Made by a program: the position numbers and the translations under genes. Below, piece after piece: positions 1 to 62,976 of a stretch of 62,976 bases of DNA; positions within the stretch are counted from its first letter, which is position 1, and each line of letters begins with the position of its first letter. The notes below the pieces were generated by a model. That model was given only the letters and a program-made list of their open reading frames with translations. It did not search any database and was not told where the DNA came from. The stretch comes from an uncultured Collinsella sp. (GTDB lineage: Bacteria > Actinomycetota > Coriobacteriia > Coriobacteriales > Coriobacteriaceae): NCBI GenBank assembly GCA_958348565.1, contig CATVZP010000001.1, forward strand, positions 1-62,976, given 5' to 3'.

Positions 1-1158
1 GTCCAGATCGACGCCCATGTCTCGGGCATCGGCTGGCAGGGATGGGACACCCCCTCGGCGTCCGAGGGCGGCACCACCGGACAGGGCCGCGCCGTCGAGG
101 CCGTGCGCCTGAGGCTCACGGGCTCCCTCGCGAAGGACTACGACGTCTACTACCGCGTCCACGCCTCCAACATCGGCTGGATGGCCTGGGCAAAGGACGG
201 CGAGGAGGCCGGCACCACCGGAATGTCTTGTTCCCTTGAGGCGGTTCAGATTAAGCTTATTAAGAAGGGTGCGTCCCATCCTGATACGACTGGTTATTCT
301 CATCTTGAATTACCAACGGTGACGTACTCATCCCAGGCGAAGGGCGCTTGGCAGAATTCTGTTTCTGCCGGAGAGGTGTCCGGTACGACTGGTAAGGGCA
401 TTTCCATTACCGGGTTCTCGGCCAAGATCACTTCGTTCGTTGCCGGTGGAATTAATTATCAGCTGCACCTTTCAAATGTAGGTTGGACTTCTGGTAAGTC
501 AAATGGGGATCAGCTGTCGTCTGCTACTGAATCCAATCCGGTTGAAGCAATTAAAGTCTCCCTATCGGGTGACTTGACAACTTATTTCGATGTTTGGTAT
601 AGGGTCCATATCGAAAATGTTGGCTGGCTCGGTTGGACAAAAAATGGCGCCGTCGCCGGCAGCACTGGCTATGGGGCGCATGTCCAGGCCGTTCAGGTGA
701 GAATTACGAGAAAGGGCGCTGCTGCTCCGGGGAGCACCATCTCTCCGATGCTTCTTGGCGAACCACTTTCTCTTGCTAATCCAATGCAGAAGAAAATTGT
801 AGATCTGTCGAGGCAGGTTCCCTCTCCTGGTCCGGGGTTGTGTTCAGAATGGATTGCTCAGGTCTATGAGCGGGCTGGATTCAGGAATGTTCATACGGAT
901 GCTTGTGACTACTATTGGGATTTCTGCAAATATACTGATTATTCGCAGCTGAAGGTTGGAATGGTCATTGCTGTTCCCTCGCATATACATACGTATATGG
1001 GCCGTATATACGGTCACGTTTGTATCTATATTGGCAACAACCAAGTTATGGATAATGTTGGTCACATAAGGACTCTGGATATGGGTTATTGGCTGGATTA
1101 CTATTCCACTACGTATAAGCCAAAATGGGGCTGGTACGACAACATCCCGCTTGCATAG
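1..1158 (+). CDS. ChW-repeat surface protein with C-terminal CHAP/NlpC-P60-like peptidoglycan hydrolase domain (5' end outside window)
   Basis: Frame is open from base 1 (VQIDAHVSGIGWQGW...GTTGQGRAVEAVRL). ChW units of the form H-x-x-x-GW...GTTG...EA recur. The C-terminus has the Cys/His pair GLCSEWIAQVY...YGHVCIYIG. Confidence 0.8.
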   Translation, partial: VQIDAHVSGIGWQGWDTPSASEGGTTGQGRAVEAVRLRLTGSLAKDYDVYYRVHASNIGWMAWAKDGEEAGTTGMSCSLEAVQIKLIKKGASHPDTTGYSHLELPTVTYSSQAKGAWQNSVSAGEVSGTTGKGISITGFSAKITSFVAGGINYQLHLSNVGWTSGKSNGDQLSSATESNPVEAIKVSLSGDLTTYFDVWYRVHIENVGWLGWTKNGAVAGSTGYGAHVQAVQVRITRKGAAAPGSTISPMLLGEPLSLANPMQKKIVDLSRQVPSPGPGLCSEWIAQVYERAGFRNVHTDACDYYWDFCKYTDYSQLKVGMVIAVPSHIHTYMGRIYGHVCIYIGNNQVMDNVGHIRTLDMGYWLDYYSTTYKPKWGWYDNIPLA

Positions 1159-1206
1159 CGAGGGCGTAAGATATTCTAGGTTGAGTTTGGCCTGATTCTT
1201 TGATTT

Positions 1207-1250
1207 AGAACGAACGGTTCGCTTTTGTTGCGCTCCGTTCGTTTCTTTTT
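1207..1250 (+). terminator. Putative intrinsic terminator
   Basis: GAACGAACGG...CCGTTCGTTTC stem followed by a T-run, just downstream of the first gene. Confidence 0.55.
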
Positions 1251-1336
1251 ATGCACCATTCGCGTTATACGTATTTGAGTAACTGATGAATCATTTAATA
1301 ATTAATCCAAGGTTGGCTAATCGATGGGGAGTCAAA

Positions 1337-4300
1337 ATGAAGCATAGAAGGACTGCGGTCGTTATTGGTATGGCCTGGCTCATGTGCGCGATGCCGGCAC
1401 TTCAGCCGATTGCCGTTTACGCCGAATCTGTTCAGGACTCGTCCGTTTCGTTAGCTCAGGAATCTACCGTTCAAGCTTCCCCGACAGGTGATGCACTTGC
1501 TGGGACAGCTGGAACCGATGCCGATCAGGCGGGCGAGAGCAATGATATCGGCGTGCTTGATGGTACTGCTTTCGATGCCTCGGACAATGCGACCGAGAAT
1601 GGGTCTCCGTCGGAGTCTGAAATCAAAGCCAATTCCGCTTCTGTTTTGGATGTTGATGCGACCGACGGTCAGGTGGATATGTCCGACGATAAATCTGAAT
1701 CTGCGCCCGTTCTTACCTATCAGGCACATGTGCAAGATTACGGGTGGATGACGTCGGTCTCCGCGGGTGAGCTTGCGGGCACTACCGGCAAGTCGAAGCG
1801 TATGGAAGCGCTGAAGCTTTCCGTTAAAGATGCCGAGGGCAACGAGATTTCCGATGCGCTTTCCATCAAAGCCCACGTGTCAAACATCGGCTGGATGGAC
1901 CCGGTGGGCAACGATGCCATTGTCGGTACTGTGGGACAGTCTCGGCAGCTTGAGGCCATCGCAATCCAGCTCTCCACCGAGCTTTCTCAAAACTACAGTG
2001 TTTGGTACCGAGTCCACTCGTCCAACTTTGGTTGGCTGGATTGGACGTGCGACGGTGCCAATGCGGGCACCGAGGGTTATGGCTATTCCGTTGAGGCTGT
2101 CGAAATCGTTATATTGGCCAATGATGTTGCTGCCCCGGGTGGTACGGATGTCCCCTTCAAGAACAAGGCAGATGAACCCGCGGTCGTGACGTATTCGACC
2201 CACGTCTCCAACGTTGGTTGGATGTCCGCCGTGAGCGATGGCGCCACCGCGGGTGTTCCCGGTGCGGAGCACGTTGAGTCGCTTGAGGCTGGGATTACCT
2301 GGTTTGGTGGAAGCGCTGGCGTCCAAGTTCGCTCGCACGTTCAAGATCAAGGATGGGGCTCCTGGTCTTTTGGACGTACGGGTACAACGGGTTTGTCTCG
2401 CCGCATCGAGGCGCTTCAAATGCGCCTTACGGGCGACGCTGCGAACGTGTACGACCTTTGGTATCGAGTCTATTCCGCTCGTGACAACGCATGGCTTGGC
2501 TGGGCGTCTAACGGCGCGGCGGCCGGAACCGTGGGTATGAGCTCGGGCGTTCAGGCCGTGCAGATCGTACTCGTTGAGAAGGGTGAAGAAGCTCCCGGCT
2601 CTACGGAGGGCGCCTTTAAGGGCTCCGAGCATGCTGTCTTGCAGGGAGCGGCGCTCGGCTTGGACGGCTCGACGGTTGGGACTGGCACGGGCTCGACCAT
2701 CGTTATTGGCTCGGAAGATGCCTCTAAGCCGCTCAAGAGCTTTGCGCTTAACGTGAACAACCAGATATGCGACGGCTCGATTCTGTACCAGTCTGGCAGC
2801 CAATACGGTTCTATGCCCGAGGGCGTCGATGTCGCGGACGGTGGTTGGACAACCACGCTTTCGGATGGTTTGGCCATGCGCTGCGTGAGGATCAGCTTCT
2901 CGGGTGATCTCGCAACAAGCTACAACGTCTGGTATCAGGTGTTCGATGGCAGCACGGGCAAGTGGACTGGCTGGGCTTCCAATGGATCGCCTGTCGGCAG
3001 CGCTTCCAACAATGCTGCCATCTGCGCTGTGCGTGTGTGTCTCCTTGAGAAGGATGCCGCTGCGCCTGGTTCCACCGATGGTGCCTATGTAGAGGCGGAC
3101 TACACCAATGGGGTTCTTTCTGCCCAAGGTCATGTGGCCGAGATTGGTTGGCAGACCGCTTCGTTGGGTACCGATGTTACCGTGGGTACCACAGGCCGCG
3201 CTCTATCTCTCCAAGCTCTTCGTGTTGGTGCCGCTGGTCCAATTGCCGGCTCTGTTTCCGTTGCAGCTCATGTTGAGGAAGAAGGTTGGCAGAACACCGC
3301 CGAGGCTCCGACGATTGCTGGTACAACGGGGAAGAGCCGTTCTATCCAGGCAGTAAGAATTAACCTTACCGGCGAGCTTGCCAACCAGTACGATGTTTAC
3401 TACCGCGTTCACGCTTCTGGCTATGGCTGGCTCTCTTGGGCATGCAACGGTGCAGACGCTGGCACTACGGGTCTGGGCGTCTCGGCAGAGGCCGTTCAAA
3501 TCATGCTCGTGAAAAAGGGCGAGGCGGCTCCTGCGACTGGTTCGGATGCGTGCATCACCAAGCCGATGCTAAGCTATTCTGCTCACGTATCGAATATCGG
3601 CTGGATGGCATCCGTCTCCAACAACGGATACGCCGGCACGCAGGGTCGCGCCCTCAAGGTCGAGGACCTCAAGCTCTCGGTGAGTTCAAACGTCTCGGGT
3701 GACATTCAGTATTCCGCTCATGTGCAGGATTACGGTTGGCGTAGTTGGGCATCGAACGGTGCGAGCTGCGGCACCACGGGGCAGAACAAACGCTTGGAGG
3801 CCATTAAGATCCAGCTCACCGGTGACCTGTCCAAGTATTTCGACGTATGGTATCGCGCTTACGTGCAGGATTACGGCTGGCTCGGCTGAGCCGCAAATGG
3901 CGCTCAAGCGGGAACTAGCAACATCGGCTACCGCCTCGAGGGCATTCAAATCCAGGTCCTTCCCAAGGGCTCTGCCGCACCGGGCTCTACCTATCGCCCC
4001 TTCACGAACGTTCCCGTGATGCCCGCGGATCAGTTTGCCATGTGGCAGCGTGCGAATCGCTATGCTAGTTCGACCAACTGGTTGCTGCTTGTGGATACGA
4101 CCCGCTGCCGTGTGGGCGTGTACAACGGAAGTTCCTACAACTGGAACCAGGTGTTCTACTGGCAGTGCTCTCCGGGCGCTGCTTATACCCCTACCGTTAT
4201 TGGCGAGTTCACCGTGTACGGCAAGGGTTACAGCTTTGGCCATGGCTACACTTGCTACTACTACACGCAGTTCTACGGTGACTACCTGTTCCATTCCGTG

Positions 4301-4444
4301 CCCTACGATCAAGGAACGTTCAATATCCAGGATGGGCGCTTGGGGCAGAACCTTTCTCAAGGCTGTGTAAGGCTTGCGATTCAAAATGCCAAGTGGATTT
4401 ACGATAACGTCCCGTATGGTACTAAGGTTGTTACGTATCGCTAG
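1337..4444 (+). pseudogene. ChW-repeat protein with C-terminal L,D-transpeptidase (YkuD) domain, interrupted by in-frame TGA at 3887-3889
   Basis: RBS GGGGAG precedes ATG 1337, followed by a signal peptide (..AVYA) and many ChW repeats. TGA sits at a conserved Trp position (GWLG*AANGAQAGT). The frame continues into ORF 4016-4444 with the YkuD-type motif FHS...LSQGCVRL...AKWIY. Confidence 0.85.
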
Positions 4445-4494
4445 GGCGTAACAAATCTGAACTTGAACGATGGAACGAGGATTGATAGAAAGAG

Positions 4495-4526
4495 GCGGGC
4501 CGTTGGCAAAAGTGCCGACGGCCCGC
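4495..4526. terminator. Hairpin between convergent genes, likely bidirectional terminator
   Basis: GCGGGCCGTTGGCA-AAAG-TGCCGACGGCCCGC forms a 14-bp stem including a G.U pair. Confidence 0.65.
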
Positions 4527-4552
4527 TTTGTCATTACTATGACGATGAATCA

Positions 4553-7500
4553 CTACTTGCTTTCGAGTCTCATCTCAACAGCTTCAATGGGAAGACCGCG
4601 ACCGGTTGTGCCGGCGGTGACGCCGTTTTTAACCCAGGGCATCCAGCCAATGTTGGAAACGTGCACGCGATATAAAATGTCGTAGTGCTTTGCAAGATCG
4701 CCGGTGAGCTTCACTTCCAGCGCTTCCATATGGCGTGATTTGCCCGTTGTGCCCGTGGCGCGCCCGTTCGAGGTCCATGTGTTCTCCCATCCCTGGTTGG
4801 CTACGTGGGAGCGGTAGGTAATGTCCCCGTTGAAGGGGGCTCCGGAAACGGAAAGCTTCAACGCTTCAACGCCCGGGGTCATCCCCGTGGTGCCAGCATA
4901 TGTAGTGCCGTGAACGGCTGCCTGCCAGCCAATGCTAGAGACATGCGCGGTTACGTTGGGCAGGCCGATGATGGATGCGCGCGCAGTGCTTCCTGGCGCG
5001 GCATCATCCTTCTCAACAAGCTTGACCTCGATTGCCTCTACGCGCCTGCCAAAGCCCGTGGTGCCCGCGCTCTCGCCGTTCTTGGCCCAGCCAAGCCATC
5101 CTTCGTCCTGTACATGGGCTCGATAGTAAATGTCGTAGTGCTCGGCGAACTCGTTGGTAAGCCTCATTTGGATAGCTTCGATTTGGCGCGATTCGCCAAC
5201 GGTGCCCGCGACTTCACCTTCGTTCTTCCAGCCTTGCCAGCCAAGGTTTGCGCAATGGGCTTGGTATTGCACCGTGCCGGAGTAGGGGAGGGCCGCCATG
5301 TCGACTTTGAACGCCTCGAGTGCCTTGGACTTTCCCGTGGTGCCAGCGGTCTTGCCCTCCTTGACCGAGGAGATCCAACCCGTTCCAGAAACGTGGGCAG
5401 AGGTCATAAGGGTCGAACCGTTGGTCTTCGTGCGAACCAGCCTGTACGTTCCATCGGCAAGCTTCTTGTAGTACGTGAGCGCGGACGTGTTGCCAGAGAA
5501 TACGGCAATGTCGTAATCGGCGGACTTTAGAATCATATCGGAGAATTCAACGAGGTAGCACGTGTCGCCCTTGGGGCAGAGGGCTTGGATAGCCGTATCT
5601 GAAGAAGATGAGATGGGTGAAGCGAACCAATCCATAATGCTGTAGTCGACCGTGCTCGACGGACTGAAGGCCGCGGCTTTCGTCATGTTGAACACGCCGC
5701 ATCCCGCGTCACCCGTTGCCGAGTTGTACGTGCTCGATCCATAGCCGGACAGCGCAACTTCGGGGTTGAAGAACAGGATTAGCTCGGCTGCCACCGAAGA
5801 GTCGATATCGGTAATTCCCAAGGAGCTCAACTGGTCTTGCTTGGAGGGCCACAGCCCGGTTGGCGTGTTGGGGTGTCCCTTGTAATAGTAGGCGTACTCG
5901 TCTCCGTAGTAGGTCATGGTGAGCTTGGCGTAGTCTTCGAACGACTGCTCTAGGTTGACGTAGGTGCCCAAGAGAACCATGGGCTTTTTGCCTTCAGCTT
6001 CGGCGGCGGTGAAGTAGCCGTCGTTGAAGTTGTAGAGTGCCTTGAACGCCGCGACCGTTGCGTCGCCACGTTGCTGGAGCGCGGTGAGCATACTCGCCAC
6101 GTTCTTCTTCTTTACCGCCGGATCGGTGGCAATGGCGTTGGCAAATGCGTTGCCGTCAGCGCTCTGGAACAGGTTCGCGCGCGTCATCCACCATTCAGTG
6201 TTCGGCTCGCATTTCAACACGGCGTACATGGAGTCCCAATGGGCGTGCCATCCGTAGTCCGAGCTTGCCTGTCCGTTCTTGTATGCGTACTCCTTGGCGG
6301 CCAGCCAACTCTGCTCAAGCTGGGCTTCCTTGGCGGCGGGATCCACACCTTCAGCGTTGAATGCCTCGTTCATGAAGTTGTAAGTAGCCGTTCCGTCAGA
6401 AAGAAGATAGATCTTGTAGTTGTCCTGGGGAATCTGGTTGGCGTAGATGATCGAATGGATGAGCGAACAGGTAATGTCATTGATGAACAGGTTGAACTTC
6501 GAGTCGGGCTTCAGACGCTTGAGCTCCTTTACGTAGCTTGCAAAAGCGCTGTAGTCGCTGGAGACCTTAACGGCGTCTTCGGTCATGAAGGGCATGGCGT
6601 ACATGCCGCTGGGGAGTGCATTCCAGTTAAATGCCGACGGGCGGTCGAGCATGACAATGGATGGCGCCGCGGTGCCCGTGGCGGAGGTGGTGTAGTCCCA
6701 GTAAGAGATTGAGTAGAGGACTACCGGGAAGGATGCAGAGAGGGGTGCGAGGTTGTACTCACTCGCGGTCACGCCGAATTCGCGGGTGTCGGTGCCAACC
6801 ACGCGACCGTCCTTGAGGTACTCGATGGTTGCCGTGAACGGTCCGTAGGTTTCAACATTGAGCGCCATGCCGTTCGCGTTGATAGTTGCCAGCGAAGTTG
6901 AGCCGGACACCTTGCGGGTCACGGTGTCGCCGTACGCCATGGTTGCGGTTACGCGCATGTCCGTGGCGACGCCGTCGGTGCGCAGAAGGTTGAGCGAGTC
7001 GGGACGTACGCGGACGACGGTGGACTCCCCCTCCTGCGTAATGGATGTCTGGTAGTACGAGGGAATGTAGGCATCTTTGTCAGATGAGGGCGCTTTATCG
7101 CCGTGTTTCACCAAGAGGATTTCGACGGCTTCAGCGCGATAGTCCCAACCGGTCGTACCGGCTATTTCGCCGTTTTTGGCCCAGCCAAGCCATCCGAAGT
7201 TCTGGGCATGAATGCGGTAGTACACGTCGTAGCTGCTGGCAATGTTGCCCGTGAGCTCGATTTGGATTGCCTGCATGGAGTACGACATGCCCGTGGTACC
7301 CGCCACGGCGCCGTCTGCCACCCAGTCCTGCCAACCCACGTTGGTGCAATGCGCGCGGTAGCGAATGCCGCCGTCTGCGTTGGCAAGGGAGATCTTAAGG
7401 GCTTCGATGGCGCGTGCTTTGCCCGTTGTTCCGACCGTTGCACCGTCCTTGCTGAGGTCGGGCTCCCAGCCTTGGTCGCTGACGTGCGCCGCGTATTGAA

Positions 7501-7858
7501 CGGAAGGGGTGGATACCGTCTGTGTTTCGGTGGTTGGTTCAGGCAATTGGGTTGCTGCCGTCGTGGCGGCGTCTTCCACGGGAGTTGCCAGGACTTCTTC
7601 CATTTCGCTGGCGGACGTGCCGGTGGCTTCGGAGGGATCGTCGGTGACGTTCGTCATGGATTTCTCCCGAGCAGTTTGATTTGAGGCGGGGATTGTCGCC
7701 CCTTCGCCGGGAGTGAGTGCTGTTTCCTCTTGGATTGTGACTGACTCGGCCGGTCCTAGCTCGCCTTCGTCAGCATACGCAGTGTTCGGCACCAACGCTA
7801 GAGCAATGAATAGCGAGTAGAAGAGTGTGAAGCGAATCGTTGCTTTGCGTCGACTCAT
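4553..7858 (-). CDS. Secreted ChW-repeat protein (1101 aa) with central GT-B domain resembling GT80-type sialyltransferases
   Basis: RBS GGAAAGGAG precedes ATG 7858, then signal peptide MSRRKATIRFTLFYSLFIALALVPNTAYA. ChW repeats lie on both sides of a central region with LLSDGTATY, MVLLGT, YYYKGHP and AELILFF...GYGSSTY. ChW architecture is secure; the enzyme call is inference. Confidence 0.7.
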   Translation of the reverse strand: MSRRKATIRFTLFYSLFIALALVPNTAYADEGELGPAESVTIQEETALTPGEGATIPASNQTAREKSMTNVTDDPSEATGTSASEMEEVLATPVEDAATTAATQLPEPTTETQTVSTPSVQYAAHVSDQGWEPDLSKDGATVGTTGKARAIEALKISLANADGGIRYRAHCTNVGWQDWVADGAVAGTTGMSYSMQAIQIELTGNIASSYDVYYRIHAQNFGWLGWAKNGEIAGTTGWDYRAEAVEILLVKHGDKAPSSDKDAYIPSYYQTSITQEGESTVVRVRPDSLNLLRTDGVATDMRVTATMAYGDTVTRKVSGSTSLATINANGMALNVETYGPFTATIEYLKDGRVVGTDTREFGVTASEYNLAPLSASFPVVLYSISYWDYTTSATGTAAPSIVMLDRPSAFNWNALPSGMYAMPFMTEDAVKVSSDYSAFASYVKELKRLKPDSKFNLFINDITCSLIHSIIYANQIPQDNYKIYLLSDGTATYNFMNEAFNAEGVDPAAKEAQLEQSWLAAKEYAYKNGQASSDYGWHAHWDSMYAVLKCEPNTEWWMTRANLFQSADGNAFANAIATDPAVKKKNVASMLTALQQRGDATVAAFKALYNFNDGYFTAAEAEGKKPMVLLGTYVNLEQSFEDYAKLTMTYYGDEYAYYYKGHPNTPTGLWPSKQDQLSSLGITDIDSSVAAELILFFNPEVALSGYGSSTYNSATGDAGCGVFNMTKAAAFSPSSTVDYSIMDWFASPISSSSDTAIQALCPKGDTCYLVEFSDMILKSADYDIAVFSGNTSALTYYKKLADGTYRLVRTKTNGSTLMTSAHVSGTGWISSVKEGKTAGTTGKSKALEAFKVDMAALPYSGTVQYQAHCANLGWQGWKNEGEVAGTVGESRQIEAIQMRLTNEFAEHYDIYYRAHVQDEGWLGWAKNGESAGTTGFGRRVEAIEVKLVEKDDAAPGSTARASIIGLPNVTAHVSSIGWQAAVHGTTYAGTTGMTPGVEALKLSVSGAPFNGDITYRSHVANQGWENTWTSNGRATGTTGKSRHMEALEVKLTGDLAKHYDILYRVHVSNIGWMPWVKNGVTAGTTGRGLPIEAVEMRLESK

Positions 7859-7973
7859 GCTAGCTCCTTTCCACAGGCATAATGCACCATTTGATGGTAG
7901 CAGCATTTGGGAGCGTTCGATTTGCATTATCCCAACGGTTGAGGATATCGGGTAAGCGGCCTTGAATATCAAC

Positions 7974-8476
7974 ACCAGCTGGCGATCGGCCGGATAGAGG
8001 GCTTCTGCCCGAAGGCCGCCGAGATGCTCGAGGAGCCCGAGGCGGATGCGCTGGCCTACATGGACTTCCCCTATGAGCACCACGTGAGGCTGCGCACCAA
8101 CAACGTGCAGGAGCGCGCCAACCGCGAGCTCAAGCGCCGCAGCCGTGTGGTGCAGGTGTTCCTCAGCAGGAAGTTGCTCATCAGGATGATGGGCGCCGTT
8201 TTCGCCGAGATGGACGAGGACTGGGCGGGCCTCCGCTGGTTCAACGACGAGTCCATGGGAAGGGCCGTGGAGGGCACAAAGGTGAACGCGCCCGCGCCCG
8301 CCTACGGGGCCTTCGCCGCCGAGCATGCCGCGGGGATCATCGAGCCCGTTGTTGCCGACAACCCCGTTCCCGGGAGGAGGGTAGCGTAGCATGCGTTAGA
8401 ATGACAGCATTTTAGGCGACGATCGGTTACCGCGACGGCCCCTGGCCGCTGCTCAAAAACCGAGCCCTACACCAAC
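7974..8476 (+). mobile_element. IS256-family transposase 3' remnant (ORF 8024-8389)
   Basis: LAYMDFPYEHHVRLRTNNVQERANRELKRRSRVVQVF is the IS256 C-terminal signature. The N-terminal part is missing. CTACACCAAC near 8467-8476 resembles an IS256 right end. Boundaries are approximate. Confidence 0.85.
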
Positions 8477-8559
8477 ACTGATACAACTTTTGGAGCAGTA
8501 GGTATGGCGAGAAAGAAACGAAAACCGATAATCTCAAGGGGCAAAAATACAGGTTTGAG

Positions 8560-9141
8560 GTGAATGATTTCATTCTGGCTGAGGATTGGTCATACACGAA
8601 ACCGGGACGTCAGTTTTTTGATGATGACCTGCTGAGAATAATCGATTTCTTCTGCCTGCACTCGCCGTGCAAACAAGGAAGCTATTCTGGTTTAACTTTG
8701 GACATGCTGGGTTGGCGCAACCCTTGGAATAGCTCAAGGTTTCGCAATCGATTTATCGAACTGCTCGGCTTGTCCGAGGAGTCATTCATCTACTGTGATT
8801 ATCAACATTGCTTTAAAAAAGAGTGGGAGAAGCTGGGCTTACATACTGATTATCTTTCAATGAGGCATCCATATGCTGTCATAGCTGCTGCAGGCGAGTC
8901 TAACCGATACATGGACCTTCTTCATAGGATTCGAAATAGCTTTGCTCACGGGAGGTTCACCGTTGCAGGAGATCATGGAGAATACTATTTTTACTTTGAA
9001 GATGTGAAGGAAACAAATGGATCTACGTGCGTTCTCGCGCGCGCTTGCTTAACAAAAAGCGGGATGAGTAGACTGCTCGCTTTTTTAACTCGAGAAAAAG
9101 GCTCTGCAGCTGGATTCGAGTCGATTATCGAGACTCATTGA
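8560..9141 (+). CDS. Hypothetical protein with HEPN-type RxxxxH motif (possible RNase / defence effector)
   Basis: Low-GC ORF containing DLLHRIRNSFAHGRF (R-N-x3-H). The start codon is uncertain. Confidence 0.55.
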   Translation: MNDFILAEDWSYTKPGRQFFDDDLLRIIDFFCLHSPCKQGSYSGLTLDMLGWRNPWNSSRFRNRFIELLGLSEESFIYCDYQHCFKKEWEKLGLHTDYLSMRHPYAVIAAAGESNRYMDLLHRIRNSFAHGRFTVAGDHGEYYFYFEDVKETNGSTCVLARACLTKSGMSRLLAFLTREKGSAAGFESIIETH

Positions 9142-9421
9142 TGCCCGATTATCGTCGTTGCCGAGTTTTCAACATAAACCTAAAGCAGTTCGTTTTGGTG
9201 TGCTGCATTAAATTATTCGTCAACAGCATAGGTAACAGTTCTCGAGTTCCAAGTCTCATATGAGCAAGTAGCGAAGGCGAACGACACCGCCGCTCCCATC
9301 ATTCTTGATAAGTGATTATTACGCGGCGTGAGCACCACCCGTTTAGGGGTTTGCGTATCGGTGCCCACGCCGTTTGCGTATCGCGCGTTTCGCGCTGAGC
9401 GTATCGCCTATTGCCTTTTGG

Positions 9422-10162
9422 CTACTTCCTGGATAAGACCAGCTTGCGGACGTTCACGTCGCCCAGGTCTATCCTGACCGCCCCGTGGATCAGCCTGTCG
9501 ACCATCGCATCCGCCTGGACGCCGCCGCCGAGGCGGCCGTGCCACTCCGCCGGCGCGTACTGCGTGCAGAGCACCGTGGAGTGCGACATGTACCTGCGCT
9601 CTATCAGCTCGAACAGGAAGCGGATGGCCACGTCGTCGACGTCCTCGGTCAGCCACTCGTCAATGACCAGCAGCTCGTATCGGGCGTACTTCCTCAGGAT
9701 CTTCGCGTCCGAGCGCTCGGTGGCCGCCAGCTCGTCGCGCTCCATGAGAAGGTCGGGCAGCCTGACGTAGCGGGCGCTGCGGCGCATGTTGCAGGCCCGT
9801 TTGGCGATGCAGCAGGCGAGGTAGCTCTTGCCCGTGCCGGTGCAGCCCTCGATTACGACGTTGCGCGATTCCGCCATGAACTGGCAGGTGCCGGCCTCGC
9901 GGATGAGCACGCCGTCGATGCCGCGCCCCTCGTATATCATCTCGCCCATGTCGGCGTCGGGGAACCGCAGGTGGGCGCGGCCGACCAGCCTTTTCACGCT
10001 GCTGGTGCGCTTCTCCTCGTACGCGTGGTCCACCATCATGCGGACCCTCTCCTCGAACGGCATCGCCATGCACGTCCTGTCGGAGTCCTGCAGGTCGAGC
10101 GCGTCCGCCATCTCGCCCATCGACATCTCGCGCAGCTTGCGCCGGGTCTCTTCGTCTATCAT
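9422..10162 (-). CDS. istB: IS21 helper ATPase IstB
   Basis: Walker A GCTGTGKS, Walker B LLVIDEW, ADAMVDRLIH. Confidence 0.92.
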   Translation of the reverse strand: MIDEETRRKLREMSMGEMADALDLQDSDRTCMAMPFEERVRMMVDHAYEEKRTSSVKRLVGRAHLRFPDADMGEMIYEGRGIDGVLIREAGTCQFMAESRNVVIEGCTGTGKSYLACCIAKRACNMRRSARYVRLPDLLMERDELAATERSDAKILRKYARYELLVIDEWLTEDVDDVAIRFLFELIERRYMSHSTVLCTQYAPAEWHGRLGGGVQADAMVDRLIHGAVRIDLGDVNVRKLVLSRK

Positions 10163-10173
10163 CTCCACACCGC

Positions 10174-11741
10174 CTAATCCCTGTAGTAGTCCGCGCCGCG
10201 CACGTGCCCCTTGGGCGCGTCGCCGCCTTCCGGCTTCCTCCCCTGGCCGGCGACGGGTTCCCGCCGGTCGAGGTTCGAGTCGAGTATCGCCTTGAGGTGC
10301 CTGTACCTGGGCGACGTCAGGCGGGGCAGCGCATGCGCGCATGCGGCCTCAAGCCGTTCCTCGCCGTACTTCTTGGAAAGGTTGAGCACGGAGAGCGCCG
10401 GGTTGTACGACTGCTCCTTGACCTTCACGCGGCCGAAGATGCGGTCGACGACGGCCGCGCTGTTCGGCCCGATCTTCTTGGCCCAGCCCTGATGCGCGCG
10501 TCGTCCCATTCGGGCTTCAGGAACGCCTCGGGCATGTGGGCGGGGTCGGTGGAGTACGCGTTCCCGACGTAGGCCGGGAACAGCCGGTGCGTGGCTATGC
10601 GCTCGCCGGCATGGTGGTAGATTGACAGCGTGGATTCGCCGACCCGGAGGTCCACTTTGCGCCCCGCGTAGCGGTGGGGCACCGAGTACCGGTTCCTGGC
10701 GTACACGACGTGGAAGTCGAGGCCCACCGAGCGGTTGTAGACCCATTCGGCGACGTCGTAGCGGACGTCGGGCAGCGGCCTGAGGCTGCCCGCCTCGGCC
10801 TCCGCGAACACGGAGTCGCGGCTGCCCTCCCGCTTCTGGAAGGGGTGGGCGTTGTACGCGGCGTTGCACTCCCGCACCGCGAGCACCGCCTCGTCGAGGC
10901 TGGTGAAGGTGCGGTTGCGCAGCTGGGCGATCACCCAGGTCGCGGCGTCCTTGACGGTCCCCTCGGCGGACGCCTTCTGCTTGGGCTTCCTGACCTGGGC
11001 CGGCATGATGGCGGTCATGTAGTGCTCGCCGAGCGCCTCGTAGGCGTCGTTGAGCACGACCTCGCCCTCGCGCGGGTGCCTGACCACGCCGGTCTTCAGG
11101 TTGTCGCACACGGTGCGCTGCGGCACGCCGCCGCAGAACTCGTACATGTGCACGTGGCAGCGCAGCCAGGTGCGCTCCCTCATGTCCAGCGTCGGCTCGA
11201 AGTAGGCCTTCTGGCTGAACGGGAGCACGCCGACGAACAGGTAGATCTTCGAGGCCTCCCCGGTGACCGGGTTAACCAGCCCCCTGCCGACCGTCGGGCC
11301 GGACCAGTCGACCTCGCACGACACGCCCGCCTTGTGCTCGATGCGCTTGGTCAGGCTGTTCGCCGCGGTGTAGTCCCCGTAGCGCTCGCAGAACCTGGTG
11401 TAGCCCATGGCGACCATGTGCTCGCGCGAGCACTTCGACTTGTACTCGTCGTGCAGCAGGCGCAGGTTGACGCAGACCTTCGCCATCTCGGCGTGCACGT
11501 AGGACCAGTCGGGCTCCTCGAAGGCGCTCTCGTGCACGTTGCGGTCGGGGTAGAACAGCTCGTAGACCAGCTCGTCCCCCATGCCCTTCACCTGGTCCCA
11601 GGTGATGCCGCGATCGTCTGCGATGTCGAACACCTCGCAGACGCTGCCCATGGACATGCGCCTGGTCCTGGCGATCGACCTCCTCGACACGCCTTGGTCG
11701 CGGAGCTCCATTATGAGCTTCGCCCTTATCTTCCTTGCCAT
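10174..11741 (-). pseudogene. istA: IS21 transposase IstA with -1 frameshift near 10487-10490
   Basis: Motifs EVDWSG, VCDNLKTGV, PKQKASAEG, NRYSVP. The C-terminus (GWAKKIGP...RGADYY) is in another frame, and the 1568-bp span is one base short of a multiple of 3. Confidence 0.88.
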
Positions 11742-12096
11742 GTGGTTTCTCCTTCCGTTAATCGGTTGCATGGCAAGCCGATTCTACGGGCGGAGGAGGG
11801 GCGATACGGAAATGGCAGAACGGGCGATACGGAAGGAGCGAAACGTCTGGATGGGAAGCGATACGGAAAGCGCGAAACAGATGCTACTCAGAGCGCGCAA
11901 TACTCAATAAGGGATAACGTCGCCCAGCCTTCGCCAAGACAGCAGGCACAAAGCGAGTTCAGAAGCCAATCCCCGTTATCTCCACTCGCATTGAACGTTC
12001 GATGATGTAATGAGCTGAAGCTACCGTAATGACCTCAGTTTTGCTTCACTTTACACAGTATGCGTCAAGCTGATGCTCATTTAATACCCATTGAAA

Positions 12097-13782
12097 TTAT
12101 AGCCCCCATTGTTCGGATGCTCTCTTCTGAATCTCGGATACGAACGACGCGCTTTTTGCAGTTTGGGCGTTTCCTCCAAAGTCGAGATATGCCGACCTTG
12201 CTAATTCGATGACAGGTCGGAGGTCTTCAGATGAAGGCGGTTCCAGTAATTCGAGCTCGGATTTGGTTAGGTCCAATGAGTCAGACTGTTTTGCACAATA
12301 AAGATAGATCACGTGGAAGAGGAGGTCATTCTGCTCTCCTCGTGTTAACTCAAACTTCTTTATGAGCTGTTTAATCTGATTGCCGGTTTTCGCTAATTGG
12401 TAATATGCCTTGAGGGAGATATTCTCATTAAAAATCTTACTGTATTTGTTCTCGTCTCCCAAGATTTTGGCGGGTCTAGCCCGAGCATAATCAGGCTGTT
12501 TAAGCAATGTTGCAATCAAACATTGTCCCAAAAATGAAATCGAGACAATGTCCTTTGACGAAATGCCGTTGTTCTTTCCCGAACTTTTTCTTCTGTCGTA
12601 GTGGAGACCGTGGTTTTTGAAATACCTCTCTATCTGAAGATGAGTGGTTTCGAGCGAATGGAGAAAAGCAGGAGGTATAGACGTCTGATAGTTTGTTGCC
12701 TGAATAATTTTCGCTTTAGCTTCGTAATTGCTAGTAGCGATGCACTTTATTAGCACTTTCCTATCGTCGTCATTTTCCCCCAATGATTGGCAATGCCGAG
12801 CAATTTCGTTTGAGGTTTGGAGCCCGTTAACGATTCTTGGGTTAGTTAATGAGACGGAATGATCCATATCTCGAGCCATCGAGTCGGCTATGATAGTGAT
12901 TCCGTTATTGAGCCACCAAAAATCAATAGCTGATTTATTGTCGAGCGTCTCTCGAATCGCTTGATTCACATGTACGTTGCCTTGGTAATCACGTATGTTC
13001 GCCTCAAACAATATCTTTTTCAGGTGACCGCTATCATCGGTAATGAAATCACAGTACTCCTTAAGCGATACCGTGAGGATTGCGCTTGAGCTATCGGGGC
13101 AAAGCGGCTCTTTTGTCCCTTTCAGGGTCATGGTCTCATCGGGCACTTCCTCAATGAGTTCGAAAAATTCAGGAGCAGTAATAAAATCAACGTCTACCAC
13201 TGTGTTTTTAGATGGAATTATGCGTTCGACAAGTTCCTTAAGTTCTCTAGCTTGTTTTTCTAGGTTGTTGTGAATTTGAGTGGCCAATGAAACTGCCCAA
13301 AAATGAATATAGACCTGCAGGCGTTTTTTTATCGTTTGTTTAAGGATTGCTCGAATTAAAATAAAGAGATCGATAACGTCTTCGCGATATCTTTCCCGAT
13401 CAGGGTCTTCTGATTCTGTCAGGTTTGCAAACGAATCTTTCCAGTTTTGGATAATCACTTCTGAAAAGCTGGTTTGATTTTTCGCCTGAATAAAATGAAT
13501 GTCCACCCTGCTTTTATTGTCCAACTCGAGCGAATCGGAATCCTCTCCATTGACCAGGATATCATTTACGAATACAAAGATGCCGTCATAGCCGCCATCG
13601 CCTCCGCCGTCAGTCAACCCTCTGGCGATATCGTCATCATCAAGCAGGTACTGGGTCAAAATTTGTTGAGCAGCGACGTGTTCGAAAGCTTCACTGGGAC
13701 TCATTCCATCGTCTATGCGATGCCGCTCACTTTCGATGAAATCTATAATAGAAGATTGCGTGATGTTGAGGCTTTTGCTCAT
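12097..13782 (-). CDS. AIPR (abortive infection phage resistance) family protein
   Basis: DGGGDGGYDG..IQAK N-terminal part; LFEANIRDYQG, FWWLNNGITII, IVNGLQT and ATNYQT are AIPR motifs. Low GC. Confidence 0.85.
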   Translation of the reverse strand: MSKSLNITQSSIIDFIESERHRIDDGMSPSEAFEHVAAQQILTQYLLDDDDIARGLTDGGGDGGYDGIFVFVNDILVNGEDSDSLELDNKSRVDIHFIQAKNQTSFSEVIIQNWKDSFANLTESEDPDRERYREDVIDLFILIRAILKQTIKKRLQVYIHFWAVSLATQIHNNLEKQARELKELVERIIPSKNTVVDVDFITAPEFFELIEEVPDETMTLKGTKEPLCPDSSSAILTVSLKEYCDFITDDSGHLKKILFEANIRDYQGNVHVNQAIRETLDNKSAIDFWWLNNGITIIADSMARDMDHSVSLTNPRIVNGLQTSNEIARHCQSLGENDDDRKVLIKCIATSNYEAKAKIIQATNYQTSIPPAFLHSLETTHLQIERYFKNHGLHYDRRKSSGKNNGISSKDIVSISFLGQCLIATLLKQPDYARARPAKILGDENKYSKIFNENISLKAYYQLAKTGNQIKQLIKKFELTRGEQNDLLFHVIYLYCAKQSDSLDLTKSELELLEPPSSEDLRPVIELARSAYLDFGGNAQTAKSASFVSEIQKRASEQWGL

Positions 13783-13815
13783 TTTTGCTCCTCCATCATT
13801 TGCAGAAACTTGCTC

Positions 13816-14850
13816 TTACGCTTTTGGAATAAGTTTTTCATTGTTGCTTTCGAGACGGCCTGCTGATCGTGCATCGCTCATGGTGTCATCATCGGTGCAG
13901 TCGAACGTCGCAAGCCAATGGGTCAGCTCATCGCGCCTTTCCGTCGTCGGCTTGTCCTTCAGCTCCTCCAGCTTGTCAGTCAGGCGGACGAAAGCCCACT
14001 CCACCATGTTTCCCTGGGTGCGCAGCCTGGGACCTGTTTCTTCATCCTTCTCGGGCGTCAGGTTGGCCGCTCCCGCTATGGCGAACAGGCAGTGCATCGC
14101 CTGGTTGGGGCTTCCGAAATAATGCCGCGTCAAGGCTGTTAGGGTGACGCCCAGCGCCTCGCAGAGGGCTTCCATCTGCTTTGCGCGTGGTATGCGCTTT
14201 CCTTGCTCGTAGCTTCGCAGGGTGAACAGGCTCAGCCCCGCCTTCTCGGCGATCTCCTCCTGGTTGAGGCCGCGGATACGGCGCATGTCCTTGAGGGCGG
14301 CGGCGAAGCTTTCGCTCATCCAACGCTGCCCCGATTCGGGCTTATTAGAATCGTAGTCGGGGTAGGCGGCGGGGTAGTCCCGCTTGCTGAAATGGTCGTG
14401 GAACTCGTCCTTCCACAGCTCGTAGTCGCCCCGGAACGCCCCCTCGTTTTTACACATCGCCTCGTTCGCCTTCGCCCATCTTCCTATGCCTTGGATGAAG
14501 AAGTCCCTCGTAGGGGCGATATAGGCGAAATCGTCGTTGTAGCCGAACTCGAAGCCGTAGATGTCGGCCAGCTCCACGGTCATGAGGAAGAGTTCGTTGT
14601 GGTCGGCAGCGGGGTCGAACGGGATCAGGGCCTCCGGCATGACCTCCAGCGCCGCCGCCAGGCTCCGGACGTGCTCGGGCTTCGGCATGCGCCTTGCGAG
14701 CTCGTAGCTGCGTACGGTGGACTTGTCGATGCCCGCTACCTGCGCGACCTCTCTTTGGGTGAGTCCCCGCAGCGACCTCAGCTGCCTCAGCTTCTCGGCG
14801 AGGCGATATCCCTCGCGCCCCCTCGGGAGGAGCGGGTTTCTCATCTCCAT
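13816..14850 (-). CDS. Transcriptional regulator with two XRE-family HTH domains
   Basis: LRQLRSLRGLTQREVAQVAGIDKSTVRSYE and LKDMRRIRGLNQEEIAEKAGLSLFTLRSYEQG. Start is ATG 14850 or TTG 14877. Confidence 0.85.
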   Translation of the reverse strand: MEMRNPLLPRGREGYRLAEKLRQLRSLRGLTQREVAQVAGIDKSTVRSYELARRMPKPEHVRSLAAALEVMPEALIPFDPAADHNELFLMTVELADIYGFEFGYNDDFAYIAPTRDFFIQGIGRWAKANEAMCKNEGAFRGDYELWKDEFHDHFSKRDYPAAYPDYDSNKPESGQRWMSESFAAALKDMRRIRGLNQEEIAEKAGLSLFTLRSYEQGKRIPRAKQMEALCEALGVTLTALTRHYFGSPNQAMHCLFAIAGAANLTPEKDEETGPRLRTQGNMVEWAFVRLTDKLEELKDKPTTERRDELTHWLATFDCTDDDTMSDARSAGRLESNNEKLIPKA

Positions 14851-14901
14851 CGAATCCCCGCTTCGGATGTCCGACAAAACGCCGGAATGGCGCGAACCTG
14901 C

Positions 14902-14943
14902 TAGTACATTTTTAGTTTATATCAACAGTGCGTAAATGTGCTA
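14902..14943. promoter_or_regulatory. Inverted repeat upstream of the double-XRE gene, candidate operator
   Basis: TAGTACATTT-N22-AAATGTGCTA, 9/10 complementary. Confidence 0.4.
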
Positions 14944-15239
14944 CTAAAGGATGGGAGGTTAACGGCGGTGGAGATGATAAACGCGAACGAGATCACCGAC
15001 CTGATGGGGGGATCGTGTTATTGAGGCGTATTTCCCGCGTGTGGGTGTTCGAGTTGAAAGCGTATAGACGTCGAGGCCCATCTTGGTGGTTGTGATGCCG
15101 TTCCAGTAGGTTGGACCGACGTGCGGAAATGAAGGATATCGATGCGGTGTTCTATTGGATGACTTAGAACGGCGGCCCAGCTTCTGTATATTTATAGGGT
15201 CCATATGACGTTGTTCAGGCATTTTGAATTGGAGATGGC

Positions 15240-16169
15240 GTGACCACTCAAAAGACGCACCGTGTATCCGTCGCGATGTCGGTATATAACCCGAGAGCTG
15301 AGTATTTTCGTGAGCAAGTAGACAGTATTCTTGAGCAGACGAGCGAGCCCGTTCTCGTCATGAGGAATGATGGATCTCCGAACCTTGAAACGGTGGCGCT
15401 TTGCGCCGAATATGCAGACCGCGACAATGTCGTTGTGATCGATGGCGTGAATCTTGGTTTTGCAGCTGGTTTTCTCGCTGCACTTCGAGCATGTCCAGAT
15501 ACCGATTATTATGCGTTTAGCGACCAGGACGACTTCTGGCTCCCTGAAAAGCTTTCGCGTGCGGTTGAAGAGCTCGACGAGGTAGGGGCTTTCATAGATT
15601 CCGTGCCTGTGATGTATCACAGTGACTTCGTGTTCTGCGATCAGAATCTAAATGAGGTCGAAGACACTCCAAATCGCAGGCTGTCCTCCAGCTTGGAAAA
15701 TGCTGTTGCTGAAGCCGCTATACCCGGGATGGTAATGGTTTTCAATCGCGCCATGAGGGAGCGATTGCTGTCTGTCGACCCCGATGGTATTGCGGGACAT
15801 GATTGGTTATGTGCTCTCATCTCAAATGGGTATGGGAAGACTATTTCGGATCCGAGGGTGTCCCTTAAATATCGGAGACACTCAGAGAATGTATCGGCTG
15901 GGAATATGGGAGCATTTCAGAGGCTCAGTTTCAGGATTAGGACGTTCTTGTTTGGGGAAACGCTCGGAAAAGTGCGTGTGATGATCAAGAGGGTTGCCAC
16001 CGCGTGTTCTGGGGAATTCAGTGCTCACAACCGTGAGTTAATTGACCTCTACAGTCGGCCCATTACCGTTCTCACTCAGTTGAGGAAGGCTTTCTGGCCT
16101 GTTCGTTATCGTGAAACCGTTGGTGATGAGCTGGCTTTTAGGTTACTGGTTCTTTTGGGTAGGATGTAG
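15240..16169 (+). CDS. GT2 glycosyltransferase (RgpB-like, possible rhamnosyltransferase)
   Basis: VAMSVYN..EQVDSILEQ..NDGS, AFSDQDDFWLPEKL, HDW, YRRHSENV. Confidence 0.85.
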   Translation: MTTQKTHRVSVAMSVYNPRAEYFREQVDSILEQTSEPVLVMRNDGSPNLETVALCAEYADRDNVVVIDGVNLGFAAGFLAALRACPDTDYYAFSDQDDFWLPEKLSRAVEELDEVGAFIDSVPVMYHSDFVFCDQNLNEVEDTPNRRLSSSLENAVAEAAIPGMVMVFNRAMRERLLSVDPDGIAGHDWLCALISNGYGKTISDPRVSLKYRRHSENVSAGNMGAFQRLSFRIRTFLFGETLGKVRVMIKRVATACSGEFSAHNRELIDLYSRPITVLTQLRKAFWPVRYRETVGDELAFRLLVLLGRM

Positions 16170-16173
16170 GAAT

Positions 16174-16201
16174 GCCCCGGGATCGCAATCGATCCCGGGG
16201 C
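16174..16201. terminator. Hairpin between convergent genes
   Basis: GCCCCGGGATCG-CAAT-CGATCCCGGGGC, perfect 12-bp stem. Confidence 0.7.
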
Positions 16202-16207
16202 GCTATA

Positions 16208-17458
16208 TTAAGCAGTGCTGGGTTTGAAGCTTTTGAAAAGCAGCGCTAAGCTGCCGGTCGAAAAGGCAAGAAGAGCGGCGATATAGGAGAACGTCGCTCC
16301 GTTCATGTCGAATATCGAGATGAATAGGGGGCTTAGTATGCAGGATATGGCGAAGCTGCCAAGGCTGATTAATAGCTGGCCCTTGAGTTGCCTTACAACG
16401 GTGAGCGCAGCCGAGAGAAACCATGAAAGCGCAACGAGGATGCTGCATACGATGAGTGGGTTGAGCAAATAGAGATGCGGGAGGATTGAGTCTCCAAATA
16501 GCAGGCGCATAACCGGTTTTCCAAGAAGACCAAATCCGGCAAACGCACAGATGGCGATTACGGCAATCGCTATGCTTACCTTCTTGATAATGTCGTAGAA
16601 GCGTTTGGAGTTCTTATCAAGATAGCATTGGGCGAGTGGGGCAGTAAGGGGAACAAATAGATAGTTTGCAGATACCTGCACAAGAGTTACGGGCATAGCT
16701 ACGGACGTGTATATGCCGAGCTTCTCGCTTCCAAGCATGGATTCAAGTGCGTATCTGGGTACTTGCCCCATGGTGTTAAAGAAGAGGCCATAGGCCGCGA
16801 TGGGAAGACAGACAATAAGCAGGCCTAGGACCCTTCCCAGATCCTCTTTTACATTACTGGTCGTTTTCTTCTGGTTTGAGAACGGTTGTGCGGTGGCTCG
16901 CTCGTAGATGCAGACAATAGCGGTAGAGCCAATGCTGAGTCCGCAAATTGCAAGCAGGAGGTCATTGGTTGCCAAGAGGATTCCGCAGTATAGCGCGAGG
17001 TCCACAAGGGATTTAAGGATGTAGGCTTTCCCGATGTAGTCCATTCTGTTCGCACGTTGAAGTATCCCCTGATAAACGTCAGAGACGGCCTCGGAAATCT
17101 TGAACACCATGTAGACAATGATGCACAGGGATGTGTAACCGTCATAAGGGTTAACCCCGGTAAACACAATGCATGCTAAAAGTGAGATTCCCGACGTGAT
17201 GGCTCTCGAAAGAATGTACTGGTTATCCGAGTAGTCTCCCTTCAGGTCGGAGACCTGATAATTGCGCATCGTATAGGTGGCAATCGCGTTTAGGGAGTTG
17301 CCAATAGACATTGCAAGTGAAAAGGTTCCTGCCGGTCCATAGCCAAGGATTCGAACAACGATGTAGCTAAGGGCCCATTGTGCGATGAGGTAGACAAGGT
17401 TGCCGATTGAGTTCCATGCAATGTTTTCGCCGATGCTAAGTTCTTTGGCTTTACTCAC
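16208..17458 (-). CDS. wzx: Wzx-type oligosaccharide flippase (MOP superfamily)
   Basis: About 12 hydrophobic segments; N-terminal NIAWNSIGNLVY...VRILG..AGTFSLA; LGIYTSVA. Confidence 0.8.
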   Translation of the reverse strand: MSKAKELSIGENIAWNSIGNLVYLIAQWALSYIVVRILGYGPAGTFSLAMSIGNSLNAIATYTMRNYQVSDLKGDYSDNQYILSRAITSGISLLACIVFTGVNPYDGYTSLCIIVYMVFKISEAVSDVYQGILQRANRMDYIGKAYILKSLVDLALYCGILLATNDLLLAICGLSIGSTAIVCIYERATAQPFSNQKKTTSNVKEDLGRVLGLLIVCLPIAAYGLFFNTMGQVPRYALESMLGSEKLGIYTSVAMPVTLVQVSANYLFVPLTAPLAQCYLDKNSKRFYDIIKKVSIAIAVIAICAFAGFGLLGKPVMRLLFGDSILPHLYLLNPLIVCSILVALSWFLSAALTVVRQLKGQLLISLGSFAISCILSPLFISIFDMNGATFSYIAALLAFSTGSLALLFKSFKPSTA

Positions 17459-18476
17459 CCTTTTTGCACTTCCTGTCCTGTTCGTTCATCCACATCGTGA
17501 GGACGACGCGATGGATAACCCAGTAGATGGACATGGGAAGGTGCTCGTAGGCAAAGCGCTGGGCCCGGAAAACGAAGGTTCGGCGGACGGTCAGCTTGTC
17601 GGCATCTGTCCAAGGGGTGAGGGCCAGATACTTATCAAAAAGCGCGTTTTGGGGATGGATGCTGTTGTGTTCCCACGGGCGACCGGTCTGAGCGCTCATG
17701 CAGTGATTGATTAGCGGACCCCCATTATCAAGAATGGAGGTGACGGTTTCTTTAGGAAAATATAGCTTGTCGTCCAGATGATAGATCTTGTAAACGTAGT
17801 CGACTCCGTAGATATAGAAGCAGCTATTGAAGTTGTACGTTGGGCTGATGTACTTTATCTTGTCTCGGAAGAGGACGTTTACGATATCCTGGTCTACAAC
17901 AAAGTACTTATTCCTCACATGGGTCAGGTGGTCGATAATCTGTTCAGTGCAGCCATAGGCGTTCCAGTTTGGTTGGCTGATGAGCATGACTCCGCAATTG
18001 AAGTAGTAATCCTCTCGGGGGATGTCGATGCAGCGCTTGTATTCGGTGAGAACGCAGTCCCATGTGGCGGCGCAGATAGAATCGCCAAGGTCCATCTCGA
18101 TTAGTTCGTCAAGAGGGCCGTTGATGATGGTGTCGCCATCAATTTGGAGGACTCGGTCGGTGGGAAGATCGAGCGTGGAGGCTGCGAATAGCTTGTAGTA
18201 CGTGGTGTAGGTCCCACGCCAAGGTTCGACTTTCAGTTGGATGAGCATATTCCTAATGCTCGTAGGGTCAACGGGAATAAGATTGCGTCCATACTTCTCC
18301 GCGATGCCCTTAATTCTTGCAAGGTTATCTTTAGAGATGCCGTCATCAAGGAGGTAGACGTTTATCTGATCAAGGTGAGCGTTATTCATGCAGAGTGATT
18401 CGATTGAGACGCCCGTAACCATCGCGTAGTTGTTGTCGGATTGATACAAGACGTTTAGAATCTTGGGCTGCGCCAT
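17451..18476 (-). CDS. GT8 glycosyltransferase
   Basis: SDNNYA..SIESL, RVLQIDGDTII, YFNCGVMLI, DQDIVN, RPW. Confidence 0.88.
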   Translation of the reverse strand: MAQPKILNVLYQSDNNYAMVTGVSIESLCMNNAHLDQINVYLLDDGISKDNLARIKGIAEKYGRNLIPVDPTSIRNMLIQLKVEPWRGTYTTYYKLFAASTLDLPTDRVLQIDGDTIINGPLDELIEMDLGDSICAATWDCVLTEYKRCIDIPREDYYFNCGVMLISQPNWNAYGCTEQIIDHLTHVRNKYFVVDQDIVNVLFRDKIKYISPTYNFNSCFYIYGVDYVYKIYHLDDKLYFPKETVTSILDNGGPLINHCMSAQTGRPWEHNSIHPQNALFDKYLALTPWTDADKLTVRRTFVFRAQRFAYEHLPMSIYWVIHRVVLTMWMNEQDRKCKKGE

Positions 18477-18695
18477 GAGACCTCCATTGCACCTTACGTT
18501 TGGACGAACTGCTTTTTAACTCGATAATGATACCGTTTGTCTTGCCAAGGAGGGCTTTGTTCATGTTAAGCGCATGATGTCCTGCTCGGTCTGAGGTGCT
18601 CTTGTGGTTGATGTTTAATGGGGATGGCCACCCTGCGGTAAACTAGGCTAGTTGAACCTGAGACCCTTTGAAGATGCGATTAGAAGGATGTTGCT

Positions 18696-19751
18696 TTGAT
18701 AACAGCCGATTCGTCAATTAAGCTGAGTGTGATTGTTCCTTGCTACAAGGTGGAGAAGTACCTCCCGGCATGTCTCGACTCCCTTATTAACCAAACGCTA
18801 GATGATATTGAAATCATCTGCATCAACGACGGTTCGCCGGACGGTTGCATCGATATCCTTCGTTCCTATGAGGCTGCAAATCCTGGAAAAGTCGTCGTTA
18901 TTGATAAGAAGAACGAGGGCGTGTGGCGCGGTCGTTTTGATGGTATTCGAATTGCCAGGGGTGAGTACATCGGATTCGTAGACAGTGACGACACGGTTGC
19001 TCCTAATTTCGCTGAGATTCTTTATCGTTCAGCGAAGGAGAACGATGCCGATATTTCAGTGTGTGGCTTTAAGCGGATTGATCTCGACACCAATAAGGTT
19101 CTGTCGGTTGAGATGTGCAGTCCCCGCGAGGACTTCGTTATTAGCGAGGAACCGGGTCGACTCATTGAGCTTAACGGAGCTCCTTGGAATAAGGCGTTCC
19201 GGTCAAGCATTCTCAAGTCCATGAACGACCTTGAGGAGCCGCCGACTGTATTAGATGACTTGGCTTTCCACTTGCTCGTATATCTCGAGGCTCGCGGCAA
19301 GGTCGTTTTCTCCGATGTGCCGCTGATCAACTATATGGTGCGCGCAGATTCGATTATTAACACTGTTCGCAAAGAACAGGTAGATTCGATTTATCGCACT
19401 TTCGACTTCATACGTTCCTTGTACCTTGAACGCGGCGTTTCAGAGGACATGCTTAAGGCCTTAGACGGTATGGCGTTCCTTCATCTGGGTGTCTCTCTGT
19501 TGTTTAGGTTGTTCAACGATCCGACCTGCGATGTTTCTGCCTACATTTCGAGGTGCACTTCATTCTTGGATGACAAGTTCTCGACGTGGCGCAATTCGAA
19601 CTGCATGTCTCTTTCGTATGCCCTTAAGCAAAAAGGCCCGTTCATCAAGCTTTGGATTGCACGCCTGTTCTATAAAGCGCACCTCATGAGGCCGTTTTTG
19701 TCTGCCTATCGCTTTGCGATTACCAAACTGAGGATCGACATCAAGTGGTAG
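18696..19751 (+). CDS. GT2 glycosyltransferase
   Basis: SVIVPCYKVEKYL..CLDSL..NDGSPD, GEYIGFVDSDD. Confidence 0.9.
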   Translation: MITADSSIKLSVIVPCYKVEKYLPACLDSLINQTLDDIEIICINDGSPDGCIDILRSYEAANPGKVVVIDKKNEGVWRGRFDGIRIARGEYIGFVDSDDTVAPNFAEILYRSAKENDADISVCGFKRIDLDTNKVLSVEMCSPREDFVISEEPGRLIELNGAPWNKAFRSSILKSMNDLEEPPTVLDDLAFHLLVYLEARGKVVFSDVPLINYMVRADSIINTVRKEQVDSIYRTFDFIRSLYLERGVSEDMLKALDGMAFLHLGVSLLFRLFNDPTCDVSAYISRCTSFLDDKFSTWRNSNCMSLSYALKQKGPFIKLWIARLFYKAHLMRPFLSAYRFAITKLRIDIKW

Positions 19752-19790
19752 TACGCAATTTCTCGCCACTGTCTGAAAGGCATTTGTCTC

Positions 19791-20480
19791 ATGTCCAATA
19801 AGCGCCTTTTGGTGATTATTCCAGCCTACAATGAGGAAGAATCCATTTCTTCAACCGTTGACGAACTGACTTCGACGCTGCCTGGTGTCGATTACGTTGT
19901 AGTAAACGATGGTTCAAAGGACGGTACAGAGCGTATCTGCCTCGAGCATGGTTATAACTACGTGTCGTTGCCGGTTAATTCCGGCCTCACAGTCGGTTTC
20001 CAAACTGGCATGAAGTACGCACTTCGTAACGGCTATGATTACGCCCTTCAGTTTGATGCGGACGGCCAGCACAGGCCTGAGTATATTTCCAAGATGCTTG
20101 ATCTCGCGGTTGCTGAAGACGTCGACATCGTTATTGGCTCACGCTTTGTAAACAAGTGCAAAGAGGTTTCTGCACGCATGCTCGGCTCGCGCATCATTAC
20201 GGTTGCGATTAAGCTCACTACCGGCAAGCGAGTCGCAGATCCGACTTCTGGCATGCGCATGTTTAATAGGAAGATGATTGAGCGTTTTGCAAACGATGAC
20301 TCCTTGAATCCGGAACCTGAGTCTATTTCTTACCTTATGAAGAAGGGCGCGAAGGTTCGTGAGGTCCAGGTTGAAATGCGCGAGAGGCAGGCGGGGGAGA
20401 GCTACTTGAATATTCCCAAATCGATTGCCTATATGGCGCGTGCTTGCATTTCCATACTCTTCGTTCAGTGGTTTAGGTGA
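19791..20480 (+). CDS. GT2 polyprenol-phosphate glycosyltransferase (GacI/RgpI-like)
   Basis: IIPAYNEE, VVNDGSKD, FDADGQH, IGSRF, DPTSGMR; followed directly by a DUF2304 gene. Confidence 0.82.
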   Translation: MSNKRLLVIIPAYNEEESISSTVDELTSTLPGVDYVVVNDGSKDGTERICLEHGYNYVSLPVNSGLTVGFQTGMKYALRNGYDYALQFDADGQHRPEYISKMLDLAVAEDVDIVIGSRFVNKCKEVSARMLGSRIITVAIKLTTGKRVADPTSGMRMFNRKMIERFANDDSLNPEPESISYLMKKGAKVREVQVEMRERQAGESYLNIPKSIAYMARACISILFVQWFR

Positions 20481-20487
20481 TTGAACA

Positions 20488-20811
20488 ATGTCTATTGTGC
20501 TTAGGGCCGTCCTCCTGCTCGGGGCGCTTTTGGTTTTGTATTTTGTCATCAAGAAACTGAGGAAGGCGCAGATCGAGGTACTGGACTCCGTGTTCTGGCT
20601 TTTCTTTGTCTTTAGCTTTGTTGTGCTGGCCGCTTTTCCCCAGGTAGCCTTTTGGCTATCTTCTCTTCTGGGATTTGAGAGTCCGGCGAACTTCGTGTTC
20701 CTCTACGTGATCGTTTTGCTCCTGTATCGTGAGTTCAGCAATACGGTGAGCATCTCGAAGCTGCGTCGGAGGATTAATCAGCTTGTTGAGGAACAGGCGC
20801 TTCGAGGTTGA
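20488..20811 (+). CDS. DUF2304 small membrane protein (GacJ-like)
   Basis: 107 aa, three TM segments, FW...LGFESPANFVF, C-terminal coiled segment. Confidence 0.8.
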   Translation: MSIVLRAVLLLGALLVLYFVIKKLRKAQIEVLDSVFWLFFVFSFVVLAAFPQVAFWLSSLLGFESPANFVFLYVIVLLLYREFSNTVSISKLRRRINQLVEEQALRG

Positions 20812-20838
20812 TGTGATGGTCTGTTCCGTAGGAAGTAA

Positions 20839-22758
20839 TTGAGAGTAGAGGTCACAACAGTGTCTATCCCTCGCGTTATTGCCGGTTTACTTTTTCTATT
20901 CATATTTGTGTCATTGCTCTATTCTTACTTTGGTTCAATTCCAGACCGATCCCAGCATCAAAAACATATTTATTCGGTTTGGCATAAAGCGAAGCCGCTT
21001 CTCTTTTTCTCAACGCTGTTCGCTATCGCAATGGAGGCTCTGACCTTGTGGGGCATGCGTTCTTCCAATCCACTTGTTATTGAGGACTGGAGTCGAAGGC
21101 GTGTGGCGATTTTTTTTGTGTTCGGGATTGTTGTTGCGATAGTTGTGCGCTTGGCTTTTGTTCGTCTCGTTCCGGTCCTAAGAAATCAGCTGTCTAAATC
21201 AGACAATCGTCGCGATCGAGTACGCGTTGTGATTCTCCTGGCTGCAAGCTTCTTGATGTTGCTTGGACTGGGAATTCTCTACGTTGTTGTGGGGCACGCG
21301 TCTTCCCTAATCTATCTTTCGGCGTGCGTTGTCGTTGTTGTTGTGTTCGTGGTGATGTTACTTCAATGGCGCTCCTTTACGCCTCTTGCTGGATTCCTTC
21401 TTATTTCATTTGCTATCGGCTCTTTTTTTGTTTTTTGCATTCCCCCATCCACGGGCTTTTCTTGGGATGACGGCATTCATTTTGATCGAAGCTTGGGTAT
21501 TTCTTACTTTGGCAGTGCGGAATTGTCTCCTGCTGAAGTGGAAATGGCGGTCATGCCGTGGAACAATACGACCGGTGAAATGAACTACTCCCTCCTCTAT
21601 GAGTCTCTTCCTAGACTTGATGAGCAATATTCTGACGCTGCCGATCTTGGTCAGATCGAAGAGGTGCACGGGTGGATTTCCCCTGTTTTCCATGCGGACC
21701 TCATTTCAATCTCAATGGTCGGTAACATTCCGAATGCGCTTGGCATCTGGATGGGTCGGCTGCTTCATCTTTCTTTGAGCGGCCTTGTGTTGGCGGGTAG
21801 ATTGTTTAACCTGCTTACGTATATTGCTATTACGGGAACCGCGATTGCCATCGCCCCCTCGAAGAAATGGTGCTTTTCTAGTATTGGCCTTTTGCCCACC
21901 AACCTATTCTTGGCGGCAAGCTTTTCCTATGATCCATGGGTCATCTCATGTCTCATACTGTTCACATCACTTGCTTCCCGGTTGATTTCTTCTAATGTTC
22001 GGATTTCATTCAGTCGCTTGCTTCCTTGTCTGGTCGTCTTGGCTCTGGGCCTTGCATCGAAGGCCATTTATTTTCTACTCGCTGGCATATTACTTCTGGT
22101 GCCGAAAGGGCGGCTTGGAAATGCAGGTCAAAAACGCCGGTACTATGCTGCCCTGCTTGTGTTTACCTTGGCGATGATATTGTCGTTTGTGTTGCCTCTG
22201 CTGTTTACGTCCAGCGGTAACGCAGGCGATGTAAGGGGCGGTTCAGACGTCAGCTCGATTGGACAGATTAAGTACTTTTTCACTGACCCTCTCGGCTTTT
22301 TGGCGACGATCGGCTTTTTTGTTATTGGCTATCTTTCGCCTTTGGAAGCAGGCGGATATGCGGTGTATACGGCGTATCTCGGTTTTATTGAAACGATCGT
22401 CCCTTTTCTTTCCCTCGTGCCCCTATCGTGTATTGTGGCTACCGCGTTGTTTGACCCCGATTCCGAGAGCGGACCCTCATTCAGTGTGTTTGCAAGGTGC
22501 TATCTAGTTTTTATATTTCTCGCCTCTGTTGTGCTTGTGGCTACTGCGCTGTACGTGTCGTTTACTCCTGTTGGTTTCTGGACAGTAAATGGTTGCTCGC
22601 CGAGATATATCTTGCCTCTGCTTGCGCCTCTCATGTTGGGTGTCGGATCGAGCCGTGTTTCCGATACGCGCGTGCGTCTATTGCTGGCAAGGGGCGGTAT
22701 GATGCTCACCGGCGCGACGGGTTTTGCCGTCTGTATGTTTGTGGTATTCCAGCTTTAG
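20839..22758 (+). CDS. DUF2142 multi-TM protein (GacL-like GT-C glycosyltransferase)
   Basis: PPSTGFSWDDGIHF, GRLFNLL, LFLAASFSYD, NGCSPRYILP; many TM segments. Confidence 0.75.
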   Translation: MRVEVTTVSIPRVIAGLLFLFIFVSLLYSYFGSIPDRSQHQKHIYSVWHKAKPLLFFSTLFAIAMEALTLWGMRSSNPLVIEDWSRRRVAIFFVFGIVVAIVVRLAFVRLVPVLRNQLSKSDNRRDRVRVVILLAASFLMLLGLGILYVVVGHASSLIYLSACVVVVVVFVVMLLQWRSFTPLAGFLLISFAIGSFFVFCIPPSTGFSWDDGIHFDRSLGISYFGSAELSPAEVEMAVMPWNNTTGEMNYSLLYESLPRLDEQYSDAADLGQIEEVHGWISPVFHADLISISMVGNIPNALGIWMGRLLHLSLSGLVLAGRLFNLLTYIAITGTAIAIAPSKKWCFSSIGLLPTNLFLAASFSYDPWVISCLILFTSLASRLISSNVRISFSRLLPCLVVLALGLASKAIYFLLAGILLLVPKGRLGNAGQKRRYYAALLVFTLAMILSFVLPLLFTSSGNAGDVRGGSDVSSIGQIKYFFTDPLGFLATIGFFVIGYLSPLEAGGYAVYTAYLGFIETIVPFLSLVPLSCIVATALFDPDSESGPSFSVFARCYLVFIFLASVVLVATALYVSFTPVGFWTVNGCSPRYILPLLAPLMLGVGSSRVSDTRVRLLLARGGMMLTGATGFAVCMFVVFQL

Positions 22759-22933
22759 ACACGAGTCTGTGTATTTGCTGGGCGAGGTGGCGCTATGTAT
22801 GGATGACGGATGTGAGTATTTGGCCACGAGTATGCCGCCCGTCTTGCTTACAATAGTTTGACGCTCTCTGGACCTCAGGTTCATTTGGGATAAAGTCTAT
22901 GTTTTGGAACTGTTTATTATTGGGCAGGTAAAT

Positions 22934-25912
22934 ATGTCGAAGATAGATACAGCAAAGACTCTGCTTGGGTTGGCAAAAAAGAATCCTGGTAGCTATGCGC
23001 GAGCAGCAAAGTACGCCGTTAAGTATGGTCTTGTTGGTCTGCGCGATCGTTTTCACGATGAGATTGTGATGGATGACGTTGCGCTTCCATCTGAGGGTCT
23101 TGAGCCGGGGAGCTCTACGGGGAGCGTTTGCTTCTCCATCGTGATGCCCGTCTATAACGTGGATATCAAATGGCTCGATTTGGCCATTCAATCGGTAGAG
23201 GCTCAAACGTACGATAACTGGGAGATTTGTATCGCTGACGATGCATCGACCGACCAGCGCGTGCGCGATTACTTGCAAAAGAAGGAATCCGAAAAGATCA
23301 AGGTTGTTTACCTGGAAGACAACCAAGGGATTTCGGGCGCAACAAATGCCGCCGCAGAGCTTGCCAAGGGCGATTTCATTGCCCTGATGGATAACGATGA
23401 CATCATTCATCCGGCTGCATTGGCCGACTTGTTCGTTGCGGCCACCGTGGAGCATGCTGATCTTATCTACACCGACAATGATGTGGTGGACGAAGATGGC
23501 AATCGACTCGCCGTACTTCATAAGCCCGACTGGTCGCCTGACCTCATGCTTTCTCAGATGTACGTGGGGCATTTGGTTGCCTTCAGTCGTTCTCTGTTCG
23601 AGTCGGTGGGTGGCTTTCGTTCTGAGTTCGACGGCAGTCAGGATTACGACCTGTTCCTTCGCATGTCGGCTGCTGCTAAGCGCATCTCCCACGTTGCGAA
23701 GTCGTTGTATTCTTGGCGTGCCATCGCTTCCTCTACGGCATCGAACCCTGATGCCAAGCCGTATTCTCAGTTCGCGGGGCAGAAAGCAATCCAAAGCTAT
23801 CTCGACAGCTTGTACGGTAAAGACGAGTGTCGAGTAGATGAGACTGACAACCTGTTCGTCTATGACGTGAGGTATCCGGTCGCTGCGGGCACGCTGGCCT
23901 CGATTGTGATCCCCACAAAAGACCATGCGGACGATCTGAAGGTTGCTATCGACAGCATCTTCGCAAAGACCGAGTATCCTAACTTTGAGATTATCGTGTT
24001 GGATAATAATTCGTCCGATGCTGAGACCTTTGCGTATTTTGATACAGTTGTTTCCGAGCACGAGAACGTCAGGGTTGTAACCTCCGCCTACCCTTTCAAC
24101 TGGTCAAAGCTAAACAACCAGGGGATTTCTGAGGCGAAGGGCGACGTTCTCGTTTTCTTGAATAATGATGTTGAGGTACTCGAAGGTTCCTGGCTTACCC
24201 GACTTGTCGAAAACGCACTGCGACCTGAAATTGGAGTCGCTGGAGCCTTACTTACCTATCCCGATGGCACTATTCAGCATGCTGGCGTTGTGGTCGGAAT
24301 GGGCGGCTGGGCCGATCATGTCTATAAGGCAATGCCTGCGGTGCACAACGGAAATCCGTTCATTTCTCCCATGGTGACAAGGAATGTTTCTGCTGTTACG
24401 GGCGCCTGCATGGCCATCTCCCGTTCCTGCTTGGAAGAGATTGGGCTGTTTGATGAGGATTTCATTGTGTGTGGTAGCGACGTTGAGCTGTGCCTCCGTG
24501 CAATGAAGTATGGTAAGCGCAATGTGTATCTTCCGGGCGTGAGGCTTACCCATTACGAGTCGAAGACGCGTGATGCCAAGGATATCCCTGCCATCGACTT
24601 TAAGCTTTCGGAGGCTATGTATCGGCCTTACGTTGCTGCTGGAGATCCGTATTACAACTCCAATTTGGACTACATGTCCTGTGTGCCAAGGGTGCTTTCG
24701 AACAAGGAGCGTCTGCAGAGAAGTGTCGGTGCACGCATGGAGGTGTCAGTCCCCGAGATTCGACCGCTTCATTTCGTTAAAGCTGAGTCGGAACGCAGAC
24801 GTCTCAATCTTCTCGTTCCGTCCGTTAATCCTGAGGATATCTTCGGCGGCATCGCCACCGCTCTTAAGTTCTACGAACGGTTGCTTGCTGAAACTGGCAT
24901 GGATGGCAGGATTATTGTGCTCGATGCCGTAACGCGTGTCGGTTCTGTATCCGAGCGCTTCGACGGCTATGAGCTATATGAACTTGGCTCCGAGGGCGAT
25001 GCACACTTCAGCATCGTGAACGCGTCTTCTCGTAATGCCGCTGATATTCCCGTTGCGCGAGGCGATTGGTTCATTGCTACGTCCTGGTGGTCGGCTTACT
25101 GCTATCAGTCTGAATACGGTGTCCATTTCTCGCGCGGCGACCTTGAGATGAATCCACTTATATACTTGATCCAAGATTATGAGCCTGGATTCTATGCTTG
25201 GTCTTCTAATTACCTTCTCGCGCGCTCTACATACACGAGCTCGACTCCCGTTGTTGCCGTGTTCAATTCCTCTGAGCTCAGGCAGTACTTCTTTGAGCGT
25301 GGTTTCCGCTTCGAGTCCGAGTTTTCTTTCGATCCGATGCTGAACGATAAGCTTAAGGAAAAGCTTGTCCAGCTTAATGGCAGGGCCGCGAAGCGTCGTC
25401 AGATTCTCGTATATGGTCGTCCTGGGACACCGCGCAATGCCTTCGAGCTCGTTGTCGAGTCCTTGAGGGAGTTCGTTGAGGCCTGTCCAGAAAGCTCTTT
25501 GTGGGAGTTCGTCTCTGCTGGTGAGCAGCATCCCCCTGTGCCGTTGGCCAACGGCAGGTATCTTGTTTCTGTGGGCAAGCAGTCTCTCGAAGGATATGCG
25601 AGCTTGTTGGCTGAGTCCTATGCGGGCATTTCTCTGATGGCCTCGCCCCATCCGAGCTATCCCCCGTTGGAAATGGCTTCTTTCGGCGTTAAGGTCATAA
25701 CGAATACGTTTGTCGGGAAGGATCTCGCGAGTTTCGGTGATTCCGTCGTCTCTGTGAGCAATGTCACGCCGCATGGAATCGGCTGTGAGCTTGCCCGAAT
25801 TTGCGAAGGATACTCCGCCGAAGTGTCGTGTGGCCGCGTGAACGCTCGCTATCTTTCCGATGAGGACTTGTTCCCATTTCTGACCGATATGGTTAAATCA
25901 CTTGGCCTGTAG
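22934..25912 (+). CDS. Multidomain glycosyltransferase (GT2-GT2-GT4), WsaE/WsaF- or RgpE-like rhamnan synthesis protein
   Basis: SIVMPVYN..KPDWSPD..GSQDYD; SIVIPTKD..FLNNDVEV..SAVTGAC; C-terminal FGGIATAL..YLIQDYEPGFY..YGRP..PRNAF..HPSYPPLEMA. Confidence 0.85.
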   Translation: MSKIDTAKTLLGLAKKNPGSYARAAKYAVKYGLVGLRDRFHDEIVMDDVALPSEGLEPGSSTGSVCFSIVMPVYNVDIKWLDLAIQSVEAQTYDNWEICIADDASTDQRVRDYLQKKESEKIKVVYLEDNQGISGATNAAAELAKGDFIALMDNDDIIHPAALADLFVAATVEHADLIYTDNDVVDEDGNRLAVLHKPDWSPDLMLSQMYVGHLVAFSRSLFESVGGFRSEFDGSQDYDLFLRMSAAAKRISHVAKSLYSWRAIASSTASNPDAKPYSQFAGQKAIQSYLDSLYGKDECRVDETDNLFVYDVRYPVAAGTLASIVIPTKDHADDLKVAIDSIFAKTEYPNFEIIVLDNNSSDAETFAYFDTVVSEHENVRVVTSAYPFNWSKLNNQGISEAKGDVLVFLNNDVEVLEGSWLTRLVENALRPEIGVAGALLTYPDGTIQHAGVVVGMGGWADHVYKAMPAVHNGNPFISPMVTRNVSAVTGACMAISRSCLEEIGLFDEDFIVCGSDVELCLRAMKYGKRNVYLPGVRLTHYESKTRDAKDIPAIDFKLSEAMYRPYVAAGDPYYNSNLDYMSCVPRVLSNKERLQRSVGARMEVSVPEIRPLHFVKAESERRRLNLLVPSVNPEDIFGGIATALKFYERLLAETGMDGRIIVLDAVTRVGSVSERFDGYELYELGSEGDAHFSIVNASSRNAADIPVARGDWFIATSWWSAYCYQSEYGVHFSRGDLEMNPLIYLIQDYEPGFYAWSSNYLLARSTYTSSTPVVAVFNSSELRQYFFERGFRFESEFSFDPMLNDKLKEKLVQLNGRAAKRRQILVYGRPGTPRNAFELVVESLREFVEACPESSLWEFVSAGEQHPPVPLANGRYLVSVGKQSLEGYASLLAESYAGISLMASPHPSYPPLEMASFGVKVITNTFVGKDLASFGDSVVSVSNVTPHGIGCELARICEGYSAEVSCGRVNARYLSDEDLFPFLTDMVKSLGL

Positions 25913-25939
25913 CCATGTCCTGGAGAGCGTCGGGGGCTC

Positions 25940-27586
25940 ATGATGAACAAACAAGATGGACTAGTTGCCGCGTGGTACGTACCCACCCCCACTATGGGCG
26001 GCGGTGGATTTCGAACCATTCTCCAAAATGCCGCCGCGCTCTCTTGCCGTGGATATCGCAATGACTTTTATGTGATTCCTCCAGAAAATAAAGTTCTTGA
26101 TCTTTTGTTCGTCGAGGAGTCTTGTTTAGCGTGGTTTGGCATGGCTCCTGATCGTTGGCTCCTTGCAGGTGCTAATGAGGAAGATCGAACTCTTTCCATT
26201 GCGACGTCCTGGGACACTGTCGAGTATCTGGCTTCGAGTTCACATGGCGCTCCTGGCTTTTATTTCGTTCAGGATTATGAGCCTTGGTTCTTCTCCTTGG
26301 ATAGCAACTTTCTTGCTGCGGAAAACACGTATCGCCACGGGCTTCGAGTTGTCACCATTGGCAAGTGGCTCGCGGGAAAAATAGACAGAGAATATGGCAG
26401 TGTGCTTGGATATACGGACTTTGGCGTTGGTCCGTCTTACTATTCAGAGAACCTCGGCTGCCGTGAAAACTCGAAGCCGGCTTCAGAGCACGCCGTATGC
26501 GCTATTTATCAGCCTGAAAAGGGACGACGCGTTGCTCCTCTGCTCGTGGAGGCAATTCGCGTTGCACTGGAGCTCGATCCATCGCTTACGTTTTATCTGT
26601 ATGGCTCTGATGCCCCGGTGCCCATTTCCGATCATCGCGTGGTGTCGCTTGGCTTGATTTCTACCGATGAATGCCGCGAGCTCTACTGGCGTTGCAAATG
26701 CGGAGTATCGCTCAGTATCTCAAATCCCTCACGCATTCCTTTCGAAATGATGGCGTGCGGGCTTCCCGTCATCGATCTCTACCGGGAGAACAACCTATTT
26801 GATTTTAGGGACGGTAGTCTTCTGCTTGCGCGTTCGGATGCAGCTTCCTTGGCAACGGCGATCGTGTCGCTGGCTGCAGATAGGGAGAAACAGGATAGTC
26901 TGCGCAAGGGAGGTCTTGATCTTGTTGCCGAGCGAACGGTTGCTTTAGAGTCTGATTGCTTTGCGAACTTGGTCTGTTCTGATCTGGGCGCGGGTGGTTT
27001 TGATGGCGCCTCAATCCGTCAGACTTATACTTGCGCACCCGTTGAGGCATCTGACGAGGCTCTTGCTGTCGAGCGTCGCCTTGTCGAAGAGTCGCACCGC
27101 TCGCGTGCGGAAGCGTGTGTACCTGTTATTTGGCCTGACTCTGGCATTTGCGTTAGCTTTACATCATTTGAGCCCGCTGGCGATGCGCGTTTAGCTGTTT
27201 GGTCCATGGGGGATCAGTCGGATCTTCAGTGGTTTCAGATGGATGGGTCTGATGCGGATTTCCAGGTGCTTGTTGACCGGGAAGATGGCTGGGACGTCGG
27301 ATGTCGAACCTACAACTTTCATTTCTACATCAACGCAAGCAAGGGTGAGCCCGTGTTTGCCGGTAGCGCTGTTGTCCCGCTGTCTCCTGATGTGTCTGTG
27401 GGGAAGGTCGAAGCTGCTGTTCCAATCTTGGGGGGAGAGGTGCGAATCGCGGAAGCGCCTATCACGAACCTCGTCTGCGGTGAGCCCGTTTCCGATATCG
27501 ATGATACTGATAGCGGGGCTAGGGAGACGTTTCCTCGAAGGCTTAAGGCATGGGTGGATCGCTGCATAAAGGGCGGGGTTGCGTAG
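25940..27586 (+). CDS. WsaF-like GT4 glycosyltransferase with C-terminal Bsp-like repeat
   Basis: [41 protein letters not shown]-terminal [12 protein letters not shown]...TYNFHFY. Confidence 0.78.
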
Positions 27587-27720
27587 AGTCGGGAAGTAGA
27601 TCGACGGACGGGCGTGCTCGACATTGCACCTCGTCCTACTTTTGTGCAGCTTCGCAGCCCGCGTGCCCTCTCGCGTATACTAGTACCAACTGTGTACGCC
27701 CAACTTTGGAGGTCCAATCT

Positions 27721-28620
27721 ATGAAGGGCATCATCCTCGCGGGCGGCTCGGGCACGCGCCTGTACCCGCTCACGCTCGTCACCAGCAAGCAGCTGCTGCC
27801 GGTCTACGACAAGCCGATGATCTACTACCCGCTGTCCACGCTCATGCTGGCGGGCATCAAGGACATCCTGGTCATCTCCACGCCGACCGACCTGCCTAAC
27901 TTCGAGCGCCTACTCGGGGACGGTTCCCGCTTCGGCGTGAACCTCTCCTACGCCGAGCAGCCCTCGCCGGACGGCCTGGCGCAGGCCTTCACCATCGGCG
28001 AGGACTTCATCGCCGGCGAGCCGTGCGCCCTCGTCCTCGGCGACAACATCTTCTACGGCAACGGCCTGTCGCGCCACCTGACGCGCGCCGTCCAGAACGC
28101 CGAGTCGGGCCGCGCCACGGTCTTCGGCTACCACGTGGACGACCCCGAGCGCTTCGGCGTCGTGGAGTTCGATGCGCAGGGGAGGGCCGTCTCCATCGAG
28201 GAGAAGCCCGCCGAGCCCAAGAGCTCCTATGCCGTCACCGGCCTGTACTTCTACCCGGGCGACGTGGCCGCCAAGGCCCATAAGGTCCAGCCCTCCGCCC
28301 GCGGCGAGCTGGAGATCACCACGCTCAACCAGATGTACCTGGAGGAGGGGACGCTCTCCGTCGTCACCCTGGGCCGCGGCTACGCGTGGCTGGACACCGG
28401 CACCATGGAGAGCCTGCACGAGGCCGCGGAGTTCGTCCGCGCCGTGGAGCACTCCCAGGACCTGCCGGTCTCGGTCCCCGAGGAGATTGCCTGGGAGAAC
28501 GGCTGGATCACCACCGCCGAGCTTGAGGAGGCCGCGACGGCCTACGGCAAGTCGGTCTACGGCCAGCACCTGAAGAAGGTCGCCGCCGGCGAGATCGTCA
28601 ACAGCCCGCGCGAGTACTAA
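27721..28620 (+). CDS. rmlA: Glucose-1-phosphate thymidylyltransferase
   Basis: [52 protein letters not shown]. Confidence 0.97.
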
Positions 28621-28644
28621 TTGCCCGGTGAAAGGGGGCGAGAG

Positions 28645-29256
28645 ATGATCGACATTCTGGAGCGCGATGGCCTCTCCGTCGAGCTGCTCTCATCCCTTTC
28701 TTATAAAAGCGAGCTAGGGATATCGCTTAAGAAGAACCTGCACTATTTTGATCGGGACCTCCTGCTTGATGAGCTCTTTCGAGCTAATGAGTGGTATCAA
28801 GGCCAATCGGCATTGGTTGACTTGCCTATAGACAGTCGAATTAAATCTCTTCAGTCTATCAAGCTTAAGTTAGACCGTTATTGGCCCGATCATCAAGTGC
28901 GTAAAGTCTTTAATGACCTTCTCGGCTTTCGATCCATTGTTGATTCTTATGAATCCGTTCTTGCGTTAAGCGGTTCTGATTTTAAAGTTGTTGATCTATC
29001 TGCTGGAAAAGCCATAGACGACGGTTATCGTGGCGTTCATCTCTATTATGTGCGTGAAGCTCGCTGCTATCCGATAGAGCTTCAGTACAATACTTTCTTT
29101 GATAGGCAGTTAAACAACTGGCTTCACAAGTATTTGTATAAGAAGACCGTTGATTCGAAGATTGGTGCCTTCTTGCGAATGCGCTACGAGGCCGGTTTGA
29201 TTCATGATGAAGCTGAGTTCAGAAGGGAGTTGGCTGATGCGCTATCTGGTTGCTAA
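28645..29256 (+). CDS. Stand-alone RelA/SpoT-like nucleotidyltransferase (small alarmone synthetase-like)
   Basis: SRIKSLQSIKLK, NDLLGFR, DGYRGVH and IELQYNT match the SYNTH motif order. RBS AGGGGG. Low GC. Confidence 0.72.
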   Translation: MIDILERDGLSVELLSSLSYKSELGISLKKNLHYFDRDLLLDELFRANEWYQGQSALVDLPIDSRIKSLQSIKLKLDRYWPDHQVRKVFNDLLGFRSIVDSYESVLALSGSDFKVVDLSAGKAIDDGYRGVHLYYVREARCYPIELQYNTFFDRQLNNWLHKYLYKKTVDSKIGAFLRMRYEAGLIHDEAEFRRELADALSGC

Positions 29257-29467
29257 GTGGTTTTCTAAGCAAGGTTCGCTGGTAATGGCCGTTAAACCAG
29301 GCAAGGAGCTTGTTGAGATGATGCGAAGGGTACAGGGTCGTTTTGGCACGTCTGACCTTCAGCTCGTTACCATCAGTCGTCCTTCTGCATACGGCGAGTA
29401 CGAACCGTTTGAGTTTGTTCATTCCGAAGAGCAGCTTGTGGAACGCCTTGAGCAGCAGGCTGCGTAA
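29237..29467 (+). CDS. Small conserved-looking hypothetical protein (76 aa), overlapping the SAS-like gene; candidate antitoxin/partner
   Basis: RBS AAGGGAG; MRYLVAK...QLVTISRPSAYGEYEPF; 20-bp overlap with the upstream gene. Resembles a DUF6718-like family from memory (unverified). Confidence 0.65.
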   Translation: MRYLVAKWFSKQGSLVMAVKPGKELVEMMRRVQGRFGTSDLQLVTISRPSAYGEYEPFEFVHSEEQLVERLEQQAA

Positions 29468-30499
<1,032 letters not shown>

Positions 30500-30513
30500 G
30501 TTACCACACTGAT

Positions 30514-30638
30514 CGAGGGCGCTGTCGCGAACTACTCGCGGCGGCGCCCGAGTACGCGAGACGCCTTCTCGGCCCGTGCACGGCGAGCTCCCTTGCGGAC
30601 ATGGGGATGATCCCGGGGGAGCTCGCCGCGCACGGGCC
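30514..30638. repeat. Double-hairpin intergenic element between rmlB and rmlCD
   Basis: GGCCCGTGCACGGCGAGCTCCC (30571-30592) pairs 21/22 with 30617-30638. An upstream nested hairpin contains TACTCG/CGAGTA and TCGCG/CGCGA. Confidence 0.6.
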
Positions 30639-30663
30639 GGGACTTTGGAAAGGAACGGACCCT

Positions 30664-32151
30664 ATGGCAGAATTTGAATTCGAGAAACAGCTCACCGTAA
30701 CGGAGACCGGCATCCCCGGCCTCAAGGTGGTGGACCTCCCCGTCCACGGCGACAACCGCGGCTGGTTCAAGGAGAACTGGCAGCGCGAGAAGATGGTGGC
30801 CGCGGGCATCCCCGACCTGCGATTCGTGCAGAACAACATCTCCTTCAACGACAACAAGGGCGTCACGCGCGGCATCCACGCCGAGCCCTGGGACAAGTTC
30901 ATCTCCGTGGCCACCGGCTCGGTCTTCGGCGCGTGGGTGGACCTCCGCCCCGGCGCGGGCTTCGGCAAGGTCTTCACCTGCACGCTGGACCCCTCGCGCG
31001 CCATCTTCGTGCCGCGCGGCGTGGGCAACTCCTACCAGGCCCTGGAGGACGGCACGGCCTACACCTACCTGGTGGACGCCCACTGGTCGCTCGAGCTCAA
31101 GAAGACCTACACCTTCGTGAACCTGGCCGACCCCGAGCTCGCCATCCAGTGGCCCATCCCTCTGGAGGAGTGCGAGCTCTCCGAGGCCGACAGGGCGCAC
31201 CCGATGCTCGCCGACGCCCTGCCCATGGCCCCGCGCCGCACGCTCGTGACCGGCTGCAACGGCCAGCTGGGCCGCGCCGTGCGCGCCATGGCCGAGGAGC
31301 GCGGCCTTAACGGCTCCTTCGACTACTGCGACATCGACACCTTCGACATGTCCGACCCGGCGGCCTACGGCAAGTTCGACTGGTCGCTCTACGGCACCGT
31401 CATCAACTGCGGCGCCTACACCGCAGTGGACAGGGCGGAGACCCCCGAGGGCCGCAAGGCGTGCTGGGCCGCCAACGCCACGGGACCGACGCTGCTCGCC
31501 CGCACGTGCGCCGAGCACGGCATCGCGCTCGTGCACGTGAGCTCGGACTACGTGTTCGACGGCACCGCGGAGCTGCACTCCGAGGACGAGGCGCTCTCGC
31601 CCCTCTCCGTCTACGGCCAGTCCAAGGCCGCCGGTGACCTCGCCGTCGAGTCCTGCCCCGCGCACTACATCCTGCGCTCCAGCTGGGTCATTGGCCGCGG
31701 CCACAACTTCGTGAAGACCATGCGCGCTCTCTCCGACCGCTGCGCCGACGCCGGGGACGCCCTCGAGCGGGTCACCGTGGTGGACGACCAGGTGGGCCGC
31801 CTCACCTTCACCGAGACCATGGCCGGCGCCATCTTCCATCTGCTCGGCTACCGCGAGGGCGACATGGAGCCCACGGCCCCGGCGCCCTACGGCCTGTACA
31901 ACTGCACCAACTCCGGCGACGCCGCCAGCTGGGCCAAGATCGCCGCGGCGGTGTTCGATCGCGCCAACGGCAACGGCGGCAGGGTGGTGCCGGTCTCCAC
32001 GGCGGATTATTACGCCAACGCCGCCGGCCCCATCGCCCCGCGCCCGGAGCACTCCGCGCTGGACCTCTCCAAGCTCGATGCCACGGGCTTTGCGCCCGCA
32101 GACTGGCACGAGGAACTCGACGTGTATATGGACGAGTTGTTGGCTGAGTAA
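30664..32151 (+). CDS. rmlCD: Fused dTDP-4-dehydrorhamnose 3,5-epimerase / reductase (RmlC-RmlD)
   Basis: HGDNRGWFKE..TRGIHAEPW (RmlC); TGCNGQLG, AYTAVD, HVSSDYVFDG, YGQSK, VDDQVG (RmlD). RBS GAAAGGA. Confidence 0.93.
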   Translation: MAEFEFEKQLTVTETGIPGLKVVDLPVHGDNRGWFKENWQREKMVAAGIPDLRFVQNNISFNDNKGVTRGIHAEPWDKFISVATGSVFGAWVDLRPGAGFGKVFTCTLDPSRAIFVPRGVGNSYQALEDGTAYTYLVDAHWSLELKKTYTFVNLADPELAIQWPIPLEECELSEADRAHPMLADALPMAPRRTLVTGCNGQLGRAVRAMAEERGLNGSFDYCDIDTFDMSDPAAYGKFDWSLYGTVINCGAYTAVDRAETPEGRKACWAANATGPTLLARTCAEHGIALVHVSSDYVFDGTAELHSEDEALSPLSVYGQSKAAGDLAVESCPAHYILRSSWVIGRGHNFVKTMRALSDRCADAGDALERVTVVDDQVGRLTFTETMAGAIFHLLGYREGDMEPTAPAPYGLYNCTNSGDAASWAKIAAAVFDRANGNGGRVVPVSTADYYANAAGPIAPRPEHSALDLSKLDATGFAPADWHEELDVYMDELLAE

Positions 32152-32257
32152 GCTGTTTCTCATTCTTGTTAAGCTTGCTTGCACGTTTAACCTTCGGGAG
32201 TACGCTATTCCTGTAGTGTCGTTAATAGCTTACAAGGCATGCTTTAGATTTCTGCTA

Positions 32258-32293
32258 AAAGGGGAGGGTGCCCAATAGAGCACCCTCCCCTTT
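32258..32293. terminator. Bidirectional intrinsic terminator
   Basis: AAAGGGGAGGGTGC-N8-GCACCCTCCCCTTT between convergent genes. Confidence 0.75.
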
Positions 32294-32339
32294 GCGTGTG
32301 GAATATGTTGGAGCGGCCTAACCTGATCGCGCAAAAAGC

Positions 32340-34205
32340 CTACTGCCAGCCAGCAACTTCCTGGGCCGTGGGGGTGGTGCGTACGGCAAGCTCCGTCTGG
32401 GCATCCGTGGACGTGGTTACCGTAAACGTCAAGGTCTCCTCTTCCTGCGGGGCGAGCTGGACCTGTCCGCCGTATTGCCAGACCTGGCAATTACCGTACT
32501 TGGTCTCGGCATACGTAGTGCCGGCGCTGGACTGGATGTTTGAAATGGTTCCGTTGGCCGGCGCGTACAGCGTTACACCGTAGATCATGTTGCCGAGCGC
32601 CTTGAGCTCCGGGTTGTAGCCGGAGATGTAATGCGTAAGCGTCTGGGCCTCTTCGGTCGTGCAGTTGTTCTTTACGCGAACGGTAACGTCGTACGTCTTC
32701 GACCCGTCTGCATTTGCAGTGCCCTGGCCAACCTCGATATGGGAGCTTAGATACCAGCTCATCTTTGCCCAGGTGTTGTCATCAATATAGACGCCGAGCT
32801 CGGGAACGGTGCTATCTTGCGAGACAGCACCCTCGAGACCGAGTTTAGCGATCGCATTCTCTTCGTCTGCGTTTTCCATCCATACCATCACGCGGCCGGC
32901 TTTGGCGTCCTTGGCCACGGTTTCTATGAGGGCGGTAAGATCGACCTTGCCCAGATTGCTCATTACCTGCTTAGCAGCTGCGCCAGCAGCTTCTGCAAAG
33001 TATGGGTCTTGATCCGGAACGGCTTTTTCGAGGTACACGTTTTGGAGGAGAATTGTTGCGGCATTGGTGCCATCGATGGTGGAGCCATCGCTGAGCGTAA
33101 CCCCGCCGGTGAGTGCAAGCAGGTGCTGCAGGAACACGGGATCGACCGCTATCGCTCCGTTGGCCACATCTCCCACGCGGTCCGCCCAGAGGTCGCGTAC
33201 GTGCATTCCGGTAGAAGACCAATCGGGGTTCGTGGTGATGAGCTGGGGAATCTTGGTGTAGCCGTTGGGATACATCGTCTGTTCGACCTCGGTGGTGGGA
33301 AGCGTTCCCTCGCCACCGTTGAGCTTTGAAATGCCGGAGAATTCACCGAGTTCGATCTTGCCGTTCGTGACGGTGAGTAGACCGGTGGAGCCGGGGAAGC
33401 CGCCCGTGGCGCGTAGCTCGGAGTTGTTCTGGGCAACTACGACATACGTACGTGTTTGGCCATTTGCGCCGAGCATCTGCGGCAAGTACGGAGCGACTGC
33501 CGATGCGGCGTTTACGGTGTCGTTGAGGGTGGCTACGAGGGGCTTGGCTTTTTCAAGAGCTGTCTGTAGCTGGGCGATGTGCGCGTCGGGGAGAGCGCTC
33601 ATCTCTTTCGCGGCCTTGTTTATAGATGGCTTGGAATTTGAGAGAACGGTGCACACGTTGGTTAGCAGGTTGATGTTGATGGATCCGTTTTCGGTAAAGA
33701 GGGTGTTGAGGCCCTGACCCTTGAGCGCCTCAGCAACGGGCGTGAGCGCGTCGTTTGCAAGCGTATCGAGCGTTGCCGAGATGGTCTGAACGGACTTCAC
33801 ATCGCTCCCGAGAACCGGAATAAAACTCGCGATATTCCAGAGTGCACTCGAGGTGGTCGAGTGCATGCGCCCGGCCGCGGCATCGATGTTCTGAGCAGCA
33901 TCGAGCACGCCGTCCATGTTTCCGGTTTTTACGCTTTCTGAGGCATTTTGCGCGCTGGCAATAATGGAGTCTGCATCCGTTTTAACGTCCTTGACTTACC
34001 TGAGGAGGACAGCTCCGGAGGCGCCGCAAGCGACGAGCAGAGCAACGACGATGCCTACGACGATGGGCCAGCGCTTCTTCCTGCGAATCCTTTTGCGCTC
34101 GAGTGGTTCTTCATCGTAGAGAAGATCAAGATACGGAAAGTGAGCGTATTGGGCGGTATCGCTGGAATTGTGGTATTCGTTGCTGTTGGAGAAATGAGAC
34201 CCCAT
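32340..34205 (-). pseudogene. DUF4012 membrane-anchored protein, interrupted by in-frame TAA at 33996-33998
   Basis: ATG 34205 with RBS GGAGGG, basic patch plus TM, then LLR*VKDVKTDADSII.. continues in frame into ORF 32340-33917 with AQNNSELRATGGFPG, NPDW, AVDPVFL, AKMSWYL. Confidence 0.82.
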
Positions 34206-34348
34206 GTGCCCTCCTATAGTTTTGTTCCAGTCCAATAGTATACGTGCGGGAGGGCTTCATGCAGCGTCTTCAATAGATGATGCATGAAATATTATGAATA
34301 TCGTATCAGTAGCGCATCGAATGTTCGCCATGCTGAATATCGAGACGT

Positions 34349-36340
34349 TTATCCCAAGATGCGGTGCTTGATGCTAGAGAGAATGCCCCTAGTGTAGATT
34401 CGCTTGGCTTGGGCGTCCTCATCGCGCTTGATATCGAGACGCGGGTAGCCGCTCGTGTACTCTACGTTGGGGTTGGCGAGCACGTCTTGGCGCATGGTGG
34501 GGAAGCGGCGCCAGAGCTCGGCAAGGCCCGTGGCGCTTCCATAGATGGCGTTGAGGTTTGCGGCCGCTACGTAGGCGCTGCCGTGGGTGGTGGCGCGCGC
34601 ATGAGGGGTGCCGAGGACGAGCTTGTCTTGCTGACGCAGGAGGAACGAGAGCTCCATTACCTCGGTTTGGAGGTTCCCGTATTCGTGGAGCTGACCGGCA
34701 ATCGTTTCAAGATCGCCGCGCCGGATCATGAAGAGGTCGGGGCTTGCGGCCGAGAAGTTGCACGTTGCCTCTGCAAGGCCGTTGTAACCGCCGCCCATGT
34801 TGTCCGTGAAGTTGCGGTTGGGGGCAACGGGGGTTCCGTCCGCGAGGAGCACGGTGCCCGCTTGTGCGATGAGACCATCGGGGTAGAAAAGCTTGGGCGA
34901 GACAATGCCTACCTCGGCTCGGCAGAAGTAGGCCGCAGTGGTTGCGATGCAGCTCTCGTCGTCGAGTTCGATCATGTCGGTTGCGAAGGCGATGAGGTCT
35001 GTATCCAGGGTTTCGAGTGCCTCTCGCGTCGCCGCCCTGAGGCTCGCGGGGTTCAGGATGATGCTTGTATTCGAGATGCCGTGCGCATTACCAACAGATT
35101 TGAACAAGCGCGTCGTGTCTTGCGTGTTGTTGCTCAGAATGGCTAAACCCACGCGTGGAGGGCGCGATGCCTTCTTGTAATCCACGTGGTACACGCAGGA
35201 ATTATGGGTTTCTGAAACGTGAGTTTCAATGCCTCGGCGTGAGAAATGGTTCTCCAGCGCCGTGGCTCCGGCAAGAACGGCGTAGGGCTTGGACTCCATG
35301 ACGCCGCCGTTGGTGGAGCCGGCGTGCACGCGCCAGTGGTAGAGGACCTCGGGAATGTGGCAGATGCAGCGGGCGTGCTCCACGGCCTTGAGGGAGAGGT
35401 CGTAGTCCTGAGCTCCGGAGACTTCGTCGGGCGACAGCTCCACGCGGTCGAGGATGTAGCGGTTCACCATGAGCATGTGCACCATGTAGTTGTGCGAGTA
35501 GAGTAGGTCACGGTTGAAGTCGGGCTTGAAGCGCGGGGCGTAGCCGGCGGCGTCGTCTTCCTCGAAGTTGTCCTCGTCGCAATAGAAGAGGTCCGCATCG
35601 GGGTGCTCGGCGGCGAAGGCCATGTAGCGCTCGAGCACGTAGGGGGAGAGCGTGTCGTCATGGTCGGCAAAGGCCACATAGTCGCCCGTGGCGGCGCGAA
35701 TGCCTATGTTGGTATTGCCGGCGATGCCTAAGTTCTCGGGGAAGTCAATGGTCTTGATGCGCGGGTCCGCGTAGGTGGCCAGTACTTCCTGCATGCCCTC
35801 GTTGTCCGGGCTCGCATTTACCAGCACGAGCTCCCAGATCGTATAGGTCTGCGCGAGCACCGAGTCGATCATGTCGCGCAGGTAGGGCAGCGGCGTGTTG
35901 TAGAGCGGGCAGATGATGCTCACGAGCGGGTGGAAGTCTGCGGGAATGGAGCCTTCCGGCAGGGGCTGGGGCTTGGGATAGCTCGCGTACGCGCCGTCGA
36001 TGCTGGGATTCACCATGTCGAGGTCGCGGCGGATACGCATGCGCTCGCGGCGCCTGCCCGTCATGGTATCGAGCGACATGTCCTGGTAGGTGAGGTTGAA
36101 GTTGGCGGTGAAGCCATCGGCCTTGACGGAGAGGACGGGGTTGGCTCCTTTGGCCTGGGGCTCCAGGATGAAGAATTCCGCGTGCGCGTTAAGGGGCGTA
36201 CCGCTCTTGGCGGTAAGGGCAAAGTCCGCGGGGTTGGGCAGCGCGTTTCCGCAGCCCTTCAGCTCTGCCCGGTAGACAACCCGGTCTCCATCGGCCTCGA
36301 ATACTTGGTCGATGGTTGCGGTGATGGACGAAGCGGCCAT
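34349..36340 (-). CDS. GT2 glycosyltransferase (GT2 plus degenerate second GT2 domain)
   Basis: SIICPLYNT, AFADHDD, FKPDFN, GAQDYDL, IPEVLYHWR. Start uncertain (ATG 36340 or upstream to 36433). Confidence 0.82.
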   Translation of the reverse strand: MAASSITATIDQVFEADGDRVVYRAELKGCGNALPNPADFALTAKSGTPLNAHAEFFILEPQAKGANPVLSVKADGFTANFNLTYQDMSLDTMTGRRRERMRIRRDLDMVNPSIDGAYASYPKPQPLPEGSIPADFHPLVSIICPLYNTPLPYLRDMIDSVLAQTYTIWELVLVNASPDNEGMQEVLATYADPRIKTIDFPENLGIAGNTNIGIRAATGDYVAFADHDDTLSPYVLERYMAFAAEHPDADLFYCDEDNFEEDDAAGYAPRFKPDFNRDLLYSHNYMVHMLMVNRYILDRVELSPDEVSGAQDYDLSLKAVEHARCICHIPEVLYHWRVHAGSTNGGVMESKPYAVLAGATALENHFSRRGIETHVSETHNSCVYHVDYKKASRPPRVGLAILSNNTQDTTRLFKSVGNAHGISNTSIILNPASLRAATREALETLDTDLIAFATDMIELDDESCIATTAAYFCRAEVGIVSPKLFYPDGLIAQAGTVLLADGTPVAPNRNFTDNMGGGYNGLAEATCNFSAASPDLFMIRRGDLETIAGQLHEYGNLQTEVMELSFLLRQQDKLVLGTPHARATTHGSAYVAAANLNAIYGSATGLAELWRRFPTMRQDVLANPNVEYTSGYPRLDIKRDEDAQAKRIYTRGILSSIKHRILG

Positions 36341-36534
36341 GTGGATATCCGATCTGCAAATGTGCCAGAAGAGCCGGGGCTTCGGTGTTAGTCCGCGGCG
36401 AGAGGTTTTGTGATTCGGGTCAAATGATAGCAAAAGGGAGAGTGTGCGGGGCTTCCTTGGTATCCTTGTTCAGATAAGAATGCAGCCTGGCGCTTAATGC
36501 GCTTTGCCGTCGTGTCCCTGAAAGGTCGTCTTGC

Positions 36535-37671
36535 ATGAAATCCGACGCTTCCGCGCTCGTTTCCGTCATCATTCCCGTGTGCAACGTGGAAAAGTATCTC
36601 GCCCAGTGCCTGGAGAGCATCTGCTCCCAAACGCACCGTGAGCTGGAGATCATCTGTTTGAACGATGGCTCGAAGGACGGCTCCCTAGCTATTCTTCGCG
36701 AGTTTGAGACGCGCGACCCGCGCGTGATCGTTGTTGACAAACCCAACGAGGGCTACGGCGCCACGTGCAACCGTGGCTTAGAGATGGCTCACGGCGCGTG
36801 GGTTTCCGTCATTGAGCCGGACGACTGGATCGACTCGGCCATGTACGAGCGCATGCTCGCGCGCGCGGCCATGGTGGATGGTCCCGTGGACATCGTCAAG
36901 TGCCCGTGGATCGACGTGCACGATTGGGACGACCCGGACATGCAGTACGAGCAGCAGTGCGTTCTGGCGCACCGCCTGCCCAACACCACGCGCCCCGTGA
37001 CTCTGGTCGACCTGCCCATCATGGTGGAGCAACACCCGAGCATTTGGAGCGCCATCTACCGCCGCGACTTCTTGAACGAGTGCGGCATCCGCTTTGTCCC
37101 GTACCCGGGCGCTGGCTGGGCGGACAACCCGTTCCTCATCGAGGCGTTCTGCCAGGCCAAGGCCATCATGACGTTCGATGAGGCCTTCTACCACTACCGC
37201 TGTGACCTTCCCGGCGCTACGTACAACCACAAGAAGGACAGTGCCGTGGCCCTGCCCTTCGACCGCTGGTGTAACATGACGGACATCCTCGAGCGCCTGC
37301 ACGTGACCGACCTCGGTATCCTCGAGGCGCACTATATGCGCGGCTTTAACTACATCCACGGCGCAATCGTGGACGATGGCTGGGAGAACCCCATCGTGCA
37401 GGACGGCACGCGCCGTGTGTTCTCGCGCATGGATACCGACATCGTGCTCGGGCATCCCAAGCTTTCACCTAAGCGCAAGCGCTTCTACCTGGAGCAGATG
37501 GGCATTACCGGCCGCCACGTGCCGGTGTGGCCGCGCGTGAAATACTTCGCAAGCGAGACGGCATTCTTCGTGCGAACCAACGGCGTTGGCGGCCTGGTGC
37601 GTAAAGTGGGCGGCTTTGTGAACGGCAAGCAGATTGCCCGCGCCCGTGCGAAGGAGAACGCAAAGGGGTAG
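36535..37671 (+). CDS. GT2 glycosyltransferase
   Basis: SVIIPVCNVEKYL, NDGSKD, NEGYG, EPDDW. Confidence 0.88.
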   Translation: MKSDASALVSVIIPVCNVEKYLAQCLESICSQTHRELEIICLNDGSKDGSLAILREFETRDPRVIVVDKPNEGYGATCNRGLEMAHGAWVSVIEPDDWIDSAMYERMLARAAMVDGPVDIVKCPWIDVHDWDDPDMQYEQQCVLAHRLPNTTRPVTLVDLPIMVEQHPSIWSAIYRRDFLNECGIRFVPYPGAGWADNPFLIEAFCQAKAIMTFDEAFYHYRCDLPGATYNHKKDSAVALPFDRWCNMTDILERLHVTDLGILEAHYMRGFNYIHGAIVDDGWENPIVQDGTRRVFSRMDTDIVLGHPKLSPKRKRFYLEQMGITGRHVPVWPRVKYFASETAFFVRTNGVGGLVRKVGGFVNGKQIARARAKENAKG

Positions 37672-37941
37672 GGGGTCCTGCTTTTGTTTTCATGAGCGAA
37701 GCCGACGAAGACGGTGAAGACGAAGGATATCCGGAGGCGCTGCGGCCCGGTGCGAGATTCTTCGACTGCGGTTTAACTGTTCGCAGGGACATGATGGAAA
37801 TGGCCTGCAGGGCCCCCGACTCTCCTGATTGTGTGCAGCTCGCCGGGGCGAGAAATCGCGCAAGCGCCCCTGTGTTAACATATGTACTTCGGCAAGGGCG
37901 GCATCTGCCGCTAACGTGCAATCAATAGGGAGGCGTCGTCG

Positions 37942-38754
37942 GTGTCCTCACAGACTCTTGCAACCGAAAAGGCCCCGCGTCCGTATAAGAAGGATCTGCT
38001 TATCCTCGAGCAGCTCGTCACCAAGGACTTCAAGCTCAAGTACCGTCGTAGTTTCCTCGGTGTGTTGTGGAGCGTTCTCAACCCATTGCTCATGATGGTC
38101 GTCATGTCCATCGTGTTCTCTTACATGTTTGGCAGCAACGTCCCCAACTTCCCACTCTACCTCATCGTGGGCAACGTCACGTTCTCGCTCATGAGCGACT
38201 CCACCAACGCAGCGCTTACGAGTATCATCAACGCCGCGCCGCTGCTGAAGAAGGTCAAGGTCAACCGGTATATCTTCCCGGTGCAGAAGGTCTTGTTCGC
38301 GCTCGTGAACTTTGCTTTCTCGCTCATCGCCGTGGCCATCGTCATGCTGTTCTTCCAGGTTATGCCCACGTGGCACTTCATCTGGCTGCCCCTGTGCCTG
38401 TTCTTGCTGATGCTCTTCTGCATCGGCGTGGGCATGGCCATCGGCGCGCTCTCCGTCTTCTTCCGCGACATCATCCACCTGTGGAGTGTCGTCATCATCG
38501 CGTGGACCTACCTCACGCCCATCTTCTGGGACCTCTCCCTGCTTATCGACAAGGGCGCCCCGCACTGGATCATCATGCTGGTGAAGATAAACCCCATGTA
38601 CAACTACCTCGAGTTCATGCGTGATATTTTCCTGTGGCAGCAGAACCCCACGCCCACGGTGTTCCTTATGTGCATCGCGTGGGCCATCATCGCGCTCATC
38701 ATCGGTATCTTCGTGTTCAAGAAGACCGAGCACAAGTTCATCCTCTACGTCTAA
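37942..38754 (+). CDS. wzm: Polysaccharide ABC transporter permease
   Basis: KDFKLKYRRSFLGVLWSVLNPLL, YLTPIFW, INPMY. Confidence 0.92.
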   Translation: MSSQTLATEKAPRPYKKDLLILEQLVTKDFKLKYRRSFLGVLWSVLNPLLMMVVMSIVFSYMFGSNVPNFPLYLIVGNVTFSLMSDSTNAALTSIINAAPLLKKVKVNRYIFPVQKVLFALVNFAFSLIAVAIVMLFFQVMPTWHFIWLPLCLFLLMLFCIGVGMAIGALSVFFRDIIHLWSVVIIAWTYLTPIFWDLSLLIDKGAPHWIIMLVKINPMYNYLEFMRDIFLWQQNPTPTVFLMCIAWAIIALIIGIFVFKKTEHKFILYV

Positions 38755-38763
38755 GGCGGCACC

Positions 38764-39519
38764 ATGGCAGACGCTAACAACACCGAGTACGCCATCGAGG
38801 TCGACGACGTCACGATGGTCTTCAACATGGCCAGCGAGCAGCTCAACTCCCTCAAGGAGTACTTCATCAAGCTCGTGCGCCACGAGTTGTTCTTCAAGGA
38901 GTTCCATGCTCTGGAGCACGTGAGCTTTAAGGTTAAAAAGGGCGAGGTCATTGGCCTGGTGGGAACCAACGGTTCCGGTAAGTCCACCATGCTCAAGATC
39001 ATCGCCGGCGTGCTCGAGCCCACGAAGGGCACCGTGACGGTTCGTGGCAACATCGCGCCCCTCATCGAGCTGGGCGCTGGTTTCGATCTTGAGCTCACGG
39101 CGCGTGAGAACATTTTCCTCAACGGTGCGCTTTTGGGTTACTCCAAGCAGTTCATGAATGAGCACCTGGACGAGATCGTGGACTTCGCCGAGCTGCGCGA
39201 CTTCCTCGACATGCCCATGAAGAATTACTCATCCGGTATGGTCGCGCGCATCGCGTTCGCCATCGCCACCGTGGTGGAGCCCGACATCCTCATCGTCGAT
39301 GAGACGCTCTCTGTGGGCGACGTGTTTTTCCAGCAGAAGTGCGAGCGCCGCATCCAGAGCTTCATAGATTCCGGCAACGTGACCGTGCTGTTCGTGAGCC
39401 ATTCCATCGAGCAGGTGGAGCGCATCTGCACCTCCGCGGTGTGGATCGAGAAGGGTCACGAGCGCATGATCGGCCCGGTGGACGAGGTCTGCGCGGCTTA
39501 CAAGGCGCAGTTCGACTAA
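38764..39519 (+). CDS. wzt: Polysaccharide ABC transporter ATPase (no C-terminal carbohydrate-binding module)
   Basis: GTNGSGKST, YSSGMVARIAFA, ILIVDETLSVGD, VSHS. Confidence 0.93.
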   Translation: MADANNTEYAIEVDDVTMVFNMASEQLNSLKEYFIKLVRHELFFKEFHALEHVSFKVKKGEVIGLVGTNGSGKSTMLKIIAGVLEPTKGTVTVRGNIAPLIELGAGFDLELTARENIFLNGALLGYSKQFMNEHLDEIVDFAELRDFLDMPMKNYSSGMVARIAFAIATVVEPDILIVDETLSVGDVFFQQKCERRIQSFIDSGNVTVLFVSHSIEQVERICTSAVWIEKGHERMIGPVDEVCAAYKAQFD

Positions 39520-39520
39520 C

Positions 39521-40630
39521 ATGTCCGACGCGTGCGACGAGGCGGCCGCGAGTGAGCGCCGCCCCTTCTTTTCCATCATCATGCCCTGCTATGGCGTGGC
39601 GGCCTATCTGCCCGATGCCGTAGCGTGTGTCCATGCCCAAACGTGTGCGGACTGGGAGCTCATCTGCGTTGACGACGCCTCTCCCGATAACGTCGCGGAG
39701 CTCGTCGAGCATGCCGCTGCCGAGGATCCGCGCATTCGCCTTGTGCGCCACGAGGAGAACCAAGGCCTGTCCGGCGCGCGCAATACCGGCATCGCGGCGG
39801 CGCGCGGCTCTTACGTCTGGATGCCCGACCCGGATGATGCGTACGCTCCCGACCTACTCGAGCGCTGTGCCGAGAAGATCTATTTCCAGGCCGATGCGGG
39901 GGTCAGGACCGACGTCGTGGTGTTCGGGCTTACCGAGGAACTCTTCGATGCGGACGGTTCCGTATGCGGTGCGCACGACATCGTGCCGGCGCTCGACGGG
40001 GCTTTTTCGGGCTCCGATGCGCACGCGCAGGTTCTCGACCTCGAGGACCGTACGCTTCTGGGCTATGCGTGGAACAAGGTCTACCGTGCGGAGGTGCTGG
40101 ACGGTATCGCGTTCGAGACCGTCCCCCTCATCGAGGACGTCGTCTTCAACGTTGCGGTCTTTAATCGCGTTGAGAACCTCGTGCTCGTGGCGCGTCCTTT
40201 GTACCGCTACGAGAAGCGCGCGGCCGCCAACCTGACGGCCAAATTCGTGCCCGAGTACTACGAGGTGCATCGCCGTCGCATCGACGATGTGTACCGCCAG
40301 CAGGTGTCGTGGGGCCTCGATTCCGCCGATGTCCGCTCCCGCCTCGGGGCTCGTTATGCGCGCTACATCTTGTCCGCGCTCGAGCGCAACTGCGATGCGC
40401 GCGCGGGGCTGAACCATGCGGACCGCGTGGCCTTCTGCCGCAGCGTCATGGACGACGGACTCTTCCGCGTGCTCGTCCTGGATGCGCGCCCACAGGGCAG
40501 GGGAGCCCGCGTGTGCGTGGGCCTTCTCAAGACGCGCAGCGCCCTGGTGTGGTGCGCCGTCGGTCGCATCATCCACCTCGTGAGGTCGCGCGCCGGCCTC
40601 GCGTACCGTAAAGCCACGTTTTCCCGTTAG
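39521..40630 (+). CDS. GT2 glycosyltransferase
   Basis: SIIMPCYGV, DDASPD, NQGLSGARNTG, DPDD. Confidence 0.88.
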   Translation: MSDACDEAAASERRPFFSIIMPCYGVAAYLPDAVACVHAQTCADWELICVDDASPDNVAELVEHAAAEDPRIRLVRHEENQGLSGARNTGIAAARGSYVWMPDPDDAYAPDLLERCAEKIYFQADAGVRTDVVVFGLTEELFDADGSVCGAHDIVPALDGAFSGSDAHAQVLDLEDRTLLGYAWNKVYRAEVLDGIAFETVPLIEDVVFNVAVFNRVENLVLVARPLYRYEKRAAANLTAKFVPEYYEVHRRRIDDVYRQQVSWGLDSADVRSRLGARYARYILSALERNCDARAGLNHADRVAFCRSVMDDGLFRVLVLDARPQGRGARVCVGLLKTRSALVWCAVGRIIHLVRSRAGLAYRKATFSR

Positions 40631-40638
40631 GAGCTCCC

Positions 40639-41697
40639 GTGCCCAAGAACGCGTTCGACACATCTGCACCACAGCTCACCGTCGCTGTTCCCGCGTACAA
40701 CGTCGAGTCCTACCTCGCGCGCGGCCTCGAGTCCTACCTCGACCCGCGCTTCGTGGGCAATCTCGAGGTTATCGTTGTGGACGATGGCTCCACCGACGGC
40801 ACCCGCGCGCTCGCGGAGGACTTCGCGGCTCGCAGCAACGGCGTGATCCGCGTTATCTCCAAGGAGAACGGCGGGCACGGTTCGGCCGTGAACGCCGGCA
40901 TCGAGCACGCGCGCGGCCGTTACTTCCGTGTGATCGACGGCGACGACTGGGTGAACGCCGACGGCATGGCCGAGCTGCTCGATCGCCTGGCCGACCTCGA
41001 CTGCGATCTTGTGGTGGATAAGAAGCGCGAGGTCGATATGACCACAGGCGAGGAGCGTGCATTCCCGCTGGCGAAGGGTGTCGTTCCCGGCCGCGTGCTC
41101 GATTTCTCGACCGTACTCACCAACGGCGACACCGTCTTCCAGATCATGATCCATACGCTCACCGCGCGCACGGACTACCTGCGCGGTATCGGTATCAAGC
41201 TGCTCGAGCACACGTTCTACGAGGACTACGAGTACGTCGTCAAGGCGAGCGTGCCGGCCTCGACCATCTGCTATCTGGATGTCGAGGTGTACCAGTACCT
41301 CGTGGGCAACGCCAACCAGTCCGTGAACCACGACAACTACGTGCGTCGCTGGGACGACCATTCCCGCGTGGTGACCGAGCTTTTGGCCTATCTCGAGCGT
41401 TGCGAGCACGATGAGGTCCGCGCGGCCACCGGTGAGAAGCTCTCGAACGAAGCCGTCTACTACGTCCGTGAGAAAGTCCATCTCATCGTGGACACGCACT
41501 ATAACATCGCGCTTCTGTTCGACGAGGACCGCAGCCGCGGCCGTGCGCGCGCAAAGGAGTTCCGTCGCGAGCTTCGCCGCGCCGACATCGACCAGTGGAC
41601 GCGCGGAGAGCAACGCTACCGAATGGCCATGCTGCTTAACCGCCTGAGCCTCTCGTATAATTCCATCAAGCGCCTGGTTGCCAGGCGCCGTCACTAG
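40639..41697 (+). CDS. GT2 glycosyltransferase
   Basis: VAVPAYNV, DDGSTD, KENGGHGS, IDGDDW. Confidence 0.88.
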   Translation: MPKNAFDTSAPQLTVAVPAYNVESYLARGLESYLDPRFVGNLEVIVVDDGSTDGTRALAEDFAARSNGVIRVISKENGGHGSAVNAGIEHARGRYFRVIDGDDWVNADGMAELLDRLADLDCDLVVDKKREVDMTTGEERAFPLAKGVVPGRVLDFSTVLTNGDTVFQIMIHTLTARTDYLRGIGIKLLEHTFYEDYEYVVKASVPASTICYLDVEVYQYLVGNANQSVNHDNYVRRWDDHSRVVTELLAYLERCEHDEVRAATGEKLSNEAVYYVREKVHLIVDTHYNIALLFDEDRSRGRARAKEFRRELRRADIDQWTRGEQRYRMAMLLNRLSLSYNSIKRLVARRRH

Positions 41698-41718
41698 CAA
41701 GCCAACAGGGGATACTCC

Positions 41719-42954
41719 ATGAGTCGAAAACCGCGCATCGCCATATTCAGCGCCGACGCCAAGCTTGGCCACGAGGTCAAGGGCGCTACGCGCTACACGT
41801 TTCTCGCGAGCCTGCTCGTGGAGCGTGGTTTCGACGTTGATTTCATCACGAGCGGTTTCCAGCACTGGGAGAAGCGCCAACGCGATTTGGATTCGTTCGA
41901 TGCGAGCGCGCATCCGTTCAACGTCAAGTTCATTTCCGAGCCGAGCTACCCGGCCAACATGTGCCCGCAGCGCATCTGGGCGCATCATGTGATGGCCAAG
42001 CGCGTGAGCGCGTATTTCGACGCCAACCACGACTACGACCTCATCTACTGCCAGATTCCTCCCAACGATGTGACGCTTGCCGCGGGACGGGCGGCCAAGC
42101 GCTATGGTATCCCCTTCGTGGTGGACGTGAACGACCTGTGGCCCGAGGCCTTCCGCATCGCGCTCGATGTGCCCGTTGTGTCGGACCTGCTGTTCGCACC
42201 GTTTGAACGCCAGGCGCGCCGTGCCTACGCGTTGGCAGACGCCGTGGTGGGAACCTCCGACGAGTACGCGGCGCGACCCTTCCGCGATCGCGCGGAGGAC
42301 ATTCCCAAGCTCGTGGTGTACGTGGGCAACGATCTCGCAGAGTTCGACGCCGGAGCTGCGGAAAATGCCGCTTCGGTGGTGAAGCCCGCCGGTGAGGTCT
42401 GGGTTTCCTATGCCGGCAACATCTCGGCGCTCTACGACCTGGAAACGCTCGTCGAGGCGGTGGCCATCGCCGCCAAGGCTCATCCCGAGCTCAAGCTCAA
42501 GATCTTGGGCGATGGACCGGAGCGTGGATCCGTCGAGGCCGCCGTCATGCGCACCGGCGCTCCCGCCGAGCTTCTGGGTTATATGCCGTACCGCACCATG
42601 GCCGCCTGGCTCAAGGCGTCCGACATGGTGGTGAACTCGCTGGTGGCCAACGCGCCGCAGAGCGTGCCCACCAAGATTGGCGACTACCTTGCCTCGGGCC
42701 GTCCCATGGTCAACACGTCCATGAACGCGGAGTTCCGCGAGAAGGTGGAGCGTGAAGGTTTTGGCGTGAACGTGGTTCCCGGCGATGCCGAGGGACTCGC
42801 GAAGGTGATCTGCGAGCTGGTGGAGGACGAAGCGGGGCGTGCGCGCATGGGTCATGTGGCGCGCGAGCTCGCCGTGGCCCAGTTCGACCGTCCGCATTCC
42901 TACGAGGCGACCGTCGACCTTATTCGGAGTTTGATTGCCGAGCGCTCGAAGTAA
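41719..42954 (+). CDS. GT4 glycosyltransferase
   Basis: DVNDLWPE, YAGNI, GDGPER, PTKIGDYLASGRP. Confidence 0.88.
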   Translation: MSRKPRIAIFSADAKLGHEVKGATRYTFLASLLVERGFDVDFITSGFQHWEKRQRDLDSFDASAHPFNVKFISEPSYPANMCPQRIWAHHVMAKRVSAYFDANHDYDLIYCQIPPNDVTLAAGRAAKRYGIPFVVDVNDLWPEAFRIALDVPVVSDLLFAPFERQARRAYALADAVVGTSDEYAARPFRDRAEDIPKLVVYVGNDLAEFDAGAAENAASVVKPAGEVWVSYAGNISALYDLETLVEAVAIAAKAHPELKLKILGDGPERGSVEAAVMRTGAPAELLGYMPYRTMAAWLKASDMVVNSLVANAPQSVPTKIGDYLASGRPMVNTSMNAEFREKVEREGFGVNVVPGDAEGLAKVICELVEDEAGRARMGHVARELAVAQFDRPHSYEATVDLIRSLIAERSK

Positions 42955-43069
42955 ACCGCACGCGTCTGCTCGTGCGCGAGGCGGAGTGCATGCTGGAGGC
43001 CGGCAAATAGGCCTACTTCTTTGCCAAAGTTGCGTGAGAAGGAGTGCCAACGCACGGCGTAGGGGCGGT

Positions 43070-44032
43070 TTACCTCGCGTTCGTGTTGTCGTTGCGATAG
43101 TCACCGAAGGTGTATTTGTTATACACGTTGACTTCCCACTGCTTTTTTTCGACCTTTGCCACGGAGTCGAGGATAAAACCAGTCGCGAGACTTAAGCCAC
43201 ACAGGAACATAAACGATGCGGCGAGCAGGGCGGTTGGGAAACGCGGAACAAGACCGGTCTGGAAATACTCGACAATGATGGGAATGCCCAGGGCAAGACC
43301 GATTATTGCAAACAGGAGCGCAACGAGGCTGAAAAATTTGAGCGGGCGGTAGTCCTTGAACAGCGTGCCGATCATGGCGACAACTTTGATGCCGTCGCTG
43401 ACGGTGTTGAGTTTGGACTCGGAACCCTCGGGGCGGTCACGGTACTCAATAGGCACATCTTTGATGCGCCAGCGGTGGTCGACGGCATGGATGGAGAGCT
43501 CGGTTTCAATCTGAAAGCCCTCGGAAAGCACGGGGAACGTTTTGACAAAGGGGCGGCTCATGGCGCGATAGCCCGTCATGACGTCATCGAAGCTGTATCC
43601 GTAAATCCATTTGATCATGGCACGAACCAGATTGTTGCCAAAGCCGTGGAAGGCGCGCTTGTTTTCCTCGGCGTAGGTGCCGTTGGACAGGCGATCGCCG
43701 ACGGTCATATCGGCTGTACCATTAAGAATGGGCTCGCAGAGGGCTTTTGCCGCTTCGGCGGGGTAGGTGTCGTCGCCGTCGACCATGAGGTAGCAATCGG
43801 CGTCGATATCGCGGAACATCTGACGGCAGACATTGCCCTTTCCCTGCCGGGGCTCAAAGCGCACCGTGGCGCCGTGTTCCGTTGCGATGCGCGAGGTATC
43901 GTCTGACGAGTTGTTATCGTATACATAGACCGTCGCCTGCGGAAGCTCGCGGTGGAAGTCGTCAATGACTTTGCCGATCGTGAGGGCTTCGTTGTAGCAG
44001 GGGATAATGACGGCAATAGATTCAGAATTCAC
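43070..44032 (-). CDS. GT2 polyprenol-phosphate glycosyltransferase with two C-terminal TM helices (GtrB/ArnC-like)
   Basis: IIPCYNE, YDNNSSD, VDGDDTY, DVMTGYR, YRDRPEGSESKL; C-terminal TM pair. Confidence 0.88.
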   Translation of the reverse strand: MNSESIAVIIPCYNEALTIGKVIDDFHRELPQATVYVYDNNSSDDTSRIATEHGATVRFEPRQGKGNVCRQMFRDIDADCYLMVDGDDTYPAEAAKALCEPILNGTADMTVGDRLSNGTYAEENKRAFHGFGNNLVRAMIKWIYGYSFDDVMTGYRAMSRPFVKTFPVLSEGFQIETELSIHAVDHRWRIKDVPIEYRDRPEGSESKLNTVSDGIKVVAMIGTLFKDYRPLKFFSLVALLFAIIGLALGIPIIVEYFQTGLVPRFPTALLAASFMFLCGLSLATGFILDSVAKVEKKQWEVNVYNKYTFGDYRNDNTNAR

Positions 44033-44100
44033 TCAATGCTCCTTTGATATTCAATCGTAGAAAGTATAGCCGTTTGGCCCTGGCATCCTGAGATGCAGCC

Positions 44101-44142
44101 GTCTTCCACAAGTCCGAGCGCAAATTCATCTTCTACATCTAA
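44101..44142 (+). pseudogene. wzm: 3' remnant of a second wzm permease
   Basis: Encodes VFHKSERKFIFYI*, matching the end of the intact Wzm (VFKKTEHKFILYV*), and lies immediately before the wzt-like gene. Confidence 0.75.
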
Positions 44143-44154
44143 AGGAATGCTGTG

Positions 44155-44936
44155 ATGACTGAATCTGTTGTTGATTACAACGAGCAGCTTCTGGCTGTCG
44201 AGGTCGACGCCACCACCATGATCTTTAACATGGCGTCTGACTCGCTGACCTGCCTCAAAGAATGTTTTATTAAGCTCGCTAAGCATGAGTTGTTCTTTGA
44301 GGAGTTTAGGGCGCTTAGGCACATCTCGTTTGATATTCACCGCGGTGAGGTCGTGGGCTTGGTCGGTACTAATGGTTCCGGCAAGTTCACGATGCTCAAG
44401 ATTATCGCTGGTGCGCTCGAGCTTAGCGAGGGCAGCGTTAAGGTTCATGGCAACATTGCACCTCTGATTGAACTTGGAGCTGGCTTTGATCCCGAGCTGA
44501 CGGCACGCGAGAACATTTATTTGAACGTTGCGCTAGTCGGCTATACCAAGGAATTTATCGATGCAGACTTTGATGGCATTATCGAGTTCGTTGAGCTGCA
44601 GAACTTTGTCGACATGCCGCTCAAGAACTTCTCTTCGGGTATGGTTGCGCGCATTGCTTTTTCAATCGCCACCATTACCGAGCCCGATATCCTGATCGTC
44701 GATGAGATGCTTTCCGTCGGCGACGTGTTCTTCCAGCAAAAGTGCGAGGCCCGTATTCAGCACTTTATCCAGAGCGGTGACGTGACGGTTTTGTTCGTGT
44801 CGCATTCCATGGAGCAGGTTGAGCGCATCTGCCAGCGTGCGTTTGGATTGAGAAGGGCGACCTTCGTATGGACGGGGTTCGTATGGACGGCCCGGTCGAT
44901 GGGGTATGCAAGGCATACCGCGAACAGTTCAAGTAG
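44155..44936 (+). pseudogene. wzt: Degenerate second wzt ATPase
   Basis: Paralog of 38764-39519. Walker A is broken (GSGKFT). A -1 frameshift near 44840 moves VWIEKG...AYREQFK* to another frame. TTCGTATGGACGG is tandemly duplicated with 15-bp period. Confidence 0.85.
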
Positions 44937-44989
44937 GTTATACTTATTAACGCTTGGCGGGCTCGCGCTTGCTTGGCGTGCGGTTATTT

Positions 44990-45063
44990 GCTCCATTAGC
45001 TCAGTTGGATAGAGCAGGGGACTTCTAATCCCAAGGTCGACGGTTCGAATCCGCCATGGAGCA
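44990..45063 (+). tRNA. tRNA-Arg (anticodon TCT)
   Basis: Acceptor stem GCTCCAT/ATGGAGC, D arm GCTC..GAGC, anticodon loop CTTCTAA, T loop TTCGAAT. One mismatch each in the anticodon stem and T stem; CCA is not fully encoded. Confidence 0.9.
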
Positions 45064-45076
45064 CCTTTTGTTTAAT

Positions 45077-45102
45077 AAGCTCAGCTTTTGCTGGGCTTTT
45101 TT
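45077..45102 (+). terminator. Intrinsic terminator after tRNA
   Basis: AGCTCAGC-TTTT-GCTGGGCT followed by a T-run. Confidence 0.75.
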
Positions 45103-45312
45103 GTTCACAAATGCGAAGTTGAGCTACTCTGTTTCTGCGGGCTCCACGATTTATGAGTTATGTAGCAATTCCAGATTCTAAGACAGGGGTCGCTTGCGTT
45201 TGGCGGTTAGCCATCGACATCCTTACACTAACGCTGACTCGAAAGGCCTTATCTTCTGCCCGTTTTTCTCTGCACAATTGAAGTCTGAAGTGGTTGGCCA
45301 TACGGCGTTGTT

Positions 45313-45723
45313 ATGATCGATGAGATTGACCTTCATTTGCATCCACGCTGGCAAGCGCGGATTCTCGAAGACCTTGTTCGCATATTTCCTAACGTTCAAT
45401 TTATAGTTACAACGCATTCGCCTGTTGTGGTTGCATCGGTGCCCCGTGGTAACATTCGCATTCTTGGTGAGGACACTGCAACGGTGCCTGCTATGGAGAC
45501 GCGTGGACGCGATGCCGGGGATATTCTCAACACAGTTCTGGGAGCATTCTCTCGACCTGAAGAGGCGGCTCGATTGTTCGACTTGTTCAATTGCGCCGTT
45601 GATGAAGAGCGCTTTGGCGACGCCAGGCTTGCGCTCCAAAAACTTGAGGAGTTTGTGGGCATGGATGATCCTGATGTTGTTGCCGCTAAGACGACCCTTG
45701 AGCTCGAGGAGCCGCTGTCGTGA
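45313..45723 (+). pseudogene. C-terminal fragment of an AAA/ABC-type ATPase (PtuA / retron-associated ATPase-like)
   Basis: IDEIDLHLHPRWQ...FPNVQFIVTTHSP gives Walker B, D-loop and H-loop; no Walker A is present. Confidence 0.75.
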
Positions 45724-45986
45724 TTCCGATCGTTAAGGGAAAAGAGCCTGCGGCGCTTACCAAGGCCAAGAGGGTCATGCGCAACACCCCCGATACGACG
45801 TTTAATTACACAGCGTTGCGAGGAGAGAGCAAGCGAGAAGTTCTGGAGGCCTTGCTTGCAGAGCAGGGCCATCTCTGCGCTTATTGCACGTGCAGGATCG
45901 GCGTTGATGATCGTCTGGCTACGATTGAGCATTTATTTCCACATTTTTGTTTCGTTGGGTTAGTTTTGCCTGAACGTATCCCTTAA
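45720..45986 (+). pseudogene. N-terminal fragment of an HNH endonuclease (PtuB / retron-associated HNH-like)
   Basis: MIPIVKGKEP..LLAEQGHLCAYC..RI..TIEHLFP, after which homology is lost (no NL..SC..CN). Coupled to the ATPase by a GTGA overlap. Confidence 0.72.
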
Positions 45987-46097
45987 TTCGATGAATTCTC
46001 TTTACATTATTGATTGTATAGCCGCTTATAAAGCTATATATACATATATACTTGTTTATAAATCTATATAAGCGACGTTTGCCTGAGGATTCTGGTT

Positions 46098-47201
46098 ATG
46101 GACAAAGCCAAGTTCTACAATCCATTTCGTCCGACCGCCGGTGCGGAGCCTCCTCGAATCATCGGTCGTGATGATATCTCTCTCGAGTTCGTGGAGGGTC
46201 TCATGTCCGGCGTTGGCGCTCCCGCACGTCTTATGCGAATCACAGGCCCGCGCGGGTCGGGGAAAACGGTTCTTCTTTGCGATCTGCGCGACCGAGCGAT
46301 TGAACTGGGTTGGAAGGCCGTTGTTGTTTCGGCTGGTCCGCGTTTGTCGCACGATCTTATGGAGCAGATTCAAGACCAACTGACTTTTTCCTCCGCTTCG
46401 CTTGGCGTTAACGTTGGTATTGCTTCTGCCAAGTTGGACATTTCTTCAAGCGAAATGAGCCTTCGGGCAAAACTAAAGCAGATTGCACAGGGCTCAAAGG
46501 GCCTGTTCATCGCTGTTGATGAAGTCCAAGATGCCCCAGTTGAGGAAATGCGTATTATTGCCTCAACAGTTCAATTACTCATTGGGGAGAAAGTCAACAT
46601 CGCTCTTGCCTTTGCCGGATTGCCATCGGGCGTTATGGATCTCATTAACGGCAAGGCACTTACTTTTCTTCGCCGCGCGGTTCCTGAAGACCTTGCTCCT
46701 ATCAATCAAATCGAGATTGTACTTTCTTTGAGTGATAGCTTTAACGCGACCGGTCTTTCTCTCGACGGGGATTCGCTATCAAAAGCGGCGAGAGCAACAA
46801 AAGGTTATGCGTATTTAGTTCAACTTGTTGGGTATTCAATCTGGCAGCGCGCCGACCTTCATCGGGAGAAATCAACTCTCGTTACTGGGCGCGATGTTGA
46901 TGAGGGTATCCTGCTCGCCGAAGCGCGTTTCCACGACGTGGTTCACGAGCCTGCAATTTCGGGTCTTTCCCGTAATGAAATCAACTACCTGTATGCCATG
47001 TGCGAGGATAGTAGGCAATCCAAGACATCGGATTTAGCCAAACGCCTTGGTAAAAAGACGAGTGAGCTGAGTTCTGTTAGGGCCAAGCTGCTTTCACGAG
47101 AAGTAATCCAGGCGCCTCAGAGGGGCTATGTTCTATTTGCTGTTCCAGATTTGGATGAGTATCTCAAAGATAATAGAGATGAGATTCTATCGAGGTATTA
47201 A
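46098..47201 (+). CDS. P-loop ATPase (AAA_16/STAND-like) with C-terminal winged HTH
   Basis: NPFRPTAG..IGRD, GPRGSGKT, IAVDEVQ, GYAYLVQLVG; C-terminal TSDLAKRLGK...RAKLL...PQRGYV. Confidence 0.82.
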   Translation: MDKAKFYNPFRPTAGAEPPRIIGRDDISLEFVEGLMSGVGAPARLMRITGPRGSGKTVLLCDLRDRAIELGWKAVVVSAGPRLSHDLMEQIQDQLTFSSASLGVNVGIASAKLDISSSEMSLRAKLKQIAQGSKGLFIAVDEVQDAPVEEMRIIASTVQLLIGEKVNIALAFAGLPSGVMDLINGKALTFLRRAVPEDLAPINQIEIVLSLSDSFNATGLSLDGDSLSKAARATKGYAYLVQLVGYSIWQRADLHREKSTLVTGRDVDEGILLAEARFHDVVHEPAISGLSRNEINYLYAMCEDSRQSKTSDLAKRLGKKTSELSSVRAKLLSREVIQAPQRGYVLFAVPDLDEYLKDNRDEILSRY

Positions 47202-47348
47202 AGCTCCAGATTTAATCCTCGAGATTCACCCCCTCATCCTCTAAAAAAGTTCTTAACACAGCCTTAAAGGCGCCTCGGCTTGCGTTGACAGCGTACAATA
47301 CGCATGTTTGACTATGGCAAAAGTGGAATTTAAGGGAAGGGGCGCGTC

Positions 47349-49517
47349 GTGGAGGTGCTGGTTGTTGGCAATACCGCGTATGTTGACGACGACTTTTGTG
47401 CCAAGGCGTTTCCCGGTGACCATGTTCAGGTTGTAGCTGCCGACGATTCGCAGCGCGAGTCATCGTCCCACAGCTCGTGGAAAGAGCTGCTGCGCCACCT
47501 GGACCAGGCCTACGAGTTCGACCGTGTGGTCTACCTCTCCACTTATCTCACTCCGCATACCGAGACCTTTGGCGATATCGAGCTGCTGCGCTCGGTGTTT
47601 CGTGCCTGCATGGGCCGCCGTGTGCATCTGCTGTTTGTGGCGGGTCCTGCAGGTGCGGAGGGTGCTGGCGGCGCGTCAAGCAATGCCGATTCGCTTGATG
47701 CCACAGATGCTGCCGCCCAAACGGGCAAAGGCATTATCGCCCGCGCAGCCAACGACCTCTGTCGCCACTACGCCTCACAAGATGGCATCCAGGCCAAGAT
47801 CCTGTGCACACCCTATCTCTATACCGCCTCCGCGGCGCTCAACGACCCGTTCTTGGTGCCGCTGTTCGAGGCGTGTTCGACCGGGTCGGTCGCGCTCCAA
47901 GGTGCCGCGGACGCGCCGTTTCCCCTGCTGTGCGCGGAGGAGCTAGCGGTGCTGGTGCATCGCGTCTTTGATAGTTGGGATGCGACCTTTGAGACGCTCG
48001 ATGTTGCAGATGCTTTCCGTCGCACAGCGGGCGACTTGGGCGGCGCGCTCCAGGGCCTGTTCCCCGGGCTGTCCGTTGCCTATGGAGAGTCGACCGGCTA
48101 TGGGTTGCCCGCAGGCGATGTCGCTCGTAAACGCTATGGCTGGTTTCAGCGTTACGACCTGCTGCGCGACCTTTCGACCATTCACGCCCGCTGGGCTAAC
48201 GCCCGCACCAAAAAGGCCAATCCCCTTCGTGCGGCCATCGATCGCATTCAGCTGCGCGCGCTGCCCATTAAATGCCTGGAGACGGGCTTCGCTTGGGTGC
48301 TGTTCGAGGTTCTGGAGCATCTGTTCTCCCAATCGGCCCAGCTCAACGTGCTCGACTATCGTTTGCTCTATGTTGTCCTGATTGGCACGCTCTACGGGCT
48401 CGACTTTGGTCTGGTTGCGGCGCTGCTGGCGTCCATTGGTCTGGCCGTGAGCTATTTTGCCCTGTACGGCTATACCTTTCAGGGCCTGTTCTATGAGCCT
48501 TCCAACTGGCTGCCGTTTATCGCGTACTTTGTGGTGGGCGCCGTGTGCGGCTATGTACAGCTGCGCAACAGCGAGGCAATTAAGGCGGAGCGTGACGAGA
48601 ACGAGCTTGTGCGAAACCGCAACACGTTCCTAACGCGGCTCTATCACGACGCGATTGAGGACAAGCGTGCCTATAAGCGACAGATTGTGGGGCGCCACGA
48701 TAGCTTCGGCAAGATCTTTGCCGTGACGCAGGAGCTCGACGTACTCAACCCGCGCGATATATACCGCAAGTGCTGCGAACTGCTGGGCGAGATTCTAGAG
48801 AACGATTCGGTGACGATCTACCATGTTTCGGGCGGGGCATTTGCGCGCCTGGTGGCGGCGAGCCCGGCGATTTCCAACGATGTTCCGCGCTCGCTATCGC
48901 TCGACGATCTTGCGCCCGTGCTCCAAGGTGCGATCTCGGGTTTGTGGGTGAACCGTGCGTTGACGTCGGGGCTTCCGATGTTTGGCTATGCGATCGAGCG
49001 CGATGGAGCCCCCGCCGTGTTGATCTTTGTGCGCCATGTGGCCGAAAGCCAAATGTCCCTGTACTACCAAAACCTGTTCCGCATCCTGTGCGGCCTGGTG
49101 GAAAGCGCGCTGGGACGCGCCTTCGATTACGAGGCCGTGGCGCAGGATAAGCGCTGCGTTGCCGGCACGTGCGTGCTCAACCACGATGCCTTTGGCCGGG
49201 AGCTTGCCGCCGAGCAAGCGCTTGCGGACAACAAGATGGGGAGCTTCTTGCTCCTGCGCGTGGTGCCGGGCATGGAGCCTGTTGGCGAGCTGGTCGGCGC
49301 CATTGGATCGGCGATTCGCGAGAGTGACGCTGCGGGCTTGGTTGATGGAGACACACTTTACCTGCTTATGCGACAGGCAACCGAGGCCGACCTTCCCGTT
49401 ATTTGTGCACGCTTGGCCGCCAAGCACATTACGGTGGAGCGCGTCGACAGCGAGGATGTTGTGGCCCTGCTGCAGCGCATCGCACCCGCTGGCAACGGTG
49501 AGGGGGAGGCCGCTTGA
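47349..49517 (+). CDS. pelD: Gram-positive PelD-like protein (degenerate SDR, TM/DUF4118, GAF, degenerate GGDEF with RxxD)
   Basis: First gene of a translationally coupled operon containing pelF and pelG; central TM bundle; C-terminal IRESD I-site-like motif at 49317-49328. Confidence 0.72.
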   Translation: MEVLVVGNTAYVDDDFCAKAFPGDHVQVVAADDSQRESSSHSSWKELLRHLDQAYEFDRVVYLSTYLTPHTETFGDIELLRSVFRACMGRRVHLLFVAGPAGAEGAGGASSNADSLDATDAAAQTGKGIIARAANDLCRHYASQDGIQAKILCTPYLYTASAALNDPFLVPLFEACSTGSVALQGAADAPFPLLCAEELAVLVHRVFDSWDATFETLDVADAFRRTAGDLGGALQGLFPGLSVAYGESTGYGLPAGDVARKRYGWFQRYDLLRDLSTIHARWANARTKKANPLRAAIDRIQLRALPIKCLETGFAWVLFEVLEHLFSQSAQLNVLDYRLLYVVLIGTLYGLDFGLVAALLASIGLAVSYFALYGYTFQGLFYEPSNWLPFIAYFVVGAVCGYVQLRNSEAIKAERDENELVRNRNTFLTRLYHDAIEDKRAYKRQIVGRHDSFGKIFAVTQELDVLNPRDIYRKCCELLGEILENDSVTIYHVSGGAFARLVAASPAISNDVPRSLSLDDLAPVLQGAISGLWVNRALTSGLPMFGYAIERDGAPAVLIFVRHVAESQMSLYYQNLFRILCGLVESALGRAFDYEAVAQDKRCVAGTCVLNHDAFGRELAAEQALADNKMGSFLLLRVVPGMEPVGELVGAIGSAIRESDAAGLVDGDTLYLLMRQATEADLPVICARLAAKHITVERVDSEDVVALLQRIAPAGNGEGEAA

Positions 49518-50419
49518 TCTCGCTTGTCGTTGCTGCCGTACTGCTATTACTTCATGCGCTGGTGTGTCTGGTGCTGTGGACGCTTATGAAACTGGGCCTG
49601 CTGCCGGTTCGTGGGCACATGCTTGCCGTGATGGTGCTCGTGCCGCTGTGGGGCCCGTTACTCGTGGCACTGCTTTCGGTGCGTAGCGCGGTGTTCGGTG
49701 ACGACCTTAAGGACGCCACGCTGGAGACGCTGCGCATTAACGATGACATGCATCGCAGCATGCTGGTGCAGGGGCGCGAGGGCGATGATGGCGTGGTGCC
49801 GCTCGAGGAAGCACTGATCGTTAACGACCCGGGCGATCGTCGCCGTCTGATGCTCTCCATGCTTACCGAGGATCCGGATGCGTACCTGGCACAGTTGCAG
49901 GCAGCAAAACTCAACGACGATGTTGAGGTCGCGCACTATGCCGCGACGGCAGTGGCGCAGATTTCCAAGGAGTCCGACCTTAAGCTGCAGCAGTTGGAGC
50001 GCGCGTTTAAGACCGATCCCAGCTCGCATAACCTGGATGCGTATTGCGATTTTCTGGGCAACTATCTGGACTCGGGTTTGGCAGAGGGCCGCGTGGCACA
50101 GATTCAGCGTCAGCAGTTTGCACGCTTGCTCGCGCGTCGTTGCGAGCGTGAGGAAGGGTCGGCGCTGCGCATTCGCTATGCCACGGCGCTGGCCGATGCC
50201 GGCGAGATTGATAAGGCAGAGGACGTCGCTAGCCAGTTGGTGATCGATGCGTCAGACGAGCAGGACGTGTGGATGCTCTGCTTGCGCTTGGCTGTGATTC
50301 GTCGCGATGGGCAGGCGGTACGGCGTGTAATCGGCGCGATCGACAAGCAGCATGTGTATTTGAATGCCGAAAATCGCGAGAGGTTGTCATTTTGGCGTGA
50401 AGGAGAGGAGGCCCGATGA
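49514..50419 (+). CDS. pelE: PelE-like membrane protein
   Basis: Two N-terminal TM segments, VVPLEEAL, NDDVEVAHYAA, helical C-terminus; operon position. Confidence 0.7.
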   Translation: MISLVVAAVLLLLHALVCLVLWTLMKLGLLPVRGHMLAVMVLVPLWGPLLVALLSVRSAVFGDDLKDATLETLRINDDMHRSMLVQGREGDDGVVPLEEALIVNDPGDRRRLMLSMLTEDPDAYLAQLQAAKLNDDVEVAHYAATAVAQISKESDLKLQQLERAFKTDPSSHNLDAYCDFLGNYLDSGLAEGRVAQIQRQQFARLLARRCEREEGSALRIRYATALADAGEIDKAEDVASQLVIDASDEQDVWMLCLRLAVIRRDGQAVRRVIGAIDKQHVYLNAENRERLSFWREGEEAR

Positions 50420-52296
50420 GCGTGGTGCAACATATCCGTGAGCGTGCGGGCCATTTTCGCTGGATGGGGCTGCTCGTGGTATGGGCGGTCTTTATCGCCA
50501 TGTCCGCCGTGCTGTTGATCGAGCGTGCCGGCGTGCAGTACAGCGCCGGGCAGCATAAGCTGGGCATGCTCGCTGCCAACGACGCCGTGCCGGCAAGCTC
50601 GGCGATGTTTGGCCAAAAGCCCACATGCTTGGTTATTACCGACTCGGGCCAAGATGGCGTCGAGGACGTCAAAGAGCAGTTTGACCAGATTCTGCTTGAC
50701 ATGAAGATCTCCCATCGCGATGTGGATATTGCCACCGATGGAGTTGATGCGATTCCTTCCCTCACATCCTTCGACCGCGTGATTTTACTGATGCCTTCGA
50801 TCGATGGGCTCGGTACGCACCTCTCCGACATTATGAGTTGGGTGAGTGCCGGCGGTTCGCTGATGCTCGCCATGACGCCGGACAATTCGAGCTATCTGCA
50901 GGCAATCGGTCCCAAACTGGGCATCGATTCTGCCGGCTATGAATATACGACGGCAGAGAGCATCGTGCCGAGCGAGGACTTTATGATCGGCGGTGGCCAG
51001 CGTTATGAGTTGTCGGATCCCTTCGATTCGTCGCTCTCGGTTTCGCTGCGTGAGACGGCCCACGTGTGGGCTAAAACCGGCGACACGGGTACTCCGCTTA
51101 TTTGGTCGAGCGATTGCGGCAACGGCCGTACCGTGGTGTGCAATATCGGTATCTACAACAAGGTCATGCGCGGTTTCTATGCCGCGGCCGTGAGCCTGTT
51201 GGGCGATGCCACGGCCTATCCGGTCATCAATAGCGCGGTGTTTTACCTGGACGATTTCCCGAGCCCCGTTCCCTCGGGCGACGGCACGTACATCAAACGC
51301 GACTACGGCCTTTCTATCGCCGATTTTTATGCCAAGGTGTGGTGGCCCGACCTGCAAAAGCTCGCGCAGCAATACGACATTCGCTATACCGGCGTGATGA
51401 TCGAAAACTACGAGGACGTGGTCAACCAAACCGAGCCCGCGCGCCAGGCCGATACCACGCAGTTCCGCTATTTTGGCGGCATGCTGCTGCAGATGGGCGG
51501 TGAGTTGGGCTTTCATGGCTACAACCATCAGCCGCTGGCGCTCTGGGACACCGACTATGGCACGCTGTACGACTACAAGACGTGGAAGAACAAGGAGACG
51601 CTTGTCGCGTCTCTCGACGAGCTTGTCGCCTTTCAGGACGAGGTGCTGCCCAACGCGCACGGCTCGGTCTACGTGCCGCCGTCGAATATTCTTTCGGCCC
51701 GCGCCCGCAAGATTATTGGCGAGGACGTGCCGCGCATTAAGACCATTTCCAGTACGTATTTTGAGGATGGCACCGATCTGCCGTATGTGCAGGAGTTTGG
51801 CGTGGCGAGCGATGGCATTGTGGAGCAGCCGCGTATCGTCTCGGGCGGCATGGTCGATGACACCTATATGCGTCTGGCCGCGGTGTCCGAGCTCAACATG
51901 CACTACGTGAGTACTCACTTTATGCATCCCGATGACCTGCTGGATCCCGATCGCGGCGCTAAGGAGGGCTGGGAGGTCTACAAGGGCGGCCTGACCGACT
52001 ACCTGGACTGGCTTACCAAGTCTGCGCCCGACCTGCGCCACCAGACGGGTTCGGAGTGCTCGGGTGCCATCCAGCGTTTTTCGTCCGTGACGGTGAGCGT
52101 GGATACGAGCGACGATGCCTGGACGCTCAACCTGGGCAACTTCCACGACGAGGCTTGGCTTATGTTCCGTGCCAATAACGGCGAGCCGGGTACGGCGTCC
52201 GGTGGCGGGATTAAACACCTGACGGGCGACCTGTACCTAGTCAAAGCGACGGATAAGACCGTGACGATTGAGCGCAAGGAGGGTGGCGACCGATGA
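50416..52296 (+). CDS. pelA: DUF2194 / PelA deacetylase-like protein
   Basis: FYLDDFPSP, WWPDL, GELGFHGYNHQPL, YVPPSN, HFMHPDD (CE4-like metal motifs); N-terminal TM. Confidence 0.8.
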   Translation: MSVVQHIRERAGHFRWMGLLVVWAVFIAMSAVLLIERAGVQYSAGQHKLGMLAANDAVPASSAMFGQKPTCLVITDSGQDGVEDVKEQFDQILLDMKISHRDVDIATDGVDAIPSLTSFDRVILLMPSIDGLGTHLSDIMSWVSAGGSLMLAMTPDNSSYLQAIGPKLGIDSAGYEYTTAESIVPSEDFMIGGGQRYELSDPFDSSLSVSLRETAHVWAKTGDTGTPLIWSSDCGNGRTVVCNIGIYNKVMRGFYAAAVSLLGDATAYPVINSAVFYLDDFPSPVPSGDGTYIKRDYGLSIADFYAKVWWPDLQKLAQQYDIRYTGVMIENYEDVVNQTEPARQADTTQFRYFGGMLLQMGGELGFHGYNHQPLALWDTDYGTLYDYKTWKNKETLVASLDELVAFQDEVLPNAHGSVYVPPSNILSARARKIIGEDVPRIKTISSTYFEDGTDLPYVQEFGVASDGIVEQPRIVSGGMVDDTYMRLAAVSELNMHYVSTHFMHPDDLLDPDRGAKEGWEVYKGGLTDYLDWLTKSAPDLRHQTGSECSGAIQRFSSVTVSVDTSDDAWTLNLGNFHDEAWLMFRANNGEPGTASGGGIKHLTGDLYLVKATDKTVTIERKEGGDR

Positions 52297-53720
52297 GAAT
52301 CTGCTTGGTGCTCGAGGGCTGCTATCCCTACGTGCACGGCGGTGTGTCCACCTGGATGCACGGCTACATCACGGCCATGCCCGAGCACGAGTTTGTGCTG
52401 TGGGTGATTGGCGCCCACGCCGAAGACCGCGGCAAGTTTGTCTACGATCTGCCCGGCAACGTCGTCGAGGTGCACGAGGTGTTCCTGGACGATGCCCTGC
52501 GTCTTTCGGGCGAGCAGGAGGAAGTCGACTTCGACGACCGCGAGCGCGAGGCCCTGCGCCGTCTGGTCTCGCTCTCCAATCCGGACTGGGACGTGCTGTT
52601 CGACATTTTCCAGCGCCGCCACGTGCATCCGCTCTCATTTTTGCAGAGCCGCACGTTTATGGACATCTTCCGCGACGTGTGTCTGGCCGAGTACCCGTAT
52701 ACGCCTTTCGCCGACGCCTTCCACACCATGCGTTCGATGTTGCTGCCCGTGCTCTATCTGCTGGGCAGCGAGGTTCCGGTGGCCGACGTGTATCACGCCA
52801 TCTCGACCGGCTACGGCGGTCTGCTCGCAAGTTTGGGCTCCAGCATGAATAACGCGCCGGCATTGCTGACCGAGCACGGCATCTATACCCGCGAACGCGA
52901 GGAAGAGATCATTCGCGCTGACTGGGTGGTGCCCTCGTTTAAGGACCGTTGGATCCGCTTTTTCTACCTGCTTTCGGAGGAAATCTACCGTCGCGCTTTT
53001 CGTGTGACGAGTTTGTTCCACAACGCGCGCAAAACGCAGATCGACATGGGTTGCGATGCAGAAAAATGCCTGGTTATCCCCAACGGCATTCAGTTCGATC
53101 GCTTTAAGGACATTCCCTTAAAGCCCGATGACGGCTGGGTGGACATTGGCGCGGTGGTGCGTCTGGCGCCCATCAAGGACGTCAAGACCATGATCTATGC
53201 CTTCTTTGAGTTGCACGAGCGCCTGCCGCACGTGCGCCTGCATATTATGGGTGGCGTGGACGACGAGGAATATGGCGCCGAGTGCCATGCGCTAGTGGAG
53301 ACATTGGGCGTGCGTGACTTGATCTTTACCGGCCGCGTCAACGTGGTCGAGTACATGGAAAAGCTCGACTTTACCATTTTGACGAGCATCTCGGAGGGCC
53401 AGCCGTTGAGCGTGTTGGAATCGCTGGGCGCGCGTCGCCCCTGCGTGACGACCGAGGTCGGCTGCTGCCGCGAGCTGCTCGAGGGCGCCCCCGGCGACGA
53501 CTTTGGCGTTGCCGGATATGTGAGCCCGCCCATGTATCGCAAGGGTCTGGCCGATGCCATGGAGCGCATGTGCGCGAGCCGTGCCCGCCGTCTGGAAATG
53601 GGGGAGCGCGGCCAGCGTCGCGTGGCGACCTACTACCTACACGAGCAGATGCTCGCCAACTATCGTGCGCTGTACGACGAGACGGCTCGCGCGTTCAATT
53701 TGCCCAAGAAGGAGGTGTAG
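52293..53720 (+). CDS. pelF: GT4 glycosyltransferase PelF
   Basis: EGCYPYVHGGVSTW, HAISTGYGG, LTEHGIYTRER, IKDVKT, SISEGQPL. Confidence 0.93.
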   Translation: MRICLVLEGCYPYVHGGVSTWMHGYITAMPEHEFVLWVIGAHAEDRGKFVYDLPGNVVEVHEVFLDDALRLSGEQEEVDFDDREREALRRLVSLSNPDWDVLFDIFQRRHVHPLSFLQSRTFMDIFRDVCLAEYPYTPFADAFHTMRSMLLPVLYLLGSEVPVADVYHAISTGYGGLLASLGSSMNNAPALLTEHGIYTREREEEIIRADWVVPSFKDRWIRFFYLLSEEIYRRAFRVTSLFHNARKTQIDMGCDAEKCLVIPNGIQFDRFKDIPLKPDDGWVDIGAVVRLAPIKDVKTMIYAFFELHERLPHVRLHIMGGVDDEEYGAECHALVETLGVRDLIFTGRVNVVEYMEKLDFTILTSISEGQPLSVLESLGARRPCVTTEVGCCRELLEGAPGDDFGVAGYVSPPMYRKGLADAMERMCASRARRLEMGERGQRRVATYYLHEQMLANYRALYDETARAFNLPKKEV

Positions 53721-53723
53721 CCG

Positions 53724-55268
53724 GTGGCCGGAATCGGTTTTGAGCTCAAGCGCCTGTTTAAGCGCAAGGGTCTGTTTGCCACGATGCGCGCCTATGGCTA
53801 CGCCGGCATCGTGTGCACGGGCCCCATGCTGCTGGGCGTACTGTTGCAGGTGGGCATTTTGGTGCTGTGCGGTCTGTGGGACGTGGGCCGCGCCAACCAG
53901 GATCTGCTGGTGTGCATGGTGACCTATACGCTTCTGGCGTCGCTTACGCTCACGAGCTTTTTCTCCATGCCCGTCACGCGCTTTTTGGCGGACATGCTGT
54001 TTGCCGAGCGCGAAGAAGAGGTCTTGCCCTCGTTTTGGGGCTCCAACGCCATCATGCTCGTTGCGGGCACGGTGCTCTACGGCGTATTTTTGCTGTTCTC
54101 GGGCGCCACGCTACTGCAGGGGCTGCTGTGCCTGTGGCTGTTCAACATTATGATCGTCAACTGGAACGGCATGAGCTATCTCACCGCTATTAAGGACTAC
54201 CGGGGTATTCTGTGCAGCTTTGCCGCGGCCATTGGCGTGGCGTGCCTGTGTGCCTTGGCCGCGCTGGCACTGGGGCTGCCGCCGGTCGAGGGCCTGCTGG
54301 CCTCGATCGCCCTGGGCTACGGTGTGATGCTCGCTTGGGACGTGGTGCTGCTGTACCGGTATTTTCCTCAGAGCGAACGTAGCCCCTGGCTCTTTTTGCG
54401 CTGGCTCGATCAGTTTATGCCGCTGGCACTCACGGGCCTGTTTACCAACCTGGGACTCTTTGCACATCTGGTAATTATTTGGGCCGGCCCCATTGGCGTG
54501 CAGGTCAAGGGCTTGTTTTATGGCGCACCCTACCACGATGTGCCGGCGCTCATCGCGTTTTTGACGATCCTTGTCACGACCGTCAACTTTGTAGTGTCGG
54601 TCGAGGTCAACTTCTATCCGCGCTACCGCGACTACTACAGCCTGTTTAACGACGGCGGCGTGGTGGGCGACATCGTGGTGGCCGAGGAGGAAATGCTCGC
54701 CACGCTCAACCGGGAGCTGCGGTTTTGCGCGCTCAAGCAGCTGTTTGTGACGGCAGCGGTCATCTCGCTCGAGACCACGGTGCTCTCGGCCCTGCCACTG
54801 GGCTTCAACAACCTTATGCACGGGTATTTTCGTACGCTGTGCGTGGGCTATGGTCTGTATGCCGTGGGCAATACGGTGATGCTCATCTTGCTGTACTTTA
54901 CCGACTACAAGGGCGCCGTGCTTGCCTCTGGGCTGTTCGCGGGCGTGGCGGGGCTGGCGACCATCGTCTCGCTGTTCTTTCCGCAGCAGTTTTATGGCTT
55001 TGGCTTTTTGCTCGGCGCGGCGGTGTTTTTTGTTGTGGCGCTCATGCGGCTCGATACTTATACCGCTAACTTGCCGTATCGTATCCTGAGCCAGCAGCCC
55101 ATCGTGGCGACCGACAAGACGGGTCGCTTTACGGAGTTGGGCTGCTTGCTCGACCGTGCCGAACAGCGCTACGAGGAGCTGCGTCTACAGGGCGAGCCGC
55201 ATGGTGCGTTTGAGCGCACGGTGGTCCGTGTGTATCGCAATCGTTGGGGAGGTCCTGATGACCGATAG
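53724..55268 (+). CDS. pelG: Pel exopolysaccharide transporter PelG
   Basis: MAGIGFELKRLF N-terminal signature; about 12 TM segments; VEVNFYPRYRDYY. Confidence 0.93.
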   Translation: MAGIGFELKRLFKRKGLFATMRAYGYAGIVCTGPMLLGVLLQVGILVLCGLWDVGRANQDLLVCMVTYTLLASLTLTSFFSMPVTRFLADMLFAEREEEVLPSFWGSNAIMLVAGTVLYGVFLLFSGATLLQGLLCLWLFNIMIVNWNGMSYLTAIKDYRGILCSFAAAIGVACLCALAALALGLPPVEGLLASIALGYGVMLAWDVVLLYRYFPQSERSPWLFLRWLDQFMPLALTGLFTNLGLFAHLVIIWAGPIGVQVKGLFYGAPYHDVPALIAFLTILVTTVNFVVSVEVNFYPRYRDYYSLFNDGGVVGDIVVAEEEMLATLNRELRFCALKQLFVTAAVISLETTVLSALPLGFNNLMHGYFRTLCVGYGLYAVGNTVMLILLYFTDYKGAVLASGLFAGVAGLATIVSLFFPQQFYGFGFLLGAAVFFVVALMRLDTYTANLPYRILSQQPIVATDKTGRFTELGCLLDRAEQRYEELRLQGEPHGAFERTVVRVYRNRWGGPDDR

Positions 55269-57027
55269 GATGATATCGCGTCGCCGCTTGATTGAGGCGG
55301 CTGCCGGCACATTGCTGCTTTCGGGCTGCTCTTCGCAGGACGAATCCTCGACAAAAAAGACCAAGAAGCAGGACAAGATTAAAAAGGCCGATGCGTCTAG
55401 CGAGACCAAGCACCTTCGCGACAAGGATGAGCTGTACGAGGTCTACGATGACTCGGGCATCGTATGTATGTACCTGACGGTCTCGCGCGGCAACAGCTCC
55501 GAGAATACCGACCATAGCTGGGCCGAGATCAATACGTACTCGGTCTACGACTATGCCGACATGGGCGTGACGCGCTATCAGGTTATGGGCCTGCTGCAGC
55601 CTGGCGATGATAAGGGCCCCGTTGCCGGTGAGGTCGGTTATGGTGAAGAGGCTCCCAACGCTACCGTGCAGGTGCGCGGCCAGACGTCGAGCGGTTATAC
55701 GCAGAAGAATTACAAGGTGGAGCTCAAAAAAGGAAAGGGTACCTGGCGCCAGCAGCGTGCGATTGCGCTTAACAAGCACATGGGCGAGGGCATGCGCTTT
55801 CGTAACAAGATGGCCTACGATTTGATCCGTGGCATTCCCCAGATGATGGGCCTGCGCACGCAGTTTGTGCACTTATGGGTGTGCGACCAGACCGAAAAAT
55901 CTAACGACACCTTTGAGGACTACGGACTGTTTACGCAGGTCGAGCAGCTCAACAAGACGGCGCTCAAGGCCCACGGTCTGGATAAGAGCGGGCATCTCTA
56001 TAAGGTGAACAGCTTCGATTTTCATCGCTTCGAAGACACCATTAAGCTCGCCGATGACCCCGACTATAACCAGACGGCGTTTGAGGGCATGCTCGAGATT
56101 AAGGGCGATTCGGACCATACCAAGTTGATCGAGATGCTCGATGCGCTCAACGACGATACGCAAAAGATCGACGATGTGCTCGACACCTACTTCGATACCG
56201 AGAACCTGGTCTATTGGATGGCGTTTCAGATCTTGACGGGCAATTGCGATACGCAGAACCGTAACTGCTATCTGTACAGCCCGCTTAACTCCAAAGTCTG
56301 GTACATCCTGGATTGGGACAACGACGGCATGCTGCGCAAGCTCGAGTTGAGCCTGACGGGATTCTCGGATTATGCGAGCTGGGAGCGCGGCGTGAGCAAC
56401 TACTGGGGCAACGTGCTGTTTAACCGCGCGTTGCGCGGCAAGTCGTTCCGCAGCGAGCTCGATAGCGCCGTGAAGGACCTGCGCTCGTATTTGACCGAAG
56501 AGCGTCTGAGCAAGATGGTCGAGCATTATCGCGAGGTCACGGAGCCGCTCGTCTTTGCTGCGCCCGACCTGGAGAATCTGCCCGTGACCAAGGACGAATA
56601 CAAGCAGATTGCCGCGGCGATTCCTTCCGAGATCGAGGAGAACTATAAGAGCTATCGCGAGAGCTATAAGAAGCCCATGCCGTTCTACATTGGCGTGCCG
56701 CAGATCGATAACGGTAAGCTGCGCGTGAATTGGGACGCGTCGTACGACTTTAAGGCGCGCGACATTCGCTATACCGTGGAGCTTGCGCGCGATTACGCCA
56801 TTACTGACGTGATCTTTAAGGCCGAGGACGTGCTGCTGCCGGAGGTAACGTGCGATGCGCCCGATACCGGCCAGTACTTTGTGCGCGTGCGTGCCACCAA
56901 CTCCGACGGCTATACGCAAGATGCGTTTGACTACTATGTGACCGACGACGGTAAACAGTACGGCATGAAGTGTTTTTACGTGCAGGACGGCGGTAAGGTC
57001 GTGGAGGACACGTATGAGGAGGGCTAG
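55258..57027 (+). CDS. CotH-family kinase-like lipoprotein (probable Tat signal)
   Basis: SRRRLI...LLLSGC; VRGQTS..QKNYKVEL, YGLFTQVE, GNCDT..RNCYLY, WDND. Confidence 0.82.
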   Translation: MTDRMISRRRLIEAAAGTLLLSGCSSQDESSTKKTKKQDKIKKADASSETKHLRDKDELYEVYDDSGIVCMYLTVSRGNSSENTDHSWAEINTYSVYDYADMGVTRYQVMGLLQPGDDKGPVAGEVGYGEEAPNATVQVRGQTSSGYTQKNYKVELKKGKGTWRQQRAIALNKHMGEGMRFRNKMAYDLIRGIPQMMGLRTQFVHLWVCDQTEKSNDTFEDYGLFTQVEQLNKTALKAHGLDKSGHLYKVNSFDFHRFEDTIKLADDPDYNQTAFEGMLEIKGDSDHTKLIEMLDALNDDTQKIDDVLDTYFDTENLVYWMAFQILTGNCDTQNRNCYLYSPLNSKVWYILDWDNDGMLRKLELSLTGFSDYASWERGVSNYWGNVLFNRALRGKSFRSELDSAVKDLRSYLTEERLSKMVEHYREVTEPLVFAAPDLENLPVTKDEYKQIAAAIPSEIEENYKSYRESYKKPMPFYIGVPQIDNGKLRVNWDASYDFKARDIRYTVELARDYAITDVIFKAEDVLLPEVTCDAPDTGQYFVRVRATNSDGYTQDAFDYYVTDDGKQYGMKCFYVQDGGKVVEDTYEEG

Positions 57028-57805
57028 CGCGCTGCTTGAGCGTCTGGCGGCTCCGCCCGTGCGAACCACGCAGGAGCGTTACCGCCACGAGCTCAAGTAC
57101 CTCATTAACGAGGGCGAGCACGCCGCGCTGGCCTGTCGCATGGCGCCTGTCTTTAAGCTGGACAAGCATGCGCGGGCGGGCGGTTACACCATTCGCAGCC
57201 TGTACTTTGACGACTACTGCAACTCGGCCTACGAGGAAAAAGACGCCGGCATTCTCATGCGCAAAAAGTATCGCGTGCGCATCTATAACGGCAGCGACAA
57301 GGTGATTAAGCTCGAGCGCAAAAAGAAGTACGGCAGCTGGATCTACAAGGAGGACGCGCCGCTCACGCGCGACGAGTTTGAGCAGATCCTAGCCGGCGAC
57401 TACGACTTTTTGCTGCGGAGCCCCCAACAACTCTGCCGTGAGTTCTACATCGAGTGCATCTGCAACATGATGCGCCCGCGGACCATCGTGGACTACGAGC
57501 GCGAGCCGTGGGTGATGGATGAGGGCACCGTGCGCATTACGTTTGACATGAACGTTCGTGCCGCGGTGGGAAGCTTCGATATCTTTGACGCGACGCTGCC
57601 CGCGCTGCCGGTCCTGGAGCCCGGCAAGCTGGTGATGGAGGTCAAGTTTACGGAGTTTTGCCCGCAGTTGGTGCGCGATATGGTGCCGCCGGGCGCGGCC
57701 GAGCTCACGGCGGTCTCCAAGTACTGCCTGTGTTACGAAAAGACCGCCTACTTGCGCGGCTTTAACTACTGGGAATCGGATTTTGAGAACCGAGGGGATA
57801 TTTAG
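57014..57805 (+). CDS. VTC-domain (polyphosphate polymerase-like) protein
   Basis: RHELKY, YTIRSLYFDD, RKKYRVRIY, RITFD, MEVKF, SKY. Confidence 0.87.
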   Translation: MRRASALLERLAAPPVRTTQERYRHELKYLINEGEHAALACRMAPVFKLDKHARAGGYTIRSLYFDDYCNSAYEEKDAGILMRKKYRVRIYNGSDKVIKLERKKKYGSWIYKEDAPLTRDEFEQILAGDYDFLLRSPQQLCREFYIECICNMMRPRTIVDYEREPWVMDEGTVRITFDMNVRAAVGSFDIFDATLPALPVLEPGKLVMEVKFTEFCPQLVRDMVPPGAAELTAVSKYCLCYEKTAYLRGFNYWESDFENRGDI

Positions 57806-57808
57806 ACC

Positions 57809-58474
57809 ATGAGCACCAGGGACTTTTTTAAGAACTCCGTCTTGGAGGCGTTTGGTCAGGTCGACCCTGCCAAGATCGGCCTGTCGCTGCTCGTGGCACT
57901 CGCCATGGGCATCCTGATCTATTACGTGTACAAGCGCTTTTTTACCGGCGTGGTGTACTCGCGAAGCTTTGCTGTGACGCTCGTGGGCATGTGCGTGCTC
58001 ACCTGCATGGTCACGCTCGCGATCTCGACGAACGTGGTCATCTCGCTCGGTATGGTCGGTGCTCTGTCCATCGTTCGTTATCGTACGGCGGTCAAGGATC
58101 CGCTCGACCTGTTGTATCTGTTTTGGGCCATTACCACGGGCATTACGGCGGGCGCCGGCATGTATGCGCTTGTGGGGCTCACGGCTGTGGTGATTGTGGT
58201 GATGATTGCCGGCTTTGCGAGCCACCAGGACAAGGCGCGCGTGTACATGATGGTGATTCACTACGCTGGCCAGACCACCGGCGATGATATCGTGCGTGCA
58301 TTTGGGCGCACCAAGTTCACCGTCAAGTCCAAGACCATGCGCGGTGACAAGGTGGAGATGACCGTGGAGGTGTTCTCGGACGGCGTTGACATGCCCTATG
58401 CAGACGCCATTCGCGCGCTCGACGGCGTGGAGGACCTGACGCTCATCCAGTACAACGGCGAATACCACGGGTAA
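57809..58474 (+). CDS. DUF4956 membrane protein
   Basis: YSRSF, SLGMVGALSIVRYRTAVKDP. Confidence 0.87.
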   Translation: MSTRDFFKNSVLEAFGQVDPAKIGLSLLVALAMGILIYYVYKRFFTGVVYSRSFAVTLVGMCVLTCMVTLAISTNVVISLGMVGALSIVRYRTAVKDPLDLLYLFWAITTGITAGAGMYALVGLTAVVIVVMIAGFASHQDKARVYMMVIHYAGQTTGDDIVRAFGRTKFTVKSKTMRGDKVEMTVEVFSDGVDMPYADAIRALDGVEDLTLIQYNGEYHG

Positions 58475-58480
58475 CTATGT

Positions 58481-58618
58481 TCCGGCGTTTTAACAAACGC
58501 CGGACCGCTCGACGCTGCGCGGGCATCTGCCGGGCGATCTGCCGCTCAAACCGTCGATCGCGTACATAAAGTACGCTTCGCTCCTCTTTCGCGGCACCTC
58601 GCCACGGCAGCTGCCCGC
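58481..58618. repeat. Highly structured intergenic element (short hairpin plus ~100-nt nested hairpin)
   Basis: TCCGGCGTTT/AAACGCCGGA (58481-58504); GCGGGCATCTGCCG (58519-58532) vs CGGCAGCTGCCCGC (58605-58618); inner GGCGA/TCGCC, TGCCGC/GCGGCA and GCGTAC/GTACGC. Confidence 0.6.
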
Positions 58619-58711
58619 TCGCTGACGTTTGCTCGACCAGGAATTCTATTTACTCAATTTGCTGGCAAGGCAGCTATCATGGTGCTTGTGAATTCGTTGT
58701 CAGGGGTGCTC

Positions 58712-59692
58712 GTGGTAAAGATGAAAGATGTGGCCGAGCTGGCCGGCGTTTCGAGCGCCGCCGTCTCGCGCTACCTCAACGGCGGATATATCTCGGCGGA
58801 CAAGGCCGAGCGCATTAAGCAAGCGATTGAGCTGACCGGATACGTGCGGTCTAGCCAGGCTCGCGCGCTGCGCACCGGCTCTACCAAGCTCATCGGCGTC
58901 ATCGTGCCCAAGATTAACTCGGAGTCCGTGAGCCGCATTACCGCCGGCATTGGCCAGGTACTCGGTCGCCGTGGCTACCAGATGCTGCTTGCCAATACCG
59001 ACAACGCGGCCGATCGCGAGCTCGAGTATCTTGATCTGTTCCAGAACCATCCGGTCGATGGCATTGTTCTGGTGGCGACCATGATTACCGACGAACACCG
59101 TCGGGCGATTGAATCGTGCCGTGTGCCCATCGTGCTGATCGGTCAGAATGTTGAGGGCGCGGCGTGCGTCTATCACGACGATTACGAGGCTGCCTTTGAG
59201 TTGGGCCATGCGCTTGCGGGTCGCGTGGACGGCAAGATTGCCTATATTGGAGTTACCGAAGAGGACCGCGCGGCCGGTTATGACCGCCGTCGCGGTTTTG
59301 AGGCCGGCTTGCGCGCCGCGGGTAACCCGCTCGATGCCGCCTTGATTCGCCTGGGCTCGTTTACGCTCGACTCGGGCTATGGTGCGGCGCGTGAACTGCT
59401 TTCCGTCGACCCCGATGTTTCGTTTATCGCGTGCGCGACCGACACCATGGCGGCGGGCGCGCTGCGTGCCATCGATGAGGTTCGCGGCATGGGCGAGGGT
59501 ATACACCGCGTGAGCGGTTTTGGCGACAACGCGTTTTTGCGCGCGCTGACGGGCGGCATTCCCACCGTGCATTATGGCTACCTGACCAGTGGCGTCGAGG
59601 CGACCAATATGTTGCTCAACACGCTCGATGGCGTGGAGGGGGAGAGCGGTCTCAAGACGCTCAAACTCGGCCATCAACTTATGAATGTCTAG
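58712..59692 (+). CDS. scrR: LacI-family repressor (ScrR-like)
   Basis: MKDVAELAGVSSAAVSRYLN HTH plus sugar-binding domain; adjacent to the sucrose PTS. Start is GTG 58712 or ATG 58721. Confidence 0.88.
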   Translation: MVKMKDVAELAGVSSAAVSRYLNGGYISADKAERIKQAIELTGYVRSSQARALRTGSTKLIGVIVPKINSESVSRITAGIGQVLGRRGYQMLLANTDNAADRELEYLDLFQNHPVDGIVLVATMITDEHRRAIESCRVPIVLIGQNVEGAACVYHDDYEAAFELGHALAGRVDGKIAYIGVTEEDRAAGYDRRRGFEAGLRAAGNPLDAALIRLGSFTLDSGYGAARELLSVDPDVSFIACATDTMAAGALRAIDEVRGMGEGIHRVSGFGDNAFLRALTGGIPTVHYGYLTSGVEATNMLLNTLDGVEGESGLKTLKLGHQLMNV

Positions 59693-59780
59693 GCTTTGGG
59701 CATGTCTGCCTGCCTTTGAGGCCCCTGTTTTTGCGGTAAAACTACCATTCGCCGGCTTTTTCCTACCGTTCACCCTACTA

Positions 59781-59820
59781 TGAAAACGATTACAGACATA
59801 TGAAACTGAAAACGATTACA
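59781..59820. promoter_or_regulatory. Tandem LacI-family/cre-like operators TGAAAACGATTACA x2
   Basis: Identical 14-mers at 59781-59794 and 59807-59820, pseudo-palindromic with central CG, upstream of the PTS gene. Confidence 0.75.
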
Positions 59821-59876
59821 GTGTAAGTGTCAAAGGTAGTCGGGTGCGCATGCACCCGTTGGAGGAAAGGGAAGTC

Positions 59877-61277
59877 ATGGACTACCGCAAATCAGCCCAA
59901 GAGGTGCTCGACAACATCGGTGGCGCCGGCAACGTTGTTTCGGCCGCACACTGCGCCACGCGTCTGCGCCTGGTGATTGCCGATAACGCGAAGGTTGACA
60001 AGGAGGCCCTCGAGAATATCGACGGCGCTAAGGGCGTCTTTGAAGCCCAGGGCCAGCTCCAGATTATTTTTGGCACTGGCACCGTCAATAAGGTCTACGA
60101 GGAGTTCATCGCGCTCAGTGGCGTCGAGGCTGCCACCAAGGCCGAGGTCAAGGAGGCCGCGGCGCAGCAGCAGAACATCTTTATGCGCGCCATTAAGGTG
60201 CTCGGCGACGTCTTTGTCCCCATCATCCCTGCCATCGTGGCCTCGGGTCTGCTGCTGGGCATTATGAGCGCCCTCAACTTTATGGCCTCCAACGGCTTTA
60301 TCGCGCTCGACACCAATAACTTTATCTACAAGATTGCCGACCTGGTCTCGGGCACGTCCTTTGGCATTCTGCAGATCCTGATCGGTTACTCCGCCGCTAA
60401 GGCTTTTGGCGCCAACCCGTATCTGGGCGCCGTTGTCGGTGGTGCGTTCATCAACTCCTCGCTACAGAGCGCCTACACGGTTGCCTCCGAGGGCGTGCAG
60501 ACCATGGTCAACGTCATCCCCGGTGTGTACAGCTTTGAGTGGGTCGGTTATCAAGGCCACGTTATCCCCATCGTCATCGCCTGCGCTATTCTGGCCTTCC
60601 TCGAGAAGCGCCTGCACAAGATCGTTCCCGAGATGTTCGACCTCTTTGTGACCCCGCTCGTCTCGGTGTTCGTGACCGTGCTCGTGACCCTCGTTGCCGT
60701 CGGCCCCATCTTCGTGTGGGCCGAGAACGCCATTCTCGGTCTGATTCAGGCCCTGCTCACCCTGCCCTTTGGCATCGGTTCCTTTATCGTCGGCCTGTTC
60801 TATGCCCCCACGGTCGTTACCGGTATCCACCAGATGTACACCGCCATCGATCTGGGCCAGCTCGCTCAGTACGGTGTGACCTATTGGCTGCCCATCGCCA
60901 GCGCTGCCAACATCGCCCAGGGTGGTGCCGCGCTCGCCGTTGCCTTTAAGACCCGCGATGCCAAGATCAAGGGTCTGGCGCTTCCTTCGGCCCTGTCCGC
61001 CTTCATGGGCATTACCGAGCCTGCCATCTTTGGTGTGAACCTGCGCTTCTTTAAGCCCTTCATCGCCGGCTGCATCGGCGGCGGTTGCGGTGCCCTGGTC
61101 TGCGCGCTCACTTCGCTGGCTGCCTCCGGCACGGGTGTTACGGGTATCTTCGGTATCCTGCTGTGCCTGGCCCAGCCCGTGCAGTACGCGATCATGTTTG
61201 CGGTTGCCGCGGTCGTGTCCTTTGCCATCTCGTTTGTCCTGTACAAGGACGAGCCCAAGGCTTCCGAGCAGGCCTAA
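59877..61277 (+). CDS. scrA: PTS sucrose-type EIIBC
   Basis: SAAHCATRLRL (EIIB Cys), QIIFGTG, GYQGHVIP, TGIHQ, GITEPAIFGVNL. Confidence 0.9.
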   Translation: MDYRKSAQEVLDNIGGAGNVVSAAHCATRLRLVIADNAKVDKEALENIDGAKGVFEAQGQLQIIFGTGTVNKVYEEFIALSGVEAATKAEVKEAAAQQQNIFMRAIKVLGDVFVPIIPAIVASGLLLGIMSALNFMASNGFIALDTNNFIYKIADLVSGTSFGILQILIGYSAAKAFGANPYLGAVVGGAFINSSLQSAYTVASEGVQTMVNVIPGVYSFEWVGYQGHVIPIVIACAILAFLEKRLHKIVPEMFDLFVTPLVSVFVTVLVTLVAVGPIFVWAENAILGLIQALLTLPFGIGSFIVGLFYAPTVVTGIHQMYTAIDLGQLAQYGVTYWLPIASAANIAQGGAALAVAFKTRDAKIKGLALPSALSAFMGITEPAIFGVNLRFFKPFIAGCIGGGCGALVCALTSLAASGTGVTGIFGILLCLAQPVQYAIMFAVAAVVSFAISFVLYKDEPKASEQA

Positions 61278-61291
61278 GAGCTTTTGATTGA

Positions 61292-61333
61292 GGAACGCCC
61301 GCGGGCTGTATGCTCGCGGGTGTTCCCCGCATC
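61292..61333. repeat. Intergenic REP-like hairpin; inverted copy begins at 62960
   Basis: GGAACGCCCGCGGGC-TGTAT-GCTCGCGGGTGTTCC; 61317-61333 is the exact reverse complement of 62960-62976. Confidence 0.6.
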
Positions 61334-61383
61334 TGGCGCCGATCTTTGGCACCTTGTAACTTTCGATCCGTTAGGACTTTGAT

Positions 61384-62916
61384 ATGTCTAATGCACTCGG
61401 TCGCGACCTTGCAAAGCTGGTCGCCGCTGTTGACGCCGCCGCCTCTGAGTGCGGTCATGGCGCGTATGGCCAGCGCTTTCATATTATGCCGCCCACGGGC
61501 TGGCTCAACGACCCCAACGGTCTTTGCCAGGCGGGCGGCGTGTTCCACGCTTATTTTCAATATGCTCCGTTTGATGTTGAGGGCGGCGTTAAGGCCTGGG
61601 GTCATGCCACGAGCCGCGACCTTATGAACTGGGAGTATGTTGGCGCGCCGCTGCTGCCCGATGAGCCGTTCGACTGCCATGGCGTGTATTCGGGCTCCGC
61701 GCTTGCCGAGGACGGTCGCATTCGCGTGCTCTATACCGGCAACGTTAAGCTCCCCGATGCGGACGGCGTCTTTGACTATGTCAACTCCGGCCGTCGCGCC
61801 GATACCGTGTATGTCGAGAGCGCCGATGGACAGACGTTTAGCCAAAAGCGCGTGGTGCTGGCTTCCGAGGATTATCCCGAGGATTTGACCTGCCACGTGC
61901 GCGACCCCAAGGTGTGGCGTGACGCGGACGGGCGTTATCACATGGTGCTGGGTGCGCGTCGTCGAGTTGACGGGCCGCACGTCGAGAGCCGTTTTTGCGC
62001 CATGCATGGCGAGGGTGCCGGACGCGATGTGGGCGAGATCCTGGTGTATGGCTCGGCCGATATGCTGAGCTGGGAGCTCGAGAGCCGCGTGTCTACGCCC
62101 GAGCGTTTTGGCTTTATGTGGGAGTGCCCGGGGTATCTGGAGATTGAGACGGATGGCGGTGTACCGGCGAAATGGCTGTCCTTCTCGCCCCAGGGGCTCG
62201 AGGGCGGTCGTTGGGACCGCGGTAATGTGTATGCCGCTGGCTACTTGCCTGTAACGGGTGACATCACCGGTGGTGACGGTGCCTATGAGCTGGGCGAGTT
62301 CCGCCTGTGGGACGCCGGTTTTGACTTCTATGCTCCGCAGGAGTTTACGTCCGAGGACGGTCGCCACATTCTGATCGGCTGGATGGGCATGCCCGATGAG
62401 CCGACCTATGGCAACGCGCCCACCGTGGTGTGCGGCTGGCAGCACTGCATGACGGTGCCGCGCGAGCTTACAGCCGGTGCCGGCGGCGTGGTGCTGCAGC
62501 AGCCGGCGCGCGAGATTGAGCACCATTATGCCTCGGTGCGTGTGGGGGAGGGCTCGTTTGAGGTTGCCGACGATACCTGCTTTGACGTTGTTGTCGACGG
62601 TGTCGACGGCGCGTTTACCGCGATCGTTGATGGCGAGCTGAAGCTGGCGTTTATGCCCGCCGAGGGCGAACTGCCTTCGCGCTTTGAGATGCGATTTACC
62701 GATGAGGGTCGTGCTTCTGCCGGCTGCGGTCGTACTGTGCGCTGGGAGCCCGTCGACGAGGTGCGCAACGTGCGCATTGTCGGCGATGTCTCGTCGGTCG
62801 AGGTGTTTGTGAACGATGGCGCGCTCGTGTTTTCGACGCGCATCTATCCCGAGGCCTATGGCGTGACCGTTGACGCCCCGGGTGCGAGCGTGACCTATCA
62901 CACGCTCAACATCTAG
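61384..62916 (+). CDS. scrB: GH32 sucrose-6-phosphate hydrolase / beta-fructofuranosidase
   Basis: WLNDPNG, WGHATS, YSGSA, RDPKV, WECP, DFYAPQ. Confidence 0.93.
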   Translation: MSNALGRDLAKLVAAVDAAASECGHGAYGQRFHIMPPTGWLNDPNGLCQAGGVFHAYFQYAPFDVEGGVKAWGHATSRDLMNWEYVGAPLLPDEPFDCHGVYSGSALAEDGRIRVLYTGNVKLPDADGVFDYVNSGRRADTVYVESADGQTFSQKRVVLASEDYPEDLTCHVRDPKVWRDADGRYHMVLGARRRVDGPHVESRFCAMHGEGAGRDVGEILVYGSADMLSWELESRVSTPERFGFMWECPGYLEIETDGGVPAKWLSFSPQGLEGGRWDRGNVYAAGYLPVTGDITGGDGAYELGEFRLWDAGFDFYAPQEFTSEDGRHILIGWMGMPDEPTYGNAPTVVCGWQHCMTVPRELTAGAGGVVLQQPAREIEHHYASVRVGEGSFEVADDTCFDVVVDGVDGAFTAIVDGELKLAFMPAEGELPSRFEMRFTDEGRASAGCGRTVRWEPVDEVRNVRIVGDVSSVEVFVNDGALVFSTRIYPEAYGVTVDAPGASVTYHTLNI

Positions 62917-62976
62917 GCGATTCGTCGCATATCGGCGCTATACTGCAGCCGTTGCCCACGATGCGGGGAACACCCG

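Follow-up and report, generated by a model that had tools for sequence, protein, structure and literature searches.

The closest characterised relative of the gene pair analysed here is FaRel2/ATfaRel2, the family prototype from Coprobacillus sp. D7 (Thomasclavelia ramosa; PDB 8PU1-8PU4), for which toxicity, neutralisation, the structure of the complex and tRNA targets have been described in PMC7229694 and PMC11782079, among others. These papers report the Y128A result for the FaRel2 G-loop (PMC7229694) and, for ATfaRel2, a YXXY motif with a V43/I45 scaffold and a secondary interface containing R47, Y57 and F59 (PMC11782079). CapRel(SJ46) is likewise a tRNA-CCA pyrophosphokinase of the toxSYNTH type, neutralised by a pZFD that places its YXXY motif in the ATP donor site; however, it is one polypeptide whose pZFD doubles as a phage-capsid sensor, whereas the present pair is encoded by two separate genes. 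Toxins of the FaRel/Tas1 type share the toxSYNTH fold and donor-ATP coordination but have Tis1/SAH antitoxins at the acceptor site and a (pp)pApp product.

Our window, the whole 62,976-nt stretch of DNA from an uncultured Collinsella sp. (GCA_958348565.1, contig CATVZP010000001.1), carries two ORFs that resemble the prototype in length (203 versus ~204 aa for ORF1 and 76 versus 73-75 aa for ORF2), in gene order, the toxin preceding an antitoxin whose reading frame overlaps it, in identical ATP-site and G-loop residues and in a shared YXXY neutralisation motif. They differ at two functionally described positions (R29 is K in the toxin and Y57 is F in the antitoxin), in their actinobacterial host and in lying inside an rmlA-rmlB-rmlCD operon, whereas the prototype stands alone; no rml gene was found within 4 kb of any of 17 full-length non-Collinsella relatives. 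On the evidence of sequence, ORF1 and ORF2 are very probably a working toxin-antitoxin module of type II that belongs to the FaRel2/ATfaRel2 (toxSAS) family, and toxicity, neutralisation and tRNA modification would be expected from the ~55% (toxin) and ~47% (antitoxin) identity to the prototype, these values being by-eye estimates from PDB alignments. The original prediction had proposed a candidate toxSAS-antitoxin pair, and homology to the solved FaRel2/ATfaRel2, with catalytic and neutralisation residues kept, bears it out; the reading is correct but not new, the pair being a clear relative of a characterised system.

All genes of the locus lie on the forward strand. The conserved left anchor, rmlA (glucose-1-phosphate thymidylyltransferase, 27721..28620; Pfam NTP_transferase, 253.6 bits), is followed by a 24-nt spacer (28621..28644) that forms the left edge of the cassette, beginning at the rmlA stop codon, and contains the toxin ribosome-binding site GAAAGGGGG. 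ORF1 (28645..29256) starts with ATG at 28645, 6 nt downstream of GAAAGGGGG, and ends with a stop codon at 29254-29256; ORF2 (29237..29467) starts with ATG at 29237, 7 nt downstream of AGAAGGGAG, and ends with a stop codon at 29465-29467. The two overlap by 20 bp (29237-29256) in different frames, exactly as had been noted at the outset. Upstream extensions of ORF1 to 211 aa (TTG 28621) and of ORF2 to 87 aa (ATG 29204) were considered and rejected, because it is the shorter starts that agree with the alignments to FaRel2 and ATfaRel2 and with the DUF6718 profile match (positions 1-73 of 74). Beyond the cassette, a 12-nt spacer (29468..29479) with the rmlB ribosome-binding site AAGGAGAA belongs to the cassette lineage and leads into the right anchor, rmlB (dTDP-glucose 4,6-dehydratase, 29480..30499; Pfam GDP_Man_Dehyd, 251 bits, also Epimerase). 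A fused rmlC-rmlD gene (30667..32151; Pfam dTDP_sugar_isom, 132 bits, and RmlD_sub_bind, 213 bits) is probably the last of the transcription unit.

The AT-rich codons that first drew attention to the pair are evident from third-position composition: GC3 is 0.47 in the toxin (GC 0.44) and 0.52 in the antitoxin (GC 0.51), against 0.97 in rmlA (GC 0.68) and 0.965 in rmlB (GC 0.66), in a genome of GC 0.60. The suggestion that the first rmlB codons are also AT-rich holds too, codons 1-10 having a GC of 0.33 and the remainder of rmlB a GC3 of 0.98. The source genome is a MAG (84.9% complete, 3.6% contamination), and a 964-nt contig from an independent DNA run covers 28546-29509 with 2 differences. 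As this contig supports the junction and the same 893-nt junction recurs in 18 other genome records, the rmlA-cassette-rmlB arrangement is not an assembly artefact.

ORF1 is homologous to FaRel2 over its full length. A phmmer search of the PDB matched the FaRel2 chains 8pu4_A, 8pu1_B and 8pu3_C at E-values of 1.7e-59 to 3.5e-59, the best (8pu4_A, 204.5 bits) aligning residues 4-203 of the query with residues 3-203 of the chain; apart from these, only a chance RNase Z match was returned. The match to Pfam RelA_SpoT (PF04607) falls below the gathering cutoff of 27 (25.0 bits, E = 2.5e-5) and spans profile positions 1-111 of 113, and that to the PADLOC candidate system PDC-S33 (E = 1e-6, 26.5 bits) spans profile positions 68-168 of 349, the shared synthetase core. 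NCBIfam has no family for ORF1 or ORF2. All four synthetase motifs quoted from the DNA are present, RIKSLQSIKLK at 65-75, DLLGFR at 91-96, GYRGVH at 127-132 and IELQYNT at 144-150; the last had been taken as the mark of a divergent SAS, but ELQYNT follows the pattern of the FaRel2 family, FaRel2 itself having EIQFNT, so this part of the prediction falls. In alignment, R65, K67, S71, K75, R78 and D91 of ORF1 correspond to R64, K66, S70, K74, R77 and D90 of FaRel2, and G94, R96, Y128, E145 and Q147 to G93, R95, Y128, E145 and Q147, so that none of the 11 residues that PMC11782079 names for FaRel2 (ATP site, Mg and G-loop) is changed. The tRNA-binding K28/R29 of FaRel2 are K29/K30 in ORF1; in a 24-member family alignment that includes Firmicutes relatives K29 is invariant and position 30 is K or R, and FaRel2-type functional positions of both toxin and antitoxin reach at least 85% conservation where they are not invariant. 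Plasmid relatives of ORF1 were found in 9 records from Clostridium, Clostridioides and Cetobacterium (36-49% identity over 54-72% of the query), two of which have DUF6718 annotated adjoining the match.

ORF2 matches the Pfam pseudo-Zn-finger domain DUF6718 (PF20476) with 92.3 bits (cutoff 27, positions 1-73 of 74) and the solved ATfaRel2 chain 8pu1_A with an E-value of 5.2e-15 in a PDB sequence search. The neutralising motif of ATfaRel2 (51YXXY54) is intact as Y52-G-E-Y55, and V44, I46, R48, A51, F58 and F60 correspond to V43, I45, R47, A50, Y57 and F59, the sole change among these being Y57 to F; the string RP.AYGEY.P is invariant in antitoxins among the 24 relatives aligned. Order and overlap also recur across the family: an antitoxin follows the toxin in all Collinsella loci and, among the 17 non-Collinsella relatives of full length (L051-L067), in 16, where its match begins 7-17 nt before that of the toxin ends; in the other (L053) the contig ends inside the antitoxin.

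By analogy with the prototype, ORF1 most likely acts by pyrophosphorylation of the tRNA 3'-CCA end and is stopped by the antitoxin plugging its ATP donor site. Pyrophosphorylation of the CCA end would block aminoacylation and so halt translation. ORF2 would bind ORF1 through β-sheet extension and insert Y52-x-x-Y55, which would stack on R65/R96, into the ATP donor site; this mode of binding would leave the tRNA-binding surface of ORF1 exposed. Candidate tRNA targets appear to exist in the host, tRNA-Gly(CCC) and tRNA-Gly(UCC) carrying all four acceptor-stem determinants defined for FaRel2 and the tRNA-Thr genes three of the four. The acceptor-stem recognition surface is described as the variable part among toxSAS; therefore the tRNA specificity of ORF1 may differ from that of FaRel2.

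A further 18 species-level genomes, most of them titled Collinsella, have the cassette at the identical site as the 893-nt junction, both ORFs being intact in each, and other genomes have different contents or none between rmlA and rmlB. A 97% identical copy lies in NZ_QRZD01000005 of Collinsella sp. AF14-35. Over 11 distinct alleles dN/dS has a median of 0.18 in the toxin and 0.05 in the antitoxin. The 12-nt spacer upstream of rmlB is conserved in all 18 other junctions, and the left edge reads TAA+ttgcccggtgaaagggg in filled and TAG+gaggaacccctc in empty junctions. Cassette-bearing junctions share the rmlB start ATG TCT GAG ATT TT(T/C) GAA CC, and two empty junctions (L009, L010) encode the same MSEIFEP N-terminus as ATG TCC GAG ATC TTC GAA CC; the AT-rich first ~10 codons of rmlB thus appear to travel with the slot inserts. 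Across the compared Collinsella loci rmlA nucleotide identity is 91-100%, except in L026 (81%, a divergent allele) and the divergent L013/L016 copies. The identity of the cassette to that of the window is often higher than the identity of its flanks: L037 has 99.8% in the toxin and 100% in the antitoxin against 93.4% in rmlA and 94.3% in rmlB. In L035 the two flanks themselves differ, with 99.9% in rmlA but 93.3% in rmlB. These values indicate spread of the cassette among Collinsella species via homologous recombination in the rml flanks. Partial support for the earlier proposal that recombination took place inside the 5' end of rmlB comes from the shared cassette-linked start allele and from cassette identity decoupled from that of the flanks. 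An apparent toxin-antitoxin fusion in L046 (868-nt junction) was rejected, the deletion being a run of 10 N at a scaffold gap.

When the cassette decays, the toxin goes first. Ten species genomes retain the antitoxin intact but have lost the toxin to deletion or frameshift, nine of them among the 20 antitoxin-positive genomes in a 400-genome sample and one (L072) from a separate scan; two loci, L068 and L071, are apparently the sampled genomes G177 and G292, with identical contig coordinates. In the decayed cassettes L068, L071, L072, L011 and L086 the toxin is always lost first and the antitoxin ORF is intact, which suggests that the toxin is the costly partner of the pair, and the frequency of its loss implies that the module is dispensable.

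Defence and toxin-antitoxin hot spots are fixed chromosomal sites between conserved genes that hold alternative, horizontally exchanged conflict modules. The rmlA|rmlB site resembles them in this respect but is intra-operon, between consecutive enzymes of one pathway, and its modules are tiny (0.9-1.7 kb) and appear to rely on transcription of the operon. The junction was found empty, or occupied by FaRel2/ATfaRel2, by a DUF4869 protein with an OLD-like ATPase (the commonest state), by a small protein with a GNAT-like protein, or by mosaics of these, and most sampled Collinsella species with rmlB have it filled; no integrase was seen inside the slot itself. The FaRel2/ATfaRel2 cassette is rare (3 intact and 1 cut by a contig end in 400 sampled species), and a second cassette lineage of only ~65% identity occupies the same site in G293 and G143.

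Taken jointly, these states can be read as a dedicated intra-operon slot in which three unrelated two-gene conflict modules interchange, the toxic or effector gene being lost and the small partner orphaned, with DUF4869 and its ATPase forming a new two-component system that has its LSGG motif in trans; we regard this composite reading as evenly poised between right and wrong. Swaps would occur by homologous recombination in the ultra-conserved rml flanks (GC3 ~0.97), and all three modules would borrow the transcription of the rhamnose operon. An incoming module would displace the large gene (toxic or effector) of its predecessor but leave the small partner behind as an orphan, so that the slot would record its own history, as in the mosaic rmlA-DUF4869-small69-FaRel2'-ATfaRel2'-rmlB of G143. 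Small partners of other modules do persist as orphans: L079 and L080 have DUF4869, and L080 also the 69-aa ORF.

The ATPase of the commonest module is a 324-aa protein with 2295 counted relatives (7116 for DUF4869). Structural alignment of its model identifies an ABC-type ATPase head (Z 8-9.3), and its C-terminal half aligns with the OLD C-terminal region 6nk8_B (Z 8.2, rmsd 3.8, 140 residues; VIA-align, borderline by the tool's own note); the likeness to OLD rests on this alignment and is accordingly borderline. The best Foldseek rows in the 'pdb' database were OLD 6p74 and GajA, at E-values of 1.5e-3 to 2.4e-3, with nothing at E ≤ 1e-3; beyond the P-loop, the protein matched no family in Pfam, PADLOC or NCBIfam. 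The protein would share the ATPase head and the C-terminal half with the OLD family (P2 Old, Gabija GajA) but is about half the size and paired with a DUF4869 protein. In the predicted complex of this pair an LSGG-like motif of DUF4869 is placed against the Walker A/B site of the ATPase, from where DUF4869 would supply the signature motif in trans. NCBIfam has no family for proteins of the alternative modules. For the 198-aa GNAT-like protein, a profile search of the PDB returned non-significant acetyltransferase rows only (E 0.027-0.27) beside an unrelated top row, and the AlphaFold2 model (mean pLDDT 50.6, 7-row alignment) was too poor for a fold search.

The benefit of the FaRel2/ATfaRel2 module to the cell may be sought in two directions, selfish addiction and abortive phage defence, both possible. 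The first, quite conceivable though short of probable, is that the module is an addiction cassette without host benefit that kills the cell upon its loss and rides on recombination in the rml flanks. Its rarity, the order of its decay, the persistence of orphan partners from other modules and a cassette identity exceeding that of the flanks are all consistent with this. However, the toxin itself is under purifying selection, and a second lineage is kept at the same site, which together argue for some retained function.

The second, which we hold to be somewhat doubtful, is that a phage cue frees the toxin, shutting down translation before progeny are made. The rhamnose glycan is a likely phage receptor, and placement in its operon would tie two layers of defence together; the original prediction had likewise suggested that the pair may couple defence to surface-glycan expression, or else stabilise the glycan locus. 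The toxSAS relatives CapRel and PhRel:ATphRel are reported to protect against phages, an alternative slot module resembles OLD/Gabija-type ATPase-Toprim proteins, the contents of the slot are polymorphic and exchanged between species like those of defence hot spots, and the partial match to PDC-S33 involves a candidate defence system, though only through the shared synthetase core. Against this, the prototype is reported to have failed to protect E. coli against a panel of more than 60 coliphages, a result that its authors blame on the heterologous host; moreover, the antitoxin is separate and lacks a known phage sensor, no relative of ORF1 was found at the protein level among 50,697 phage records (E ≤ 1e-5), and the toxin has been lost in 10 species.

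It is very unlikely that the toxin acts instead like FaRel/Tas1, making (pp)pApp and depleting ATP while leaving tRNA untouched. The toxSYNTH fold and the ATP donor-site residues are common to all toxSAS and would permit this; however, according to PMC11782079, such toxins use Tis1/SAH antitoxins that occlude the acceptor site, whereas pZFDs of the ATfaRel2 type, to which ORF2 belongs, block the donor site of tRNA-modifying enzymes. The tRNA-binding K28 (FaRel2 numbering) is invariant in the family alignment, and FaRel2 chains were the only relevant PDB sequence matches, none to a FaRel/Tas1-type toxSAS being returned at E ≤ 10. That the cassette in this particular genome is an inactive relic, unexpressed or non-toxic, is suggested by decayed versions of exactly this cassette in sister species but is highly improbable, given that both ORFs are undamaged and preceded by good ribosome-binding sites, that all functional residues are kept and that the sequence is identical or near-identical to alleles under purifying selection. 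A housekeeping small alarmone synthetase (RelQ/RelP-like) regulating cell-wall glycan synthesis through (p)ppGpp, for which the weak RelA_SpoT match and the metabolic-operon location speak and nothing else, is scarcely credible, since the phmmer search matched FaRel2 but no RelP/RelQ chain at E ≤ 10, ORF1 has a dedicated antitoxin and a composition foreign to the operon, and a search of 60 relatives (36 same-genus and 24 same-order genomes) did not find the toxin.

As a probable tRNA-modifying toxSAS module, the pair adds a lineage of actinobacterial gut commensals to a family whose biochemistry has already been worked out, and Collinsella offers a native, abundant host in which to seek the still-missing biological trigger of FaRel2. 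The genomic context, a slot with interchangeable conflict modules, toxin-first decay and exchange between species, is the more useful part. If the slot is real, it would provide a compact natural system for the gain, replacement and domestication of toxin-antitoxin and defence cassettes, a handle on the uncharacterised and widespread pair of DUF4869 and the 324-aa ATPase, and a directly testable form of the idea that surface-glycan operons are co-expressed with conflict systems. In the part of PMC searched we found no paper that joins toxSAS with rmlA and none on DUF6718/DUF4869, although FlaGs Datasets S3/S4 of PMC7229694 may list Collinsella FaRel2 with rml neighbours. No title or abstract concerned this arrangement for Collinsella or rmlA/rmlB together with toxin-antitoxin, rhamnose or defence hotspot, ~1.7 million PMC articles lying outside the search.

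The spacers of 24 and 12 nt that flank the cassette leave no room for a promoter of its own between rmlA and rmlB, and it is therefore most likely co-transcribed with the dTDP-rhamnose operon. A scan of 27300-32400 found 0 promoter-like and 0 terminator-like sites, which is weak evidence as the consensus was simple and not tuned to Actinobacteria. Contigs of two RNA libraries from two studies cover both toxin and antitoxin, and one of them spans the overlap, with DNA carry-over possible in each case; positions 28711-29013 are uncovered by the X16 and most of the X17 contigs, a hole that is uninformative in contigs. Library X16 (organism B) carries a different slot occupant, the loose end of its sequence before 29480 matching the right edge of the DUF4869 and ATPase module.

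The two overlapping open reading frames between rmlA (27721–28620) and rmlB (29480–30499) add one member to an already well-characterised family. Searched by sequence against the Protein Data Bank, ORF1 (203 aa, 28645–29256) hit FaRel2 chains only (8pu4_A, E 1.7e-59, residues 4–203 on 3–203), and ORF2 (76 aa, 29237–29467, overlapping ORF1 by 20 nt) matched the cognate antitoxin ATfaRel2 (8pu1_A, E 5.2e-15) and, in Pfam, DUF6718 (92 bits). The donor ATP/Mg residues of FaRel2 are R64, K66, S70, K74, R77, D90, G93, R95, E145 and Q147, its G-loop tyrosine is Y128 and its tRNA-binding residues are K28/R29; ATfaRel2 carries a 51YXXY54 motif, the scaffold residues V43 and I45 and a secondary interface of R47, Y57 and F59 (excerpts of PMC11782079). 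When aligned to these structures, ORF1 is identical at eleven of the eleven active-site residues and has K29/K30 at the tRNA-binding positions, while ORF2 has V44, I46, R48, A51, Y52-G-E-Y55, F58 and F60. Active-site, tRNA-binding and antitoxin-motif positions are invariant or nearly so in a 24-member family alignment of Collinsella lineages and Firmicutes relatives.

These matches and the retained key residues bear out the original prediction of a toxSAS–antitoxin module. Its description of ORF1 as a divergent SAS, on account of the ELQYNT motif, does not hold; the motif takes this form in the family itself, with EIQFNT in FaRel2. ORF1 spans the whole Pfam RelA_SpoT profile but scores 25 bits, under the cutoff of 27. 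PADLOC gave a partial match of ORF1 to the candidate PDC-S33, and no NCBIfam family was found for either protein. At title and abstract level, no literature description was found of a toxSAS inside an rml operon or of the rmlA–rmlB slot discussed below, which the supplementary neighbourhood tables of PMC7229694 might already include.

By homology, free toxin would move pyrophosphate from ATP onto uncharged tRNA at its 3'-CCA end, halting translation, and the antitoxin would dock on it through beta-sheet extension, its two tyrosines plugging the ATP donor site and the tRNA surface staying free. This is the most likely mode of action of the pair by analogy with the prototype, FaRel2/ATfaRel2 of Coprobacillus sp. 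D7. According to excerpts of the published work, the prototype favours both tRNA-Gly and tRNA-Thr, reading acceptor-stem base pairs 1, 2, 4 and 5. The window's own genome encodes tRNA-Gly(CCC) and tRNA-Gly(UCC) with all four of these determinants and three tRNA-Thr genes with three of four each, which makes them plausible targets in the host; the stem-reading surface is reported as the variable part of toxSAS enzymes, so tRNA specificity here may differ from that of FaRel2.

The rml genes, including a fused rmlC-rmlD (30667–32151; all Pfam assignments), lie in a locus for cell-surface glycans that also encodes GT2 and GT8 glycosyltransferases, two WsaF-like proteins of the rhamnosyltransferase type, DUF2142 and a flippase-type protein. 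The break in composition at the cassette is extreme, with a GC3 of 0.97, 0.965 and 0.95 in rmlA, rmlB and rmlCD versus 0.47 in ORF1 and 0.52 in ORF2, and the coordinates, overlap and AT-rich codons of the two ORFs had been described correctly in all details. The rml genes themselves (27721–28620 and 29480–32151) have a GC3 of 0.95–0.97 in a genome of 60% GC. Between Collinsella species, rmlA and rmlB are mostly 91–100% identical in nucleotide sequence (a few divergent alleles at 66–83%), and rmlCD alleles form two classes, at about 75–87% and 99–100% amino-acid identity. The high GC3 and the cross-species identity suggest that codon selection is strong, that rmlA and rmlB have been swept recurrently, or both.

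Spacers of 24 nt (rmlA side) and 12 nt (rmlB side), each with a Shine-Dalgarno-like sequence, flank the cassette, and a scan of 27300–32400 found no promoter-like or terminator-like sites; co-transcription with the rml genes is therefore the simplest reading. In metatranscriptome data of two studies, contigs of two libraries extend over toxin and antitoxin, one contig bridging the overlap, although DNA carry-over is possible in such RNA-library contigs. In three runs, contigs join about 28619–28621 to about 29501–29503 and skip the cassette, the letters between (window 28619–29503) not being known; gut samples therefore hold cassette-less forms of the junction alongside the filled one.

When one genome per species was scanned, 18 more records, most titled Collinsella and three 'uncultured bacterium', proved to carry the same 893-nt junction, and all 18 have both ORFs intact. 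These intact frames speak for a working pair, as do the dN/dS ratios given below and the RNA-library contigs. A nineteenth locus (L046), titled Treponemataceae and probably mis-binned, is broken by a scaffold gap. The cassette often resembles the window more closely than its flanks do: locus L037 has an identity of 93.4% in rmlA, 99.8% in the toxin, 100% in the antitoxin and 94.3% in rmlB, and L035 has 99.9% in rmlA but 93.3% in rmlB. Judged from these identities, the mismatch shows that the cassette has been exchanged by recombination, with breakpoints near its edges. The suggestion of recombination at the 5' end of rmlB is partly supported, in that insert-carrying junctions share the AT-rich synonymous codons TCT, ATT and TTT/TTC, whereas two empty junctions with the same MSEIFEP N-terminus (L009, L010) have TCC, ATC and TTC.

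Comparison of rmlA–rmlB junctions across genomes revealed variable contents over 29 rmlB loci from 60 sampled congeners. DUF4869 (149 aa) with a 324-aa P-loop protein occupies 12 loci, ten of them full-length with the order rmlA-DUF4869-ATPase-rmlB confirmed (one with a frameshifted DUF4869) and two with a truncated ATPase. Eight junctions are empty (46–61 nt), two have rmlB adjoining a divergent rmlA, one holds a 63-aa and 198-aa pair, one an orphan antitoxin followed by a 61-aa and 198-aa pair, two a glycosyltransferase in place of rmlA, and three are divergent or cut. The junction is thus a slot for alternative modules. Two mosaics carry the second-lineage pair (FaRel2'/ATfaRel2'), as rmlA-DUF4869-FaRel2'-ATfaRel2'-rmlB (G293) and rmlA-DUF4869-69 aa-FaRel2'-ATfaRel2'-rmlB (G143); in both, the earlier module's large gene is gone and its small partner is still there. 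A role of the FaRel2 pair in phage defence is possible, as the slot acts much as defence hot spots do and the relatives CapRel and PhRel protect against phages; however, the prototype is reported to have given no protection in E. coli.

A search of 36 same-genus and 24 same-order genomes did not find ORF1, and an ATfaRel2 homologue is present in 20 of 400 other Collinsella species genomes. Crossing the antitoxin search with the toxin search and the fetched loci divides these 20 into intact, near-identical pairs (G086, G105, G368), a pair cut by a contig end (G284), an intact antitoxin with a frameshifted or internally deleted toxin (G177, G292), a toxin cut to about 21 codons with an antitoxin ORF 88–89% identical and 910–911 nt upstream of rmlB (seven genomes: G036, G065, G155, G225, G274, G328, G383), antitoxin remnants adjoining rmlB (G094, G299, G415), and intact second-lineage pairs either at the rmlA–rmlB junction (G293, G143; toxin identity 62–66%) or elsewhere (G133, G306, the latter flanked by leuS-like and IMPDH genes). 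In five loci (L068, L071, L072, L011, L086) a frameshift or deletion has hit the FaRel2 gene while the antitoxin ORF is intact at 88–99% identity; the toxin deletions are of three different kinds, two beginning after codon 20, the end of the GC-richer first 20 codons. The pair may instead be a selfish addiction module, consistent with the toxin being the first part to decay and with the rarity of the cassette. Pure selfishness is at odds with purifying selection on the toxin (median dN/dS 0.18, and 0.05 for the antitoxin, among 11 distinct cassette alleles) and with a second, old lineage still kept at the same site.

Relatives beyond Collinsella (46–59% identity) occur in Blautia, Lachnospiraceae, Erysipelotrichaceae, Faecalibacterium and others. 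Clostridial plasmids carry relatives too; none were found in a phage collection. The neighbourhood check proposed for pair conservation found the toxin-then-antitoxin order kept in the non-Collinsella relatives, with no rml genes within 4 kb. The FaRel2-type family is small, matching 390 cluster representatives at E ≤ 1e-3, many of them fragments, and 36 at E ≤ 1e-30 among 1.84 billion. One contig binned as Erysipelotrichaceae holds the antitoxin of a Firmicutes-type FaRel2 beside a truncated remnant of the toxin (L074:583-1027) and, about 3.7 kb downstream, a Collinsella-type rmlA start at 97% (L074:4729-4842); it may represent a further insertion site near an rml locus or a mis-binned contig.

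The commonest slot occupant, DUF4869 with the 324-aa ATPase (L090:1826-3256 in G003, also L089–L098), is an uncharacterised pair. Among 400 sampled Collinsella genomes, 192 have rmlB and 79 have the 324-aa protein full length at ≥93% identity, with rmlB exactly 79 nt downstream in at least 59 of the 79 among the matches listed, some of which meet contig ends. Relatives number 7116 for DUF4869 (145–149 aa) and 2295 for the 324-aa protein. In a structure model of the latter (pLDDT 91.7), the N-terminal half looks like an ABC-type ATPase head (Z 8–9.3) and the C-terminal half like the C-terminal region of an OLD nuclease (6nk8_B, Z 8.2, rmsd 3.8, 140 residues aligned); OLD and GajA were the best Foldseek matches, none at E ≤ 1e-3. 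A model of the complex passed controls (0.77 versus 0.00 for the best control, with calibration only rough given custom alignments). Of 80 solved complexes 58 reach the score mark, as do 2 of 110 mismatched pairs; runs share at least 71% of contacts and partner pLDDT is at least 85. In this model DUF4869 residues 70–73 (in PLQLSGGVKT) face Walker A/B residues 29–38 and 87–90, and with its LSGG-like motif so placed at the Walker A/B site, the pair may form a split ABC-type ATPase. Paralogues of the ATPase (39–43% identity, open frames of 329–339 aa) lie away from rmlB in many Collinsella genomes (e.g. G004:C24:30997-31914).

The 198-aa protein has hits to PHROG 1758 'acetyltransferase' (E 9e-33) and to protein-atlas clusters labelled GNAT (0.96); its AF2 model is poor and a word-index search found seven relatives. 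It follows a 61–69-aa ORF in the slot (L087:2978-3768 in G002; L086 and L011 in G036 and G065), a layout reminiscent of GNAT-toxin TA pairs.
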